Made by a program: the position numbers and the translations under genes. A model generated the notes under the pieces. The model was given only the letters and a program-made list of their open reading frames with translations, ran no database searches and was not told where the DNA came from. A DNA stretch of 64,000 bases from Candidatus Poribacteria bacterium (GTDB lineage Bacteria; Poribacteria; WGA-4E; WGA-3G): assembly GCA_964291315.2 (NCBI GenBank), contig OZ219753.1, forward strand, positions 896,001 to 960,000, in the 5' to 3' direction. Positions 1 through 64,000 of this stretch are shown in pieces. Positions within the stretch are counted from its first letter, which is position 1. Every line of letters begins with the position of its first letter.

Positions 1-1033
1 CGCTTAAACGGCTATTGACTAACATCTTGATTTGAAAGGTGCCGCTTTCAGTGGTGCGTGGGAAAACATTTGCGTTGGAAAAAGCGATAACGAATTCGCC
101 GCTGCCATTAGTACTCGGTGTTCCTGTTCGAGCGAGTCCGTGTGTTGCCCGTATGGCGAGCTGTTTGAGTTGGCGATGCGTCAAGGGAGCATCAGTCGCG
201 ATAACGATGATAAAAGAGCCCTCTCTGCCCAATTTGGGTGGGGAGTCTATGATTGCTTTGCCAACTGAAACACCGTCAATTCGCAATTCGGAACGTCTGC
301 CTCCGTTAGCGTTAACGAGGACCCCTATTGTCCAGCCGCCTTGTTTTTCGGGGAGAACGCGTGAGGATGTGCCGATACCTGCTTTGAACCCGTAGCATCG
401 CATGCCCATTCCGCCGCCAACGCAACCTTCTGCGACGGGGCCGCTTGTGGCGTTTTCTATAGCTTCAATCACGTGTTCTGCTTTGACATGGAGGCCGCTG
501 ATGTCATTCAACCCTCCATCGTAGCATTCAGCCACGATTGGTAGGACAATGTTGTCGTCCGGGTAACGCTTCACAATGTAGCGGACAATGCCATCATGAA
601 CTGCTCCTACGCTGAGCGTATTTGTAAGCAAAATGGGGGATTCAATCCAACCTGCTTGATTTATACGAGCGATGCCTGTTGCTTCCCCGTTGCCGTGAAT
701 GGTATGTGCTGCTCCAAACAGACGTGTTGTCCAGATATCATCGCTTGGCAGAATAGCAGTAACGCCGGTACGGATCGAATCACCTTCGTTCAGAGTGACG
801 TTCCCGACCTTGACCCCGGTTACGTCCGTAATGGCATTGTGTGGCCCGGTTGGCATGGTGCCAATCTGGATGCCGAGGTCACGTGCCCGGGCTCGAGGGG
901 CTGGGTCTGTAGGATCGGCATTTAGACTACCTATAGAGCATACGCAAAAAACAACTGTAAGAACGATCGAAAACGCTATTTTCTGGTCGTATACAGAGAC
1001 CCTTTTTCGTGTTTTTTTAAGAAATTTCTGCAT
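1..1033 (-). CDS. Peptidase S58 (DmpA/P1 family) aminopeptidase with N-terminal signal/TM segment; 3' end runs off the window
   Basis: Manual minus-strand translation from ATG 1033: MQKFLKK...hydrophobic stretch...RARDLGIQIGTMPTGPHNAITDVTGVKVG...RTGVTAILP...GNGEATG...PILLTNTLSVG, typical of DmpA. Absent from the ORF track because it is truncated. Confidence 0.85.
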   Translation of the reverse strand, partial: MQKFLKKTRKRVSVYDQKIAFSIVLTVVFCVCSIGSLNADPTDPAPRARARDLGIQIGTMPTGPHNAITDVTGVKVGNVTLNEGDSIRTGVTAILPSDDIWTTRLFGAAHTIHGNGEATGIARINQAGWIESPILLTNTLSVGAVHDGIVRYIVKRYPDDNIVLPIVAECYDGGLNDISGLHVKAEHVIEAIENATSGPVAEGCVGGGMGMRCYGFKAGIGTSSRVLPEKQGGWTIGVLVNANGGRRSELRIDGVSVGKAIIDSPPKLGREGSFIIVIATDAPLTHRQLKQLAIRATHGLARTGTPSTNGSGEFVIAFSNANVFPRTTESGTFQIKMLVNSRLS

Positions 1034-1580
1034 TTTCTACTAATTGATTCCTATAGATTGCGCGAATTTGATTAAAGATAGCAATATATGTTGGAGAACG
1101 GTAGTCAGGATAACTCCATTCCCAAGGTTGAAAGGTTTTGCGGTAGAAGCGGAGTGTAATTTCGGCATAAATGCCGTTGCGCAGGTAGAGGCGGTGCGCG
1201 TTGTCTTTAGTTGAGGCGAGTACAAGTTTCGCCATGCAGAGGTATCCTGCATCTAAATTTACACGGCGCGCCGCTCCTGCCGACTTTTTTATAGCGAAAG
1301 TTTGCTCCACTTTATTTGTAAATAATTTCATTTCTGCCAATATGCTGGCATCAATCAATCTTTCAAAACTGATAAACTGTCTTTGAATACCGGTTCCCAT
1401 CTCACTCTCGTAATACATTGTACTTGTGAAAGGTATCAGTTCACTCGTGAAATCAATGGGACCCAAATGGTGTGTTAGTTGAGAGTAAACAGTTGGCAGC
1501 AGGCAAGGTTCTGGAGTCAGCACTCCAATGATAGCTTTAACAGGTCGCGGTATTGTAATTGTCCCCATGCTGCTCTCCAT
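1017..1580 (-). CDS. DUF4416 family protein
   Basis: F-T-x-YY-x-x-EMG, R-x-VNLDAGYL, LVLASTKD-x-x-HRLYL, W-x-YPDY motifs; start may be 1568. Confidence 0.8.
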   Translation of the reverse strand: MESSMGTITIPRPVKAIIGVLTPEPCLLPTVYSQLTHHLGPIDFTSELIPFTSTMYYESEMGTGIQRQFISFERLIDASILAEMKLFTNKVEQTFAIKKSAGAARRVNLDAGYLCMAKLVLASTKDNAHRLYLRNGIYAEITLRFYRKTFQPWEWSYPDYRSPTYIAIFNQIRAIYRNQLVENAEIS

Positions 1581-1793
1581 AGCCTAACCGATAGCATGAG
1601 CTGCATGCGCTGCTATCCAGAATTGTGTACTGTCGAGTATACCAGACAATTTTTATCGTGTCAACGCTTCGTTGTTTGAACCAGGGGCATTTAGTTTTCC
1701 GATAATTTACGCCTGAATACTCATCTTATTTGTGGCAAGTAAACGTTCCGGATTATTTCTGAAAAGGGAAAAAATATATTTTTTTATTTTTTC

Positions 1794-1822
1794 TTGACAT
1801 TTGCTGAATTATAATGTATAAT
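1794..1822 (+). promoter_or_regulatory. Consensus sigma70 promoter upstream of rpoBC
   Basis: TTGACA (1794-1799), 17-bp spacer, TATAAT (1817-1822), with an AT-rich UP-like tract upstream. Confidence 0.8.
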
Positions 1823-2084
1823 ACTCTGTTATGCTATGTTGCTATATTCGAAAAGGAAAAGGCATTTAACAGGGACGGGCTTTTTTATTATATCTGCCCG
1901 CTAGAACAGCCACTCGTACGATGGCAGGTGTAGGCAGGCACCCTGGCATATTTTATCGCTTTTCTTTTGAAATGTGTTAACACATAGGCATAGAAACTAA
2001 CATCTTGGTGAGTTGACTATGCCCTCAAATTTGAAACAAAAGACCCTCAATACGAATCAACGGGTAAAACGGTCTATACCAGCG

Positions 2085-2775
2085 ATGTACCAGGTTCTGA
2101 TTGTGAAAGTCGTTCGCACCAGGAAGTTAAAGCTCCCCACACCCCTATTTATGCGGAGTCTGCGAAGGTGTGGAACGAGTGTGTCGAGTTGATGAATCTG
2201 TTTCGACATCAACGCGGGTATCCACTGCACGTCGCGGCTTCTACATCGTTAGTGCCTACAAAGGGCCGGGGATAAACACCTCTCCCCAAAGACAGATTTA
2301 TGTCCGCCAATACTAAGTAGATTGTTTTGATGAGACTTATCTGGCCACAAGTTTTTGAATTGCATTTTACGTATTCCGACAATCTCCTTCCGTCTGATAG
2401 CGGGTGGGGCTGTCTCCGTGTGGATGTTAGTGAAATCTGCTCGTTTCTTACGGACAACGCGTAGAAAACTATAAGGGGCGGTATATCGGGTCTCTATACT
2501 GTCTTCGGCATAAAGGATCTGCGTGGTTTCGTAGAAAGTTGGCTCAGTGTCAAAAGGGTTCTATTCAGTGGGCCAGATATCTGCGGTGCAAGTGGAAACG
2601 GCATCATCAGCTTAGGAAGGTTGTTATTAGCGATCTGACAGGTATTCACAACAGGTATGGTTTTAAGTAAGTATCATCATGACGGTGTTTGCGCGATCAA
2701 TATTTAGAGTAAAGTATCTGGGAGGGTTGCTCCCAGTAGCGGGGCTTGTGGCAGCCCGCAGAGGTTACCAACTAC
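2085..2775 (+). pseudogene. tnpB: Decayed IS200/IS605-family TnpB with frameshifts, stops and internal deletions
   Basis: Collinear fragments in shifting frames: AESAKVWNECVELM; VDVSEI (RuvC-I-like, ~2419); GRYIGSLYCLRHK...LAQCQKGSIQWARY; VVISDLTGI (RuvC-II-like); YHHDGVCAINI/KYLG (RuvC-III-like); PVAGLVA tail. Confidence 0.65.
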
Positions 2776-2916
2776 AAGTGTCTCAGTTGGTTTACGCGCA
2801 AGGGAAGCAATGTTAGCATGACTCACAGCGGTATTTAACCAAATCTCGCTGGCAGCGGATGTCAAAAAGTCTATTTTACGCTGCATAACCACCGCCAAAT
2901 AGGGAGGCTTCATTCA

Positions 2917-5900
2917 GTGAACACAAAGCCAAGTCGAAAAAAGAACAGACTATCGTTTGCCAAGACACAAGTTAGAGCCCCGCTCCCAGATCTCATAGAA
3001 ACTCAAGGCCTCTCGTATAACAAATTTTTACAACGAGATGTTCCGCCGGATGAACGTAAAGACACCGGTCTCCAAACTGTATTTAAGGAGATCTTTCCTA
3101 TTCGAGACTTTTCGGATGTCAATAGTCTTGAATTTGTCAGCTATAGCCTGGGTACGCCGAAGTACACGCTCCAAGAGTGCATTGCCCGTGGTGTAACGTA
3201 TCAGGTATCCCTCACTGCCCGTATTAGGTTAGTTCTACGCGAGGCAGATCCAGATGCAGATGATCCTCATGTTGTTGATATTCGCGAATCCGATGTCTAT
3301 CTCGGTGAAGTTCCGTTAATGACTGAGACTGGCAGTTTCGTTGTCAACGGCAGTGAGCGTGTAATCGTAAGCCAGTTACATCGCTCCCCGGGTGTTATTT
3401 TTCTTGAGAAGTTGTTACAAACCGGGCGCCGCACAACAACAGCACAAATTATTCCTTATCGAGGTGCTTGGGTCGAATTTGAAGTAGATGCCAAGGACCA
3501 TATCTATGTGCGTATTGACAAACGCAAAAAATTGCCTGCAACCGTCTTACTTCGAGCCCTTGGTTGGGAGTCCGATGCGGATATCCTGAAGCTCTATGCC
3601 AAAACGGAAAGGCTTGTATTTGATGGGTGGCGTGTTACCCATGTGGAAGCGCCTGCAAAGCAGATTAAACCCGGTGACTTGCTGAATAGTTCGGAATTCC
3701 GGCAGGCAAAAAAGGATTATCCAGGAATTGAAGCAGAGAAGTGCTATCGGGTTACTGCTGTAACCGACAAAGACTGCTCTCTCGACGTTGGACAGGAAAT
3801 TTCATATGGAGAGCGTATCCGTCTTCGTAGAAAATGGAAAGGCTTTGAAACTGATCTCCTCCGACGCGTCCTTGACCTTCCTAACAGTCGATGTGAGTTT
3901 GTTGTTGGGCAGATTTTAACAGATTCGGAGTACGAGGCGGCATGCACCCGTTATGGCAAAACGGCCTTCACAGTCGAGAAAGCGTCGTCCGAAGACTGTG
4001 AAGGCCGTGTCTGCGCCGAAGATGTTATCAGTCAAGACACCGGCGAAGTACTTCTCACAGCAAATACACTCCTCACTAAAACCGAGTTAGAGCGCCTGCA
4101 AGAATCCGCTGTTGAGGCACTCACAGTGCTTGATGAAGTAGATTGTCAGCATATTCGGTTTTTACGCAATACTTTAGAGCAAGACCGGCAAGCAGATTAC
4201 CCGGAGCAGCATAGTTTGAAAGATGCGGCATTACTCGACATTTTTCGCACGTTAAGACCTGGTGAGCCAGCTAGTATAGAAAATGCAAGCAAACACCTAT
4301 CATGGTTACTTTTTGATCCGAATCGTTATGATTTGGCGGTAGTTGGAAGATACAAGCTGAATAAAAAGTTTCAGAATACCGCTGTTTACGGAGAACCGCC
4401 GTCAGAGACTGTGCGCACTCTGCGCCCGGAAGATATCGCTGCCACGCTAGCCTATTTTCTTAGAGTGCATAATGGACTCAACCCAAAAGACGATCTCGAT
4501 CACCTCGGCAATCGGCGTGTGCGTGTTATCGGAGAATTGCTCGAAAATCAGTTTCGGATAGGACTATTTCAGATTCGCAGAACGACGCGTGAGCGGTTGA
4601 GTACCGCGAGCGATATTGATAAGATCTTACCGTCTACACTCGTCAATCCGAAACCTCTGATGATGGCCCTCCGTGAATTCTTTGGTTCAAACCAGCTGTC
4701 CCAGTTTATGCAGCAAATTAATCCGTTGGATGAACTGACACACAAACGTCGTATCTCGGCGATTGGGCCTGGTGGTCTCCAGCGAGATAGGGCGACTGCG
4801 GCTGTCCGAGATGTACATCCTACGCACTATGGCCGGATCTGTCCCTTGGAAACCCCTGAAGGTCCCTCGATTGGACTCATTGTTTCTCTAGCTTGCTATG
4901 GACGAATAAATCCTTACGGTTTTATAGAGACTCCGTATCATAAAGTTGAGGCAGGTAACGACGCTAAGAAAAAAGAGGGCGGTAACGGTTCGGTAGTTTA
5001 CTTATCTGCTGACAGCGAGGACACCGCCTACATTGCAGCGAAGGCGATACCCCGCGCTGCCAATGCAGATGTTGATGCTGTTGACCGGCTTTTGCCTGTC
5101 CGCACTGGAGAGGACGTATTCTCTCTTCCTATGGAGAGCGTCAATTATATCGGGGTTGCTCCGCAACAAATTGTTGGTGTTTCTGCTGCACTTGTCCCGT
5201 TCCTAGAGCATGAGGATGCGAACCGCGCCTTGATGGGATCCAACCACCAGCGCCAAGCTGTGCCGCTCATCCGGCCAGAGGCACCCTTGGTCGGAACCGG
5301 GATGGAGGAGCCGGCTGCGCGATATTCGGGAGCACTCATAACAGCGACACGTGCCGGAACCGTTACAAGCGTCTCCGCGGATGAAATTCTCATTTACACG
5401 GGCGAAACGCTGCATCAGGATAAGGGCGAAAATACATTCAGTGAGATGGGTTACGATATCTACAAACTTCAGACGTTCAAGCGCAGCAACAGTGGAACTT
5501 GTATTCACCAACGTCCTATTGTCGCTGTTGGGGATAAAGTAGAAATCGGACAGGTGATTGCTGATGGTACTTCTACAGAGAACGGAGAACTCGCCCTCGG
5601 ACGCAATGTCCTCTGTGCTTATATGCCCTGGGGTGGACACAACTACGAAGACTCTATTCTCATCAGTGAGGGACTCATTAAGAGGGATACCTTTACTTCT
5701 GTCCACATTGAAGAATTTGAGGTGGAGGCGCGTGAGACAAAAGTAGGTCCGGAGGAAATTACGCGTGATATTCCAAACGTTGGTGAACAGCAACTTACGC
5801 AACTCGACGAAGAGGGAATTATTCGGATTGGCAGTGTTGTTGGTACGGGAAGCATACTCGTCGGAAAGATTACCCCTAAAGGTGAAAGTGAGTATGGACC

Positions 5901-8175
5901 TGAGCAGAAGTTACTCCACGCAATCTTTGGTGAAAAGGTTAAGGAGGTCAAAGATGCTTCTACTTATGTCCGTCCTGGTGTGGAAGGTGTTGTCATTGAT
6001 GTAAAGGTATTCTCGCGGAAGCTGGATACTGCCCCGCGACGGGGCTGGTCACTAAGTGACTCCGATCCCTCAATTCCTGAGGCGTTGCATTTTGAGTCGA
6101 AACGCAAGCAGATTGAGCAGACTTGGCGCGAGCAGCTCGCTTCTATACGTCATCGGAAAATTGAGGAGATTCGTAAAACACTCATCGGATGTGAGCTCGC
6201 CGCCCCACTTTACGTATTTGCTGGCCCTGATACTGCTACTCCTTTCGCTGATGTCGGGGAGACGTTAACCGCCGAGATTTTAGATACCTATATTTCCGGC
6301 TTCACAGCTGATTCGTACTATACGATAATCGAGGACACAGTCTCCGCGTCTTTCAGAGCTGAAACGCTGTATCACGTAACAGAAGTGCCTGAATCTATCC
6401 CGACTATTGCTGTGCATTATCCTGACTTTTCAGTTGAAGAGCCGATAGCTGCTGAACCTGATGGAAACGATGGGATGATAAAAGATGTTTCCGGATCGTC
6501 ACACTTTGATCCTGAGACCGTTAACCAAGTACAAGCATATCTCAGTCGGATTTGTGCGCCACTCTTAGAAAATGCTGAGCCGATTCTCAACGAGACGATA
6601 GAGCCCTTAAGAATGCAGTCGGATTTTGTCGATGTTGTGCTTCATGGTGCCGATGGTAGCGCGGTTGCGGTCGTTGTGTGTGAGGAATCTCACCGTGAAG
6701 AGGGTTATCATTCTGAGCAGCTTAAAGAAGCTTTTACTGAGGCGGGGGCTCGATTTGGAGTACTGATAACCGAAGAAAACTCAGAACCTGATAATTGGGA
6801 TTTCTATGAATTAGCGGACAATACCGAATTGCAACCGGTAGCACGTTCTGAATTTGAGCAGGCTGTTGTCACACAACTCGAAACGGCTAGCAACGTCCCC
6901 AAGAAGGGACAAATGCTTACCCAAAGTGAATGGGAGGAATTCAGCCAAACGTATCCGGATCTACAAATAGAGATATTTTGGCGCATTACGCAAGTTTTTG
7001 ATGATGAGTTTCCATTGGCGGTTGACCAGACCGTTTCTGATGTCGAATATCAGCAAATCTGCAGAGACTTTCCGGAACGTCCTATTGCAGCCGGTCAGTA
7101 CTTAACGCCTCAGGCGCGCGACTCACTTGCGCTAACTGCTAAAGATCTTAAGACCGAGAATGTTTGGCGTGTCACCACAATTTTCGACCCGAGTTGCACA
7201 CTACCGCTTGAGGAGTATGTTTCTGATACTGAGTACCAAAAGGCTCGCAAGACCTCTAGGTTGTCATTCTCGGACATCCGGGTAACCGATGTGGAAGCGA
7301 TGGAACACATTCAACGGGTTGAAGAGATGGCGCAGGGCAGAATAACCGATTACACGGGAGAAAGAGAGCGCGCCCTCCATCAATTGGAAATGGGAGATGA
7401 ATTGAAACCCGGTGTCATCAAACGTGTGAAGGTCTATGTTGCGAGTAAGCGTCCGATTTCTGTTGGCGATAAGATGGCAGGCCGTTATGGTAACAAAGGA
7501 GTTGTTGCCAAAATCTTGCCTGAGGAAGATATGCCGTATCTTCCGGACGGCACCCCGGTTGAATTGGTGTTGAACCCGTTGGGGGTACCTTCTCGAATGA
7601 ACGTAGGTCAAATATTGGAGATCCATCTTGGGTGGGCGTGTCATGAACTCGGTATCCGAGCGGAATCTCCTGTTTTTGATGGGGCAACAGAGGAGGAAAT
7701 TTTTGAGATGCTCAGCAAAACCGATCTCCCGGAACGCAGTAAGCAGACTGGTAAAAGTATTCTTTATGACGGTAGGACAGGCGAGCCTTTTGCACAAGAG
7801 GTAACAGTCGGACATGTCTATTTCCTGAAGCTCAACCACCTTGTTGCTGATAAGATGCATGCTCGTTCTACAGGTCCCTATTCCCTCGTTACGCAGCAGC
7901 CTTTGGGGGGTAAGGCGCAGCATGGAGGGCAACGTCTTGGTGAGATGGAAGTTTGGGCGCTAGAGGCTTATGGTGCGGCACATACACTCCAAGAGATGCT
8001 CACTATCAAGTCAGATGACACTGAGGGCAGACGCGACATCTATGAGACGATTGTTAAAGGATTTAACCCGCCGCCCCCGGGTACCCCAGAATCGTTCAAA
8101 GTTCTCGTCCGTGAACTCCAAACACTCGGAATCCATGTCTCTCTTGACAAAGACAGTGATGATGGTGAGGATTAA
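2917..8175 (+). CDS. rpoB: DNA-directed RNA polymerase subunit beta with large lineage-specific insertions
   Basis: GSERVIVSQLHRSPG, DHLGNRRVR, Rif region, RICPLETPEG, GDKMAGR.GNKG, LNPLGVPSRMN, GGQRLGEMEVWALEAYGAA; RBS GGGAGG before GTG. Confidence 0.99.
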   Translation: MNTKPSRKKNRLSFAKTQVRAPLPDLIETQGLSYNKFLQRDVPPDERKDTGLQTVFKEIFPIRDFSDVNSLEFVSYSLGTPKYTLQECIARGVTYQVSLTARIRLVLREADPDADDPHVVDIRESDVYLGEVPLMTETGSFVVNGSERVIVSQLHRSPGVIFLEKLLQTGRRTTTAQIIPYRGAWVEFEVDAKDHIYVRIDKRKKLPATVLLRALGWESDADILKLYAKTERLVFDGWRVTHVEAPAKQIKPGDLLNSSEFRQAKKDYPGIEAEKCYRVTAVTDKDCSLDVGQEISYGERIRLRRKWKGFETDLLRRVLDLPNSRCEFVVGQILTDSEYEAACTRYGKTAFTVEKASSEDCEGRVCAEDVISQDTGEVLLTANTLLTKTELERLQESAVEALTVLDEVDCQHIRFLRNTLEQDRQADYPEQHSLKDAALLDIFRTLRPGEPASIENASKHLSWLLFDPNRYDLAVVGRYKLNKKFQNTAVYGEPPSETVRTLRPEDIAATLAYFLRVHNGLNPKDDLDHLGNRRVRVIGELLENQFRIGLFQIRRTTRERLSTASDIDKILPSTLVNPKPLMMALREFFGSNQLSQFMQQINPLDELTHKRRISAIGPGGLQRDRATAAVRDVHPTHYGRICPLETPEGPSIGLIVSLACYGRINPYGFIETPYHKVEAGNDAKKKEGGNGSVVYLSADSEDTAYIAAKAIPRAANADVDAVDRLLPVRTGEDVFSLPMESVNYIGVAPQQIVGVSAALVPFLEHEDANRALMGSNHQRQAVPLIRPEAPLVGTGMEEPAARYSGALITATRAGTVTSVSADEILIYTGETLHQDKGENTFSEMGYDIYKLQTFKRSNSGTCIHQRPIVAVGDKVEIGQVIADGTSTENGELALGRNVLCAYMPWGGHNYEDSILISEGLIKRDTFTSVHIEEFEVEARETKVGPEEITRDIPNVGEQQLTQLDEEGIIRIGSVVGTGSILVGKITPKGESEYGPEQKLLHAIFGEKVKEVKDASTYVRPGVEGVVIDVKVFSRKLDTAPRRGWSLSDSDPSIPEALHFESKRKQIEQTWREQLASIRHRKIEEIRKTLIGCELAAPLYVFAGPDTATPFADVGETLTAEILDTYISGFTADSYYTIIEDTVSASFRAETLYHVTEVPESIPTIAVHYPDFSVEEPIAAEPDGNDGMIKDVSGSSHFDPETVNQVQAYLSRICAPLLENAEPILNETIEPLRMQSDFVDVVLHGADGSAVAVVVCEESHREEGYHSEQLKEAFTEAGARFGVLITEENSEPDNWDFYELADNTELQPVARSEFEQAVVTQLETASNVPKKGQMLTQSEWEEFSQTYPDLQIEIFWRITQVFDDEFPLAVDQTVSDVEYQQICRDFPERPIAAGQYLTPQARDSLALTAKDLKTENVWRVTTIFDPSCTLPLEEYVSDTEYQKARKTSRLSFSDIRVTDVEAMEHIQRVEEMAQGRITDYTGERERALHQLEMGDELKPGVIKRVKVYVASKRPISVGDKMAGRYGNKGVVAKILPEEDMPYLPDGTPVELVLNPLGVPSRMNVGQILEIHLGWACHELGIRAESPVFDGATEEEIFEMLSKTDLPERSKQTGKSILYDGRTGEPFAQEVTVGHVYFLKLNHLVADKMHARSTGPYSLVTQQPLGGKAQHGGQRLGEMEVWALEAYGAAHTLQEMLTIKSDDTEGRRDIYETIVKGFNPPPPGTPESFKVLVRELQTLGIHVSLDKDSDDGED

Positions 8176-8261
8176 TAATAAGTATCAGCTGACAAGCATG
8201 AATAACTTAAGCGCCAAAGTGAGCGTAGTGAAAACCGACAACCTTAAAATAAGGAGGACTC

Positions 8262-11200
8262 ATGAACAAGACGTTTGACAGCATTACCTTAAAGATAGCT
8301 TCGCCTGAACAGATTAAAGACGCAGCGAAGCAGACCAGTTGCAGACGTAGGAAACCTACTAAGGCTACAGACGGTCCTTTTATTTGTCCAGAGAAAGGAA
8401 CATGTAACTGCGGTGAGGTCAAGAAGTCAGAGACAATTAACTACCGTTCTTTTCGACCTGAATCCGATGGGCTTTTCTGTGAGGCCATTTTCGGTCCTCA
8501 AAAGACTTGGGAATGTAGTTGCGGCAAGTATAAGCGTAAGAAGCATGCGGGGATAATATGTGACCGTTGTGGTGTTGAAGTTGCGAAACACAAGGTTCGC
8601 AGAGAGCGACTTGGTTACATCCAACTCGCTGCGCCTGTTTCTCATATATGGTACTTCAAAGGTATCCCCTCTCGCCTTGGTATTTTCTGTGAGCTCTCTT
8701 CTCGGCAGGTTGAGCTTGTGCTTTACTTCGATGCTTTTATTGTGATTGAGGTAACGGATCCGGAGTGCCCCTTGGACCCTCGGCAGGTTTTAACTGAGCT
8801 TGAGTACCTTGAAAACATGAAGAAATACCCGGGTGGATTCCGTGCTGGAACAGGTGCCGAAGTAATCCGCGAAATTTTGAGTGGTATTGATCTTGAAGAA
8901 GAGGTGAAGCAGTTAAGTGAGGCCTTGAAGGAAACCTCGAGTCATCAGAAAAAGCTTAAACTCACTAAGCAGTTGAAGCAAATAGCTGAGTTTGCAGACG
9001 TTGGACAACGCCCTGAGTGGATGATTCTCGATGTAATCCCGGTTATCCCGCCTGATTTGCGACCGCTTGTCCCCCTTGAAGGTGGGCGTTTCGCTACGAG
9101 TGACCTCAATGATCTCTATCGTCGCATTATTAATCGCAACAACCGACTCCGTAAGTTGATACAACTCCGTTCTCCAGAGGTCATTCTCCGGAACGAGAAG
9201 CGGATGCTCCAAGAAGCAGTCGACGCATTTTTCGACAACGGTCGGCACGGTAGGCGTGTCACCGGTCCCGGTAACCGCCCGCTCAAATCGCTTGCTGATG
9301 TTCTTAAAGGTAAGACTGGGCGTTTCCGCCAGAACCTTTTGGGAAAACGGGTTGACTATTCTGCCCGGAGTGTTATTGTGGTTGGTCCTGAATTGGCGCT
9401 GCACCAATGTGGTATTCCGAAACAAATGGCGGTGGAGCTGTTCAAACCGTTCATTATTGAAAGACTCCAAACGCATAACTATGCGCAGACGATTAAACGC
9501 GCCAAATATTTGGTCGAAAACCTTAGCGCTGACTCGCCTATATGGGAAGTCGTAGAGGAAGTGATTGCAGACCATCCGGTCTTGCTTAACCGGCCACCGA
9601 CATTACACCGGTTGGGCATTCAAGCATTTCAGCCGGTTTTGGTAGAGGGAAAATCGATCAGAATTCCGCCGCTCGTCTGTAAGGCATTCAACGCTGACTT
9701 TGACGGAGACCAGATGGCAGTTCACGTACCAATCACCGTTGAGGCGCAGGCTGAAGCGAAACTTTTGATGCTCAGCAGTCATAATATTCTCAAACCCTCA
9801 CATGGGGAACCTGTTACTGTTCCGGAACTTGACATGGTCCTTGGAGCCGGCTTCCTCACTAAGACGTTGCCTGAACACGCTGAAGATGCGACGCTCTTGC
9901 ACGACGCATATACAGTGAAGTCCCCCGGCACTTTTGATGCCCTTCGGGACAAACCGTGGTATCACCGGCGCTACACCCGTTCTGAAGATGTAATCGCTGC
10001 TCATGTAGCGGGTCAACTGCATCTACATGATAGCATTCAATACTTCTGTAGTCCTCGCGGAAATGGAAAAGCTATAGAGCCTATTTTGACAACGGTGGGG
10101 AGGATTATCTTTAACGAGGTATTACCAGATGAGTTAACGTGGGAAGATACATATTCTCATCAGCAGCTCCCATTTTTCAATGATGAGGCGGGTGGGAGAG
10201 CACTGTCTGCTCTAACCCGCAAATGTTTTAACCACCCCGAATTGGGTACGCGTGCAGCAACCGAGATGCTTGAGAAAATCCAAAAACTTGCTTTGGAGTA
10301 TGCAACGTTGAGTGGCATTTCACCCGGTATCAAGGATTATCTGACTCCTGAGAACCGGAATGCCTTGGTCAACAATGCACAGTCACAAATCGATACGCTT
10401 CTAGAAGATGCGTCTGCAAGTGATGGGGAGGAGTACGAAAACAAGCAGATCCGCATTTGGATGGACGCAATGAATAAAATAGAAGATGAGATGTTCAGTA
10501 CCTTGCCTAAGATAAGGACCCCGCTTGTTGAACGCGGGGATATGCGCAAACTTCATCCGTATGTCGATCCCGATGGTACAGAGACAGAAAATGAAGCGGT
10601 AGAAGGGTTCAGTCCAGTGCATATCATGGCAGACAGCGGGGCGCGTGCGCGCAAAAATCCGTTTATGCAGATCAGTGCTTTCATCGGGTTGAAGGCAAAA
10701 CAGGACGGCAACATTCTCATTCCGCCCATAGGGACATCTAATTACAGTCAAGGGGACGAGCTTCCTAACTATTTCTGCTCTTATCGTGAAGGTTTAGATG
10801 TTATTGACTATTTTAATTCTACCTACGGTTCGCGTAAAGGCCTGGTTGACACTGCGATGAAAACCGCTGCATCCGGATATCTCACTCGGAAGCTGGTGGA
10901 TGTTGCGCAAGAGGTCCGTGTTACCGCCCAAGACTGTGGAACGTTTAATAGTATCCAGAAATTTTCGACTGCGCGTTCAGATATCGCTTTTCAGATTAAT
11001 GGGCGTGCTGCTGCGGAAGACGTCGTGCATCCAGAGACTGATGATGTGTTGGTTCCTGCGAATCATATCATCTCAGCAGAGAGAGCGGAAGAGATTGGCA
11101 AGCTTGGTATAAGAGTAGTAAAAGTCCGTTCTGTATTGACCTGCGAAGCGGAGGAGGGTGTGTGCGCCAAGTGCTACGGCAACGATCTCACGACGAATAG

Positions 11201-14174
11201 TCTCGTCAATGTTGGCGAAGCTATCGGCATCATTGCGGCGCAATCTATCGGGGAGCCGGGAACACAGCTCACGATGCGGACGTTCCATACTGGGGGTGCT
11301 GTAGAAGACGTTTCTGAAGCCCGTCAGCGCAGGATTTTATCTAAGGTTAGCGGAACTACGCGGTTTCTCGATTTCCAACCTGGCCGCACGGTCCGAAAAG
11401 AGGGCAATCTCTGGATAGCGACTGAGGATCGTATGAACCTTGATGGACCTGCCTATAAGGTCTTGAAAGTTAATCACCCGGAGTGCCAATTGCGTCAAGG
11501 CGAGCTTCTCAGCGAGAAGCAATATGTCGAAAATACTGAACGTTACAAAGGTTTTGACACTAAAGCGTGGCAGTATAAAGTTACTGATGTATTAGATAGG
11601 TACTGCGATTTGAAGGCCGGTGATCGCCTATCTCAGGTTCAATACGTTGAGGCACAAGAAAAACACGGTTTCCAGCGTTTCGCAGAGATTCACGTTCGCG
11701 TGACAAAGGTAAACCATCCGGATGTCGATCTGAAGTCGGGTGATCTGCTTACCGTCGATAACGCGGAAACGTTGAAGAACGAAATTCGACAGCAGTTTGG
11801 CGGAAAATGGCACTATGTAGATTCGGAAACAGACGCTCGTCTCACCTTCGATACTCTCGCCGAGAATGCTGTGGTTGATGCTTCTCTTAGTAGTGAAGAA
11901 CGAGATGCTAATTTCAAGCGGGTTTATCATATCGACGAGAAGACAAGTGAAGCCTTTCCGTTTGAAGTAGGGGAAGAGATTTCGGCGGAAGAGATTATGC
12001 CGTGGCTTACGCCCTTTGAGGTGGATTCAAAGCCTGTCTACGTCATGAGTACTGAAATTCCGGATGCTCCTGCTCTTCTTAAGCAGCCGGCTCGGTCGGA
12101 GGAAGACACATCCTCGGAGGTTCCGCCGCTTAGGAAGGGGCAAGAGCTAACTGAGCGTCAATACGCGGAGGCTTGCACGCAGTACAAGCGGCTTGAACGG
12201 TCATTTAAAGTTGAGAGGCAGGAAACTGAACAGTACATTGTCACAGCTGTGTATCATCCTGATTGTCTTTTTGAAGTCGGCGATGAGCTAACAAAGGACG
12301 AGGTAGAACGCGCGCATCGGAAATTCCCTGGTTTTGAAGCACCGCCTCTGAAGCACCGCGTAGGACGAGTCTATCATCCTAGTTGCCCGCTCAAACAAGG
12401 TGACCTGCTTACGGATACTGAGAAAAAACAGTTGGGTATAGAATATCCTGCTGTTACCTTTGATGAAAAAGCATCCGAGACGCCGAGTGATGCGATTAAG
12501 GCGGAGCGTCTCTATCGGGTCACAGCTGTTAACCGCGACGATTGTCCCTTCGAGGAAGGAGATCAACTCACATCCAAGGAGGTCAACGCGTCGCGTCGCC
12601 AATACAGAGGGTTTGATGTTGAATCCTATTTTGAGGTAACAAAGATTGAGGGCGAGACTACAACGTTAACTGTTGGCCAGCGCCTCACAGAAACGCAAAA
12701 GAGGGCGCTCTTGAAATCGGAGACTTCTCTTAAGGTTGAGCTTACAAGAGGGTACACGGTTCTTGCTGTGTATCACCCTGATCTCAAGGGGGAATTAGAA
12801 GTAGGTGGGGAACTGACCGAGGCTAAGTACAAATCATACAACCGAAAGTTCAAAGGTTTCGATGCTGTAATTGAGAATTACCGGATCCTTGAAGATAAAC
12901 GGAATATTGAGGATCCTCTTAAGCTTGGGGCTGAATTTTCCACCAAGGAATATCGTAAACTTAAGAAGGAAAGCCAGCAACCCACCTACACTCTCACTGA
13001 TGTTTACCATGCAAGCTTTGTGACAACAAAAACTGCTAACCCGAATAGCGCTCTCGAATCGGAACGCGCCCACTTTGTTCCGATCGGGCATCGGGAAGCG
13101 GCTAGCGCAAAGCTGGCTGCGGAGACACCTTCTGAGCATAGCGCAGATCGCTTCTATAGTGAGGGGGATGTGTTACCACCTGCGACAGCTGATAGTGTCA
13201 AGAAGGGGGAATGTCCTGGATTTGAAGTGGACGAGCTGGCCTTACGGATGCGTATTGAGATTGAGATGGGCGATGGAACTCGCGTGCCGCATGTGATTCC
13301 GCTAGGTTACTCTTTTGATATTAAAGAGGGTGATAAAATTCAGGCGGGTGAAACTCTTGCGGAGCTCCACGAAAGAACTGCGAACAGCGACATTGTGGCA
13401 GGTATTCCACGTGTCACTGAACTATTTGAGGCGCGCCCTCCGAAAACCGATGATGCCGCTGAGATTGCCGAAATTGAGGGATACGTCAGGTCGGCGGGGA
13501 TAAAGAACGGTGTGCCCAACTATCGGGTTGAACATGGAGACTACAAAAGTCGGCTCTATCCGATCCCTGATGAAAAACGCCGCGTCGCTGAGGGCGATTG
13601 GGTCAATGCAGGCGATACTTTGACTGATGGCTTTCTGAATCCACACGATATTTTACGCATTGGGCGTACTACGATCGAGGGGGTGTCTGTTGAAGGTGAG
13701 GAAGCAGTTTGGGCATACCTTGTGGACGAGGTCCAAAAAGTCTACGGTGCGGGCACTATCAATGATAAACACGTTGAGACAATCGTTCGGCAGATGTTAA
13801 CCAAGATTCGTATCAAAGAACCGGGAGATACCCGTTTCTATTCAAACGATGAGGTACAGCGCAGAGAATTCCAACGTGTTAACAGTGAAGTTGAGGCAAG
13901 TGGCGGTATCCCTGCTGTTGGTGAACCGATTCTCCAAGGCATCAGTAAGGCTTCCTTGAGCACAGATAGCTTTATTTCTGCTGCTTCTTTCCAACAGACG
14001 ACGAAAGTTCTGACCGATGCCGCGGTCACTGGACAAACCGATAAACTCTACGGGTTGAAAGAGAACGTCATCCTCGGGCGACTGATCCCTGTCGGTAGTG
14101 GATTCCCTGATTTTCGGAGCTTAGAGGTTCACTCTGTTGACCCCGAAATGGTAGAGACCGGGGACGATGATTAA
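8262..14174 (+). CDS. rpoC: DNA-directed RNA polymerase subunit beta-prime with very large trigger-loop insertion
   Basis: Zn finger CSCGKYK...CDRCGVEV, GRFRQNLLGKRVDYS, NADFDGDQMAVH catalytic motif, GEPGTQLTMRTFHTGG, GLKENVILGRLIPVG; RBS AGGAGG. Confidence 0.99.
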   Translation: MNKTFDSITLKIASPEQIKDAAKQTSCRRRKPTKATDGPFICPEKGTCNCGEVKKSETINYRSFRPESDGLFCEAIFGPQKTWECSCGKYKRKKHAGIICDRCGVEVAKHKVRRERLGYIQLAAPVSHIWYFKGIPSRLGIFCELSSRQVELVLYFDAFIVIEVTDPECPLDPRQVLTELEYLENMKKYPGGFRAGTGAEVIREILSGIDLEEEVKQLSEALKETSSHQKKLKLTKQLKQIAEFADVGQRPEWMILDVIPVIPPDLRPLVPLEGGRFATSDLNDLYRRIINRNNRLRKLIQLRSPEVILRNEKRMLQEAVDAFFDNGRHGRRVTGPGNRPLKSLADVLKGKTGRFRQNLLGKRVDYSARSVIVVGPELALHQCGIPKQMAVELFKPFIIERLQTHNYAQTIKRAKYLVENLSADSPIWEVVEEVIADHPVLLNRPPTLHRLGIQAFQPVLVEGKSIRIPPLVCKAFNADFDGDQMAVHVPITVEAQAEAKLLMLSSHNILKPSHGEPVTVPELDMVLGAGFLTKTLPEHAEDATLLHDAYTVKSPGTFDALRDKPWYHRRYTRSEDVIAAHVAGQLHLHDSIQYFCSPRGNGKAIEPILTTVGRIIFNEVLPDELTWEDTYSHQQLPFFNDEAGGRALSALTRKCFNHPELGTRAATEMLEKIQKLALEYATLSGISPGIKDYLTPENRNALVNNAQSQIDTLLEDASASDGEEYENKQIRIWMDAMNKIEDEMFSTLPKIRTPLVERGDMRKLHPYVDPDGTETENEAVEGFSPVHIMADSGARARKNPFMQISAFIGLKAKQDGNILIPPIGTSNYSQGDELPNYFCSYREGLDVIDYFNSTYGSRKGLVDTAMKTAASGYLTRKLVDVAQEVRVTAQDCGTFNSIQKFSTARSDIAFQINGRAAAEDVVHPETDDVLVPANHIISAERAEEIGKLGIRVVKVRSVLTCEAEEGVCAKCYGNDLTTNSLVNVGEAIGIIAAQSIGEPGTQLTMRTFHTGGAVEDVSEARQRRILSKVSGTTRFLDFQPGRTVRKEGNLWIATEDRMNLDGPAYKVLKVNHPECQLRQGELLSEKQYVENTERYKGFDTKAWQYKVTDVLDRYCDLKAGDRLSQVQYVEAQEKHGFQRFAEIHVRVTKVNHPDVDLKSGDLLTVDNAETLKNEIRQQFGGKWHYVDSETDARLTFDTLAENAVVDASLSSEERDANFKRVYHIDEKTSEAFPFEVGEEISAEEIMPWLTPFEVDSKPVYVMSTEIPDAPALLKQPARSEEDTSSEVPPLRKGQELTERQYAEACTQYKRLERSFKVERQETEQYIVTAVYHPDCLFEVGDELTKDEVERAHRKFPGFEAPPLKHRVGRVYHPSCPLKQGDLLTDTEKKQLGIEYPAVTFDEKASETPSDAIKAERLYRVTAVNRDDCPFEEGDQLTSKEVNASRRQYRGFDVESYFEVTKIEGETTTLTVGQRLTETQKRALLKSETSLKVELTRGYTVLAVYHPDLKGELEVGGELTEAKYKSYNRKFKGFDAVIENYRILEDKRNIEDPLKLGAEFSTKEYRKLKKESQQPTYTLTDVYHASFVTTKTANPNSALESERAHFVPIGHREAASAKLAAETPSEHSADRFYSEGDVLPPATADSVKKGECPGFEVDELALRMRIEIEMGDGTRVPHVIPLGYSFDIKEGDKIQAGETLAELHERTANSDIVAGIPRVTELFEARPPKTDDAAEIAEIEGYVRSAGIKNGVPNYRVEHGDYKSRLYPIPDEKRRVAEGDWVNAGDTLTDGFLNPHDILRIGRTTIEGVSVEGEEAVWAYLVDEVQKVYGAGTINDKHVETIVRQMLTKIRIKEPGDTRFYSNDEVQRREFQRVNSEVEASGGIPAVGEPILQGISKASLSTDSFISAASFQQTTKVLTDAAVTGQTDKLYGLKENVILGRLIPVGSGFPDFRSLEVHSVDPEMVETGDDD

Positions 14175-14201
14175 GGTCGTAAGTAAATGTGAATAGAAAA
14201 A

Positions 14202-14240
14202 ACGAAAGGGTGGAAGGTATATTACCTTCCACCCTTTCGT
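14202..14240. terminator. Intrinsic terminator between convergent rpoC and fumC
   Basis: Perfect 18-bp stem ACGAAAGGGTGGAAGGTA-tat-TACCTTCCACCCTTTCGT with an A tract on the left, which is a U tract for the minus strand. Confidence 0.85.
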
Positions 14241-14337
14241 CGTCTTAATAATTATCGGGAACCCCCGGGGCGTGTTATGTAAAATGTATAACGTTCATAG
14301 AGTTTTGTCGCTGACCGCTAGCCGCCGGGATCTAATT

Positions 14338-15729
14338 TCAACCCAAATTCGGGTGCGTCATATCCGCTGGCACGACAAGGTTGTCGAAAGCCTCTCCGGT
14401 CAATACCTCTAAGGCAACGGCAGCTTCGCGGAGTGTGCATCCCTGCTCATGGGCATATTGTGCCACCTTTGCTGCTCTGTCGTACCCGATATGTGGGGTC
14501 AGAGCAGTTACGAGCATTAGAGAGCTCGACAAGTGATGTCCAATCACTGCAGTGTCTGGAAGGATACCTTCAACACAATTTGTTTGGAACGATTCACATG
14601 CGTCCCCGAGAAGTTGTATAGATTGCAGGGCGTTATATGCAATCACAGGCATAAACACATTCAATTGCAACGTACCGTTCGCCCCTGCGAATGCCAAGGT
14701 GGTATCGTTCCCTATAACTTGTGCGCACACCATCGTGACGGCTTCGCATTGGGTTGGGTTTACCTTTCCGGGCATGATAGAGCTCCCTGGTTCCATTTCT
14801 GGTAAGCGTAATTCGCCGAGGCCGCACCGTGGTCCTGAAGCGAGCCATCGGATATCGTTTGCTATTTTAAACAACCCGACGGCGAGCGTTTTCAACGCGC
14901 CGCTTGTGCTCACCACTGCATCTCTTGATGCTAGCGCCTCGAATGCGTTCGGTGCCCGTTTCAGTTGACGGATTCCTGTTGTTTCCGAAAGCTTCTCCAC
15001 AACTTGTGCTGCGTAGTCAGGATGGGTATTTAATCCTGTCCCAACAGCCGTACCGCCAATTGGGAGCTCACAAAGTTGTGGAAGTGAAGTCTTGATCCGT
15101 TGTTCTGTTGCGGCCAGTTGTTGGACATAAGCGCTAAATTCTTGTCCGAGCGTAAGCGGGGTTGCATCCATCAGATGTGTCCGTCCAATTTTAACAATAT
15201 CTGAAAATTCGGACACTTTCTCGGAGAATGCGGTTTTCAGCTCAACCAAGCGCGGCAACAAATGCTCCTCAATTTGTTTGACCATCGCCAGATGGATAGA
15301 TGTAGGGAAAACGTCGTTTGTTGACTGCGATTTGTTAACATGGTCATTCGGATGAACGGGATCTTTACTGCCAAGTTCTCCGCCGAGCATTTCAATGGCG
15401 CGATTCGCTATCACCTCATTGACGTTCATATTTGTTTGTGTGCCACTACCTGTCTGCCAGATACGGAGCGGGAAATGGCTATCCAACGTACCATCAATGA
15501 CTTCTGCTGCTGCCCTGCTAATTGCTTGGGCAAGCCTGGGTTGGAGTAGTCCAAGATCAGCGTTCACTTGGGCCACTGCCTGTTTGATGGTTCCGAGTGC
15601 CCATATAGAGGCGCGTGGCAGCTGTTCAGTCCCAATCTTAAAATTTTGGAGCGCGCGCTGCGTCTGTGCCCCCCAATATCGATTATCCGGAACTTGAAGC
15701 TCGCCCATACTGTCTGTTTCAGTTCGCAT
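14338..15729 (-). CDS. fumC: Fumarate hydratase class II
   Basis: [46 protein letters not shown]. Confidence 0.97.
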
Positions 15730-15891
15730 TATCTATTTGTGCCTTTCGTTACATAGAATTTTTATTATCTACATTCTAGTACAAGCTACTGTATTGACAA
15801 ATTTTACCACAGTTTCGGTAGCTGTTTCAACTGATTTGTATAAGCGTTCTGGTTCTTCTGAATGTTTATAGTCCCTTATAAGTCCTTTAAT

Positions 15892-15920
15892 TTGCTATTT
15901 TCTCTTAGACATGTTATAGT
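15892..15920 (+). promoter_or_regulatory. Putative sigma70 promoter with extended -10
   Basis: TTGCTA, 17 bp, TATAGT preceded by TGT. Confidence 0.5.
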
Positions 15921-16043
15921 TAATAGTTGTCAGTTATGGATTAAGCGTGATCGGTGAGGTCTCCAGCGTTTACGGCTGCCGTAAAGAACGAGCCGGTGCC
16001 TGACAGTTGGGGCCCAACAACTATAAAAGGAGGTGTATCGCGA

Positions 16044-17099
16044 GTGGATTCAACATTGGCCAATCCGTATTTAACGAATGCTTTGATGCCGCCGCCGCCG
16101 CAGACCTATTCTTATAAGCGCTGGCAGGACCGCGGGTATCATCCTCATCTACGTCCAATTTCGCCTGACAGTGAATGTGGGACGTTAATAGGTCAGATGG
16201 GTTGGGTGGGTGCCCATGCCCATGCTCATGAATATTTGTGGGCGACTGCTGGAAATATGGGCTATCTCTTAACGGAGCCTGTTGAAGATGCATGTCTCAT
16301 CCCTTATGAAACCTCGCCACGTTATCAATTACCCCCGCAAATCGTTGTTAAAGAGTTAGCTGGCAGACATGTACTGCTGACAAAATCGGGATCACGTTTA
16401 GACATGATTGGTATTGAACATCCGGCACTCAATGTAACGTTGATTGAGGTTGAGCCGGATGGAGAGCATTATCGGATGCGTTTCGGCACGCCAGATCAGA
16501 TAACATTGGATGAAAAGTGCCCCGGTGTTGAACCGCCGGCACCAACAAGTGAGATGTTCCACTATCTTCTCATTTTTGAACAGTTAGAGGAACGAGGGTT
16601 TAATGCGCTTGTCCATTTGCAGCCAAAGTTTTTGAACCTGATCTCTCGCACGGAGCATGGCGCGCCGGATCGATTTTATGACTTCCTCAGGGGGTACGAG
16701 CCAGAAACCCCAATTATATACGATGCGTCCAGCGGAATTGGATTCGTGGAGGAGCGAGCTCCGGGGATTCCGGAACTGTCCTATGAGAGTCTGCGCCTTT
16801 TTCAGAATAGTGAGGGTCCAGAACGATATATCCTCTATTGGATAGGGCATGGCACGTTTTCACGAGGCAGCGACCTCCTTGATGCCTATAAACATGCTGA
16901 ATACTTCGAGGCTGCGGCACGGATGGCTTGGGAAGCAAACCAGCAGACTGTTAGAGCACAAGCCTATACAGAAGAGATCGTTAGCTGTATTTTACGCGAG
17001 TTCCATGCGAACCGCGAGGTCAATAATAGACACTCAGATATGGATTCCACAGAACCTGATACACTAGGGCAGTCTGAAAACGTTTATAATTATCCATAA
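16044..17099 (+). CDS. Class II aldolase/adducin family protein, rhamnulose-1-phosphate aldolase-like
   Basis: AGNMGY, LLTKSGS, PTSEMFHY, ALVHLQP, WIGHGTFSRG...AEYFEAAA; AGGAGGT RBS before GTG 16044 (ORF open from 15954). Confidence 0.65.
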   Translation: MDSTLANPYLTNALMPPPPQTYSYKRWQDRGYHPHLRPISPDSECGTLIGQMGWVGAHAHAHEYLWATAGNMGYLLTEPVEDACLIPYETSPRYQLPPQIVVKELAGRHVLLTKSGSRLDMIGIEHPALNVTLIEVEPDGEHYRMRFGTPDQITLDEKCPGVEPPAPTSEMFHYLLIFEQLEERGFNALVHLQPKFLNLISRTEHGAPDRFYDFLRGYEPETPIIYDASSGIGFVEERAPGIPELSYESLRLFQNSEGPERYILYWIGHGTFSRGSDLLDAYKHAEYFEAAARMAWEANQQTVRAQAYTEEIVSCILREFHANREVNNRHSDMDSTEPDTLGQSENVYNYP

Positions 17100-17155
17100 G
17101 CAGCGTTTGGGGGCATCAGAGCACGAATATTCTCAGAACAGGAGGAACAAAATAG

Positions 17156-17827
17156 ATGCGAGAACCTATGGACTTCCAAGGCCTAGAGCATGAGAACACG
17201 GAAACCGAAACGGAACCGGCACGAGAGCAGTTAGAATCCCAGCTTCGTGACAGCATTCTGGGTAGGTATATCAGGAGTTATAATAGACGTTTGCGTACTC
17301 TCAGCCAAGAATTAGAGGGCATGCGACACCAAGTTGATGACAAACTCACTCGTATAGACAGGCGGGTTACCGAAGAAATAGCAGAGGTTAAGGCTGATAT
17401 TCGTAGTGTTTCTGCCAAGTTTGGGAACGAAGATGCTGGGCTCTCCTTAAACAAAATTGAGGGGCTCATTGACGCAAAGATCGATGCGAGGTTAGACGGA
17501 ATTACTGCGCGTGGCGAAGCAGATCTCCAAAAATTATCAACGTTAGTAAACGAATTCGCCCATGAATTTCAAACGGAAATTGATCGACTCAGCGGTGAAA
17601 CCAAACTACTCCGAGAACAAGCACGTCGGAATCAGGAGACCTTACGCACAGAGTTAGTCTCTGAAACTGAAACCCTTGAAACCACAAAAGTTGACCGGCT
17701 AACTTTAGCGGAAACCCTCATTATGCTGGGAATGAAATTGAAAGACGAGAATTTGTTGAATGAATTCGGAATAAATCTGGAGCTTGATGAAGTCTTAGAT
17801 GGGATCTCAGAGAATGACGAAAGCTAG
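17156..17827 (+). CDS. Coiled-coil hypothetical protein
   Basis: Heptad-rich helical ORF with AGGAGG RBS; overlaps the next gene. Confidence 0.7.
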   Translation: MREPMDFQGLEHENTETETEPAREQLESQLRDSILGRYIRSYNRRLRTLSQELEGMRHQVDDKLTRIDRRVTEEIAEVKADIRSVSAKFGNEDAGLSLNKIEGLIDAKIDARLDGITARGEADLQKLSTLVNEFAHEFQTEIDRLSGETKLLREQARRNQETLRTELVSETETLETTKVDRLTLAETLIMLGMKLKDENLLNEFGINLELDEVLDGISENDES

Positions 17828-19064
17828 TGGTATTATTATTGCGGGTGCTAGTTATCAGGGCGTTCATGATACCGCCTTTCAGTTATCGGTTAAACGTTCC
17901 GCAGTTGTAAATGTTCATAATATTTACGATGTCCTCTGTACTGAAAACCGACATCTGAAAGCTTGGGCAGCAGGTGCTCTGATAGCTGTTCTTCTGACAA
18001 TTTTGGGTGGGATCTCTAAGGGTATTGCTGCGGATGAAGCAGAGGCACCAACCGAGATTTCAGTTCTCGCTGTGGGTGATATTACCGTCAGTAGTCGTAT
18101 GACCTCGTTAATTAGGGAGGGAGCAGGAGTATTTTTTCAAGGCACTGCTGCCTTGATTCAGTCCGCGGACGTCGCTACTGCTTCCCTAAACGCCAGCATC
18201 TCGGAAAGAGGGGAGCCACGGTACGGTGTCAAAAACCCGTTTCGATCGGCCCCGGGGCTTGGGCGTGCTATCGCTAACGCCGGTTTTGACGCTGTGTGTT
18301 TAGCTTCTCCGCATGTGATGGACTTCGGTTTTGAAGCGTTGGAAGATACAATTGCAGAATTGGAATGGTACAACGTGAAACCGATTGGGGCCGGTAAGGA
18401 TACTGAAACGGCAAGACTTCCCGCGTGGGTCACGGTTAATACTGGGACCCAGTCTGCACAAGTCTGCCTGCTTGGCTATTATCGGTTAAATGAGTTCAGT
18501 CGTTACACTGAGGACCCGCTGGCTTATGCGGTTTATAGCGAAATGATACAAGCGGTTGAGCAGGCAAGGGCGGAGGCAGCGCTCGTGATTGTCTGGTTAC
18601 ACTGGGGCAGACAAGATCGGGCTGTCGATGACAGCATCGGACGACAACGGATTTTTGCGCAGGCGCTCATTGATGCTGGGGCAGATATGATTTTGTGTCA
18701 GCAGCTACATACCTTTAACGGTATTGAGTTGTATCAGAGAAAACCGATTGTCTATAGTCTTGCGGATTTCATCTATGATACCTACGATAAGCAGCACTCA
18801 CACATAGTTATTCCGAAGGCAAGGTTTGAATCGGGCGAGCTCAAATCGATTGAATTAATTCCAATTTTGGCGGATCCATCGAGGGTCCCTGTACGGCCTG
18901 TGGAATCTATGCAAAAACCGACTGATTCCGAAATTGGAGCGGATCAGTTCCCGAGCATTCTTACGGGAGATCAAGCAATAAAGACTTTACAGAATTATCA
19001 ACGGCACTGCGCGAAATTCGAGACGGAGGTAATCATTGAAGGCGAGCGCGGATGGATTCGGTGA
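17799..19064 (+). CDS. CapA family protein (PGA_cap, metallophosphoesterase fold), membrane anchored; start uncertain
   Basis: LAVGDI, AGFDAVCLASPHVMDFG, WLHWG, LIDAGADMI, PIVYSLADFIYD; TM segment near the N-terminus. Confidence 0.8.
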   Translation: MGSQRMTKASGIIIAGASYQGVHDTAFQLSVKRSAVVNVHNIYDVLCTENRHLKAWAAGALIAVLLTILGGISKGIAADEAEAPTEISVLAVGDITVSSRMTSLIREGAGVFFQGTAALIQSADVATASLNASISERGEPRYGVKNPFRSAPGLGRAIANAGFDAVCLASPHVMDFGFEALEDTIAELEWYNVKPIGAGKDTETARLPAWVTVNTGTQSAQVCLLGYYRLNEFSRYTEDPLAYAVYSEMIQAVEQARAEAALVIVWLHWGRQDRAVDDSIGRQRIFAQALIDAGADMILCQQLHTFNGIELYQRKPIVYSLADFIYDTYDKQHSHIVIPKARFESGELKSIELIPILADPSRVPVRPVESMQKPTDSEIGADQFPSILTGDQAIKTLQNYQRHCAKFETEVIIEGERGWIR

Positions 19065-19089
19065 GTGCAGGGATAGATAAGGGAGTAAT

Positions 19090-21063
19090 ATGACAAGCAA
19101 CATGGGGAAGGTAGATGGAACCTCCCAGGTGCGCTTCGATTTCAGAGGCGAACGCGGTTTAACACTCAAGGCATTTACCGTCGCGATGCTTCTGATCCCG
19201 CTCAATATTTTTTGGATTATAGAGCTAGAGGTAGTCCGTTATACACATCCGACATTAATCCATCCGCTCTCGAATGTGATTTTCATTATTTTTTGGTTGC
19301 TGGTTTTCAGCGCTGCATTAGGGAAAATCTCATCGAAACTGCGGTTGACCTCGCCTGAATTGCTAACGGTCTATGTCATGTTGTGCATTGTTTCGTCGCT
19401 TTGTTCGCACGATATGATGGAAATCTTGGTTACTATCCTTGGGCATCCGTTTCGATTTGCAACGTCTGAGAATGAGTGGCAGCAACTTTTTTGGAAAGAC
19501 CTTCCAACATGGTTAACTGTCCAGGATCCTGGTGTCTTGTCCGGATATTATGAGGGTCAATCAAGTCTTTACCGTAAGGCCCACCTTTCTGCTTGGGCAG
19601 CTCCTGTTGCATGGTGGACAGTTTTTATTGTTGTGTTAATGTTCGTCATGTTGTGTATCAATACGTTCCTTCGTATCCAGTGGACGGAGCGAGAGCGTTT
19701 AACGTATCCAATTATCCAGTTGCCGCTTGCGATGACGGAGGCGAATACTCGTTTTTTCAAAAATAAGTTGATGTGGTTAGGGTTCGGGGTTGCAGCGGCG
19801 ATTAGTCTCCTAAATTTGCTGAATTCCATTTATCCTGCGGTGCCGTATCTGCCTGTTAAGCGGCAAAACATTAGTCAGTTTTTTACGGGGCGTCCTTGGA
19901 ACGCGATGGGAGGTGTTCGGCTTTCGTTTTATCCTTTTGCGATCGGCATAAGTTTCTTGATTCCATTAGATCTACTTTTTTCTTGTTGGGCGTTCTATTG
20001 GATATACAAATTTGAGTTGATGGCGGGGAGCATTATCGGTGTGCGAAGCTTGCCGGGATTTCCTTATGCGGATTCGCAGAGTTTTGGTGCATATATAGTG
20101 CTTCTTGGAGCCGCTGGTTGGGTTGGTAGAACACATTTCAGGCGAATTTTCAACGGGATTGTAGATGGTTTCCGCGGCACATCGAAAATGGATATGCGGC
20201 GGGAACCGATGCCTTACCATATCGCTTTCTTGGGCATTGTAATCGGGTTTCTATTTTTGAGCGTCTTTTCCTACAAAGCTGGAATGTCGCTTTGGGTGAT
20301 CCCGATCTTTTTTGGTTTGTACTTCCTCCTTGCGACTATGGTCGCGCGTCTTCGCGCGGAATTGGGGTTTTTAGTTCATGATTTACATAGGGTTGACCCC
20401 CATGGGCTAATCGTGACGGCCTTTGGCACACAACGTTTGACGACGGGCACAAAAACCGTTTTCTCACTGTATATGTTCTTTAATCGGGCATATCGAGCGC
20501 ACCCGATGCCACAAGAACTTGAGGCCTTGAAAATTTCAGAACGCCGGGGGATACATCCGCAACATACTGCTGCTGCGATTCTGATCGCGACCGTTGTTGG
20601 GGCGATAGCTGTGTTTTGGCTACTTTTAGATAGTTACTACCGACATGGTGCTGAAACGGGTTATTATGGACCGTGGGCGCTCGGCTTCGGGAGAGGCGTT
20701 TATAGACAGCTTGAAAACTGGTTAAACTATCCGCAAGGGACAGATCTTCCTGCGCTTGCCTTTATCGGAGGCGGAGCAGGAGTCGCATTCGGCCTCACAC
20801 TTTTGCGCACCCGATTCCTCTGGTGGCCTTTGCACCCGCTCGGCTATGCGATGGCGAACAGCTGGGGGATGTACAACCTCTGGAGTTGTCTTTTTGCCGC
20901 CTGGGTAGCGAAAGCACTTGTGCTACATCAAGGCGGGCTTAAAGCCTATAGGCGCATAGTGCCGTTTTTCCTCGGTCTCGCTCTCGGAGACTACTTGTGT
21001 GGAAGCTTGTGGAGCATTGGTAGTATTTTTGCGAATACCACCCTATATCAGTTTTGGCCGTGA
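19090..21063 (+). CDS. Polytopic membrane protein, DUF6785/DUF6784 (OPT-like transporter) type
   Basis: Many TM helices; QWTERERLTYPI..LP, RLRAELG, WWPLHPLGY, GGLKAYRR..PFFLGL motifs. Confidence 0.7.
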   Translation: MTSNMGKVDGTSQVRFDFRGERGLTLKAFTVAMLLIPLNIFWIIELEVVRYTHPTLIHPLSNVIFIIFWLLVFSAALGKISSKLRLTSPELLTVYVMLCIVSSLCSHDMMEILVTILGHPFRFATSENEWQQLFWKDLPTWLTVQDPGVLSGYYEGQSSLYRKAHLSAWAAPVAWWTVFIVVLMFVMLCINTFLRIQWTERERLTYPIIQLPLAMTEANTRFFKNKLMWLGFGVAAAISLLNLLNSIYPAVPYLPVKRQNISQFFTGRPWNAMGGVRLSFYPFAIGISFLIPLDLLFSCWAFYWIYKFELMAGSIIGVRSLPGFPYADSQSFGAYIVLLGAAGWVGRTHFRRIFNGIVDGFRGTSKMDMRREPMPYHIAFLGIVIGFLFLSVFSYKAGMSLWVIPIFFGLYFLLATMVARLRAELGFLVHDLHRVDPHGLIVTAFGTQRLTTGTKTVFSLYMFFNRAYRAHPMPQELEALKISERRGIHPQHTAAAILIATVVGAIAVFWLLLDSYYRHGAETGYYGPWALGFGRGVYRQLENWLNYPQGTDLPALAFIGGGAGVAFGLTLLRTRFLWWPLHPLGYAMANSWGMYNLWSCLFAAWVAKALVLHQGGLKAYRRIVPFFLGLALGDYLCGSLWSIGSIFANTTLYQFWP

Positions 21064-21259
21064 TCGTCATGTAGACTGGGTTAAAGATTAAGTGGTTCTA
21101 GTAATGTAGGAGTCCGGTGTCAACAGTCGGTTATGTGTCAGAAGAGGAAGGTTGATGTAACAATTCACTACGTCATGAGACCGAAGAAGGAGTAGATTGT
21201 TAAAAAACGTCTATTGGCCGGCAACTGATAATCGATAGATATTAAATAGGAGAAAAAAC

Positions 21260-23704
21260 ATGGTAACCAAACAAAGAGACAAGGAAAAGATAGAAGATAT
21301 CATTGATCAAGAGGAACTCGTCCAAGAATTACCGCTTCTTCCTCTGGATGACTTGGTTGTTTTTCCGTATATGCCGCCTGTACCGCCTTTCCCGCCGCAT
21401 CACGTTGCGCTTTCGGGGAAAATGGCAACTGCGGCTGTTGAAGAGGCTATGCAAGCCGAAAGAATGCTTTGCATCTTTCGTCCCAAAAAGGACGATATTA
21501 AGGATATTACCGCGGGCGATCTTAGCCCGATTGGAAGTCTAATTCATATTCTCCGCTACAAAACTGAAGGTAATGACGTGCTGTTTCTTGCACACGGGCG
21601 AGAACGCGTCCGGATTGAAGAAATTTTGCATATAGAGCCTTTCATTAAAGCGAGAGTTAATATTATTGGCAACGATGAGGAAGAGCCTGATACCAGTGAA
21701 GATCAGAATTTGGAGATTGAGGCGTTGGTGCGCAGCAACGATGAAGTATTCCAGCGGATTGTGCAGTTGTCGTCTCGTTACCAGGAAGAGTACGGAAGTA
21801 TCACGAAAACGATGTTTGATGAACCGTGTAGCTTCGCTGATTACATCGCCGCCGTACTGGACTTGAAACCACACGACAAACAGCGGATTTTAGAGATTGT
21901 GCCTGTGTATGAACGGTTGAGCGCGCTCGCTGTTATTCTGGCTAAAGAACTTAACTTGCATGAATTAGAGAGCAAAATACAAAACAATGCCCAAGCTGTC
22001 ATTAACAAGGGGCAACGCGAGTACTACCTTCGAGAACAACTTAAGGCGATTCAGAGCGAGCTCGGTGAAGCAGATGATCTCAGTCTTGAAATTGACGAAA
22101 TGCGGGAACAGTTGCACAAAGCTGAAATGCCTGACAAAGCGAAGCAAGCAGCTGAAAAGGAGCTAAAACGTCTATCCAAAATGCAGTCGTTCTCACCTGA
22201 ATCGACTGTTTCTCGAAATTACTTGGATTGGCTGCTTAACCTGCCGTGGAGTGTGAGTACCGAAGATATTTTAGATCTACCGGTTGCCCAGAAAATTCTG
22301 GATGCAGATCACTATGATCTCGAGAAAGTCAAAGAACGAATCTTGGAGTATCTCGCTGTATGTATGCTGAAAACGGAAATGAAGGGTCCCATTTTCTGCT
22401 TTGTTGGTCCTCCTGGTGTTGGCAAGACCTCACTCGGTAGATCAATCGCTCGTGCGATGAACAGAGAATTTGTCCGTATTTCATTGGGCGGCATGCACGA
22501 TGAAGCGGAGATCCGAGGGCATCGGCGCACCTATATAGGTTCCATGCCCGGCAGGATCATCAAAGGGCTCCGTCAAGCGGAATCTAACAACCCGGTCTTC
22601 ATGCTTGATGAAATTGACAAACTTGGTTCTGATTTCCGGGGGGACCCGGCTGCTGCCCTGCTTGAGGTTCTTGATCCGGAACAGAATCACTCATTCACTG
22701 ACAACTATCTTGATGTTCCGTTTGATCTATCAAAGGTGATGTTTGTCACAACGGCGAATCAACTTCACACTATTCCGCCGCCGTTACGTGACCGGATGGA
22801 AACAATAGAGCTCCCGGGTTACACGGCTAACGAAAAATTGGTTATCGCCAAGCAGTACCTTATTCCGCGCCAAGTGGACGCAAATGGGCTTAAAAAGAAT
22901 CTGATAAGCATCCGAGCTAAGGCGATTAGAAAAGTAGCGGGTGAGTATACCCGTGAAGCGGGCGTTCGAAATTTAGAGCGCGAACTCGGCACGCTCTGCC
23001 GGAAAGTTGCACGTCGTGTTGCGGAAGGGCACACTGAAAGAACGACCATTACAGATAAGGACATTCCGACGTATTTAGGTCCCCCGAAATTCGATTCTGA
23101 GATTGCGAGTCGTAGGGCGGATATCGGAGTTGCGACTGGTTTATCCGTTACTCCTGCGGGTGGCGAAATTCTTTTTGTTGAAGCTGCTGCTACTAAGAAG
23201 ACAGATAGAGATGCGCAGCTTCGCGTTACGGGCCAAATTGGTGAGGTCATGCAAGAATCTGCACAAACTGCGCTCACTTATGTCAAATCCCAGGCGGATG
23301 CTCTCAAATTTGACCCGGTTGTACTAGAGAGCGACCTCCATATCCATGTGCCTGCGGGGGCGATTCCAAAAGATGGGCCGTCAGCGGGCATTACGATCGC
23401 AACTGCTCTTGCTTCTATTGCCACCCGGAAGCGGATTAGTCCTAAAATTGCTATGACAGGTGAGCTGACGCTCAGGGGTCGGGTGCTTCCTATCGGTGGT
23501 GTCAAGGAAAAAATTCTTGCGGCAAAGCAGGCCGGCATCAAAAGAATTATTATGCCACAGGGCAACGAGAAACACTTTATTGAGGTGCCTGAAGACATCC
23601 AAACCGGTGTTGAGTTTCTCTTCGTAGAACATGTCACTGAAGTCTTCAAGGAGGTATTCCATTTAGAACCTGTCACTGAAGTTTTCAAGGAGATCTTCCA
23701 TTAA
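21260..23704 (+). CDS. lon: ATP-dependent protease La
   Basis: GPPGVGKTS, GHRRTYIG, LDEIDK, PKDGPSAG catalytic Ser, GGVKEK. Confidence 0.97.
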   Translation: MVTKQRDKEKIEDIIDQEELVQELPLLPLDDLVVFPYMPPVPPFPPHHVALSGKMATAAVEEAMQAERMLCIFRPKKDDIKDITAGDLSPIGSLIHILRYKTEGNDVLFLAHGRERVRIEEILHIEPFIKARVNIIGNDEEEPDTSEDQNLEIEALVRSNDEVFQRIVQLSSRYQEEYGSITKTMFDEPCSFADYIAAVLDLKPHDKQRILEIVPVYERLSALAVILAKELNLHELESKIQNNAQAVINKGQREYYLREQLKAIQSELGEADDLSLEIDEMREQLHKAEMPDKAKQAAEKELKRLSKMQSFSPESTVSRNYLDWLLNLPWSVSTEDILDLPVAQKILDADHYDLEKVKERILEYLAVCMLKTEMKGPIFCFVGPPGVGKTSLGRSIARAMNREFVRISLGGMHDEAEIRGHRRTYIGSMPGRIIKGLRQAESNNPVFMLDEIDKLGSDFRGDPAAALLEVLDPEQNHSFTDNYLDVPFDLSKVMFVTTANQLHTIPPPLRDRMETIELPGYTANEKLVIAKQYLIPRQVDANGLKKNLISIRAKAIRKVAGEYTREAGVRNLERELGTLCRKVARRVAEGHTERTTITDKDIPTYLGPPKFDSEIASRRADIGVATGLSVTPAGGEILFVEAAATKKTDRDAQLRVTGQIGEVMQESAQTALTYVKSQADALKFDPVVLESDLHIHVPAGAIPKDGPSAGITIATALASIATRKRISPKIAMTGELTLRGRVLPIGGVKEKILAAKQAGIKRIIMPQGNEKHFIEVPEDIQTGVEFLFVEHVTEVFKEVFHLEPVTEVFKEIFH
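23625..23702 (+). repeat. 39-bp tandem duplication at the 3' end of lon
   Basis: TAGAACATGTCACTGAAGTCTTCAAGGAGGTATTCCATT followed by TAGAACCTGTCACTGAAGTTTTCAAGGAGATCTTCCATT. Confidence 0.9.
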
Positions 23705-23748
23705 CGTCCTCACCCCGCTAAAGGGGTTAATCGGAGACTCTCAACTTT

Positions 23749-24294
23749 ATGGAGAAGCCCAAAGAGTTCCAAGTAGAGGTTCAGGACATGGTTATCCGTT
23801 TCAAAAAAGGTAGGCATCAATGGAAACACAAACCCGATACACTCACCTGTGTCCGGGACGACGGTAGTTTTACTTGGACACATCTCTACGGCGGGTTTGT
23901 GCATCACGACTTTGCTCACTATGTCATTGAAACAACGCTCGGTTTTGAAAACGCCTTTTTCGGGCTTGTCGCAAAAGGGTATAATATACCCGATTTCAAC
24001 GTTCCAAGATCGACGCGTCCTTTTAAAATTCCGAAAGAAGCGGTCAACGTTGAACCGATTGTGGCGCTATTACAAGCAGATGTGTTGGAGGGAGCCCTAG
24101 AAGCTGACGGTATATTTCAGAGCCACAGTGAGACACTTCCTGTGCACATCACGGACGAGCAGCTAGAGGCCATGCGGCAGAAGCTATACGACCTATTAGA
24201 GGAGTGGCACGATTTGCAGCCCGGAGAGTCAATGACCTTGCAATTTGTGGTAAATGGTGAAAATGGACAGACACCATCGTCCCCCGGTGGGTGA
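23749..24294 (+). CDS. Hypothetical protein with HD..HY..E motif
   Basis: 181-aa ORF with GGAG RBS; HHDFAHYVIE...FFGLVAKG. Confidence 0.65.
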   Translation: MEKPKEFQVEVQDMVIRFKKGRHQWKHKPDTLTCVRDDGSFTWTHLYGGFVHHDFAHYVIETTLGFENAFFGLVAKGYNIPDFNVPRSTRPFKIPKEAVNVEPIVALLQADVLEGALEADGIFQSHSETLPVHITDEQLEAMRQKLYDLLEEWHDLQPGESMTLQFVVNGENGQTPSSPGG

Positions 24295-24608
24295 GGTTTC
24301 CTAACCGTTCTGATTGACGATGTCCAAATAAGAGTAAAGAACGGTTATAAAATGTAACGCACAAGCTAAATTTCGTAAGTCTTATCTAATAGGGAGACTG
24401 GGCCGGGGCGAGTATCGCTTACGGTCTTAGCAATATGCATAAAAACCGATGTCGCGGATCTTAAAGCTAAGATTGAGAGAGCTCTTGAGCTGCTTAGATA
24501 AAAATAAGAAATTGATGCGGTATCTTCTAAGTGAGCCCCGGCGCAGTTGGCATGCGGATCTCATTCAGTGAGCGATCAGCAATTGTGCGAACACCCACAT
24601 TCTACGAC

Positions 24609-24941
24609 TTATGTAGATGAAACAGAAGCTGCCATTTGGACCTGCTGCGACTTTGCCATTGCATCTTCTGCCTCTTGAATCATGCCTTTGCGTTGGTAAC
24701 AAACGGATAAACTGGTATAGACGAGCGGGTCCTTGGGATCGATCTCTATTGCTTTCTGAACAGCTTCAATGGCTTCATCGTATAAACCTAGCCGCTCATA
24801 AGCGTGCCCCAGCCCAAGGTACCCTTCGATGTACTTCGGATAAGCCTCAATTAATTCTTTGAACGCTTGGATAGCTGCCTCAAGATCGTTTTTTGCAAAA
24901 TGAGTAAGTGCGGCATCGTAGAGTTCTGCTTCGGTTGGCAT
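24609..24941 (-). CDS. Tetratricopeptide repeat protein
   Basis: Three TPR-like units (YLGLGHAYERLGLYDEAIEAVQKAIEIDP). Confidence 0.85.
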   Translation of the reverse strand: MPTEAELYDAALTHFAKNDLEAAIQAFKELIEAYPKYIEGYLGLGHAYERLGLYDEAIEAVQKAIEIDPKDPLVYTSLSVCYQRKGMIQEAEDAMAKSQQVQMAASVSST

Positions 24942-25154
24942 CTTTTGTGTCCTTGGCGATACAGATTTAGCAAAATTCTATCAGAAAATACGGTAGATGT
25001 CAAACACATTTTTTGTAGAGCGGCCCGCATTCCATGCTGGAGGCAATCTGTCCGTTCAGCATGCCTTCTATAACTGCTACTACATCCGCGCCACAGAGGA
25101 ACAGGGTTTATAGCCGAACTTTTGATAATTACATCTGTTAAGGAGCTTCTAGAC

Positions 25155-25880
25155 TTGCGCAATTACGTTGGCATTATTGAGCGTTTGAAACACTCAAACC
25201 GACCTATGGAAGTGATCGGCAGCGTCCACGGCTACCCGATACATCAAATTCACTTGACAGCGTCTGCCTCGTGCCCGCGCCTTGTTCTTATCACAGGCGG
25301 TGTGCATGGTGATGAACCTGCAGGTGTTGAAGCGGTCTTACAATTCCTTGAGCGTGATAACACTCAACTCCTGAAAAACTTTTCGTTTTTAGTAATTCCT
25401 TGTATTAACCCGTACGGTTATGTTCGTAACACGCGAGAGACATTTGATGGTATAGACATCAACCGTGCTTTTGAGGCCGATGATGTCGCTGAGGTTACTG
25501 TCGTCAAAAAAGCGCTGACACAAATCCAATTCCGGCTCACGATAGATTTCCACGAAGATTACGAGGCGGCGGGTTTCTATCTCTATGAGGGCAATCGGAA
25601 CGAGAAGTATATCGGATCTGATCTTGCGGCTGCTGCGAAAGCAATTGGGCCGATAGATCTAGAGGATCCTGGTGAAGAGGCACCAAACCTTTCAGAAGGG
25701 GTCTACAAAGTGGCTGCTTCATGGGGCACGCAAGGTCTAGCCCCGTATCTATTGCATTTTCACAGCGAACATGTTATTATTTCCGAGACACCGACGGCGT
25801 GGCAAGTTCAGCAACGTGCAGCGCTCCATCTAACCGTATTGGATACCGCTTTAGATATCATATTAGGAAAGGATCTATAA
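25155..25880 (+). CDS. M14-type zinc carboxypeptidase (succinylglutamate desuccinylase/AstE-like)
   Basis: GVHGDEPAG, INPYG, DINR, IDFHED, ETP; AGGAG RBS before TTG 25155. Confidence 0.85.
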   Translation: MRNYVGIIERLKHSNRPMEVIGSVHGYPIHQIHLTASASCPRLVLITGGVHGDEPAGVEAVLQFLERDNTQLLKNFSFLVIPCINPYGYVRNTRETFDGIDINRAFEADDVAEVTVVKKALTQIQFRLTIDFHEDYEAAGFYLYEGNRNEKYIGSDLAAAAKAIGPIDLEDPGEEAPNLSEGVYKVAASWGTQGLAPYLLHFHSEHVIISETPTAWQVQQRAALHLTVLDTALDIILGKDL

Positions 25881-27140
25881 ATGGAAGATCAACAGATACT
25901 CTCGAATGTTAACACTTCTTCCGTGCCATCAGCCCTAAAAATCACTGACATGCGTGTGGTTCGGACTGAAACGGGCGGTCCGATCTTGAGGTTGGACACG
26001 AACCAAGGCATTTACGGCCTCGGTGAAATACGTGACGGTGCGAGCTCGACATACGCGCTTATGCTTAAGAGCCGCATTTTGGGTGAAAATCCGTGTAACG
26101 TAGATAAAATCTTCCGGCAGATCAAACAGTTTGGTCACCATGCCCGACAAGGCGGAGGCATTTGTGCTATCGAAATGGCTCTCATGGATTTGGCAGGCAA
26201 AGCTTATGGGGTTCCGTGTTATCAACTCGCTGGTGGCAAATTCCGGGACAGAATCCGATGCTATAGCGATACGCCTTCGCTCAGAGATCCCGAGGAAATG
26301 GGCAAGGTGCTCCAAGCCCGTATGGAGAGCGGATTCACCTTTCTGAAGATGGATCTCGGCATCCAGATGCTTCGCGAAACGCCTGGGACGCTTTCTGCGC
26401 CAGCGGCACATCTGGAAACCTCTAACCTGATGCATCCGTTTACCGGTATCCGTCTCACTGAAAAAGGCATTGCTATACTGTGTGAGTATGTAGAAACTGT
26501 TCGGGAAATGATTGGTTATGAGGTTCCACTTTCGGTCGATCACTTTGGGCATATCGGCATCGAGGATTGTATTCGTTTGGCGCGGGCATTGGAGAAATAT
26601 AACCTCGCGTGGCTAGAAGATATGGTGCCCTGGCAGTATACGGATCAGTACGTTCGTCTCTCAAATTCGTGTGCAACACCGATCTGTACTGGCGAGGACA
26701 TCTACTGCAAAGAGGGCTTCATGCCGTTGTTCAGGAGTCGAGGGATTGCCATAGCGCATCCAGATATTGCGACATCTGGCGGAATCTTAGAGACAAAGAA
26801 GATTGGTGATCTTGCAGAGGAGTACGGCATTGCAATGGCACTCCACATGGCAGGCACCCCTGTCGCTGCAATGGCAAGCGTCCATTGTGCTGCATCGACA
26901 TCGAACTTCCTGGTGTTAGAAAACCACTCTGTTGACAACCCTTGGTGGGATGAAATGGTGACCGGCTTGCCGAACCCAATCATCCAAGATGGCTATATCA
27001 CTGTCCCCGAAACTCCCGGGCTAGGCATTGACCTAAATGAAGAGGTCATCCGAGAACATCTGCATCGCGATGAGAAGGCGTACTTTGCACCGACAACAGA
27101 ATGGGATTCTGAACGGTCGCACGATAGATTATGGAGTTAG
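25881..27140 (+). CDS. Mandelate racemase/muconate lactonizing enzyme family (enolase superfamily)
   Basis: AIEMALMDLAGKAYGVP, KMD, VDH, WLED, TGED, HPDI...GGILE. Confidence 0.9.
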   Translation: MEDQQILSNVNTSSVPSALKITDMRVVRTETGGPILRLDTNQGIYGLGEIRDGASSTYALMLKSRILGENPCNVDKIFRQIKQFGHHARQGGGICAIEMALMDLAGKAYGVPCYQLAGGKFRDRIRCYSDTPSLRDPEEMGKVLQARMESGFTFLKMDLGIQMLRETPGTLSAPAAHLETSNLMHPFTGIRLTEKGIAILCEYVETVREMIGYEVPLSVDHFGHIGIEDCIRLARALEKYNLAWLEDMVPWQYTDQYVRLSNSCATPICTGEDIYCKEGFMPLFRSRGIAIAHPDIATSGGILETKKIGDLAEEYGIAMALHMAGTPVAAMASVHCAASTSNFLVLENHSVDNPWWDEMVTGLPNPIIQDGYITVPETPGLGIDLNEEVIREHLHRDEKAYFAPTTEWDSERSHDRLWS

Positions 27141-27204
27141 AGCCGCTTTCCGCATCTATCTTATCACAGGTCTGATCTTCTAAGCAGGCTCAGCATGTTC
27201 CTGG

Positions 27205-28332
27205 TTATGAAATCAGGGCGACATAAACCTGTGAATGCCCCGACAGATCCGATGTGTAGACAACAGCTGTTTCATCTGGACTGAAAGAGGGGTGTGGATG
27301 CGTCCACTGCGGTCCGTAAACTGTATCCACCTTCATTTCCATCCAGCTCAAGGATTTCTTCCGATCGCCGGCTTGCTGCGCTGCCGCCCAGTCTTCGGCA
27401 AGGGCATATCGATCTGTTTTCCATTGGCTACCGCTTGATGAACTCTGCGGATAACAGATAGGTATGTGTTCACCTGATTCTACATCTACCAACCTTAGAC
27501 CGATGTCAGGGTGAACGGTGTCGCACAACACTTTCGTTCCGTTGCGATTGCTGGCAATATGCCATGCATTAAAATCGGCTATTGTCTGCATCTGTAGCGT
27601 TTCCAGCGACATCCGGCGAAGCGCATAGGGCCAATGCGTCACAATCAGTTCGTCTAGCGTGCCGAGGAAGGTTTCGTGGACAAGAAACTCGTTATTATCA
27701 TGTTGATAGAGGCTTTTGTTTTGCGTGCCATCTCGTTTGATAGTCCACATACGCGGTGCTGGATCACCGGAATACGCGATGAGTTCTGGGTGCTTCGGAT
27801 GAAACTGTGGATGGATAATTGTCTGATTCGGAGATGTATAGATAACGTTGCCGCCACTGCCATCGGTAGCGGTCACCGTAATGTGTGATTTATCATCGTG
27901 CTTCATTGCGGTCACGATAAACTGTTCATCCGTGCTGACGCTGCATTCTCCGAGGCTTCCGCCCGGAAATTCTGCGAGCACACGTTCCGTCAATGTATCG
28001 AGGCAAATCGCTTTTATAGTTTCGCCTTGCGTGTAAAAGAGCTCGGTGCCGTCTTTGGAAATTACCCCGGAGTAGCCGTGGATGTCATCGGCATCTGTCA
28101 GCTGCACGATATCGCCGTTAGGGAATCGTAGTTTGAAAAAGTTTGGTTTTCCTGAACGGTAGGAAGTAAAGATGAGGCATTCTTGATTGGGTGTGAAGGA
28201 AGAGGTCAAAAAGTAGAGATTATGATTGATAGAGGTATCGTTTGTGAGTTGATAAATATGTGTGCCTGTCTGATTGTCTCGAAATTCAAGTAGTTCTGAA
28301 GGGTGAACGGATCCTTTCGCGTATGTTGCCAT
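27205..28332 (-). CDS. Oligogalacturonate lyase-family / TolB-like beta-propeller
   Basis: D..TG..IYQLT, NLYFLTSSFT, HPQFHP, HETF, C-terminal HPHPSFSPD..VVYTSD.SG. Confidence 0.75.
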   Translation of the reverse strand: MATYAKGSVHPSELLEFRDNQTGTHIYQLTNDTSINHNLYFLTSSFTPNQECLIFTSYRSGKPNFFKLRFPNGDIVQLTDADDIHGYSGVISKDGTELFYTQGETIKAICLDTLTERVLAEFPGGSLGECSVSTDEQFIVTAMKHDDKSHITVTATDGSGGNVIYTSPNQTIIHPQFHPKHPELIAYSGDPAPRMWTIKRDGTQNKSLYQHDNNEFLVHETFLGTLDELIVTHWPYALRRMSLETLQMQTIADFNAWHIASNRNGTKVLCDTVHPDIGLRLVDVESGEHIPICYPQSSSSGSQWKTDRYALAEDWAAAQQAGDRKKSLSWMEMKVDTVYGPQWTHPHPSFSPDETAVVYTSDLSGHSQVYVALIS

Positions 28333-28368
28333 AGAGGCCTCCTCGTTGGTTTAGTTATGAAATAAGTT

Positions 28369-29202
28369 CTACGAGTTGAATAGATAATCTAGTAGCTGTT
28401 TGCCCTCGCTGAAATCTCGGATGATAATATCTGCCCCGGCGCGGATGAGGCGCTCCCGTTTGTTGGCGTTCATGTTGTATCTATTGTCTTCTACAGATGC
28501 GACACCGATGGCAATTGCCTCGACTTCTTTCGCGTTTTCGATTTCCACGTATCCGTCTCCAACAATGAGGAGTTCGTTTCCGTTAAGCTTAAAATCTGTG
28601 ATGATTTTCCGGATGACCATTGCTTTAGAAAATTTTTTATATTCCCGCAGTGCGCCGAAAATTCCGCCGTCAAAGTATGCTGCAACTTCAAGGAGCGCCG
28701 CCTCATTTTTCACGAATTCGACATCGGTTCCGCTTGCAAGATAGCAGCTTATCTGCATTTCACGCAGGTTGTGTAGAAACTCGGCACACATGGGAACGCG
28801 CAAGGGCTCGGCAGACAAACTCCCGGCTGCGAGTCCGGCAATGCGTTTCTCAACGATAGGGAGCAGCCGGTGGTTATATTCGTCTTTATAAAGGAGGGGG
28901 TCCTTCGGTTTTCCGCCGCGCTTGGAAATTTCGGCGCTTAATTCGATCATCTGATAGATAGTCTGTTTGCCTGTCAATCTATCCACGAATTCAACGACCA
29001 GTGCTTCAAGTTGTTCTTGCGTCTCGGTTGTGCTTGTTTCAGTTTGGAGGCATTCAATCATCATCGGGACCATCACGTTTTGCCAGCCGTCTCGGATAAG
29101 GGAGATTGTGCCGTCAAAATCAAAAACAACGTGACGAATGTTCCCCGGTTGAATTTCACGGTGGATTTCAATTGCGGTATCATCCAAAAAAATATTTTGC
29201 AT
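28369..29202 (-). CDS. HAD family hydrolase
   Basis: FDFDGT, LASGT, K, VGDGYVE motifs. Confidence 0.85.
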   Translation of the reverse strand: MQNIFLDDTAIEIHREIQPGNIRHVVFDFDGTISLIRDGWQNVMVPMMIECLQTETSTTETQEQLEALVVEFVDRLTGKQTIYQMIELSAEISKRGGKPKDPLLYKDEYNHRLLPIVEKRIAGLAAGSLSAEPLRVPMCAEFLHNLREMQISCYLASGTDVEFVKNEAALLEVAAYFDGGIFGALREYKKFSKAMVIRKIITDFKLNGNELLIVGDGYVEIENAKEVEAIAIGVASVEDNRYNMNANKRERLIRAGADIIIRDFSEGKQLLDYLFNS

Positions 29203-29368
29203 AGGTATCCTGAAATCGGTTATCGGTTCTCAGGCTCCGGCGAGGGCAATTTCTGGCATCGCTGACTGCCGACAGCCGCTAGAAAGTCTTGATATTTCTT
29301 TTCTTTCTTGATAGTATAATAACATTTAGATCATTAAGCAACTATTTTGATTCCACAATACAGAACCG

Positions 29369-30244
29369 ATGAACGAAAAAGAGATAGTGAAAAAAATTCA
29401 ACGGATAGAGATATTTACCGATCGGCTCGTCAATACCGTTTTTGCTGGAGAATATGAGAGCGTGTTCAAAGGACAGGGGATCACCTTCGATGAGGTCCGT
29501 GAATATCAGGCAGGCGATGAGATCCGGACGATCGATTGGAATGTGACTGCACGCATGGGACAGGCTTACATCAAAAAGCATGTAGAAGAACGGGAACTTG
29601 CTCTGATGTTGGTTGTTGATATGAGTGCTTCCACCGGGTTCGGAAGTATTGCGAAGACGAAGTCAGAAATCGCGGCCGAAATTGCAGCGCTCCTCGCTTT
29701 TTCTGCTATTAAGAATAACGACAAGGTGGGATTGATCTGTTTTACTGACACCGTTGAGCACTTCGTCGCGCCACGGAAGGGGAGGAGACACGTCTTGCGC
29801 GTTGTTCGAGATATTCTCCGTTTTGAACCGGAGCAGCGTGGCACAAGGATCGAGGACGCGTTGGCATTTCTCGACCGCGTCCTCAAACCGCACAGCGTTG
29901 TGTTCCTCATCTCTGATTTTAAGGATACAGGCTACGAAAAGCAGTTGCGTTTAAGCAGTAAACGGCATTCCCTTATTGCTGTGATTCTACAAGACAGACG
30001 GGAGACGGAATTACCGAATGTTGGACTTATAGAATTAGCGGATGCTGAGAGTGGAGCGACAGTCGTTATTGATACTCGTTCCGGGGAAGCCCGGCAATTA
30101 TATAGAGAAATTAACCAGCGCCTTGATGCTGATCGGAGGCAAATGTTCCGATCAAATCAGATTGATTCTATTCATATCAGAACAGATGAGCCGTATGTAA
30201 AACCGCTTATCCGATTCTTCCGCCAGCGTTCTGCCCGGGGTTAA
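29369..30244 (+). CDS. DUF58 (vWA-like) protein
   Basis: KGQGITFDEVREYQAGDEIRTIDWNVTAR, VDMSAS, LISDF. Confidence 0.9.
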   Translation: MNEKEIVKKIQRIEIFTDRLVNTVFAGEYESVFKGQGITFDEVREYQAGDEIRTIDWNVTARMGQAYIKKHVEERELALMLVVDMSASTGFGSIAKTKSEIAAEIAALLAFSAIKNNDKVGLICFTDTVEHFVAPRKGRRHVLRVVRDILRFEPEQRGTRIEDALAFLDRVLKPHSVVFLISDFKDTGYEKQLRLSSKRHSLIAVILQDRRETELPNVGLIELADAESGATVVIDTRSGEARQLYREINQRLDADRRQMFRSNQIDSIHIRTDEPYVKPLIRFFRQRSARG

Positions 30245-30316
30245 ACGTCATACGTTCTGTTTCCCGCGCCTGTTTCTTTGTGTAAGAAAAATTTCACGGT
30301 CCCGTCCCGCTGCGGC

Positions 30317-31210
30317 CTAATCTTCTTCATGGTTGGATTCTGCTGTCAATGCCTGCCAAAATGAGAGCGATGGGCGGTTCATATTGTCGAACATCTGGTG
30401 ATTTCCTTTTTTACAGAACTCGTAAAGTGTTTCGGTCAATGGGATCTGAAATCCGCTTGCTTCTGCTGCTGCAAGGAAATAGGGCAGCTCTGGGTATTTA
30501 ACCACTAGTGCTGCTCCTTTTCCGTCAATGATTCGTTTCGCGATCCTATCGAACTGTCCACGCCATCCGGTCCCCATACTAATTGCTGCTCGGATAGCCT
30601 CCGGATCTACACCTGCGCGGATCCCGAATGCCATCGCTTCCATGAATGCTGCATCGCCAAGCCCCATAGCGAGTTGATTCACACCTTTAACAATCTGTCC
30701 TGAACCACTGGGGCCGCAGTAGACCACGTAGCTCGGTTCTCCGAGAACTTCCAAGATCGGGCGACATTTTTCGACGACTGCCGCGTCGCCTCCAACGAAA
30801 ATACGGAGCGTTCCTGTTTCAGCTCCGTGGGTGCCGCCACTGACCGGTGCGTCTATCAACGTAGCCTGTTTTTGGGTGAGTGCTGTTGCTATCTCGCGTG
30901 TCCTCTCTACTTCTGTTGTACCTAGATCGATAAAAACTTGTCCGTCGCGAGCAGCGGGGATGAGGAGTTCCTCGGCAACCCTGCAAAAAACCTGGGAAGA
31001 ACGCAAGCTGGTCATGACGACCTCGCTGTTTTTTACGACTTCGGTCGCGTCTTTGGCAGCAGTTGCTCCTATTGTGGCAAGGGTTTTGCATTTTACTGCA
31101 TCAATATCATATCCAATGAGCGGGTATCCGGCGCTGTGAAGATTCTCTGCCATCCTTCCGCCCATGTTTCCAAGTCCAATAAAACCAATTCTAGCAAATT
31201 GAGATTGCAT
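30317..31210 (-). CDS. NAD(P)-dependent oxidoreductase, 3-hydroxyisobutyrate dehydrogenase family
   Basis: IGFIGLGNMG, DAPVSGG, GSGQIVKGVNQ. Confidence 0.9.
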   Translation of the reverse strand: MQSQFARIGFIGLGNMGGRMAENLHSAGYPLIGYDIDAVKCKTLATIGATAAKDATEVVKNSEVVMTSLRSSQVFCRVAEELLIPAARDGQVFIDLGTTEVERTREIATALTQKQATLIDAPVSGGTHGAETGTLRIFVGGDAAVVEKCRPILEVLGEPSYVVYCGPSGSGQIVKGVNQLAMGLGDAAFMEAMAFGIRAGVDPEAIRAAISMGTGWRGQFDRIAKRIIDGKGAALVVKYPELPYFLAAAEASGFQIPLTETLYEFCKKGNHQMFDNMNRPSLSFWQALTAESNHEED

Positions 31211-31370
31211 TTTTTTATGGTCTCCTGGGTATTGTCCGACTGTGCTCCGCGAGGGTTTTCGGTTAGCGCCGATGTATCGGATTGTGGCTAGAAGCGCCCT
31301 CGAGAACTAGCAGCCGTTTGAAATAGCTATCCGTTAGATAAAACATGACTTGATGCCTATCTTATATTCG

Positions 31371-31399
31371 TTGACATCTATCTCTAATTGTGATAGGCT
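31371..31399 (+). promoter_or_regulatory. Putative sigma70 promoter
   Basis: TTGACA, 17 bp, TAGGCT preceded by TGA (extended -10). Confidence 0.55.
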
Positions 31400-31466
31400 A
31401 GTGTCAATTCGGTGTCGTCACGTCGAAACCGAAAAGAGAGTTAGATAAAGATTAGGAGGAAAGAGT

Positions 31467-31787
31467 ATGTATGTTATCATCGCCCCCCTTCAGATTAAAG
31501 AAGCACACAGAGAGGCGTTCCTCGATGCAATGCTTGACGATGCGAAAGGTTCTATTGAGAATGAGCCCGGTTGCCTGAGGTTCGATGTTATTCAAGATGG
31601 TGCAGATCCGAACCGAATCTGGCTGTATGAGGTGTATGTAGATAAAGCGGCCTTCGAAGAGCATCTGAAAACCCCACATTTCATCAAGTGGCGAGATACT
31701 GTCAAAGATTGGTTCGATGAGAGCGAACTTAAAGGCGCAGGCCGCGGCAGTTCCAACATTTACCCGCCGGACGACGACTGGAGGTAG
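31467..31787 (+). CDS. Antibiotic biosynthesis monooxygenase (ABM/LsrG-like) protein
   Basis: EPGCLRFDV, LYEVY.DKAAFEEHLKTPHF. Confidence 0.88.
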   Translation: MYVIIAPLQIKEAHREAFLDAMLDDAKGSIENEPGCLRFDVIQDGADPNRIWLYEVYVDKAAFEEHLKTPHFIKWRDTVKDWFDESELKGAGRGSSNIYPPDDDWR

Positions 31788-31944
31788 GTCAATATATCTT
31801 TCAAATAGACCGAAACGTTCGCCTATTCCTTAGGTTCCCGGTTTTCTTGTAGGGCAGAGAATGTTTCTTTGTAGAAGTGATTTCTAACCTCGTTATCTCC
31901 TTGGGGTTGAAGCCCCAGTCTCCATACGAAAGGCAGGCACAGGT

Positions 31945-32553
31945 ATGATGCAATTCACCGAGGCACTTGTTAAGACGTACGAAAAGTACGCTCACGAAAG
32001 GGCATCTCACTCCCCGGACGGATTCAGGGGACAAGAACGGTCTGAATTTCTAAGATTCTTAAGGAATGAGAGACGTGAAACCCTCCTTGAAATCGGTTGT
32101 GGGCATGGGCAAGACGCACAGCACTTTCAAAAGCAAGGGATCCGGGTTTTCGCGGTAGATAACACTCCAACGATGGTGAAACTCACCTCGGAAAGGGGGG
32201 TCCCTGTGCGGCTCTTAGATTGCTACGATCTCGACGAAATTAAGGAGACGTTTGATGCTGTCTATACCATGAACTGTCTCTTACACATACCGAAACGCGA
32301 TTTCGATCGCGTTTTGAGATTAATCTCAAACCGACTCAACGAAAACGGGTTAATGTATTTGGGTATGTGGGGTGACGAAAACTTCGAGGGCATCTGGGAA
32401 AAGGACAGATATGAACCGAAGCGTTTTTTCTCCTTTTGGCAAACAGCAGTGATGCTTCAAGTCCTACAGCCGCTATTTAGGTTGGAATACTACCGGCGAT
32501 TAGAGCCGCATCGAGGCAGAGTTTTCAATTCTTTTATTCTTCGTAAACCATGA
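31945..32553 (+). CDS. Class I SAM-dependent methyltransferase
   Basis: LLEIGCGHG, FDAVYTMNCLLHIP. Confidence 0.88.
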   Translation: MMQFTEALVKTYEKYAHERASHSPDGFRGQERSEFLRFLRNERRETLLEIGCGHGQDAQHFQKQGIRVFAVDNTPTMVKLTSERGVPVRLLDCYDLDEIKETFDAVYTMNCLLHIPKRDFDRVLRLISNRLNENGLMYLGMWGDENFEGIWEKDRYEPKRFFSFWQTAVMLQVLQPLFRLEYYRRLEPHRGRVFNSFILRKP

Positions 32554-32611
32554 ACTGTTTGATAGGGCACATGTGCTGCCGCGGAGAGCGCACTAATCCT
32601 CCTTCTGCCCT

Positions 32612-34231
32612 CTAGACATTTAAGCCTGCCGCGTGTCTTCCCGCAGCGGGATCCCCTGCAGCACAGTACGTCCCGTTTTCGCTATTGACATGGAGCATGA
32701 CAGGCTCGGCAATGGCAGTGGCTTGTGTTTTAAGTTGGTGCCCCCGTTTCACAAGTTCATGCCGAACAGTTTCACTCACATCGTCACTGATTGTCAGTGA
32801 CCCTGCCTGTTTAAAAGTCTCTACACGGTTAGGGTTAGGATCGAAGGAGTCTTGATGATGATCTGTGGCAAACCGGGGAGCTGTAACGGCATCTTCGGGT
32901 TGCATGCCAAACTCAATGAAATTCAACAGCAGGTTCAGCGTGGCTTGGTCTTGCAAGTCTCCGCCAGCCACACTAATCGCTAAAACTGGGGCTTCGTCCT
33001 TAAGTACCAATGTAGGAGTCAAGGTAATTCGCGGACGTTTTCCTGGTTGGATACAGTTCGGATGTCCGGGTGTCGTGTTCAGGCTTCGTAAACGGTTGCC
33101 ATAACTGACCCCGGTCGGTCCAAGCGTACCGCCCGCGTGATACACGTTAGCGCTCGGTGTAGCAGCAACGACATTTCCCCATCGGTCAGCGACCACGCAC
33201 GTTGTTGTTCCGCCGACTCCCGGTCTGAAAAGCCCTTCTGCTTTTAAAGGTTTCATTTTTTCTACATCGCCGGGTCGTGCTTCTTGTGACGCAGCGTTCA
33301 TATCAATTAGGGATCGGCGGATTTGGGTATACGCATCCGAAAGCAGTGCAGATAGCGGAACGTCCACAAATTCCGGGTCGCCGTAGTACATGTCCCGATC
33401 GGCCATCGCCAATTTGAGAGCCTCGGTGACGATATGCACGTACTCTGCTGAGAAATGCCCCATCGATTTGAGATCAAAGCCTTCCAGTAAGCGGAGCGCT
33501 TGACAGAGATAGGGCCCCTGGGTCCACGGACCGCACTTGTAGACTGTATATCCGCGATATTCTACGCTTACGGGGTCTTCAACGCGCGTAGCATGCGCAG
33601 CGAGGTCCCTTTTTCGAAGGAAGCCTCCGTTTTCAATGTAAAATGTCTCTAGGGTGTCGGCAATATCGGTATTAACGCCGTTCCGCCCGTAGAACCGATC
33701 GCTCGCTGCCTGCACTTTTTCCTCACGGTTTCCAGGTGTTCCTCGCTCCTCTTCGATCAACCGACGGAGGGTGATGCCTAATTCAGCGTGCCACTCTGCT
33801 TCCCCGTCATCTAGGAGGGTCAGTGTGGGGGCAACGATGTCCTCAAACGTTTTTGTGCCGTACAGCTTGAGCGTTGTTGTGCAGAGATCCACAACTGAGG
33901 GTACAGGTGCCATTTTGATGTCCCGATCCGGGATACCGTTTTCCATATACCAATTGATAGCTGTTTCGGACAGTGGGGCGCTTCCTTGTCCAGAGAGCGC
34001 TTTCACTTCCTGTTTCGCGGCGTTATAGATAAGGAGCGGCACTTCGCCGCCGATGGAGCATGCGCCGTGGTCGGTAACGTTGAGGGCGAGAATTGTGCCC
34101 GCTGCTGCATCTGCGGCGTTCCCACCTGCTTCCAGAATTTCGATCCCCGCTGCGACAGCCGGCGCTCCACCTGCCGCAACAACGCCTGTTTTGCTAACCG
34201 CTCTCCAACCAATTTCTTGTGCGTTTGCCAT
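32612..34231 (-). CDS. Gamma-glutamyltransferase family protein
   Basis: GGNAADAA, SIGGE, GTTTCVVADRWGN autoprocessing Thr, PGKRPRITLTP, GGDLQ. Confidence 0.9.
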   Translation of the reverse strand: MANAQEIGWRAVSKTGVVAAGGAPAVAAGIEILEAGGNAADAAAGTILALNVTDHGACSIGGEVPLLIYNAAKQEVKALSGQGSAPLSETAINWYMENGIPDRDIKMAPVPSVVDLCTTTLKLYGTKTFEDIVAPTLTLLDDGEAEWHAELGITLRRLIEEERGTPGNREEKVQAASDRFYGRNGVNTDIADTLETFYIENGGFLRKRDLAAHATRVEDPVSVEYRGYTVYKCGPWTQGPYLCQALRLLEGFDLKSMGHFSAEYVHIVTEALKLAMADRDMYYGDPEFVDVPLSALLSDAYTQIRRSLIDMNAASQEARPGDVEKMKPLKAEGLFRPGVGGTTTCVVADRWGNVVAATPSANVYHAGGTLGPTGVSYGNRLRSLNTTPGHPNCIQPGKRPRITLTPTLVLKDEAPVLAISVAGGDLQDQATLNLLLNFIEFGMQPEDAVTAPRFATDHHQDSFDPNPNRVETFKQAGSLTISDDVSETVRHELVKRGHQLKTQATAIAEPVMLHVNSENGTYCAAGDPAAGRHAAGLNV

Positions 34232-34419
34232 CAGCTGTCTTTCTCCTTTACTCTGATGAGTCTTGTATCAGAAATTGTTAGTCTGTGCAAAGGTTCTCTT
34301 TGTCCAAAGCCGCGCACTTTTGTAGCCTAACTCGTTAGGATGCGCAGATTTTCTGTGTATTCAAAAATGAACCCAATAATTATCAAACTTGCGTTAAGCT
34401 GTAACCAACGGTATCCTTT

Positions 34420-36816
34420 TCAGATCATATTATCATCGTTAGAGTCTGCGGCGTTGCTCGGTTGCGGCTTCGGCAGCGCAGACGACTGAGGTGCCGGCAG
34501 CTGGATGTCCATAGGTGCAGCAATGTAGTTCCCCTGGCGGTCCATCAATCTGATCCTCATTCTATCTGACCACATGTGCCTGGGTGCTTGAATGGAGATA
34601 ATAGCATTTTTCTCGCCGTTGAAGTAATCATGCCCTATAACTATGATGTCGGCAAGCCTGTAAATTTTGGCTTGATGTAATCCTAAATCCGCTGCGGCTG
34701 CGATTTCTAGCTTGATAGTATCAGCGCCAACTGCAGTGAGCTTAAGGGTGCTCTGGTCAACAGAAGGCAGAACAACATTTCTCTCGTTGTCATTGAAATG
34801 GTAGTGTTTATCTAACCATCGCGCCTCATACTCTTCTAGTGCGTACGGATCCATACCTTCAGGTTTATGAAACAGTCCAAAGGTATGCCCGAGCTCATGA
34901 AAGATCACCTCTGCAGTGAGTCCTCTACTATTGCCGGCTATGATAGCGGTGCCGCCACATCTGTACCCGGACAGGGACCATCCGACCCCCCAGAGGTTGC
35001 CGTCTACGAATTTCGCGCCGCCTACAATAATCAATCGCACGCGATCCTGTTTATTCCAGGGAGGAGTGTCTTCGTTGAATCTGTCGGGCAGTTCAGGTTT
35101 CAGTTTTCCATAGGTGTCCTCGGTTTGACTGTAGCTGCGCCACCCGTTACGGCCGTTGAATTTATGAATTATAATCTCGCCATCGGTATCCCGATCTAGT
35201 CTGAACGTTTTACGTCCGAATCCGTGTCGGTTCATCTCTTCTGCGCATAGCGCTTGTGCGGCTTCTATCGTTCGTTTGATTTTGTCTGTTGCTATTTCTT
35301 CGGCATCACTGGGCTTAAAATAGACGCAATCCACTATAAAATTGCCCGTATATCTATTTGTGCCAACGTTGTCATCATCGGCATCATCAGCATCATCGCC
35401 ACCGGAGCCGTCGTCATTGTTATCATCAGTCTCGTCCGAGGTTTCTGCTAAAACGGGTGTTGGCGTAACCGGCGCAACCGGTGCAGCCGGCACTGACTTC
35501 ACACATCGAAACCCGAGGTCACCGCCCGTGCTCATCGGGAAACTATAGTCACGATTCGAGACGCGAACAACCGAGGCTGAATAGAACCAAGAGCCGCCAC
35601 GCAACACGCGCTGCGAATCAACGGTTGTATAGGTGTCTATTATGGTGCTGTCGCCTGACAACGGGTTCTGCGCGGGGGAGGTGTCATAGAAGTTGTCGAG
35701 ATACGTATCGAGACACCACTCAAATACGTTTCCTGCCATATCGTAGAGCCCATAGCCGTTGGCGGCGTATGTGCCGCCTGGGGTTGTGTCCGCGATATTC
35801 CATCCGTAGTTCGCCTGGGTCGTGTCTATGGTATCGCCCCAGGGATATTGCTTGCCGGCTAAGCCGCCGCGTGCGGCGTATTCCCACTCTGCCTCGGTGG
35901 GGAGTCGTTTTCCTGCCCAGGCAGCATACGCCATCGCCCCGTACCAGCTCACCCGAACAACAGGATGATTTGCATATCCGGTCTTCGCACGATACGTTCC
36001 CGCTATAAGCTCAATGCGCACATCGCTGCTACCGAGAGACAGCCACGTATGACCCGCATCCGCATGTTTCCCTTTCGCATTGAGAAACGCCGCGTATTCT
36101 GCGTTCGTCACCTCATGCGTATCCATATGAAACGCCTCTACAGAGACAGGGTGAACGGGACTTTCATCGGTGTCGCCTGTGGTGCTGCCCATCTGGAAGG
36201 TGCCTGCGGGGATCAGCACCATGCCCGCAGGGCCCGTGTCTTGTTGAATCGCGGGCGTGCTGCTGCTATTGTCAGTGTTGTCGTTTTCATCGTCCTCGTT
36301 GACAAGCGACACCGGCTCGCCACTCAGAGACACCCATGCCGATGTAACTGTCACATCTGAACCGCTTGAGTACCGCAGGAAACCGTCCGAATGAACCAAC
36401 ACATCGCCCGAATGATCCGAATACAGGAGCTGATCCACCGTCACGGAAGTATCAAATGCCTCAGAAACAAGCCGAAACGACCGATCCGGATGCACCCAGA
36501 AATGAGATGTCGATGCACTGCTCTCCGGTTTTAGTGCTCCTGCCGAGTTTGCAATACGGAAATAGATACTGTTATCCGCCCATGAATAAAATGAACGGCT
36601 CTTACCTGGGCGAATACGGTAAGTTCCGCGCGTCCGGAACCCCCTCGGGAATCCTTTTTTTGGTTTCCCAGCCTTCCACGTTGAACGGACTACATACACG
36701 TTCTCATCTGTCTCATTTGTTATGACGCTTTTCTGCCATTCTTGTGCGTTTGCAAATGAGGCACCCAAAAACAGGAGCGCCGCAAAAGCAGACAAAATAA
36801 ATACTGTTGTTCGCAT
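34420..36816 (-). CDS. Secreted modular protein: unknown N-domain, FGE-sulfatase (SUMF1) domain, zincin metallopeptidase
   Basis: Signal peptide; GMVLIPAGTFQMG...RLPTEAEWEYAARGG...GLYDMAGNV...GFRC; HELGHTFGLFH; ORF open from 36855. Confidence 0.85.
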   Translation of the reverse strand: MRTTVFILSAFAALLFLGASFANAQEWQKSVITNETDENVYVVRSTWKAGKPKKGFPRGFRTRGTYRIRPGKSRSFYSWADNSIYFRIANSAGALKPESSASTSHFWVHPDRSFRLVSEAFDTSVTVDQLLYSDHSGDVLVHSDGFLRYSSGSDVTVTSAWVSLSGEPVSLVNEDDENDNTDNSSSTPAIQQDTGPAGMVLIPAGTFQMGSTTGDTDESPVHPVSVEAFHMDTHEVTNAEYAAFLNAKGKHADAGHTWLSLGSSDVRIELIAGTYRAKTGYANHPVVRVSWYGAMAYAAWAGKRLPTEAEWEYAARGGLAGKQYPWGDTIDTTQANYGWNIADTTPGGTYAANGYGLYDMAGNVFEWCLDTYLDNFYDTSPAQNPLSGDSTIIDTYTTVDSQRVLRGGSWFYSASVVRVSNRDYSFPMSTGGDLGFRCVKSVPAAPVAPVTPTPVLAETSDETDDNNDDGSGGDDADDADDDNVGTNRYTGNFIVDCVYFKPSDAEEIATDKIKRTIEAAQALCAEEMNRHGFGRKTFRLDRDTDGEIIIHKFNGRNGWRSYSQTEDTYGKLKPELPDRFNEDTPPWNKQDRVRLIIVGGAKFVDGNLWGVGWSLSGYRCGGTAIIAGNSRGLTAEVIFHELGHTFGLFHKPEGMDPYALEEYEARWLDKHYHFNDNERNVVLPSVDQSTLKLTAVGADTIKLEIAAAADLGLHQAKIYRLADIIVIGHDYFNGEKNAIISIQAPRHMWSDRMRIRLMDRQGNYIAAPMDIQLPAPQSSALPKPQPSNAADSNDDNMI

Positions 36817-37095
36817 ATTAAACCTTTTTTTTTTTATTAATTTCATTATTAACATTCTAACAGATTTTTTTTTCTATTGCAACCCGCAAAATGCTGTGGA
36901 TTCAGTCGCACAATTTTCCGCCACGGTAATTTAAGCTTGTGATCTTTCCCGAATTGTGATAGACTACATTCGAGAAGGAGTGAACCGTGGTAGCGTGAAG
37001 TACGAACAGCTCAAAAAGCATGACAGGTGCTAACGGGGGCGTATTTTGTTCCTCATGCACAAAGCTGACACAGATGTAACCTATAGATTACTGCA

Positions 37096-37668
37096 ATGAA
37101 AATTCCGAGCGTTGTTATCAGCGGCGATGTCTCACAAGCGGGAACCTATATCCTACGGATCCGCCTTAAAGAAGATACTGCATTAACATTCGGAGGGTTC
37201 AAGAAGGGGAGACCGATTTCACTCGGCGCCGGGGACTACACCTATGTAGGCTCTGCGCTTTCAGAAAAGGGGGCCACTTCACTTGCCCGTCGGCTCACTC
37301 GTCACGCAACGCGCAGCGCCGATAAACCACCACACCTTATCCGAGCGGAGATGATCAGATGTTTCATTGAATGCGGTTTAGAACCTCGCAACCCGCTGCC
37401 GAAGCACGACAAAACCTTACATTGGAACATCGACTTCCTGCTGGATCTACAGTGCGCGGAGATCATAAATGTGCTCGCTGTCCGTTCGCCTGAGCGTCTG
37501 GAAGTTAAAATTGGCAGACACCTCGAAAACGATCCATGCACGGAGATTATTGAAGCAGGATTGGGCGCGAACGATACGTCGCGGAGCACCCACCTGTTAC
37601 GAATCGACGCAGGTGAGACGTGGTGGGCATCGCTCATAGATAACATTACAGACTGTTTTGAGAGTTGA
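37096..37668 (+). CDS. DUF123 / GIY-YIG (Uri) superfamily endonuclease
   Basis: GTYIL...YTYVGSA...RL.RH...LHWNIDFLL...GLGAND. Confidence 0.75.
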   Translation: MKIPSVVISGDVSQAGTYILRIRLKEDTALTFGGFKKGRPISLGAGDYTYVGSALSEKGATSLARRLTRHATRSADKPPHLIRAEMIRCFIECGLEPRNPLPKHDKTLHWNIDFLLDLQCAEIINVLAVRSPERLEVKIGRHLENDPCTEIIEAGLGANDTSRSTHLLRIDAGETWWASLIDNITDCFES

Positions 37669-37730
37669 AACGTTTTACAAAGCTCGCCCCTGAATTTTTA
37701 CATATATAAGAGAATCACTTTGAGGTAAAT

Positions 37731-38843
37731 ATGCACGATCCACGACTTGACCAGCTCGCAAACGTACTGACGACCCATTCTACCAAAATCCAACCCGATG
37801 AAGTTGTGCTCATAGAGGGCATCGACATTCCACAGGAGATGGTCATTGCTCTTATTCGCGCCGTCCGGAAGGCTGGTGGAATCCCGCTTGTTGAGCTTAA
37901 GCAGAATCGCATTCAACGCGAAATTATCCTCGGTGGGAACGAGGCCGGCATAAAATTAAGCGGTGAATACGAAACATACCGTATGAAAAAGGTTCAGGCG
38001 TACATCGGCATCCGGGGCAGTCACAATATCACAGAGATGTCTGATGTACCGTCGGAGGCGATTCAACGTTATCAAAAGTGCTGGGTGAAGCCTCTCAATG
38101 CGATCCGGGTACCGCACACGAAATGGGTTGTTCTCCGGTGGCCCTACCCGTCGATGGCACAACAGGCAAAAATGAGCACAGAGGCGTTCGAGGACTACTA
38201 CTTCGATGTGTGTACGCTGGACTACAGTCGGATGGAACGTGCCATGCAGCCGCTCAGATCTCTCATGGAGGAAACGGACGATGTCCACATCACCGGGGTG
38301 GGCACTGATTTGCGCTTCAGCATCAAGGACATACCGGTTATCCCGTGCGCCGGCGAGAAGAACATTCCGGACGGCGAATGCTTTACTGCCCCCGTTCGAG
38401 AATCGGTCAACGGCAAAATCCGTTTCAATACCCCGACTATCTATCAGGGAACGACTTTTACGGATATTCAGCTCCACTTTGAGAACGGCAAGATCGTCGA
38501 GGCAACTGCGAACAACACGCAGAGACTCACAGATATTCTCGACACAGACGAAGGTGCGCGCTATATCGGTGAGTTTGCGATTGCGTTCAATCCGTATATC
38601 AGAGAACCGATGCTGGATATTCTGTTTGACGAAAAGATTGCAGGGTCCTTTCACTTTACGCCCGGTCAGGCGTATGAGGAAGCCGACAACGGTGTCAGCT
38701 CTGCTGTGCATTGGGACATGGTGATGATCCAAACGCCCGAGTATGGCGGTGGCGAAATGTACTTCGATGGAGACTTGATCCGCAAGGAGGGTCGCTTTAT
38801 TCACACCGATTTGCAGCCGTTAAATCCAGAGAACTTAAAATGA
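37731..38843 (+). CDS. Aminopeptidase, peptidase M29 (AmpS/T type)
   Basis: NIPDGECFTAP, DEGARYIGEF, ILFDEKI, HFTPGQAY, SAVHWDMV. Confidence 0.92.
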   Translation: MHDPRLDQLANVLTTHSTKIQPDEVVLIEGIDIPQEMVIALIRAVRKAGGIPLVELKQNRIQREIILGGNEAGIKLSGEYETYRMKKVQAYIGIRGSHNITEMSDVPSEAIQRYQKCWVKPLNAIRVPHTKWVVLRWPYPSMAQQAKMSTEAFEDYYFDVCTLDYSRMERAMQPLRSLMEETDDVHITGVGTDLRFSIKDIPVIPCAGEKNIPDGECFTAPVRESVNGKIRFNTPTIYQGTTFTDIQLHFENGKIVEATANNTQRLTDILDTDEGARYIGEFAIAFNPYIREPMLDILFDEKIAGSFHFTPGQAYEEADNGVSSAVHWDMVMIQTPEYGGGEMYFDGDLIRKEGRFIHTDLQPLNPENLK

Positions 38844-39325
38844 GCAGAAACCAACACCCTGTCTACGGAGACCCGCGACGATTTGAAGCCGTCGCAGATT
38901 TCGTCGCCTCGCGATACGCCAACAGGATCCAGTGCGTTGCGGATGTCGCCGGTGGCAAAGGGATATTAACACGGCTTCTCACAAAAAAGAAAAACTTTGC
39001 ATGCGAGCTCATCGATCCGAGGCGCGCGGTTCTCAAAGGTATTGAGCATCGACCTGAACAATTCGAGCCTGAGATGGCGGACTACTACGATCTGTTAGTT
39101 GGGCTCCATCCGGACGGTGCGCTTCGTCAATTAGGAGAGGCTGCACTCGTTCGTCCTGCTATAATTATTCCGTGTTGCAATTTCTGGGATGAACAGCGGC
39201 GCGGGCAGTCTGAATTATTAACTGCAATTGAAGACTTTTACCGCCGACACGCCGTCCGATTTGAACGGATTGCGCTGGGCTTCAAGGGACCGAAAAATAT
39301 CGCTATCGTATCCGAACCCGCTTGA
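38840..39325 (+). CDS. Small SAM-dependent methyltransferase-like protein
   Basis: VADVAGGKG, LIDPR, VGLHPD, IPCC; ATG 38840 overlaps the upstream stop. Confidence 0.65.
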   Translation: MSRNQHPVYGDPRRFEAVADFVASRYANRIQCVADVAGGKGILTRLLTKKKNFACELIDPRRAVLKGIEHRPEQFEPEMADYYDLLVGLHPDGALRQLGEAALVRPAIIIPCCNFWDEQRRGQSELLTAIEDFYRRHAVRFERIALGFKGPKNIAIVSEPA

Positions 39326-39353
39326 TTCTCAAAGCAGAGAAGGGACCATAAAT

Positions 39354-40820
39354 ATGGCACAACATCCCAATATTCTTTTCCTACTCACCGACCAGCAACG
39401 TTTCGATGCCCTCGGATGCAACGGGGCACCGATATGCAGAACGCCCGCCGTTGATGACATCGCAGCGACGGGGATGCGATTCACGAACGCCTACACACCT
39501 ATTGCACTCTGTTCACCCGCACGAGGGTCGCTGCTCACGGGACTCTATCCTCATAATCACGGACAACTTTCAAATATGGGAAATTTTAACGGTGTGTTCG
39601 CGAACCAGATCCTCGACAAACCCGCGTATCCAAAACTCTTAAGCCAAGCAGGCTATCGAGTGAGTTGCATCGGCAAATGGCATCTCGCCAAGGAAGGCGA
39701 TACAGAATTCTGGGGATACCACAAGTGGCACCCCTATAGCGAGTGGCATCAGTGGCTCCGTGATGACGGTATTGACTTCAGGATCGACAGGGACGCTGTG
39801 CAGCCGTTTGAATGGGGCGGCGAGGCACCGTTCTACGGAAAACTCCCGCTGCCGGCAGAACGCACGATGGAGGCCTGGACGGCAGATAAAACCATTGAAC
39901 TGCTCAACGACTACGCCGATTCTGAACAACCGTTTATGATCGCAGCGAACTTCTTCGGACCGCACTTCCCCTACGCCGTACCAGCCCCTTACCATGCCAT
40001 GTACGACCCAGATACCGTTGAACGGTGGGGCAACTTTGATGAACAGTTCATCAACAAACCGCTCATTCAACAGAAGGAGATGCTCCGATGGAACGCCAGC
40101 CATCTGACGTGGCCGGACTGGCAGAAAGTCATCGCTGCCTACTGGGGGTTTTGCACCTTTATTGACGACCAGATCAGACGAATCCTCGACTGCCTTGAGG
40201 CGAACGGTTTGGCAGAAAACACCGTTGTCCTCTTTTCAACCGATCACGGCGATATGCTCGGCAGTCATCGCTTGTTCAACAAAGGTTTCCACATGTACGA
40301 GGAAACACATCACATCCCGCTTGTGATCCGTTGGCCTGGCACAACGCCCCCCGGCACGACATGTGACGCATTCGTGAACCTTGTAGACCTCATGCCGACC
40401 TTCTTAGACCTCTGCGGCGCATCCATGCCTGAACATCTCAATACCGGCAGGCAACCCCCACCGAAACTTGACGGTAGATCAATCGTGCGGCTGTTAAAAG
40501 GCGAAACCGTGGACGATTGGCCCGACGATGCGTTCGCTGAATTCCACGGCTACGAACCAACCCTCGCCTCCGTTAGAATGGTAAGAACGGACTCATGGAA
40601 ATACGTCTACAACCCTTACAGTGAAGATGAACTCTACGACATGAAGAGCGATCCGCACGAACTCCATAACGTAGCCAACCAGCTCGGCTATAAGCACGTT
40701 CTCCGACGCATGAAAGAACGTATGGTTAAACGTTTACGACAAACGAGAGATAACATCGCTATGGAAGGCGGGTGGCAGAGCAATTCCTTCGACCTGCTGA
40801 TCTCCGACCGCGAGCAATAG
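39354..40820 (+). CDS. Sulfatase (Cys-type formylglycine-dependent)
   Basis: PNILFLLTDQ, CSPARGSLLTG, GKWH, TDHGD. Confidence 0.93.
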   Translation: MAQHPNILFLLTDQQRFDALGCNGAPICRTPAVDDIAATGMRFTNAYTPIALCSPARGSLLTGLYPHNHGQLSNMGNFNGVFANQILDKPAYPKLLSQAGYRVSCIGKWHLAKEGDTEFWGYHKWHPYSEWHQWLRDDGIDFRIDRDAVQPFEWGGEAPFYGKLPLPAERTMEAWTADKTIELLNDYADSEQPFMIAANFFGPHFPYAVPAPYHAMYDPDTVERWGNFDEQFINKPLIQQKEMLRWNASHLTWPDWQKVIAAYWGFCTFIDDQIRRILDCLEANGLAENTVVLFSTDHGDMLGSHRLFNKGFHMYEETHHIPLVIRWPGTTPPGTTCDAFVNLVDLMPTFLDLCGASMPEHLNTGRQPPPKLDGRSIVRLLKGETVDDWPDDAFAEFHGYEPTLASVRMVRTDSWKYVYNPYSEDELYDMKSDPHELHNVANQLGYKHVLRRMKERMVKRLRQTRDNIAMEGGWQSNSFDLLISDREQ

Positions 40821-40975
40821 TTTGTGTTGCTACCTTGTGCAACATCATCCGTTGTAGCATGGTTTCCTGTTAGGCTGTGCCGCATAGCCCTCAGAAAAAG
40901 GTTGAAACCCCAAAATATGCGTGGTATGATTGGAATTAACCAGAAACCTAACAATTTTATGATAGAGGTAATATT

Positions 40976-41752
40976 ATGTTTGGCGATGTACTTTCCCGCC
41001 GCTGGCTCCAAGTAGGGCTGGCGTTCTTTGTGCTGCTGGTGGTCGGTAGCCTGCTGTATAGTTGCCACCCTCAACGCACGACAGAAAAAGCGATGGAACA
41101 GCACAACCGATCTTTGCAGGAGCATGCGGAACAGAACGAGACACGCCCCGCAGCAGTTGACGTTCCGACAGAGACCGAGACACCCGTACGTGTGAATACA
41201 CTCGATGAAAACCCGGACACACCGACCTCCGAGGCGACCGAGGAGCTACCTAACGAGATCGAAGATACATCCTTGCCCGAAGACTCCACCGCAGAGGAGG
41301 ACATCGCCGAGGATGTCCCTGTTTCGCCCTTCGGCTTTGGACCGTATCCTGAAATTCCAGCCGATTTCCCCCACCTTCAAAGTTGGGATCAAATCGTAGA
41401 CGAGTCAGACCCAGACTGGGAGTTAATGGCACGCGTCATGATAAAACTCTGGAAACAGGGAACTGAAGTGATTGCTGCGGACATGACGAACGGCTTGGTA
41501 TATCCGACGCTCAAGGATACGCTCTATATCGAATGGGGTGAGACGAGCGGCCCTGATGGACCTGTTAGATACATTTTACAGGTGTCCGGCGATCCCGCGG
41601 CCGCGATGCGTCTGGAATCCATCACTGAAAACTTAGGGGAACATGAAAGTCTCTCCGAAGCGGATCTGCCTTCAGATATAACCTTCATCCCTTATAGTGA
41701 AGGAGGCATTGACCCGTACACATTTTTGGATTTACCCAAAAATAGGAGGTAA
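40976..41752 (+). CDS. Membrane-anchored hypothetical protein (TM, acidic linker, globular C-domain)
   Basis: GAGG RBS; N-terminal hydrophobic helix; E/T/P-rich linker; VSPFGFGPYPEIPADFP...ELMARVMIKLWKQG. Confidence 0.75.
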   Translation: MFGDVLSRRWLQVGLAFFVLLVVGSLLYSCHPQRTTEKAMEQHNRSLQEHAEQNETRPAAVDVPTETETPVRVNTLDENPDTPTSEATEELPNEIEDTSLPEDSTAEEDIAEDVPVSPFGFGPYPEIPADFPHLQSWDQIVDESDPDWELMARVMIKLWKQGTEVIAADMTNGLVYPTLKDTLYIEWGETSGPDGPVRYILQVSGDPAAAMRLESITENLGEHESLSEADLPSDITFIPYSEGGIDPYTFLDLPKNRR

Positions 41753-41757
41753 CACCG

Positions 41758-42354
41758 ATGAAAAAGATGAGTGTTATTTTTAGCTTGATATTGACATTCT
41801 TTTTCTGTGTCGACGTTTTGAATGGTTACAACTCACAGCTTTACAAGAAAACTTCACTCGAAAAGTTTGTCCGCTCTAGAGCGCGAGAGAGACCGTCTCC
41901 GCCGAATGCGGTCAGTGCCTACACGAAAGCATTGTCTCAAGTGGATATAGACTACCCTGAAGAAGGGCGTGGTGAAAATCATATCAAGTATGAAGGATAC
42001 GCCTACCTGAAGGCCTACGGCTGGAAAGGTACCTACCGCATATCTGCTTCAGCATACAGTTCTTCTTCGTCGCAAAGCGGTACATGGTGGTCTGGGGTGT
42101 ATAGGGAGTTCAACCCGAGGCAGACAGTGAGCTATTCGCAAAATCTCGATGACACTTATGCGATAGATTATTTCTATTATGTGCATGGAAAAGCCGCCGT
42201 AGATGGCATTCGTTACCAATCCGATCCAACGAACACTTTTTCGTCTGAAGCAGATGCTCACAATTTCAGTTACAGCTCACGTGTCACGTGGGATTGTAAA
42301 CGATCAAAATCTAGTAACATCTATAATGGTAGTCTCTGCAGAATGTGTAACTAA
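41758..42354 (+). CDS. Secreted Tyr/Ser-rich hypothetical protein with C-terminal CxxC
   Basis: AGGAGGT RBS, signal-like N-terminus, ends DCKR...LCRMCN. Confidence 0.7.
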   Translation: MKKMSVIFSLILTFFFCVDVLNGYNSQLYKKTSLEKFVRSRARERPSPPNAVSAYTKALSQVDIDYPEEGRGENHIKYEGYAYLKAYGWKGTYRISASAYSSSSSQSGTWWSGVYREFNPRQTVSYSQNLDDTYAIDYFYYVHGKAAVDGIRYQSDPTNTFSSEADAHNFSYSSRVTWDCKRSKSSNIYNGSLCRMCN

Positions 42355-42380
42355 TGGTCATAAAACGTTTTTAACTCTCC

Positions 42381-42406
42381 GGCAGGTAACCTATGGGTTA
42401 CCTGCC
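42381..42406. other. Perfect 11-bp intergenic stem-loop
   Basis: GGCAGGTAACC-tatg-GGTTACCTGCC; no U tract. Confidence 0.7.
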
Positions 42407-42420
42407 ATACAAAGAAGGTT

Positions 42421-42786
42421 GTGTTGTTTATGAAAAAATCTGTTTCAAGCATATTCAAGATTTTATCTAAAGTGTTGATCTGCCTCCTCTTGTTCAGTTT
42501 GTGGTCTCCGCTAATCGTTCCGATCCTCTTCTATTTCACTTTCGCAGACTCCACAATGAAGGCTCAGCTGCTATGGGATTGGGGCGAGTTCAATGGCATG
42601 GTGTACTCGACAGAAAAAAGTAAAGATGAGGGAATCACGCTCCATTTTGAAGATAAAGCTCTTTTAGTTGCGAAAAAAGTCAGTGACCTCGGCTTTTTAT
42701 GGATCCCTATTGGGTTCCTCTGGGCATTTTCAAGCAGGATATCTTCCTTCTTCCGACGCGATGTGGAGACACAAACACCGTTGTAG
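42421..42786 (+). CDS. Small two-TM membrane protein
   Basis: Two hydrophobic segments; AGAAGG RBS. Confidence 0.6.
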   Translation: MLFMKKSVSSIFKILSKVLICLLLFSLWSPLIVPILFYFTFADSTMKAQLLWDWGEFNGMVYSTEKSKDEGITLHFEDKALLVAKKVSDLGFLWIPIGFLWAFSSRISSFFRRDVETQTPL

Positions 42787-42942
42787 CATAGGCTGTTAGT
42801 CTGTGCTACACTCGTAGCATAGACTCTACTTGTAGCGTAGAGCGCCCACATGGGAGACAGCTGTAGCATAGACTCTACTTGTAGCATAGGTTGTTGGTAT
42901 CCTGTGCAATACGTGTAGCATGACCTGTTAGTCTGTGCTACA
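42782..42942. repeat. Cluster of GTAG-initiated REP-like imperfect palindromes
   Basis: TGTAGCATAGGCTGTTAGTCTGTGCTACA hairpin; GTAGCATAG-type units at 42783, 42814, 42832, 42863, 42881, 42915. Confidence 0.75.
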
Positions 42943-42953
42943 CAGTTTTTAAT

Positions 42954-42982
42954 TTGAATACTAAAAACAATTATGGTATAAT
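42954..42982 (+). promoter_or_regulatory. sigma70 promoter of the DUF499-DUF1156 operon
   Basis: TTGAAT, 17 bp, TATAAT preceded by TGG (extended -10). Confidence 0.7.
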
Positions 42983-43022
42983 TAACATATAACTAAAAAT
43001 TTAGATTAATAGGAACAAGATC

Positions 43023-43145
43023 GTGAGCAACCCGAACATATCAACAAAAACATCAGCGATGCCACTCTATCGCACGGGGCAGAGCAGCGCCCTCCGCTCC
43101 GGTACACAAGTCCTCACCTATTACCGCCCCCCCCCGCTTTACTAA
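43023..43145 (+). CDS. Putative 40-codon leader peptide containing a C9 tract
   Basis: AGGA RBS at 43011, GTG 43023, MSNPNISTKTSAMPLYRTGQSSALRSGTQVLTYYRPPPLY*; C run at 43127-43135. Confidence 0.55.
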   Translation: MSNPNISTKTSAMPLYRTGQSSALRSGTQVLTYYRPPPLY

Positions 43146-43254
43146 AGTTAAGTAGTTTTAAAAGCCAGCGCCCTAAACAATTCATATCAGGTTCTGATGC
43201 CTGCACGCCGTCTCCACTGTCTGTCGATAATCCGGGTCGGGGAGGGGGCCAACC

Positions 43255-46200
43255 ATGAACGCGATAGAACGGCCCTGCCGAGATATTCTCAACAGGGCGC
43301 TCGACATCTATCGCGATGCCATGCGCCCCTTCATCGTCAACACTTTGAAACAGGTGCGCGGCAGAACCGTCGAAGAAATCCTTTACGACTCACTGCCCAA
43401 ACAAGAGCTCCAATTCCAAGAACGTCTGCAAGCGAACGGCGGCGACGTTGAGGCCGTCATCGACATCAGCAATTTCCCTGCCCTCGTTAGCAGAAATTGG
43501 CACGGGGAGGCCTTTAGCCGGCGATTCAACGGCGATATGACGGTGCAAAATCACTTATACGTCATCGCGCAAGCCCGTAACAAAGCCGCACACCCTGATG
43601 GCACCGATCTTGATGCCGAATACACCCGGGCCCGCTTGCACGACATCGCCGACGTACTCGGCAGGATTAACGCGCCTGAGCAGAAACAGCGGGTTGAGGA
43701 GCTGCGGCAGGAACTCACCGGCACCGAAGAAAAAGCACAGCCGACTTCAGCAACAGGCAGCCGCAACGCATCTGCTACAGCCGCACGCCCAAGGCCCGCT
43801 GCCAATAAGAGTGGTCTCAAGCCTTGGCGCGAGGTGATCCCCCCAAATCTTGAACTCACACAAGGCACTTTTGAAGACGCAGAGCTGGCAGCGAATCTAC
43901 AAGAGGTCTACGATGGACGCGCCAGCGCAACCAGCTACGGCAACGCTGTCAGCTTCTTTAAGCAGACGCATCTCACAGCAGGTCTCCGATCGCTGCTGAC
44001 CAGCGCCCTCCAACGTCTTGCAGGCAAGGGCAGCGCACCCGTGATCCAAACCAAAACAGGATTCGGCGGCGGCAAAACGCACGGCCTCATCGCTCTTTAT
44101 CATCTCGCCAAGAGCATCGACGAACTCACACAACTCCCCGCTGATCCCGATACGGATAACTTGCGCGCCGACATTCACGCCATCGCGCAGGAATCCGGAT
44201 GGGACGGGGCGCGAAATCTGCAGCCCAAAGTCGCCGTCCTAGAAGGCACTTACCTGGCACCCACAGATCCCGAGGTGACAAAAGAGAACGGAGACCCGCT
44301 CAATACGCTCTGGGGAGTCATGGCGTACCAACTCGGCGGGCAGCCCGCATACAACCTCATCGGCGAGGCAGCGAGACGACAAGACTCCGCACCCCTCGGC
44401 GCACAATTGGACAAACTCTTTGAACACGTAGGACCTTGCGTCATCCTTATAGATGAACTGGTCGCTTACATGCTCAACTTCAACGACGACGATCTGCTCG
44501 GCGTGCATTACACCTTTATCCAAGCGCTCACCGAATCCGCACGTCGCGCAAAAAACGTCGTGGTTGTCGTAACGTTGCCAACGAGTCAACAGGAAGCAGG
44601 CGGCATCGAAGGCGAAACCATCCTCGCAACGCTTGAGGTCCGTATGGAACGCATCGAAGCCATCTGGAAACCGCTGGAGACCAGCGAATCATTTGAAATC
44701 GTACGCCGCAGACTCTTCGGCAACCAGATCGACGAAACTGAACGCGACCGCACCTGTGAGGCGTTCGTCGCCATGTACAATAGAAACCGGAAGGTATTCC
44801 CGCAAGGGGTGCACGAGCAACGTTACCTCGACCGCATGAAGGCGTGCTATCCGATCCACCCCGAGATATTTGAACGTCTCCACGCCGACTGGTCAACCAT
44901 TCACAGATTCCAACGCACGCGCGGCGTGCTGCGCCTCATGGCGAGCTGTATCAGCCGACTCTATCGAAGTAACGACAACTCGCCGCTCATCATGCCGGGG
45001 AACCTACCGCTCGACGATCCGAGCGTCACCGGCGAATTTGAGAAAATCCTGCCGGGGCGTTGGGAGGCGGTCTTCGCGGAAGCGGACAGCAATGACGGGC
45101 GCGCAGACCTCATCGACCAGCAACGAAAAGATTTCGCACAATGCGGGGGCGCGGCGCGCCGAATCGCACGAGCTGTCTTCCTCGGCAGCTGCCCCGGCGG
45201 CGCTATCCGCGGCATCGATACACCCCGCATCCTCCTCGGCACTGCACAACCGGGACACAGATCTAGCGTCTATACCGAAGCACTCACCGAAATGCGCGGC
45301 AGCCTCCACTATTTCTACAACGATGAGAATAGATACTACTTTCACACCGAAGAAAATCTCAACAAGGTCGCCATCGACCGCGCAGAGCAGATCAGCGAGG
45401 CGGAACTCCACGAACACATCGTCTCGCAAATCACGGAGGCTGTCAGAAGGCACACATCGAAACCGGTTATCTGCCCGGAGGACTTAGAGGCTGTCCCGGA
45501 CAGAGATGTGCCCCACCTTGTTATCCTGCCGCCCGATAAGCTACTGCGGAGCCGTTCCGCGGAAACCGACGAGGCAACGTCTGCAGCAGAGCGCATCCTC
45601 AAGCAGCACACCACGGGCAAACGCGTCTATCAGAATACGCCCCTCTTTCTTGCATCAAAAACAGACGATATGCGGGATCTAAAGAGCTACACGCGCGAAT
45701 ACCTCGCTTGGCACTCCATTACACAAGGTGACCAGCGCATCCGAGGTCTCAAAGATGAGCGTCTAAGGCAGGCGCAAGCGAGCCTCAGGAAAGCAGAGGA
45801 AGCTGTCCGTAGAACCATCCCAAAGGCGTGGCGATTCGCCATTGCACCGGCACAACTCGACCCGCAACATCCGGAACTTACGTTGACACCCGAACAGACG
45901 AAGGCCGCAGAGACCGGCGACATCGTGGAAGGCGCCTTGGAGGCACTCAGAACACGGGGGGCCCTCATCGGCTACGAAACCCCGGAAGAGCTCAACGCAC
46001 GCTTAACCGAATACATATGGAAGGATCAAAACCACATCAGCGTTCAGAAGGTGTGGGAAATGATGGCACAATACGTCCATATGCCCAGATTGGAAACCAG
46101 AGAAGTGCTCACAACTGCGGTTAAAGAGGGCGTGGAAAACGGAACCTTCGGATACGCAGAACGCTACGATGCCGATCAAGAAGACTACCACGGGCTGCAC

Positions 46201-46824
46201 TTTAAACAAGAGATAGCTGCCTTAACGCCCGAAGGGCTGATCGTCAAACCCGACATCGCAAGCGTTAAACCGAAACTCACACTGGCATCTCTCACACCCG
46301 TCTTGGACGAACACGTCTGGGGCACCAAACAGCCGCACATCCAGGTCGAACAGGTCCACCAGATGATGCCCGCACACTTCGACGAAGACGATCTGAAAGA
46401 GGGAAGCTTGATTGAATCGATTGAAAGAGGGGTGCCTGATGGGCAATTCGGTTACGCTACCGGAATCGCCGAAGACACCGACACCTACGAAGACCTGTTT
46501 TTCCGGCAGGCACTACCGCCAAACGTTGTAACCCTCAACGGACTGCTGATTGAACCCAGCACCGCCGCTGCCCAAAAAGAGACCGCAACCTCAGGTGCCA
46601 AACGCATCGTCGCCCGCAAAACTGTGGCAGGTGAAATTTCGCTTGACGACATAAATGACCTCCGCGAAGAGATCATCGCCCCCTTACGGGCAGACGGCGG
46701 CAACGTTAACATAGAGATTAGCATCACCGCCGATAAAGCAGAGGGGTTCTCTCCAAACATTGAACGTTCTGTCAAAGAAAACGGGGTTCAACTCAACGTT
46801 GAAGTTGAGGCTGAACCCAAATAG
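43255..46824 (+). CDS. DUF499 AAA+ ATPase with N-terminal Swt1-like HEPN domain (defence system component)
   Basis: RNKAAH (RxxxxH), LKPWREV, TGFGGGKTH Walker A, ILIDEL Walker B, YPIHPE, FQRTRGVLRLM. Confidence 0.88.
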   Translation: MNAIERPCRDILNRALDIYRDAMRPFIVNTLKQVRGRTVEEILYDSLPKQELQFQERLQANGGDVEAVIDISNFPALVSRNWHGEAFSRRFNGDMTVQNHLYVIAQARNKAAHPDGTDLDAEYTRARLHDIADVLGRINAPEQKQRVEELRQELTGTEEKAQPTSATGSRNASATAARPRPAANKSGLKPWREVIPPNLELTQGTFEDAELAANLQEVYDGRASATSYGNAVSFFKQTHLTAGLRSLLTSALQRLAGKGSAPVIQTKTGFGGGKTHGLIALYHLAKSIDELTQLPADPDTDNLRADIHAIAQESGWDGARNLQPKVAVLEGTYLAPTDPEVTKENGDPLNTLWGVMAYQLGGQPAYNLIGEAARRQDSAPLGAQLDKLFEHVGPCVILIDELVAYMLNFNDDDLLGVHYTFIQALTESARRAKNVVVVVTLPTSQQEAGGIEGETILATLEVRMERIEAIWKPLETSESFEIVRRRLFGNQIDETERDRTCEAFVAMYNRNRKVFPQGVHEQRYLDRMKACYPIHPEIFERLHADWSTIHRFQRTRGVLRLMASCISRLYRSNDNSPLIMPGNLPLDDPSVTGEFEKILPGRWEAVFAEADSNDGRADLIDQQRKDFAQCGGAARRIARAVFLGSCPGGAIRGIDTPRILLGTAQPGHRSSVYTEALTEMRGSLHYFYNDENRYYFHTEENLNKVAIDRAEQISEAELHEHIVSQITEAVRRHTSKPVICPEDLEAVPDRDVPHLVILPPDKLLRSRSAETDEATSAAERILKQHTTGKRVYQNTPLFLASKTDDMRDLKSYTREYLAWHSITQGDQRIRGLKDERLRQAQASLRKAEEAVRRTIPKAWRFAIAPAQLDPQHPELTLTPEQTKAAETGDIVEGALEALRTRGALIGYETPEELNARLTEYIWKDQNHISVQKVWEMMAQYVHMPRLETREVLTTAVKEGVENGTFGYAERYDADQEDYHGLHFKQEIAALTPEGLIVKPDIASVKPKLTLASLTPVLDEHVWGTKQPHIQVEQVHQMMPAHFDEDDLKEGSLIESIERGVPDGQFGYATGIAEDTDTYEDLFFRQALPPNVVTLNGLLIEPSTAAAQKETATSGAKRIVARKTVAGEISLDDINDLREEIIAPLRADGGNVNIEISITADKAEGFSPNIERSVKENGVQLNVEVEAEPK

Positions 46825-46839
46825 AGGGGAGCGACCCGA

Positions 46840-49623
46840 ATGAACCGTGCCAAGAAACTGATTGAGGTCGACCTCCCCTTAGACCACATCAACCGTGAAT
46901 CCTCGCGTGAAAAGTCAATTCGCCACGGACACCCTTGCACACTGCACCTCTGGTGGGCCCGCAGACCGCTCGCTGCCTGTCGAGCCGTCCTCTTTGCCAG
47001 CATGGTCGACGATCCCGGATCCTATCTGGATGAACCACAGGCGCAAGCCGAACGCGAGAGACTTCATGCGCTTATCAGGCAACTCGTGAAGTGGGAGAAC
47101 ACCACCAACGAAGGCGTTTTGGCGAAGGCGCGTTATGAGATTGCCCGGTGCATCGCCCGCTCGCGCGGAGAGACCGCACCCACAGAGTCAGAAGCGGTCT
47201 TGCGCTACCTGGCTGAAAACGCACCAACGGTCTACGACCCGTTCTGTGGCGGCGGCTCCATTCCGCTGGAGGCGCAACGACTCGGGCTCCCCGCGCGCGC
47301 CTCAGACCTCAATCCGGTGGCAGTGCTCATCAACAAGGCGTTGATGGAGCTGCCGCCTCAGTGCCACGGTCAACCGCCCGTGAATCCGATTGCAGACTCG
47401 TTGAAGGGGTGGCGCGGCACCTCCGGACTGGCAAACGACATCCGCTACTACGGACGTTGGATGCGTGAAGAGGCACACACCCGCATCGGACACCTCTATC
47501 CGAAGGCGAAGCTGCCAGACGGAACCGAGGCCACCGTGATCGCGTGGGTATGGTCGCGCACAGTGCAATGCGCCAACCCGGCGTGCCGGCTCACCATACC
47601 GCTAATCAAAACCTTTCAGATCTCTAAAAAAAACAGAAACAGGCACTGGACCCGCCCTGTCGTCGACGCAACATCGCGAACGCTCTCCTTCACTGTTCAA
47701 GATCACCGTAACGGAGTGCCAGATACGGGCACCGTGAGCCGCCACGGAGTTGTCTGCCCTGCGTGTGGTGCCTCTGCCAAATTAGAATACGTCCGGGAAC
47801 AGGCAAGAGCCGGCAAGATGGGAGAAATCATGCACTCTATAGTCGCGGAAGGCGACCGGAGGAAACTTTTCGTCTCTCCAACGGAGGCCCACATCCAGAT
47901 CGCCCACTCTGCTGCGCCGGAGTGGAAACCGACAAGCCGGCTGCCAGAGCAGGCGCTGGGATTTATGATCCAGAACTACGGTGTGACGGAGTGGCACGAG
48001 CTCTTCACCGCGCGGCAGCTCGCCGCCTTGAGCACCTTCAGCGATCTGCTGTCAGAGGTTCGGCACGCTATTCTACAAGACGGGGGGACAGAGACATATG
48101 CGGACACCCTCTGCACCTATCTATCCCTCGCCGTCGGGAAAATGGCTGCCAGTGGAAACAGGGGTACAATGTGGGAAAACACGCGTGAAGTGATCGCTCA
48201 CTCTTTTGCGATCCAGGGAATTGGCATGACTTGGGATTTTGCGGAAGCCAACCCGTTCTCCGCCTCAACGCGAAACTGGATGGGGCATATAGAGCTCATA
48301 GCGAAAGCCGTGGAACGGCTGCCGGCTGCCGCCAACAGAAGCGAAGTGTATCAGGCGGATGCCGCCACAACGCCACACGCAGCGGATGCCCCCATCGTCG
48401 TCACGGATCCCCCGTACTACGACTACATCGGGTATGCGGATCTTGCCGATTTTTTCTACGTTTGGCTCAGGAAACCGCTGCGAGGCATCTATCCCGAGCT
48501 GTTCGCCGGCATGGCAACCCCCAAAGCAGAAGAAATCGTTGCAAATCGGCACCGCTTCGAGAACCCGCGCCTCCGTTTTGAGGAACGTTTGCGTGAGACG
48601 CTAAAGCGGCTCCGCGAACGTTGCTCCGGTGAATACCCGACCGCCATCTTCTACGCCTACAAACAGCAAGAGGAGGAGCGCGGCGGCAGAGCCTCCACGG
48701 GCTGGGAAACGATGCTCACGGCGCTCATTTCCACCGGCTACCAGATAGTCGGCACGTGGCCCATGCGCACAGAAAGTACTACCAGATTACGCGCGCAAAA
48801 CTCAAATGCCATCGCCTCTTCTGTGGTTCTGGTTTGCCGGCCGCGCCCCGACACCGCGCAAAATATCGGGTTGGGCGCGTTCCTCAACGCCCTTAGAGCT
48901 GAAATGCCCCCTGCGCTCGACCGACTCACGCGCGAGGCACACATCGCGCCCGTGGACCTTGCGCAGGCCGCCATCGGCCCGGGCATGGAGGTGTATTCGC
49001 GCTACAAGAGCGTCAAAACCACCCGAAACGGGAAACTAGAGACGGTGTCTGTGCGAGAGGCGCTCATCAAAATCAACGAGGAAATCGACAGATACCACGC
49101 CGAGCAGGAAGGCGAGTTCGACTCACATACCCGTTTCTGCCTTGCATGGTTCAAGCAGCACGGGTTCGACGCGGCCGCCTACGGCAGTGCGGAGGTGCTG
49201 GCGCGCGCAAACAACATCAGCATCGATGCGCTGCATGGGCGGGCCCTCACGGCTGAAAGAGGGAGCGTGCAGCTGTTACCGCTTGGCGCTTACGACGACA
49301 ACCATCCGAATGCGAAGTTGTTGCTGTCGGAGATAACCACGTGGGAGGCGTGCCATCTGATGGCATACCACCTCAACCCCAGCAATGAAGAGGGTAGGGG
49401 TATAGACGGCGCAGCAGAAGTGGGGCGCGCAATGCACAGCAACGAAACCTCTGACCCGATTGGATCCGTAGAACGGCTCGCCCGAATCCTCTATAGTCAT
49501 TACGATCGGCAGGGCAACGCTGAGAACGCTGTGCTTTTCAATACGCTTGTGACCTCTTGGGACAGGATCGATCAACAAATCCACGATGCACAGCAAGGTT
49601 CGTTGTTGCATGGTTCTCCGTGA
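46840..49623 (+). CDS. DUF1156 adenine-specific DNA methyltransferase with Zn ribbon
   Basis: KKLIEVDLPL...LHLWWARRPL, DPFCGGGSIPLE, CANPAC/CPAC, TDPPYY. Confidence 0.9.
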   Translation: MNRAKKLIEVDLPLDHINRESSREKSIRHGHPCTLHLWWARRPLAACRAVLFASMVDDPGSYLDEPQAQAERERLHALIRQLVKWENTTNEGVLAKARYEIARCIARSRGETAPTESEAVLRYLAENAPTVYDPFCGGGSIPLEAQRLGLPARASDLNPVAVLINKALMELPPQCHGQPPVNPIADSLKGWRGTSGLANDIRYYGRWMREEAHTRIGHLYPKAKLPDGTEATVIAWVWSRTVQCANPACRLTIPLIKTFQISKKNRNRHWTRPVVDATSRTLSFTVQDHRNGVPDTGTVSRHGVVCPACGASAKLEYVREQARAGKMGEIMHSIVAEGDRRKLFVSPTEAHIQIAHSAAPEWKPTSRLPEQALGFMIQNYGVTEWHELFTARQLAALSTFSDLLSEVRHAILQDGGTETYADTLCTYLSLAVGKMAASGNRGTMWENTREVIAHSFAIQGIGMTWDFAEANPFSASTRNWMGHIELIAKAVERLPAAANRSEVYQADAATTPHAADAPIVVTDPPYYDYIGYADLADFFYVWLRKPLRGIYPELFAGMATPKAEEIVANRHRFENPRLRFEERLRETLKRLRERCSGEYPTAIFYAYKQQEEERGGRASTGWETMLTALISTGYQIVGTWPMRTESTTRLRAQNSNAIASSVVLVCRPRPDTAQNIGLGAFLNALRAEMPPALDRLTREAHIAPVDLAQAAIGPGMEVYSRYKSVKTTRNGKLETVSVREALIKINEEIDRYHAEQEGEFDSHTRFCLAWFKQHGFDAAAYGSAEVLARANNISIDALHGRALTAERGSVQLLPLGAYDDNHPNAKLLLSEITTWEACHLMAYHLNPSNEEGRGIDGAAEVGRAMHSNETSDPIGSVERLARILYSHYDRQGNAENAVLFNTLVTSWDRIDQQIHDAQQGSLLHGSP

Positions 49624-49625
49624 GC

Positions 49626-49703
49626 TTGTGCATAGCCGGACTTGTAGTATAGGATGTTGGTTTCCTGTGCAATACTTGTAACATAACCTGCCAACCTGTG
49701 CCT
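49626..49703. repeat. Degenerate direct copy of the 42861-42942 REP-like repeat
   Basis: ACTTGTAGTATAGGATGTTGGTTTCCTGTGCAATACTTGTA versus ACTTGTAGCATAGGTTGTTGGTATCCTGTGCAATACGTGTA. Confidence 0.75.
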
Positions 49704-49714
49704 CCGTTTTAACG

Positions 49715-50074
49715 ATGAACACCTCTCTATTTCGCATCCAGTACCAATTAGAGCAGGGGCGGGTCCCCTTCACCCGGGAGACAGTCTCGAATCTCCCGAA
49801 GCGGCGCTGCGGCCTCTATGCCCTCTGGTTAACCGATGCGATAGGCGGATATGAGCGTCTCTACGTTGGGGTCTCAACGACGTGTATCCGCCGGCGCTTG
49901 CTCCAACATCTCTCCGATGAACAGAATCCAGAGCTTCGGATACAACTGCGCACCTTCGGGGAACTCATCCATTTTTCTGTCGTTTTTACTGAGGATCCGA
50001 AGCAGACGTTGGCATTAGAGACGGAATTAATTCGCAGTTGGCAACCGGAGACGAATCGGCATAAATTGCGTTAG
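49715..50074 (+). CDS. Small stand-alone GIY-YIG nuclease
   Basis: GLYAL...LYVGVS...IRRRLLQH...ALETELI...PETN. Confidence 0.8.
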   Translation: MNTSLFRIQYQLEQGRVPFTRETVSNLPKRRCGLYALWLTDAIGGYERLYVGVSTTCIRRRLLQHLSDEQNPELRIQLRTFGELIHFSVVFTEDPKQTLALETELIRSWQPETNRHKLR

Positions 50075-50107
50075 TCTGTTTTCGTTTTTCGGTTGGTGGT
50101 TCCTGCG

Positions 50108-50160
50108 GGACGTTTTCAACCTCATGCAAAAACCGGGTATCAACAAGCAGATAGCTCTCG
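50108..50160 (+). repeat. Direct repeat left of the Rpn pair
   Basis: TCAACCTCATGCAAAAACCG (50116-50135) is identical to 52750-52769, with further partial identity. Confidence 0.8.
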
Positions 50161-50178
50161 AGACGTATGCGAAAAAAC

Positions 50179-50207
50179 TTGACAGCGGATAGAAAGATAG
50201 GTATAAT
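50179..50207 (+). promoter_or_regulatory. Consensus sigma70 promoter upstream of Rpn copy 1
   Basis: TTGACA, 17 bp, TATAAT. Confidence 0.75.
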
Positions 50208-50383
50208 TGGAAGCAGACACGCCCGAGGGAAAATGGGGGAGTGTTCCGCATAGAGATATTTTGGTTTTCGTTTGACTTTCGCAGTCAGTGTGTGGTAGAC
50301 TATAGTATTACCTTATCCATGATAACTAATGATACCGGAAAGGAGTGCACTAGCATTGCTGGCATTCAGTCAGTGCAGCGACT

Positions 50384-51421
50384 ATGCGAGATCAACAAGA
50401 ATCTAAGCGGCATAGCCAATACGATACTGTTTCCAAGGCGATTATCCATCAAAACCCACAGGATTGGACGGAGTTCGCCCTCGGAACCACAGACGTGGAG
50501 GCGATCCGGGTTTTAGAGACCGAGCAGCCGACCGTCCAATCAAACAGAGCGGATAGTTTCATAGAGGTGCGTGTGGGTGGTGAGCCTGCGATTGTGCATC
50601 TTGAGATCCAGACGCGTGACAGCGGCGCGGTGCCGATGCCGTATCGTATGGCGGGCTACATCGGCAGGGGCATAGAGCAGTTTCAGTTGCCGATTTACTC
50701 ACATGTGATCTACCTGCATCCGCGTGCGGGCCGGCGGGATCCTGGAGCGTATGTTCAATCGTTTCCTGGGTATGAGGTTCGTATCGGCTACAAGGTGATT
50801 CGTCTGTATGATATAGAGGGTTCTCATTTTCTGGATTCGGGTGTGAAGGGTTTGATCCCGTTTACGCCGTTGATGCGTCCGTCGGGTGATGCGTCTGGTG
50901 CTGCGTGGCTTCGGCGGTGCGTATCGGTTGCGGAGTCAGTGTATGCGGAGAGTGCGTCAAAGGGAGACTATCTGGCAGATTTAGCGATATTGAGCGGTTT
51001 GATATTTGAGTATTCGTCGATTCGTGAGGCGATAATGGAGGCGATCATGCAAGAGTCATCGGTTATTCAACATTTTCTTCAGCAAGGCATAGAACGCGGT
51101 CTTGAGCAAGGCATAGAACGCGGTAGAGAGGAGGGTCTTGAGCAAGGCATCGAGCAAGGCATAGAGCGCGGTAGAGAAGAGGGTCTTGAGCAAGGCATCG
51201 AGCGGGGTGCCCGAGAGAGTCTGATAGAAGGCATTCTTGAGACCTTGGAGCTGCGTTTCAACGCTAGCGCCTTGTCGCAGGTTGCGTCTGCTCTGGGGCG
51301 TGTTCAGTCTCTGCCGCGTCTCAAGGCACTCCGCCGTGAGGCACTGCAGACAGCGAGCCTCGGTGCATTCCAAGAGGCATTGGAGAGGAGCCGAGACAGC
51401 AACGGGAACGCCTCGTCTTAA
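50384..51421 (+). CDS. Rpn/YhgA-like PD-(D/E)xK nuclease (putative transposase family), copy 1
   Basis: YD.VSK, RADSF...HLEIQT, MPYRMAGY, EQGIERG repeats, LELRF C-terminal helix. Confidence 0.85.
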   Translation: MRDQQESKRHSQYDTVSKAIIHQNPQDWTEFALGTTDVEAIRVLETEQPTVQSNRADSFIEVRVGGEPAIVHLEIQTRDSGAVPMPYRMAGYIGRGIEQFQLPIYSHVIYLHPRAGRRDPGAYVQSFPGYEVRIGYKVIRLYDIEGSHFLDSGVKGLIPFTPLMRPSGDASGAAWLRRCVSVAESVYAESASKGDYLADLAILSGLIFEYSSIREAIMEAIMQESSVIQHFLQQGIERGLEQGIERGREEGLEQGIEQGIERGREEGLEQGIERGARESLIEGILETLELRFNASALSQVASALGRVQSLPRLKALRREALQTASLGAFQEALERSRDSNGNASS

Positions 51422-51586
51422 TGCGGATGTGGCAGAGCCTGCTAGTTTCTGCTGTAGGTTCAGTATCTGTGCTTTGTGGTATGGTTTGCTACTCTATTTC
51501 TTTGATTTTTGCGGTTTGTATGTGGTAAATTATACTATTAACTCAGTAGTGCGAACAGAAAGGATAGCAGGAGCATTCCAGGGCGT

Positions 51587-52666
51587 ATGAGAGATCAACA
51601 ACAGTCAAGTGTTAAGCGGCATAGCCAATACGATACTGTTTCCAAGGCGATTATCCATCAAAACCCACAGGACTGGATGGAGTTCGCCCTCGGCACGGCG
51701 GATGTGGAGGCGATCCGGGTTTTAGAGACCGAGCAGCCGACCGTCCAATCAAACAGAGCGGATAGCTTCATAGAGGTGCGTGTGGGTGGTGAGCCTGCGA
51801 TTGTGCATTTGGAGATACAGACGCGGGATAGCGGCACTGTGCCGATGCAGTATCGTATGGCGGGTTACATCGGCAGGGGCATAGAGCAGTTTCAACTGCC
51901 GATTTACTCACATGTGATCTACCTGCACCCGCGTGCGGGCCGGCGGGATCCTGGAGCGTATGTTCAATCGTTTCCTGGGTATGAGGTTCGTATCGGCTAC
52001 AAGGTGATCCGTCTGTATGATATAGATGGTTCTCATTTTCTGGATTCGGGTGTGAAGGGTTTGATCCCGTTTACGCCGTTGATGCGTCCGTCGGGTGATG
52101 CGTCTGGTGCTGCGTGGCTTCGGCGGTGCGTATCGGTTGCGGAGTCAGTGTATGCGGAGAGTGCGTCAAAGGGAGACTATCTGGCAGATTTAGCGATATT
52201 GAGCGGTTTGATATTTGAGTATTCGTCGATTCGTGAGGCGATAATGGAGGCGATCATGCAAGAGTCATCGGTTATTCAACATTTTCTTCAGCAAGGCATA
52301 GAACGCGGTCTTGAGCAAGGCATAGAACGCGGTAGAGAGGAGGGTCTTGAGCAAGGCATCGAGCAAGGCATAGAACGCGGTAGAGAAGAGGGTCTTGAGC
52401 AAGGCATAGAACGCGGTAGAGAAGAGGGTCTTGAGCAAGGCATAGAGCGGGGTGCCCGAGAGAGTCTGATAGAAGGCATTCTTGAGACCTTGGAGCTGCG
52501 TTTCAACGCTAGCGCCTTGTCGCAGGTTGCGTCTGTTCTTGGGCGTATTCAGTCTCTGCCGCGTCTCAAGGCACTCCGCCGTGCGGCACTGCAGACAGCG
52601 AGTCTCGCTGCATTCCAAGAGGCATTGGAGAGGAGCCGAGACAGCAACGGGAACGTCTCGGCTTAA
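51587..52666 (+). CDS. Rpn/YhgA-like PD-(D/E)xK nuclease, copy 2
   Basis: Near-identical to copy 1, with one extra 12-aa repeat unit. Confidence 0.85.
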   Translation: MRDQQQSSVKRHSQYDTVSKAIIHQNPQDWMEFALGTADVEAIRVLETEQPTVQSNRADSFIEVRVGGEPAIVHLEIQTRDSGTVPMQYRMAGYIGRGIEQFQLPIYSHVIYLHPRAGRRDPGAYVQSFPGYEVRIGYKVIRLYDIDGSHFLDSGVKGLIPFTPLMRPSGDASGAAWLRRCVSVAESVYAESASKGDYLADLAILSGLIFEYSSIREAIMEAIMQESSVIQHFLQQGIERGLEQGIERGREEGLEQGIEQGIERGREEGLEQGIERGREEGLEQGIERGARESLIEGILETLELRFNASALSQVASVLGRIQSLPRLKALRRAALQTASLAAFQEALERSRDSNGNVSA

Positions 52667-52740
52667 GATTTTTCTAAGCTCGGCTGAGCGTTCGTCTTGA
52701 CATCTCGTAAAAGCATTACGCCAACTCGCTGCCCAGCCAC

Positions 52741-52794
52741 GGAACGCCCTCAACCTCATGCAAAAACCGAGTGGTAACAAGCGGATACCTCTGG
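52741..52794 (+). repeat. Direct repeat right of the Rpn pair
   Basis: Matches 50108-50160. Confidence 0.8.
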
Positions 52795-52918
52795 CGTTGA
52801 CTTCACATGAGTAAGACGTTGGTAATCTGCTCGAAAAGTTATCACGTCGGATTTGAAAAAAAAACAGAACTGTGATAACATATCTATTAAATTCCTATTC
52901 GTAGGACGGAGAGCATTA

Positions 52919-55108
52919 ATGATTATCACAGTTCACGAAAGTTACCGTCGGAAAAGAGACCACACTGAACAGCTGCTCTTCGCTGTGGTTGAGCAAAATA
53001 CCCCCGGTGCTGTTAAAATACCTTTGTTTCCACAAGAGGAAACGGACGCGTTCACATTCTGGTTGGACAAGGCGCTCATCCAACGTTTAAACCTTTGGGA
53101 GTGGTTTCGCAACTACGCCAGAGAGGCTGAAGTCTCAACCGCTGGGATCCGCGGGCCACAAAATATCTTATATCCTTGGGACACCCGCTTTCCGATTAAC
53201 CAGATTGGGATTGTCTTAGCCACGCTTGCCAAGAGCCTTGTGGCTAATGAAATTGCCGATGGAAAGTGCGTCGAGAAAATCGGAGGGCGTGAAGTCCGAT
53301 ACAATTCAGAGAAGTATCTAGAACACATTGCGCGCATCCAGGCTGCGCAGGGCATCTGTACCTACGTACCGAAAGCCTTCGGTACGCTACCGATCTGGAT
53401 GGCGTCGTTCTTGATTTTCACGTTGGACCTCGATGGCGGTGAACACGTTACGTCAAGCCACTCCGTCAGTACCAAGAATGCGACTAAAGACCTCAACAAT
53501 CAGGGCAGTCAGTATCTGCCTGAAGAATCCGCGCGTTTTGTCAACAAGATCGAAGAGATTCTCAAAACGGCTGAAATTGAAGGTTACCCTATCCGGTTCA
53601 GTGCAGTCAACGACACACACATAGACTTTGATCGGCTTGATGAGCTCCACGACGGTGTACAACTCTACGCTCGCTACCTTAAAGCCGGTGTCGCGACGGC
53701 TGCGAATCTCGACCTGATTCGTAAGGTCAAACCCCGGGTTGTCGTGGATTGCGTCGGCGGCTGCATGTATCGCCCGATGCGCGCGATCTTCGAGCGATTA
53801 GGGATCGCTAGCTCTGTCCGGTGGCTACATACCGAAGCGGACCCGCTTTATCACAACATCGGCAAACTTGACCGCAATCCGAAAAGTGGCAGCGTTGAAT
53901 TTTACGACCTTGGTTGCGACTTCAGCATCCGTGATGTTGTCAAATCCGTAGATTATGCAACCAAACTGGAAGCCCAACCCGTTGGTACGGTGATCGAGGC
54001 TACTGATCCGGACGGTGATAGACTTGTGGTTTGTCAGATAGAAAGAGCGTCGCGTGCGGAAACGTTAGAAGGCCTCGGCATCGATGTACTGGACCTCGGT
54101 GATGAGCGTCTCTTGACAATTTACACGCCCAACCAAGCGTTTCTGATGTTGATGGATTTCTACGCTAAACAGCTTAAAACTTCCGGGCTCTGGTCAAACC
54201 ATCCGCGCTTCATGATTAAGACGACGCCGTCCGCCCTTGCCTGGGACCAGTGGGCGGCTGCAAACGGTGTCCGTGTGGTTAACGTGCCGGTCGGTTTCAA
54301 GGAAATCGCTGCTGTCATGAAAAAAATAGAGCGTCAAATTGTCAATGCCCCGGAGGCACCTGTTATTATCCAAGATGTCTACGGTGAGACGATCTCACTC
54401 GGGGTTCAACCGAGGCTTCTTTTTGCCGGTGAAGAGAGCGGTGGTATGATTACCGGGCCCGAAAATCTGATTCGGAGCCAAGGGGGTCGTGCAGCTATTG
54501 CGATGCGCGAGAAATCCGCAGGCGAATCCATGATCCTAGTAACTGCGCTCACCGCCCATTGCCAGGGGGCCAACAGCTTTCTCTCCGATTACCTTGCTGC
54601 TCTTTTTAATGAAAGTCACATCACTGCGACCTGCGATGTACGGGTGGACATTACCTATTACAATGAATCTGAGCCGAACCCAGAAAAACTACGCGCGGCA
54701 CAGCTAGTAGGCGAAACAAGTCGCGACAAAAACGACTTATTTTTTCTCGGAATCGCTATTGCTCTCCACGATGGGAAGATAGGCCTGGATCAGGCGCGTA
54801 ACATCCTTTCAGATGCGCTTCCTGATCTCAACTTCAAGGATCTGGAAGATGTCCGGTTTGTCGGAGACGGGAGCTATCTCAGATTTCGTGATAAGTGTGT
54901 TGAAGTGCGAAAATCCGGCACTGATGCAAAGACGAAAGCTTACGCTTCCGGTAAAGATAAAGAAGAGTGCCGGAAGTTTGCCACAAAATTCGGTGAGGCC
55001 AGCGGCGAATTAACCGAACTTTATAAACAACAGATAGGTCAAGATTATCTAAAAAATGTTGAAAAGCGGGCCCGCCAAATCTATAACGCCTTTCAGTTGC
55101 ATCAATAA
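52919..55108 (+). CDS. Divergent alpha-D-phosphohexomutase (PGM/PMM superfamily)
   Basis: STAGIRG, VTSSHS (cf. TASHN), TDPDGDRL, VGFK, AGEESGG, RKSGTD. Confidence 0.8.
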   Translation: MIITVHESYRRKRDHTEQLLFAVVEQNTPGAVKIPLFPQEETDAFTFWLDKALIQRLNLWEWFRNYAREAEVSTAGIRGPQNILYPWDTRFPINQIGIVLATLAKSLVANEIADGKCVEKIGGREVRYNSEKYLEHIARIQAAQGICTYVPKAFGTLPIWMASFLIFTLDLDGGEHVTSSHSVSTKNATKDLNNQGSQYLPEESARFVNKIEEILKTAEIEGYPIRFSAVNDTHIDFDRLDELHDGVQLYARYLKAGVATAANLDLIRKVKPRVVVDCVGGCMYRPMRAIFERLGIASSVRWLHTEADPLYHNIGKLDRNPKSGSVEFYDLGCDFSIRDVVKSVDYATKLEAQPVGTVIEATDPDGDRLVVCQIERASRAETLEGLGIDVLDLGDERLLTIYTPNQAFLMLMDFYAKQLKTSGLWSNHPRFMIKTTPSALAWDQWAAANGVRVVNVPVGFKEIAAVMKKIERQIVNAPEAPVIIQDVYGETISLGVQPRLLFAGEESGGMITGPENLIRSQGGRAAIAMREKSAGESMILVTALTAHCQGANSFLSDYLAALFNESHITATCDVRVDITYYNESEPNPEKLRAAQLVGETSRDKNDLFFLGIAIALHDGKIGLDQARNILSDALPDLNFKDLEDVRFVGDGSYLRFRDKCVEVRKSGTDAKTKAYASGKDKEECRKFATKFGEASGELTELYKQQIGQDYLKNVEKRARQIYNAFQLHQ

Positions 55109-55187
55109 GAGACAGTACTCATAAGTGCAACTGCTCTACTGAAGACTGAAGGCAGATAATTGATGACAAATCCAAAGGAGAATTATC

Positions 55188-56261
55188 ATGGTCAGAACAA
55201 TTATTATCTTGCTCGGAATCTTGATTGGGACTGCCTCTTTTTTGTCTATAGACATAGTTGCGCAGGCAGAATGGACTGTCCTGCGTGAAGACGATATCCT
55301 CCGCGGGGACGGTATTGAGGGCATGTTGCACGATGTCTATTTCACAAATAACACAAACGGATGGGTGGTCGGAGATAACGGTTTAATATTGGTAACAACC
55401 GACGGCGGCACAACTTGGACGAAGCTGGATGTCGATATGCGTCCCCCGGGCACCGGACAGAGGCAAGGCGCCCCCCCGGGCGGTATGTTTGGCCGGGGTG
55501 GCCCTGTGCCCCTCTATAATATCCATTTTATAGACGCAAATGTTGGGTATATCACCGGGGGCAGAGCCACTATCCTTAAAACCGAGGATGGCGGCAAAAC
55601 TTGGGCGCGTAAAATCGCAATGAGCGATACTCCTGGGCGAGATGGCAGACCCGGGCGTCTCCGAGCCAATTTGATGGGTATCCAGATGATTAGTGAAACA
55701 ACCGGATTCATCGCTGGATCCGAAAATACGATCCTCAAAACAACCGATGGTGGGGAAACGTGGGTGGGCAGCTCTGAACGCGCACGCGTCGGTGAGACTC
55801 GCAACAACCTTGAAAATATCTGGTTCGTTTCTCCAACGACAGGTTGGGTCATCGGCTCCTTCGGAACGCTCATGCACACAGCAGACGGCGGCGAAACCTG
55901 GGAAAAACATGATCCCGGATTCGATAACAACCTATTCGGTATCCATTTCTTCGATGAAAACACCGGATGGATTTGTGGACAGGAAGGACTCATCTTACAT
56001 ACGGCTGACGGCGGCGAAACATGGACGGAACAAAAAACTGAATCTTATGACGACCTGCACGATATTATCTTCGTCGATGCTAACGTCGGTTGGGCGGTGG
56101 GAGGCTTCAATTCTGTTCTACATACCCAAAATGGCGGCCAGACGTGGACGCTGTCTAATATACCGGGCAGTGCAACCCTCAAAGGCGTTCATGCAACCGA
56201 TCAAAATCACTGCTGGACAGTCAACGATTGGGGAGTCATCGCAGGATATAAGTCAGAATAG
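55188..56261 (+). CDS. Secreted YCF48/BNR-repeat beta-propeller protein
   Basis: Signal peptide; repeated F.D...GW.VG..G.IL.T.DGG.TW. Confidence 0.88.
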   Translation: MVRTIIILLGILIGTASFLSIDIVAQAEWTVLREDDILRGDGIEGMLHDVYFTNNTNGWVVGDNGLILVTTDGGTTWTKLDVDMRPPGTGQRQGAPPGGMFGRGGPVPLYNIHFIDANVGYITGGRATILKTEDGGKTWARKIAMSDTPGRDGRPGRLRANLMGIQMISETTGFIAGSENTILKTTDGGETWVGSSERARVGETRNNLENIWFVSPTTGWVIGSFGTLMHTADGGETWEKHDPGFDNNLFGIHFFDENTGWICGQEGLILHTADGGETWTEQKTESYDDLHDIIFVDANVGWAVGGFNSVLHTQNGGQTWTLSNIPGSATLKGVHATDQNHCWTVNDWGVIAGYKSE

Positions 56262-56349
56262 GTATCCGTTAAAATCAATACGCAATGCACGCGCGTGCTG
56301 CTGCCCGGTCAATCTATGGGACGTGTGTGATACCTAAAAAGGAGAACTG

Positions 56350-57561
56350 ATGTCAGAACTGAAAAACCACAATGTCACCATGCTCGGCACGGGACTCATC
56401 GGAATGTTTTATACGATGACGCTCCACAGCCAACGTGGGGCGGATCGCGTTCACAGCGTCTACTCTCGACGCAAAGAACGCGCAGATGCGTTTGCTGAAG
56501 AGTGGAATATCCCGCATGCAACCGCTGATCTAACGGAAGCCGTCAATCACCCTGAGACCGATACTGTCATCATCGGGTTACCGAACAACTTGCATCTGAG
56601 GGCCGTGGAGTTGGCTGCTGCTGCCGGCAAATCCATTCTTTGCACAAAGCCTCTGGGACGTACTGCTGCCGAGGCGAGGGTGATGTTAGATATCGTTGAA
56701 AGCGCGGGCATATTCGGTGGTTATCTTGAGGATCTCGTCTATCCTCCAAAAACGCTCAAAGCGCTGGCATCCGTTCAAAACGGTGCGCTTGGTAAAGTTC
56801 TATGGGTGCGTTCCCGCGAAACACACCCCGGGCCCCACAGCGATTGGTTCTGGGATTTGGAGCAGGCTGGCGGTGGTGCTATCGTCGACATGGGATGCCA
56901 CTGCATTGAGATCATCCGAAACTTTGTAGGGAAGGATAACAGGCCTCTTGAGGTAATGTGCTGGGCGGACACGCTTGTGCATCCTATTGATGCGGAAGAT
57001 CACGGCATCGCGCTCATCCGGTTCGAGAGCGGTGCAATGGGACAGTTCGAAGTCGGTTGGGCGTTCCGCGGTGGTATGGATCTACGTGACGAAATCTCTG
57101 GGAGTGAGGGCACTATCTGGCTCAACCACTGGCTCCGGACAGGCTACGAAATGTTCACAGCGGTTGGGCAAGGCGGATATGTGGCAGAGAAAGCAGAGAG
57201 TGATACGGGCTGGCTTTTCCCTGTCGGTGATGAAGTGGCAGAGCTCGGTTACCGGGATATGTTCCTTGATATGTTCAATGCGATGGACGAAAAACGTGAG
57301 CCCTTGGAAACCTTCTACGACGGATACGTCGTCAACGCCATCATCGATGCGTGCTATAAATCGGCCGACTCAAAACAGTGGGAGCCGGTCGACATTCAAG
57401 ACTGGCGGGGCTCCCTCGAAGCTACTGACATCGTAACCGTTCAAGGCGATGCTGATGAACGTTATGCCCACCTCAAAGATGAGCGCATGCCCGACGGCAG
57501 CCTCAAACGTATCTTCAGAGAGCGGGAGACCGGTGAGATTATTGAACGGATAGAAAGTTAA
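56350..57561 (+). CDS. Gfo/Idh/MocA family oxidoreductase
   Basis: [28 protein letters not shown]. Confidence 0.9.
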
Positions 57562-57568
57562 AAAGAGA

Positions 57569-57612
57569 AGGCGATTGCAGCTCAGTCTTCACACTGGACT
57601 CGGCAATCGCCT
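57569..57612. terminator. Stem-loop between convergent genes, probable terminator
   Basis: AGGCGATTGC...GCAATCGCCT with a U-rich tail on the minus strand. Confidence 0.6.
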
Positions 57613-57638
57613 GTATTCATTGTTCATTGGATTTTCCT

Positions 57639-58265
57639 TTACCCAATCAGCCCGAGGGTTTGACATGCCTGTATCAACTTCCGCTCCACCTGTTTTAGGA
57701 GTTGGTTGACTCTCGGCTTGCTGAGTGCTAGAGCTTCAGCGATGTTGCGCTGTTTCATATTTGCACGAATGCATGTGAACACTTGCTGCTCGCGGCTGGT
57801 CAGGCAATCTTCCAGCTGGGGCAGCGCTCGTTCAAAATCGGTATTCCACATCTCCCAGATGAGTGCATCCACAAAGTTATCTTGTACCTGCGCGCTTGTT
57901 TCTACGCCCTCTTGAAGAAAATCGTTTGCACTGAAAGCGGGTGTAAAACGTTGAAGGTGTTGCTGCTCTGTTTTCTTGGCTCTTGTCAAAGCCCCACAGA
58001 TTCTTGGAAGCATATATGTTCGGAAACAGGCCCCTTGTATGTTGTCGGGTTTAAATCCGGGTCCTTTTTTCCAAAGCGTTATCCGTGCAATTTGCAGTAG
58101 GTCGTCCTGAAAAGATGGGAGTGCTGGTGCCGCGTTTGCAGTACACTTTGCACACCGCTTCAAGTCAGCTTCAAAGCGAATCAACGTTGCGTTATCTGCC
58201 TCGAAAACCCCTTTGTGCGCATACGGGGGACACTTCGGGCCCTTGAATTGACATCTCAGCGTCAT
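57639..58265 (-). CDS. sigma70-family alternative sigma factor (regions 2 and 4)
   Basis: DDLLQIARITLW...F.P...GACFRTY...ICGAL (region 2); LTSREQQVF...QRNIAEALALSKPRVNQL (region 4 HTH). Confidence 0.78.
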   Translation of the reverse strand: MTLRCQFKGPKCPPYAHKGVFEADNATLIRFEADLKRCAKCTANAAPALPSFQDDLLQIARITLWKKGPGFKPDNIQGACFRTYMLPRICGALTRAKKTEQQHLQRFTPAFSANDFLQEGVETSAQVQDNFVDALIWEMWNTDFERALPQLEDCLTSREQQVFTCIRANMKQRNIAEALALSKPRVNQLLKQVERKLIQACQTLGLIG

Positions 58266-58504
58266 AATCTACCTCCTGGCACATGTTTGTTCTAAAACGA
58301 TGCGTGTCCCGAAGATAGCAACCCACGAAACACAGCATCACACACTTGGTTCGTACATATTTCCTCACAACTAAAAACGTAATTTGTATTCGCGTTTGCA
58401 AAAGTTGCAAACAACCAATAGACTCTCCTATAAATATAGCACAGTGCCCATTTTCGAATCAAGTAAAAGGGTGGTAAAGTTTTGTTACAAGGATCCAGTC
58501 TCTT

Positions 58505-60925
58505 TTAATCTGCAGCATGTGTTGCCAAAAATTCAGGGTTAGAAGTTATATCGGCGGGATACCGAATTTTCCAAACCTTTATCTTGGCTGTTTCTACATT
58601 TTCTGTGGGGAACACGGAAACAAAAGCGTCGCTTGCCAATCCTCGAAAAAACAGTCGAACGGAGAGGTTGTTCCAACCGACCGGTGGTATATAGTAGGCC
58701 CTATGAAGCCGTGCTTGCTCATCAAAGTAGAGGACGGCGCCTCCCATCGAGACAGATTCAAGGTTTGCTTGCGTATCAAGCAGGTCAGGATTCAGCCTTG
58801 CTCGGTTTTGAGAGTCGACACGTCTGTTACCAACGAAGGCAGCATGAGGCATTTCAACCTGTGTTCCGTCTTTCAGGCGCGCGGTCACTGAAAGCGTTTT
58901 GTCAAGGTCGGTACTAAAGTTAAGGTCAATCGCTACAAAAGGCGTAGCATTTGTGGAGGCAAACAGACGGTATTTAGTACCTGCTGCATAATGTGCGTGT
59001 AAGTCTATCAGCTCAAACCTCCGATCAAAGTTAGCGTCGCTGCCAATAAACGAATACCCTCGGGCGTGTCGAACCAAGTCATTTTCGGTTAGCATCAAAT
59101 GCGTTGCACCATGCGTCTTAAGAAATGCCAACGCTTCTTTCTCGGATTGGGCGGAGAAAACGTGCCGGCAATAGAGATGTATCCAGTGTTGAATGAAGTG
59201 ATCTTGATCGATGACCGTCTTAACGCCGCCAAGGACGTTGAGCATGCTGCCGTATCCCCAATTCGCAGCGACCACGGTGGTGTCGTTAAGTTCTGCTTTT
59301 ATCCAACTTAATCCTTTCTCCAAGGTTGTGCCGCCGGGTACTACCTGTCTCAGGCCATTCGCTGCGTAGACACTTCTTTTGGCGTATCCGCCGCCCGGCA
59401 ACCAAAACAGAAGGGCAGCTAACATCGCAACGGCGGTGCCGCTTTTTAATACAGTCTGCGGAATCCTTAAGTTAATCTTTTTTCTCACAGTTTCTGATAT
59501 AACGCTCACAAATTCTATGGCAAAGAAAACAGTAGGCACCCCAATAAAGAAATCGTACCGTTTTGCGTCACGAGAGAGTGCTACCCAAAGTATGAACCAC
59601 GCTGCTAAAGCCACATAACAGAGCTCGTTTTTCACAGGGGCTTTTCGCCAGAGGGCAACTCCCAACGCAGCGCCTGCAACTAAAATCAGTGAGCAGAAAA
59701 AGAGAAGATCACACATCTCTGTACCGAAGAAGCTACGGAGCGGCTCCTGAAAGAACGTCGTCAAAACAAATAAACCGATTGGCAGAACTAAAACCGTGCC
59801 TTTTTGTTCCCACAGCCGCATGCTGGCGACCATCAAGCCGATGCTCCCGAGTAACCAGACCCCTCCGAACCGAAACATCCAATAATCGTAATGCGGTGTC
59901 CTTAACTCTGTAACCGTCTGCATTAACCGACTATCGCTAAACGGAACAGTGCTTAGATCAAACGTGTGTTGCTGACTGAGAAAATAGAGGCCTCCAATCA
60001 TAAGACTAAACAAGGTTAGCAAAAAGGCTATCAATCGCGCGTGAGAACGGAACCGGTTCAAAAACGCTTTTCTGGTTTCAAGCAGGGCCCTGATAGAATA
60101 CAACGCCAAAACCACTAAGGGAGGCATTAACATTAATGCTGTCAGATGCGTGGAAAATCCTTGAGTGCTTCGATAGGCGGGGGAGAAAAGAAATAGCCCT
60201 GGCACAAACATCAAAACCCATAACAGATACTCTCCTATAGGATTAGTTTCTTCTGAAGCGATAAACCGCCACACTTCTGCGCAAAGGATCACTAAGACGA
60301 AAACACCGAAACCTTCCCAAGCTAAACCACCTAGGAAAACAAAAAAGCCTGAAAGCGCTGCGAGGATAAAACGCGGCCTCCGGCGTTGGGTTTGTTCCTT
60401 TGCTAAATACGTAGTGACAGCAAGTACGCCCAACAGCCAACAAAAACTGTCTCGATCACTGAAACCGGCAGCACTGCGCTCCACCGCACTCGGCAAGGTT
60501 GCCAACAGCACTCCTACACTCATCGCAAAGGTATATCCATAAGCTCGGTTGAGAAAAAGACAGAGGGCTCCTAATCCAATTACGAAGCAAACCACGGGAG
60601 CAAAGAGCATGAAATCGTACAACGATAGCGTGGGGTAGAAAAGTGTCGTCAACTTGTGGGTATATGCAACCACATAAGGGTAGAGGTTCAACGTTTGTCC
60701 TAAATCTCTACCTATCGGTACCCATCGAGACATATCACGTTCGGGTAATTGTCCATGTTCAGATACAAGTTGTGCCTGCGAAAAATAGAGGTAGGCATCT
60801 GTCTCCGTGAACTGTCCAAATGGAATGTTATCGACCCCTTGGATGCGGATCCAGAAGGCAATAAATAGGATAACACACAAAATCCCCCATTTCCCAATCT
60901 CCGAAGCGAGCTGAATAGTTTTCAT
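58505..60925 (-). CDS. STT3/AglB/PglB-like oligosaccharyltransferase (GT-C fold)
   Basis: Multi-TM N-domain; ETDAYLY, GFSDRD, QTVTEL, KRYDFF, and ANWGYG in place of WWDYG; GGAGG RBS. Confidence 0.8.
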   Translation of the reverse strand: MKTIQLASEIGKWGILCVILFIAFWIRIQGVDNIPFGQFTETDAYLYFSQAQLVSEHGQLPERDMSRWVPIGRDLGQTLNLYPYVVAYTHKLTTLFYPTLSLYDFMLFAPVVCFVIGLGALCLFLNRAYGYTFAMSVGVLLATLPSAVERSAAGFSDRDSFCWLLGVLAVTTYLAKEQTQRRRPRFILAALSGFFVFLGGLAWEGFGVFVLVILCAEVWRFIASEETNPIGEYLLWVLMFVPGLFLFSPAYRSTQGFSTHLTALMLMPPLVVLALYSIRALLETRKAFLNRFRSHARLIAFLLTLFSLMIGGLYFLSQQHTFDLSTVPFSDSRLMQTVTELRTPHYDYWMFRFGGVWLLGSIGLMVASMRLWEQKGTVLVLPIGLFVLTTFFQEPLRSFFGTEMCDLLFFCSLILVAGAALGVALWRKAPVKNELCYVALAAWFILWVALSRDAKRYDFFIGVPTVFFAIEFVSVISETVRKKINLRIPQTVLKSGTAVAMLAALLFWLPGGGYAKRSVYAANGLRQVVPGGTTLEKGLSWIKAELNDTTVVAANWGYGSMLNVLGGVKTVIDQDHFIQHWIHLYCRHVFSAQSEKEALAFLKTHGATHLMLTENDLVRHARGYSFIGSDANFDRRFELIDLHAHYAAGTKYRLFASTNATPFVAIDLNFSTDLDKTLSVTARLKDGTQVEMPHAAFVGNRRVDSQNRARLNPDLLDTQANLESVSMGGAVLYFDEQARLHRAYYIPPVGWNNLSVRLFFRGLASDAFVSVFPTENVETAKIKVWKIRYPADITSNPEFLATHAAD

Positions 60926-61020
60926 GTTTAAGCCTCCGCATTCTATAGGAACGTTTAGAATGAATTAGATGAGAAAAAATGCCTCTCTGTTTTTAGGTTT
61001 CACTATAAACAGTGTCTAAA

Positions 61021-61053
61021 GTTGGCACCCCAGCAAACCGCTGCGATGCCAAC
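61021..61053 (-). repeat. 33-nt hairpin element, copy 1
   Basis: GTTGGCACCCCAGCAAACCGCTGCGATGCCAAC on the plus strand. Confidence 0.85.
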
Positions 61054-61083
61054 CCGTACAGCAACGTTTGAAATCCCCGCGTA

Positions 61084-61923
61084 TCACTCATCGGCGTCTT
61101 CTAGGACCTCATCGCTAAATGCAGCTTCTATCACCGCGGGGTCTTTTGTCGGGTCCTGGAGCAAGAGCTGTTTGAATTCCATCGCCGCTTGTGGGTCCAG
61201 TCTCTTGAAGATGCGCATAGCCTCTACCTCGCCAAACTCCTCTAAGAGCGGCTGAAGTATCGCCTTAAAACGCGGACTCGGATCAACAGGTTTCACAATA
61301 GGCCCAAACGTCGGGTTATACGGCCGCCCCGAAGCCTTTATCTCCTCCAGAGACTCAATAGTTCTCTGAGTGTCCGGATGGGGCCAGAGTTCATTTGTTG
61401 CCCTTACGTGTGCGAGAGCTTCGTCAATAGTTTCAGGTATCTCCGCCATCATTTTGTATGTACCGACAGCAATCGCCTCGGCGAGTTCCTCAATCCCTGG
61501 TACATCGCTGAACTGTTTAATGAGCTGCGCGCGCTTATATTCCGCATAGAGAGCTGGATCGGTCGTCTCATACCATCTGGAAGGCGGATACGGCTCGCCT
61601 TCCTCGTCCGCTGCCGCTTCCTCGTCCTCTTTGAAGATCAGTGCTGTCCAGGGATCAACGTCTCCGTGGGTGTGTGCAGCACCATCATCGTGCAACCAAG
61701 AAGCCTCGGGTGACTTCTTAGAATCCGCTGCACCCGTCTGGGAGCCCTCATCGCCTGTGTGTGATGCCTCAGCCGGCAGCGTGTTGTGATCATGCCGCTC
61801 CACTGTCTGCGGTGCCGCGATACGGCCGCTAAACTGGCGCTTGTCAACCTGCAGGTAAACCGCTAAACCAACGCAAAATACCAAAACCGCAACCGAGGCT
61901 ATTCGTAAAACTCGCAGTATCAT
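61084..61923 (-). CDS. Membrane-anchored hypothetical protein, paralog A1
   Basis: MILRVLRIASVAVLVFCVGLAVYLQ TM anchor, His/acidic linker, helical C-domain; RBS before ATG 61923. Confidence 0.8.
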   Translation of the reverse strand: MILRVLRIASVAVLVFCVGLAVYLQVDKRQFSGRIAAPQTVERHDHNTLPAEASHTGDEGSQTGAADSKKSPEASWLHDDGAAHTHGDVDPWTALIFKEDEEAAADEEGEPYPPSRWYETTDPALYAEYKRAQLIKQFSDVPGIEELAEAIAVGTYKMMAEIPETIDEALAHVRATNELWPHPDTQRTIESLEEIKASGRPYNPTFGPIVKPVDPSPRFKAILQPLLEEFGEVEAMRIFKRLDPQAAMEFKQLLLQDPTKDPAVIEAAFSDEVLEDADE

Positions 61924-61956
61924 CTTTTCCCCTTCTTCTTTCCGTCCGTTGTTAGA

Positions 61957-61989
61957 GTTGGCACCCCAATAAACCACTGAGATGCCAAC
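61957..61989 (-). repeat. 33-nt hairpin element, copy 2
   Basis: GTTGGCACCCCAATAAACCACTGAGATGCCAAC. Confidence 0.85.
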
Positions 61990-62124
61990 GATCTATTCTT
62001 TCATTACGCGCGGAATGATGGGCTCATGTAAAGGTGTGTGCTATTCCTCTAAACACATCAATAAGCACTCGGAGGATTTTCCGCTTGCACGTATCTTGAC
62101 ATGAGCCAATTCCGCTACCAGAGG

Positions 62125-62430
62125 CTACCACGGAGCGCAGCAGCCACTGCAGGACGTCACACGGTCAGTAGTCTCTCTGTCCCGATTAACATAGTACGTA
62201 TCGTGGTCGCTGTGAAAAAACACTCTGTGGTACCATGGCTCATCGGTATCCGAGTAGGGTCTCGATATGTCAATACATGTCTGGCCGCCGTCCTGGGTAC
62301 ACTTATAATACTCCGTACCGCTCCAGACTCTTCTTGGACCTGCCTCGGTTTTCCCCGGGAGGGTCATGATAGCTACCGGTGCTGCTATCATGACGAGGAG
62401 GATAAAGAGCGCGAAACTTTGCCTTAACAT
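62125..62430 (-). CDS. Small secreted Cys/His-containing protein
   Basis: AAGGAGA RBS; signal peptide to ...TEA; mature part has 5 Cys and ends SCSGCCAPW. Confidence 0.72.
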   Translation of the reverse strand: MLRQSFALFILLVMIAAPVAIMTLPGKTEAGPRRVWSGTEYYKCTQDGGQTCIDISRPYSDTDEPWYHRVFFHSDHDTYYVNRDRETTDRVTSCSGCCAPW

Positions 62431-62784
62431 TTTCTATCTCCTTTTTTAGGTTGTGTGAAGAGGAAGGTTATGTGAGATCCGCTGATACATCCGTTGTATC
62501 AATCTGTCCTCAGAAAACTTCCTTCCACTTGCCTATATTATTCGCCAACGTCATTTCTGGCGATCTTCACTATATACTACCACAACTATATATTAATTAT
62601 CAACAGAAAAAGTTAACAGTAAGATCATTTTTTGCAGTTTTTCTCAAAAATTCGCTCAATCCCGCAATTTAACTCGGAACTTACCCAAAAACGCAACTGC
62701 ACAACCTTGTTTTCAATGGAGGCATGCACACCGAAAAGAGTTGGTTGCACATCACACGATCTTTCGCATGCGTGCGTTGTTAAA

Positions 62785-62817
62785 ATTGGCACCCCAGCAA
62801 ACCACTGAGATGCCAAC
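62785..62817 (-). repeat. 33-nt hairpin element, copy 3
   Basis: ATTGGCACCCCAGCAAACCACTGAGATGCCAAC. Confidence 0.85.
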
Positions 62818-62853
62818 GATCTATTACTTGCATATCAACTGAACCCCCGCGTA

Positions 62854-63651
62854 TCACTCATCATCACTAAATAGCGCCTCTGTCTCCGCCGGGTCTCTTG
62901 TCGGGTCCTGGTGCAAGATCCGCTTGAATTCCATCGCCCCTTGTGGATCTAGCATCTTGTAGATGCGTATGGCCTCTACAAAGCCAAATTCCTCTACAAG
63001 CGGTCTAACGATCGGCTCAAAACGCGCACCCTCATCAACCTGCTCCACAATAGGACCAAACGACGGTTCCCCCGAACCCTCTACCCAATCCACATACACA
63101 GTAGTTCTCCGAGTGTCCGAATTCGGTAAAATCTCGCTTGATGCCCTTACGTGTACCGTAATTTCAGGATTCTCCGTCATTATGTTGTATGTCTGGGCAG
63201 CAATTTTCTCAGCGAGCTCCTCAATCCCCGGGACATGGCTGAACTGTTCAATCAATAAGGAGCGATAATATTCAGCAAATAGGGCAGGATCACTCATATC
63301 ACTCCATTCTGGAGACGAATACGGCTCGCCTTCCTCATCTGCTGCCTCCTCGTCCTCTGTGAAGATTAGTGAAGTCGACGGATCAACGTCTCCGTGGGTA
63401 TGCACAGAGCTATCATCGTGCAACCAGGATGCCTCGGGCGACTGCTTAGAATCCGCTGCACCCATCTGGGAGCCCTCATCGCCTGTGTGCGATGCCTCAG
63501 CTGGCGGTGTGTCGTGATCATGTTGCTCTGCTGGCGGTGGTGCTGGGAGCCTGCTGCTAAACTGGTGCTTGTCAACCTGCAGGTAGACGGCTAAACCAAC
63601 GCAAAACACCAAAACGGCAACCGAGGCAATTCGCAAAACTCGCAGTATCAT
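62854..63651 (-). CDS. Membrane-anchored hypothetical protein, paralog A2
   Basis: Same N-terminus as A1, divergent middle; GAAGGAGA RBS. Confidence 0.8.
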   Translation of the reverse strand: MILRVLRIASVAVLVFCVGLAVYLQVDKHQFSSRLPAPPPAEQHDHDTPPAEASHTGDEGSQMGAADSKQSPEASWLHDDSSVHTHGDVDPSTSLIFTEDEEAADEEGEPYSSPEWSDMSDPALFAEYYRSLLIEQFSHVPGIEELAEKIAAQTYNIMTENPEITVHVRASSEILPNSDTRRTTVYVDWVEGSGEPSFGPIVEQVDEGARFEPIVRPLVEEFGFVEAIRIYKMLDPQGAMEFKRILHQDPTRDPAETEALFSDDE

Positions 63652-63693
63652 CTTATCTTCTCCTTCTTTTTTTCGCATGCGTCCGTTGTTAAA

Positions 63694-63726
63694 GTTGGCA
63701 CCCCAGCAAACCACTGAGATGCCAAC
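63694..63726 (-). repeat. 33-nt hairpin element, copy 4
   Basis: GTTGGCACCCCAGCAAACCACTGAGATGCCAAC. Confidence 0.85.
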
Positions 63727-63762
63727 GATCTATTACTTGCATATCAACTGAACCCTCGCGTA

Positions 63763-64000
63763 TCACTCATCATCACTAAATAGCGCCTCTGTCTCCGCCG
63801 GGTCTCTTGTTGGGTCCTGGTGCAAGATCCGCTTGAATTCCATCGCTCCTTCTGGATCCAGTCTTTTGAAGATGCGTATAGCCTCTACAAAGCCAAATTC
63901 CCCTATGAGCGGCTGAAGGATCGGCTTAAAGCGAGCCCCCTCATCAACCGGCTTGACAATAGGCCCATACGTGGGTTTATACGGCCGCCCCGAAGCCTTT
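63763..64000 (-). CDS. Paralog A3, 3' end only (5' part beyond the window)
   Basis: 3' end near-identical to A2 (62854-62945); the upstream part matches A1 (61245-61340). Confidence 0.8.
   Translation of the reverse strand, partial: KASGRPYKPTYGPIVKPVDEGARFKPILQPLIGEFGFVEAIRIFKRLDPEGAMEFKRILHQDPTRDPAETEALFSDDE

Follow-up and report, generated by a model that had tools for sequence, protein, structure and literature searches.

In the pil1 and pil3 pilus operons of Streptococcus gallolyticus, slippage at GCAGA repeats alters a leader open reading frame (ORF), and longer leaders switch the operon on, as described in the accessible part of Danne et al. 2014 (PMC3894217). Homopolymer tracts drive phase variation of type III mod genes and of the poly-G genes of Campylobacter (excerpts of PMC3711429 and PMC11955535). 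In a third group, the upstream ORFs (uORFs) tnaC, speFL, cruR and mgtL govern Rho-dependent attenuation and respond to metabolites by ribosome stalling (PMC12360218, in excerpt). The Hma defence system was described by Payne et al. 2021 (PMC8565338, in excerpt) and in Halomonas (PMC11232893), where the accessible text shows antiphage activity for HmaA only.

We analysed a leader and the operon behind it in a 64,000-nucleotide stretch of Candidatus Poribacteria DNA (the window, to which unlabelled coordinates refer). As in pil1/pil3, slippage of a repeat within the leader would shift its frame and length and leave the downstream genes intact; here the repeat is a C homopolymer rather than GCAGA, and the genes encode a defence-type ATPase-methylase pair rather than pili. 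pil1 acts through an intrinsic terminator, whereas none was detected here on the + strand from 43136 to 43255 and the long leader frame ends on a start codon. The locus was therefore not classed as a pil1-type member despite the similar input. Among its sister leaders, 43 of 82 are followed by a strictly defined terminator-like hairpin (3.9 expected). The module also recurs at dozens of unrelated genes, unlike that of pil1/pil3. With homopolymer-switched restriction-modification genes the locus shares a C/G tract of at least 8, a predicted ON state at one of three lengths and DNA methyltransferases as targets, and the classical in-gene form is present in this genome too, at 28 places. Since the frameshift here sits in the leader, a single tract would gate a whole operon without truncating a protein. 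As in the uORF attenuators, the position of the ribosome on the leader ORF would decide downstream expression; unlike tnaC, speFL, cruR and mgtL, the exit point would be set by a heritable change in length. The accessible parts of PMC3711429, PMC11955535, PMC12360218 and PMC12721329 mention no homopolymer leader coupled to a gene start, and a literature search, largely outside subscription journals, found no phase variation in Poribacteria, no homopolymer-leader translational coupling and no phase-variable Hma.

The operon lies on the + strand. Its first gene, hmaC (43255-46824), encodes a protein of 1189 aa with a HEPN_Swt1-like domain and a DUF499 AAA+ ATPase (Pfam PF18731 and PF04465; PADLOC HmaC, E 1e-224). 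It is followed by hmaB (46840-49623), for a DUF1156 DNA methyltransferase of 927 aa (Pfam; PADLOC HmaB, E 9e-280), and by a gene for a small GIY-YIG-like protein of 119 aa (49715-50074), assigned through a weak Pfam match (E 4e-4) under the family cut-off. HmaB and HmaC are adjacent as in the Hma system, from which the locus differs by the absence of HmaA, by the additional N-terminal Swt1-like HEPN domain of HmaC and by the GIY-YIG-like gene. The profile of HmaA, a Snf2 helicase, matched five places in the genome, none of them within the window; the strongest match (C4:1515807) adjoins another hmaB-hmaC pair, and a complete hmaA-B-C lies elsewhere in the genome. The operon, with two of the three Hma genes, is a partial system not counted as Hma because HmaA is missing, and its gene family suggests a function in defence. 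A paralogous HEPN-HmaC gene with neither hmaB nor a tract is found at L176 (C4:13791-17094 of genome G000), and the same HEPN domain starts many other proteins across the genus. Short dispersed palindromic repeats of the TGTAGCATAG type flank the operon on both sides (42782-42945 and 49640-49700); the left cluster has 234 BLAST matches in the genome. Further downstream, at 50384-52666, lie two near-identical tandem genes with repeated GIEQG/GLEQG C-terminal units, for which Pfam gave only Yae1_N and which we presume to resemble Rpn-type nucleases.

Upstream of hmaC, a sigma70-type promoter, TTGAAT-17-(TG)TATAAT (42954-42982, + strand), matches the consensus at 10 of 12 positions and carries the TG extension; a promoter-like scan is by itself not significant, because it found one site and shuffles expect 1.1. 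The ribosome-binding site (RBS) AGGA (43011-43014) stands 8 nt before GTG 43023, which opens a leader ORF that runs through a tract of nine C (43127-43135), the candidate variable element. As sequenced, this ORF (43023-43145) comprises 40 codons, ends in YYRPPP before a TAA stop and is predicted to be OFF. A simple repeat thus lies inside a leader ORF, between promoter and operon. Re-checking bore out every position given by the original prediction for promoter, AGGA, GTG and C9. A sequencing artefact in the tract is unlikely, as contigs from one run (X1) give C9 without differences and the flanks are common to several genomes. An Rfam scan of 42000-44000 returned four matches, all far under the gathering score. 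Homologous leader starts of the form V-x-N/D-R-x-I are present in the related genomes G066, G017 and G008. Over eight leader starts pS was 0.64 and pN 0.31, values not used as evidence because the set had been picked on those very residues.

We then computed the reading frames for variant tract lengths. With C6, C9 or C12 the leader stops at TAA 43143-43145, and with C5, C8, C11 or C14 at TAG 43153-43155. Only with C7, C10 or C13 does the third frame (43136-43258) stay open, adding 40 codons up to TGA 43256-43258, which overlaps hmaC ATG 43255 as ATGA. Repeat number thus alters leader length: 40 codons for C9, 43 for C8 and 78 for C10. These computed variants reproduced each of the frames that had been claimed from the sequence. 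At this single locus the ATGA ending carries little weight (P about 0.4), as a fraction of 0.38-0.41 of spacer shuffles yield ATGA too; among control genes starting with ATGA, 10 of 72, hmaC included, have at least 40 open codons in the overlap frame.

The frame arrangement recurs in a second species. In G066 an orthologous operon encodes HmaC (71% identical), then HmaB, then a small third protein, and its leader has TTGAAT-17-TATAAT, AGGA-8-GTG, a homologous leader start, a C14 tract and stops at +16 and +20. The third frame there runs for 80 codons and again ends on ATGA (shuffle P 0.03-0.04), so that upstream stop and downstream start are co-located as ATGA in two species for this operon. 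The spacer measures 240 nt in G066 versus 120 here and is unalignable past its first part, and the G066 leader is likewise predicted OFF as assembled. The frame logic is thus conserved in the ortholog, which lends independent support to a leader switch and is stronger evidence than the local ATGA ending. Tracts are rare before other homologues: among the 30 best N-terminal homologue loci, two carry at least 7 C, namely the window locus and G066. A first sample of orthologs (35 loci in 41 genomes, G066 excluded) contained, apart from that of the window, no tract of C7 or more in the 320 nt upstream, eight additional named loci contained none, and G009 has the same three genes, the small third gene included, free of a tract. 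The hmaB gene of G066 is split by two ORFs that resemble an insertion sequence (L161:12424-16492, judged by sequence). A second leader in that genome, with C16 (L161:5318), lies 3.3 kb upstream of the hmaC leader, before a gene for a probable secreted protein.

The original prediction had also proposed looking for other C-tract leaders with one frame ending in ATGA. Starting from 89 distinct tract-plus-box sites (23 in this genome, 66 in relatives' loci), we dropped three in long ORFs and tested 86; expectations came from dinucleotide shuffles, and similar sequences were also clustered. An ATG or GTG leader ORF of 30-62 codons, a window fixed like the other class thresholds after inspecting the data, enters the tract in 85 of the 86 sites (15.9 expected); among the 17 clusters it does so in 16 (3.0 expected). 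In 53 sites two frames close within 45 nt, early stops being partly built in by a search pattern that contained TAAGT, and in 50 of these the third is open for at least 120 nt (14.0 expected). Both features, leader ORF and open third frame, are therefore robust in the class. In 55 of 59 class leaders the longest frame extends beyond the hairpin. Its end lies no more than 15 nt from the start of the next gene in 15 of 79 (4.5 expected) and, once similar sequences are clustered, in 5 of 14 (1.7 expected), counts that depend on heuristic gene starts, several of them wrong, and on kin that are not independent. In four members it ends exactly on ATGA (1.2 expected). Terminator read-through is thus the commonest output of the class and coupling a minority one. 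Tract lengths range from 7 to 18, and 16 of 82 leaders are ON as assembled (p 0.007 versus one third, with kin not independent). We conclude that the genus carries a module consisting of a promoter, a leader ORF, a C7-18 tract and a 16-bp box of fixed layout with stops in two frames, and that the element in the window is one of many in the lineage.

Long tracts are over-represented in this genome. In its 4.4 Mb, C/G runs of exactly 6 number 510, those of exactly 7 number 47 and those of at least 8 number 65; runs of at least 8 thus outnumber runs of 7, which exceeds chance. Thirty C/G tracts sit between two long frames, 28 of them out of frame in a way that a tract of 7 or 10 would mend. The five split families, of which one or two representatives each were scanned, are all DNA methyltransferases; the coding strand carries the tract as G in four of these and as C in one. 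Most remaining tracts are intergenic, with a common downstream box. TTA-C8 has 45 occurrences in this genome and 32 in one relative; each of the 39 other genomes searched has 0-5. The tract-plus-box pattern was found in 38 of 65 genus genomes and 51 of 176 phylum genomes, with no matches for a reversed control. Exact-pattern scans of metagenome and genome collections gave no matches in either, and a protein scan of metagenomes gave one distant locus. Several side observations concern individual loci of G000. Five methyltransferase families there (Eco57I-like and type III mod-like; for example L036, L037, L038, L039 and L040) share AAGC-G8/9-TAAT flanks. The leader module also precedes stand-alone DUF1156 methylase genes at L041, L042 and L043 (C1:9495, C4:2402822 and C4:3144572), whose leaders have a strong terminator (-24 kcal/mol) and a long frame that ends on ATGA at one locus and 26 nt into the gene at the other two. 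At C4:330232, C4:775135, C4:2769968 and L102 the ON frame is the downstream gene's own, giving an in-frame fusion as yet another kind of output.

We examined by folding prediction how the start of hmaC might be controlled. Its Shine-Dalgarno (SD) region is G-rich (GGGGAGGGGG, 43239-43248, + strand) and predicted to be occluded: the opening energy of 22.2 kcal/mol was the maximum among 150 genes sampled from 462 eligible ones (median 7.8, 90th percentile 12.3 kcal/mol; hmaC itself included). The original prediction had noted that GGGGAGGGGG is complementary to the C tract, and in the full leader the two are indeed predicted to pair (0.88). This pairing proved unnecessary for occlusion and is not conserved in the ortholog. 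The opening energy rises only slightly with tract length, from 20.1 (C8) to 22.4 kcal/mol (C10), and is still 18.7-18.9 kcal/mol when the tract is cut away; in G066 it is only 7.9 kcal/mol. We therefore rejected tract-SD complementarity as the switch itself. Folding of the whole leader was no better than that of shuffles (z 0.08).

Allelic variation was followed in contigs of four runs from one study (X1-X4), of which X1 may be the source sample; contigs lose rare variants. In X1 the C9 allele was recovered unaltered at depth 552 and a second allele lay nearby; contig breaks at the 5' edge of the tract suggest that more than one tract length is present. In X2 the tract is two C longer in one contig (C11, predicted to be OFF), whose depth is 897 against about 3050 for hmaC itself; the main X2 allele has 43160-43249 replaced. 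The X3 allele lacks 18 nt of the leader, in frame, so that the leader frame is retained with no early stop (12 of its 14 substitutions being visible), and has GGGGAGGTGT at the position of the G-rich SD. In X4, 211 letters replace 43076-43255, and 264 nt (88 codons) lead in phase from GTG to the overlapping TGA. The sequence downstream of the box thus varies among the alleles. The tract variability originally predicted is consistent with the C11 contig, seen in one run of four, and with the C14 of the ortholog; the ON lengths C7 and C10 do not appear among the contigs listed for X1-X4, of whose indel rows all but one were visible.

These observations lead us to favour, with somewhat better than even confidence, a phase-variable leader switch that works through slippage, translational coupling and unmasking of the hmaC RBS, with the sequenced allele OFF. 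We infer leader translation, RBS occlusion (from the folding prediction), coupling and the rate of switching, and combine them as follows. Replication slippage would alter the length of the C tract. Ribosomes would initiate at GTG 43023 and traverse the tract; at two of three lengths (C8, C9, C11 and so on) a stop codon in the 16-bp box would release them from the RNA within 20 nt. The remaining 100 nt could then fold over the G-rich RBS of hmaC, keeping hmaC, hmaB and the GIY-YIG-like gene OFF or low, probably aided by Rho acting on untranslated C-rich RNA. With C7, C10 or C13, ribosomes would instead continue as far as the TGA that overlaps the hmaC ATG, unfolding the RNA on the way and starting again at hmaC, which would be the ON state. 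MutS, MutL and Rho are all encoded in the genome. The core of the original prediction, in which tract length sets the leader frame, the frame gates the operon and the present allele is OFF, is supported by the class statistics, the G066 ortholog and the C11 allele; the coupling proposed there is a probable output, Rho polarity a less likely one.

Rho polarity perhaps contributes to the output of such a switch. It may add to coupling or replace it, because Rho is present and both spacers are C-rich and G-poor (C30/G19% here, C31/G14% over 203 nt in G066). As a replacement, which we regard as unlikely though deserving of attention, the same slippage would operate, an early leader stop would expose the C-rich, G-poor RNA to Rho, the long frame would need to do no more than cover this RNA, and the ATGA would be incidental. 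Such a course would fit the lack of RBS occlusion in G066, the common class pattern of covering a terminator (the 55 of 59 leaders above), and uORF-controlled Rho termination, which is well known according to the accessible text of PMC12360218. It fits less well with a spacer of only about 80 nt from box to SD here, with a frame that ends exactly on ATGA in both species and with the unusually buried hmaC RBS of this locus.

It is quite improbable, in our estimation, that the tract is largely fixed in DNA and that an ON product arises from slippage of RNA polymerase, or from ribosomal frameshifting or stalling on CCC codons, with low or condition-dependent output in place of heritable switching. 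The strong OFF bias of the assemblies (16 of 82 leaders ON, 2 of 30 intragenic tracts in frame) and the presence of MutS and MutL would agree with a fixed tract. So would the polyproline and RAPP-like arrest motifs that act in other uORFs, CruR being the example in the excerpt of PMC12360218. A single programmed ribosomal shift is nevertheless unlikely, because leaders do not all call for the same shift: among 50 that have two early stops, 26 require an additional C, 17 require one C less and 7 require no change. Tract length, moreover, varies from 7 to 18 between loci, a C11 contig exists beside C9-type contigs, and four methylase families carry G, not C, on the coding strand, all of which speaks against this reading.

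A decayed copy of a portable leader module, its terminator lost and hmaC expressed or silent whatever the tract length, seems very improbable. It would account for the terminator-free spacer, the local ATGA P of about 0.4, the differences past the box among X1-X4 and the orthologues elsewhere that need no such leader; in the second species, however, the frame stays open through 80 codons up to ATGA, and the X3 and X4 alleles keep phase.

The remaining alternatives, like a further extension of the switch, concern the box itself. In the window it reads CTTTAC-N6-TAAG (43137-43152, + strand) with a TAG behind it (to 43155), providing the stops TAA 43143, TAA 43149 and TAG 43153 in two frames. Across the class, the spacer of CTTYAC-N6-TAAG measures 6 nt in each of the 82 leaders, of 86, that allowed alignment, although spacers of 3-9 were allowed in the search, and this pseudo-palindromic motif is conserved beyond what stop codons require. 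The genome holds 26 copies, 10 after a C tract, 7 directly before the G tract of one methylase family and 9 tract-free, against a background of 7-16 copies for other spacers. The seven in-gene copies lie in the coding sequence of that methylase family, in the orientation opposite to the tract, and cannot serve as stops, which leaves room for a role in DNA binding. In four other methylase families the tracts are flanked by shared CTTATC-N3-GATTA-like sequence, on either coding strand. We took the box to resemble integron and dif core sites and rejected an identity with them, as many copies lack GTT. A precedent for an sRNA acting on such a repeat is tlpB, where RepG reportedly targets a variable G-repeat in a leader. 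Least probable of all is that the box is a repressor or activator site, with the tract as a spacer or sRNA target and the leader ORF incidental: the pseudo-palindrome and its invariant spacing would suit such a site, but it would leave 85 of 86 leader ORFs and 50 of 53 open third frames unexplained, and with the promoter 145 nt upstream the tract does not lie between -35 and -10. Our initial reading of the tract as a promoter spacer failed likewise, since no consensus promoter lies closer than the one ending 145 nt upstream, and almost every class member has a leader ORF. Returning to the slippage switch, one may speculate further, at a probability that we consider distinctly low, that tract and box form a portable contingency cassette. 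Its own trans-acting protein would bind the box and drive or gate changes in tract length, and the lineage would use three outputs (terminator read-through, translational coupling as at this locus, and in-gene frameshift) to randomise the state of dozens of defence, methylase and surface genes.

A homopolymer leader thus seems to control a defence-type operon by bringing ribosomes to a buried start, with no terminator apparently involved. The module, of which this control would be one output, is present in 51 of the 176 genomes searched from this uncultured phylum. The leader, at 300 bp, is small enough for a direct test in E. coli. If the proposed switch is true, most cells of these symbionts would have their methylase and defence genes OFF, and a minority, at random, would have them ON. 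Gene-level annotation would miss this form of bet-hedging, since the genes are all intact.
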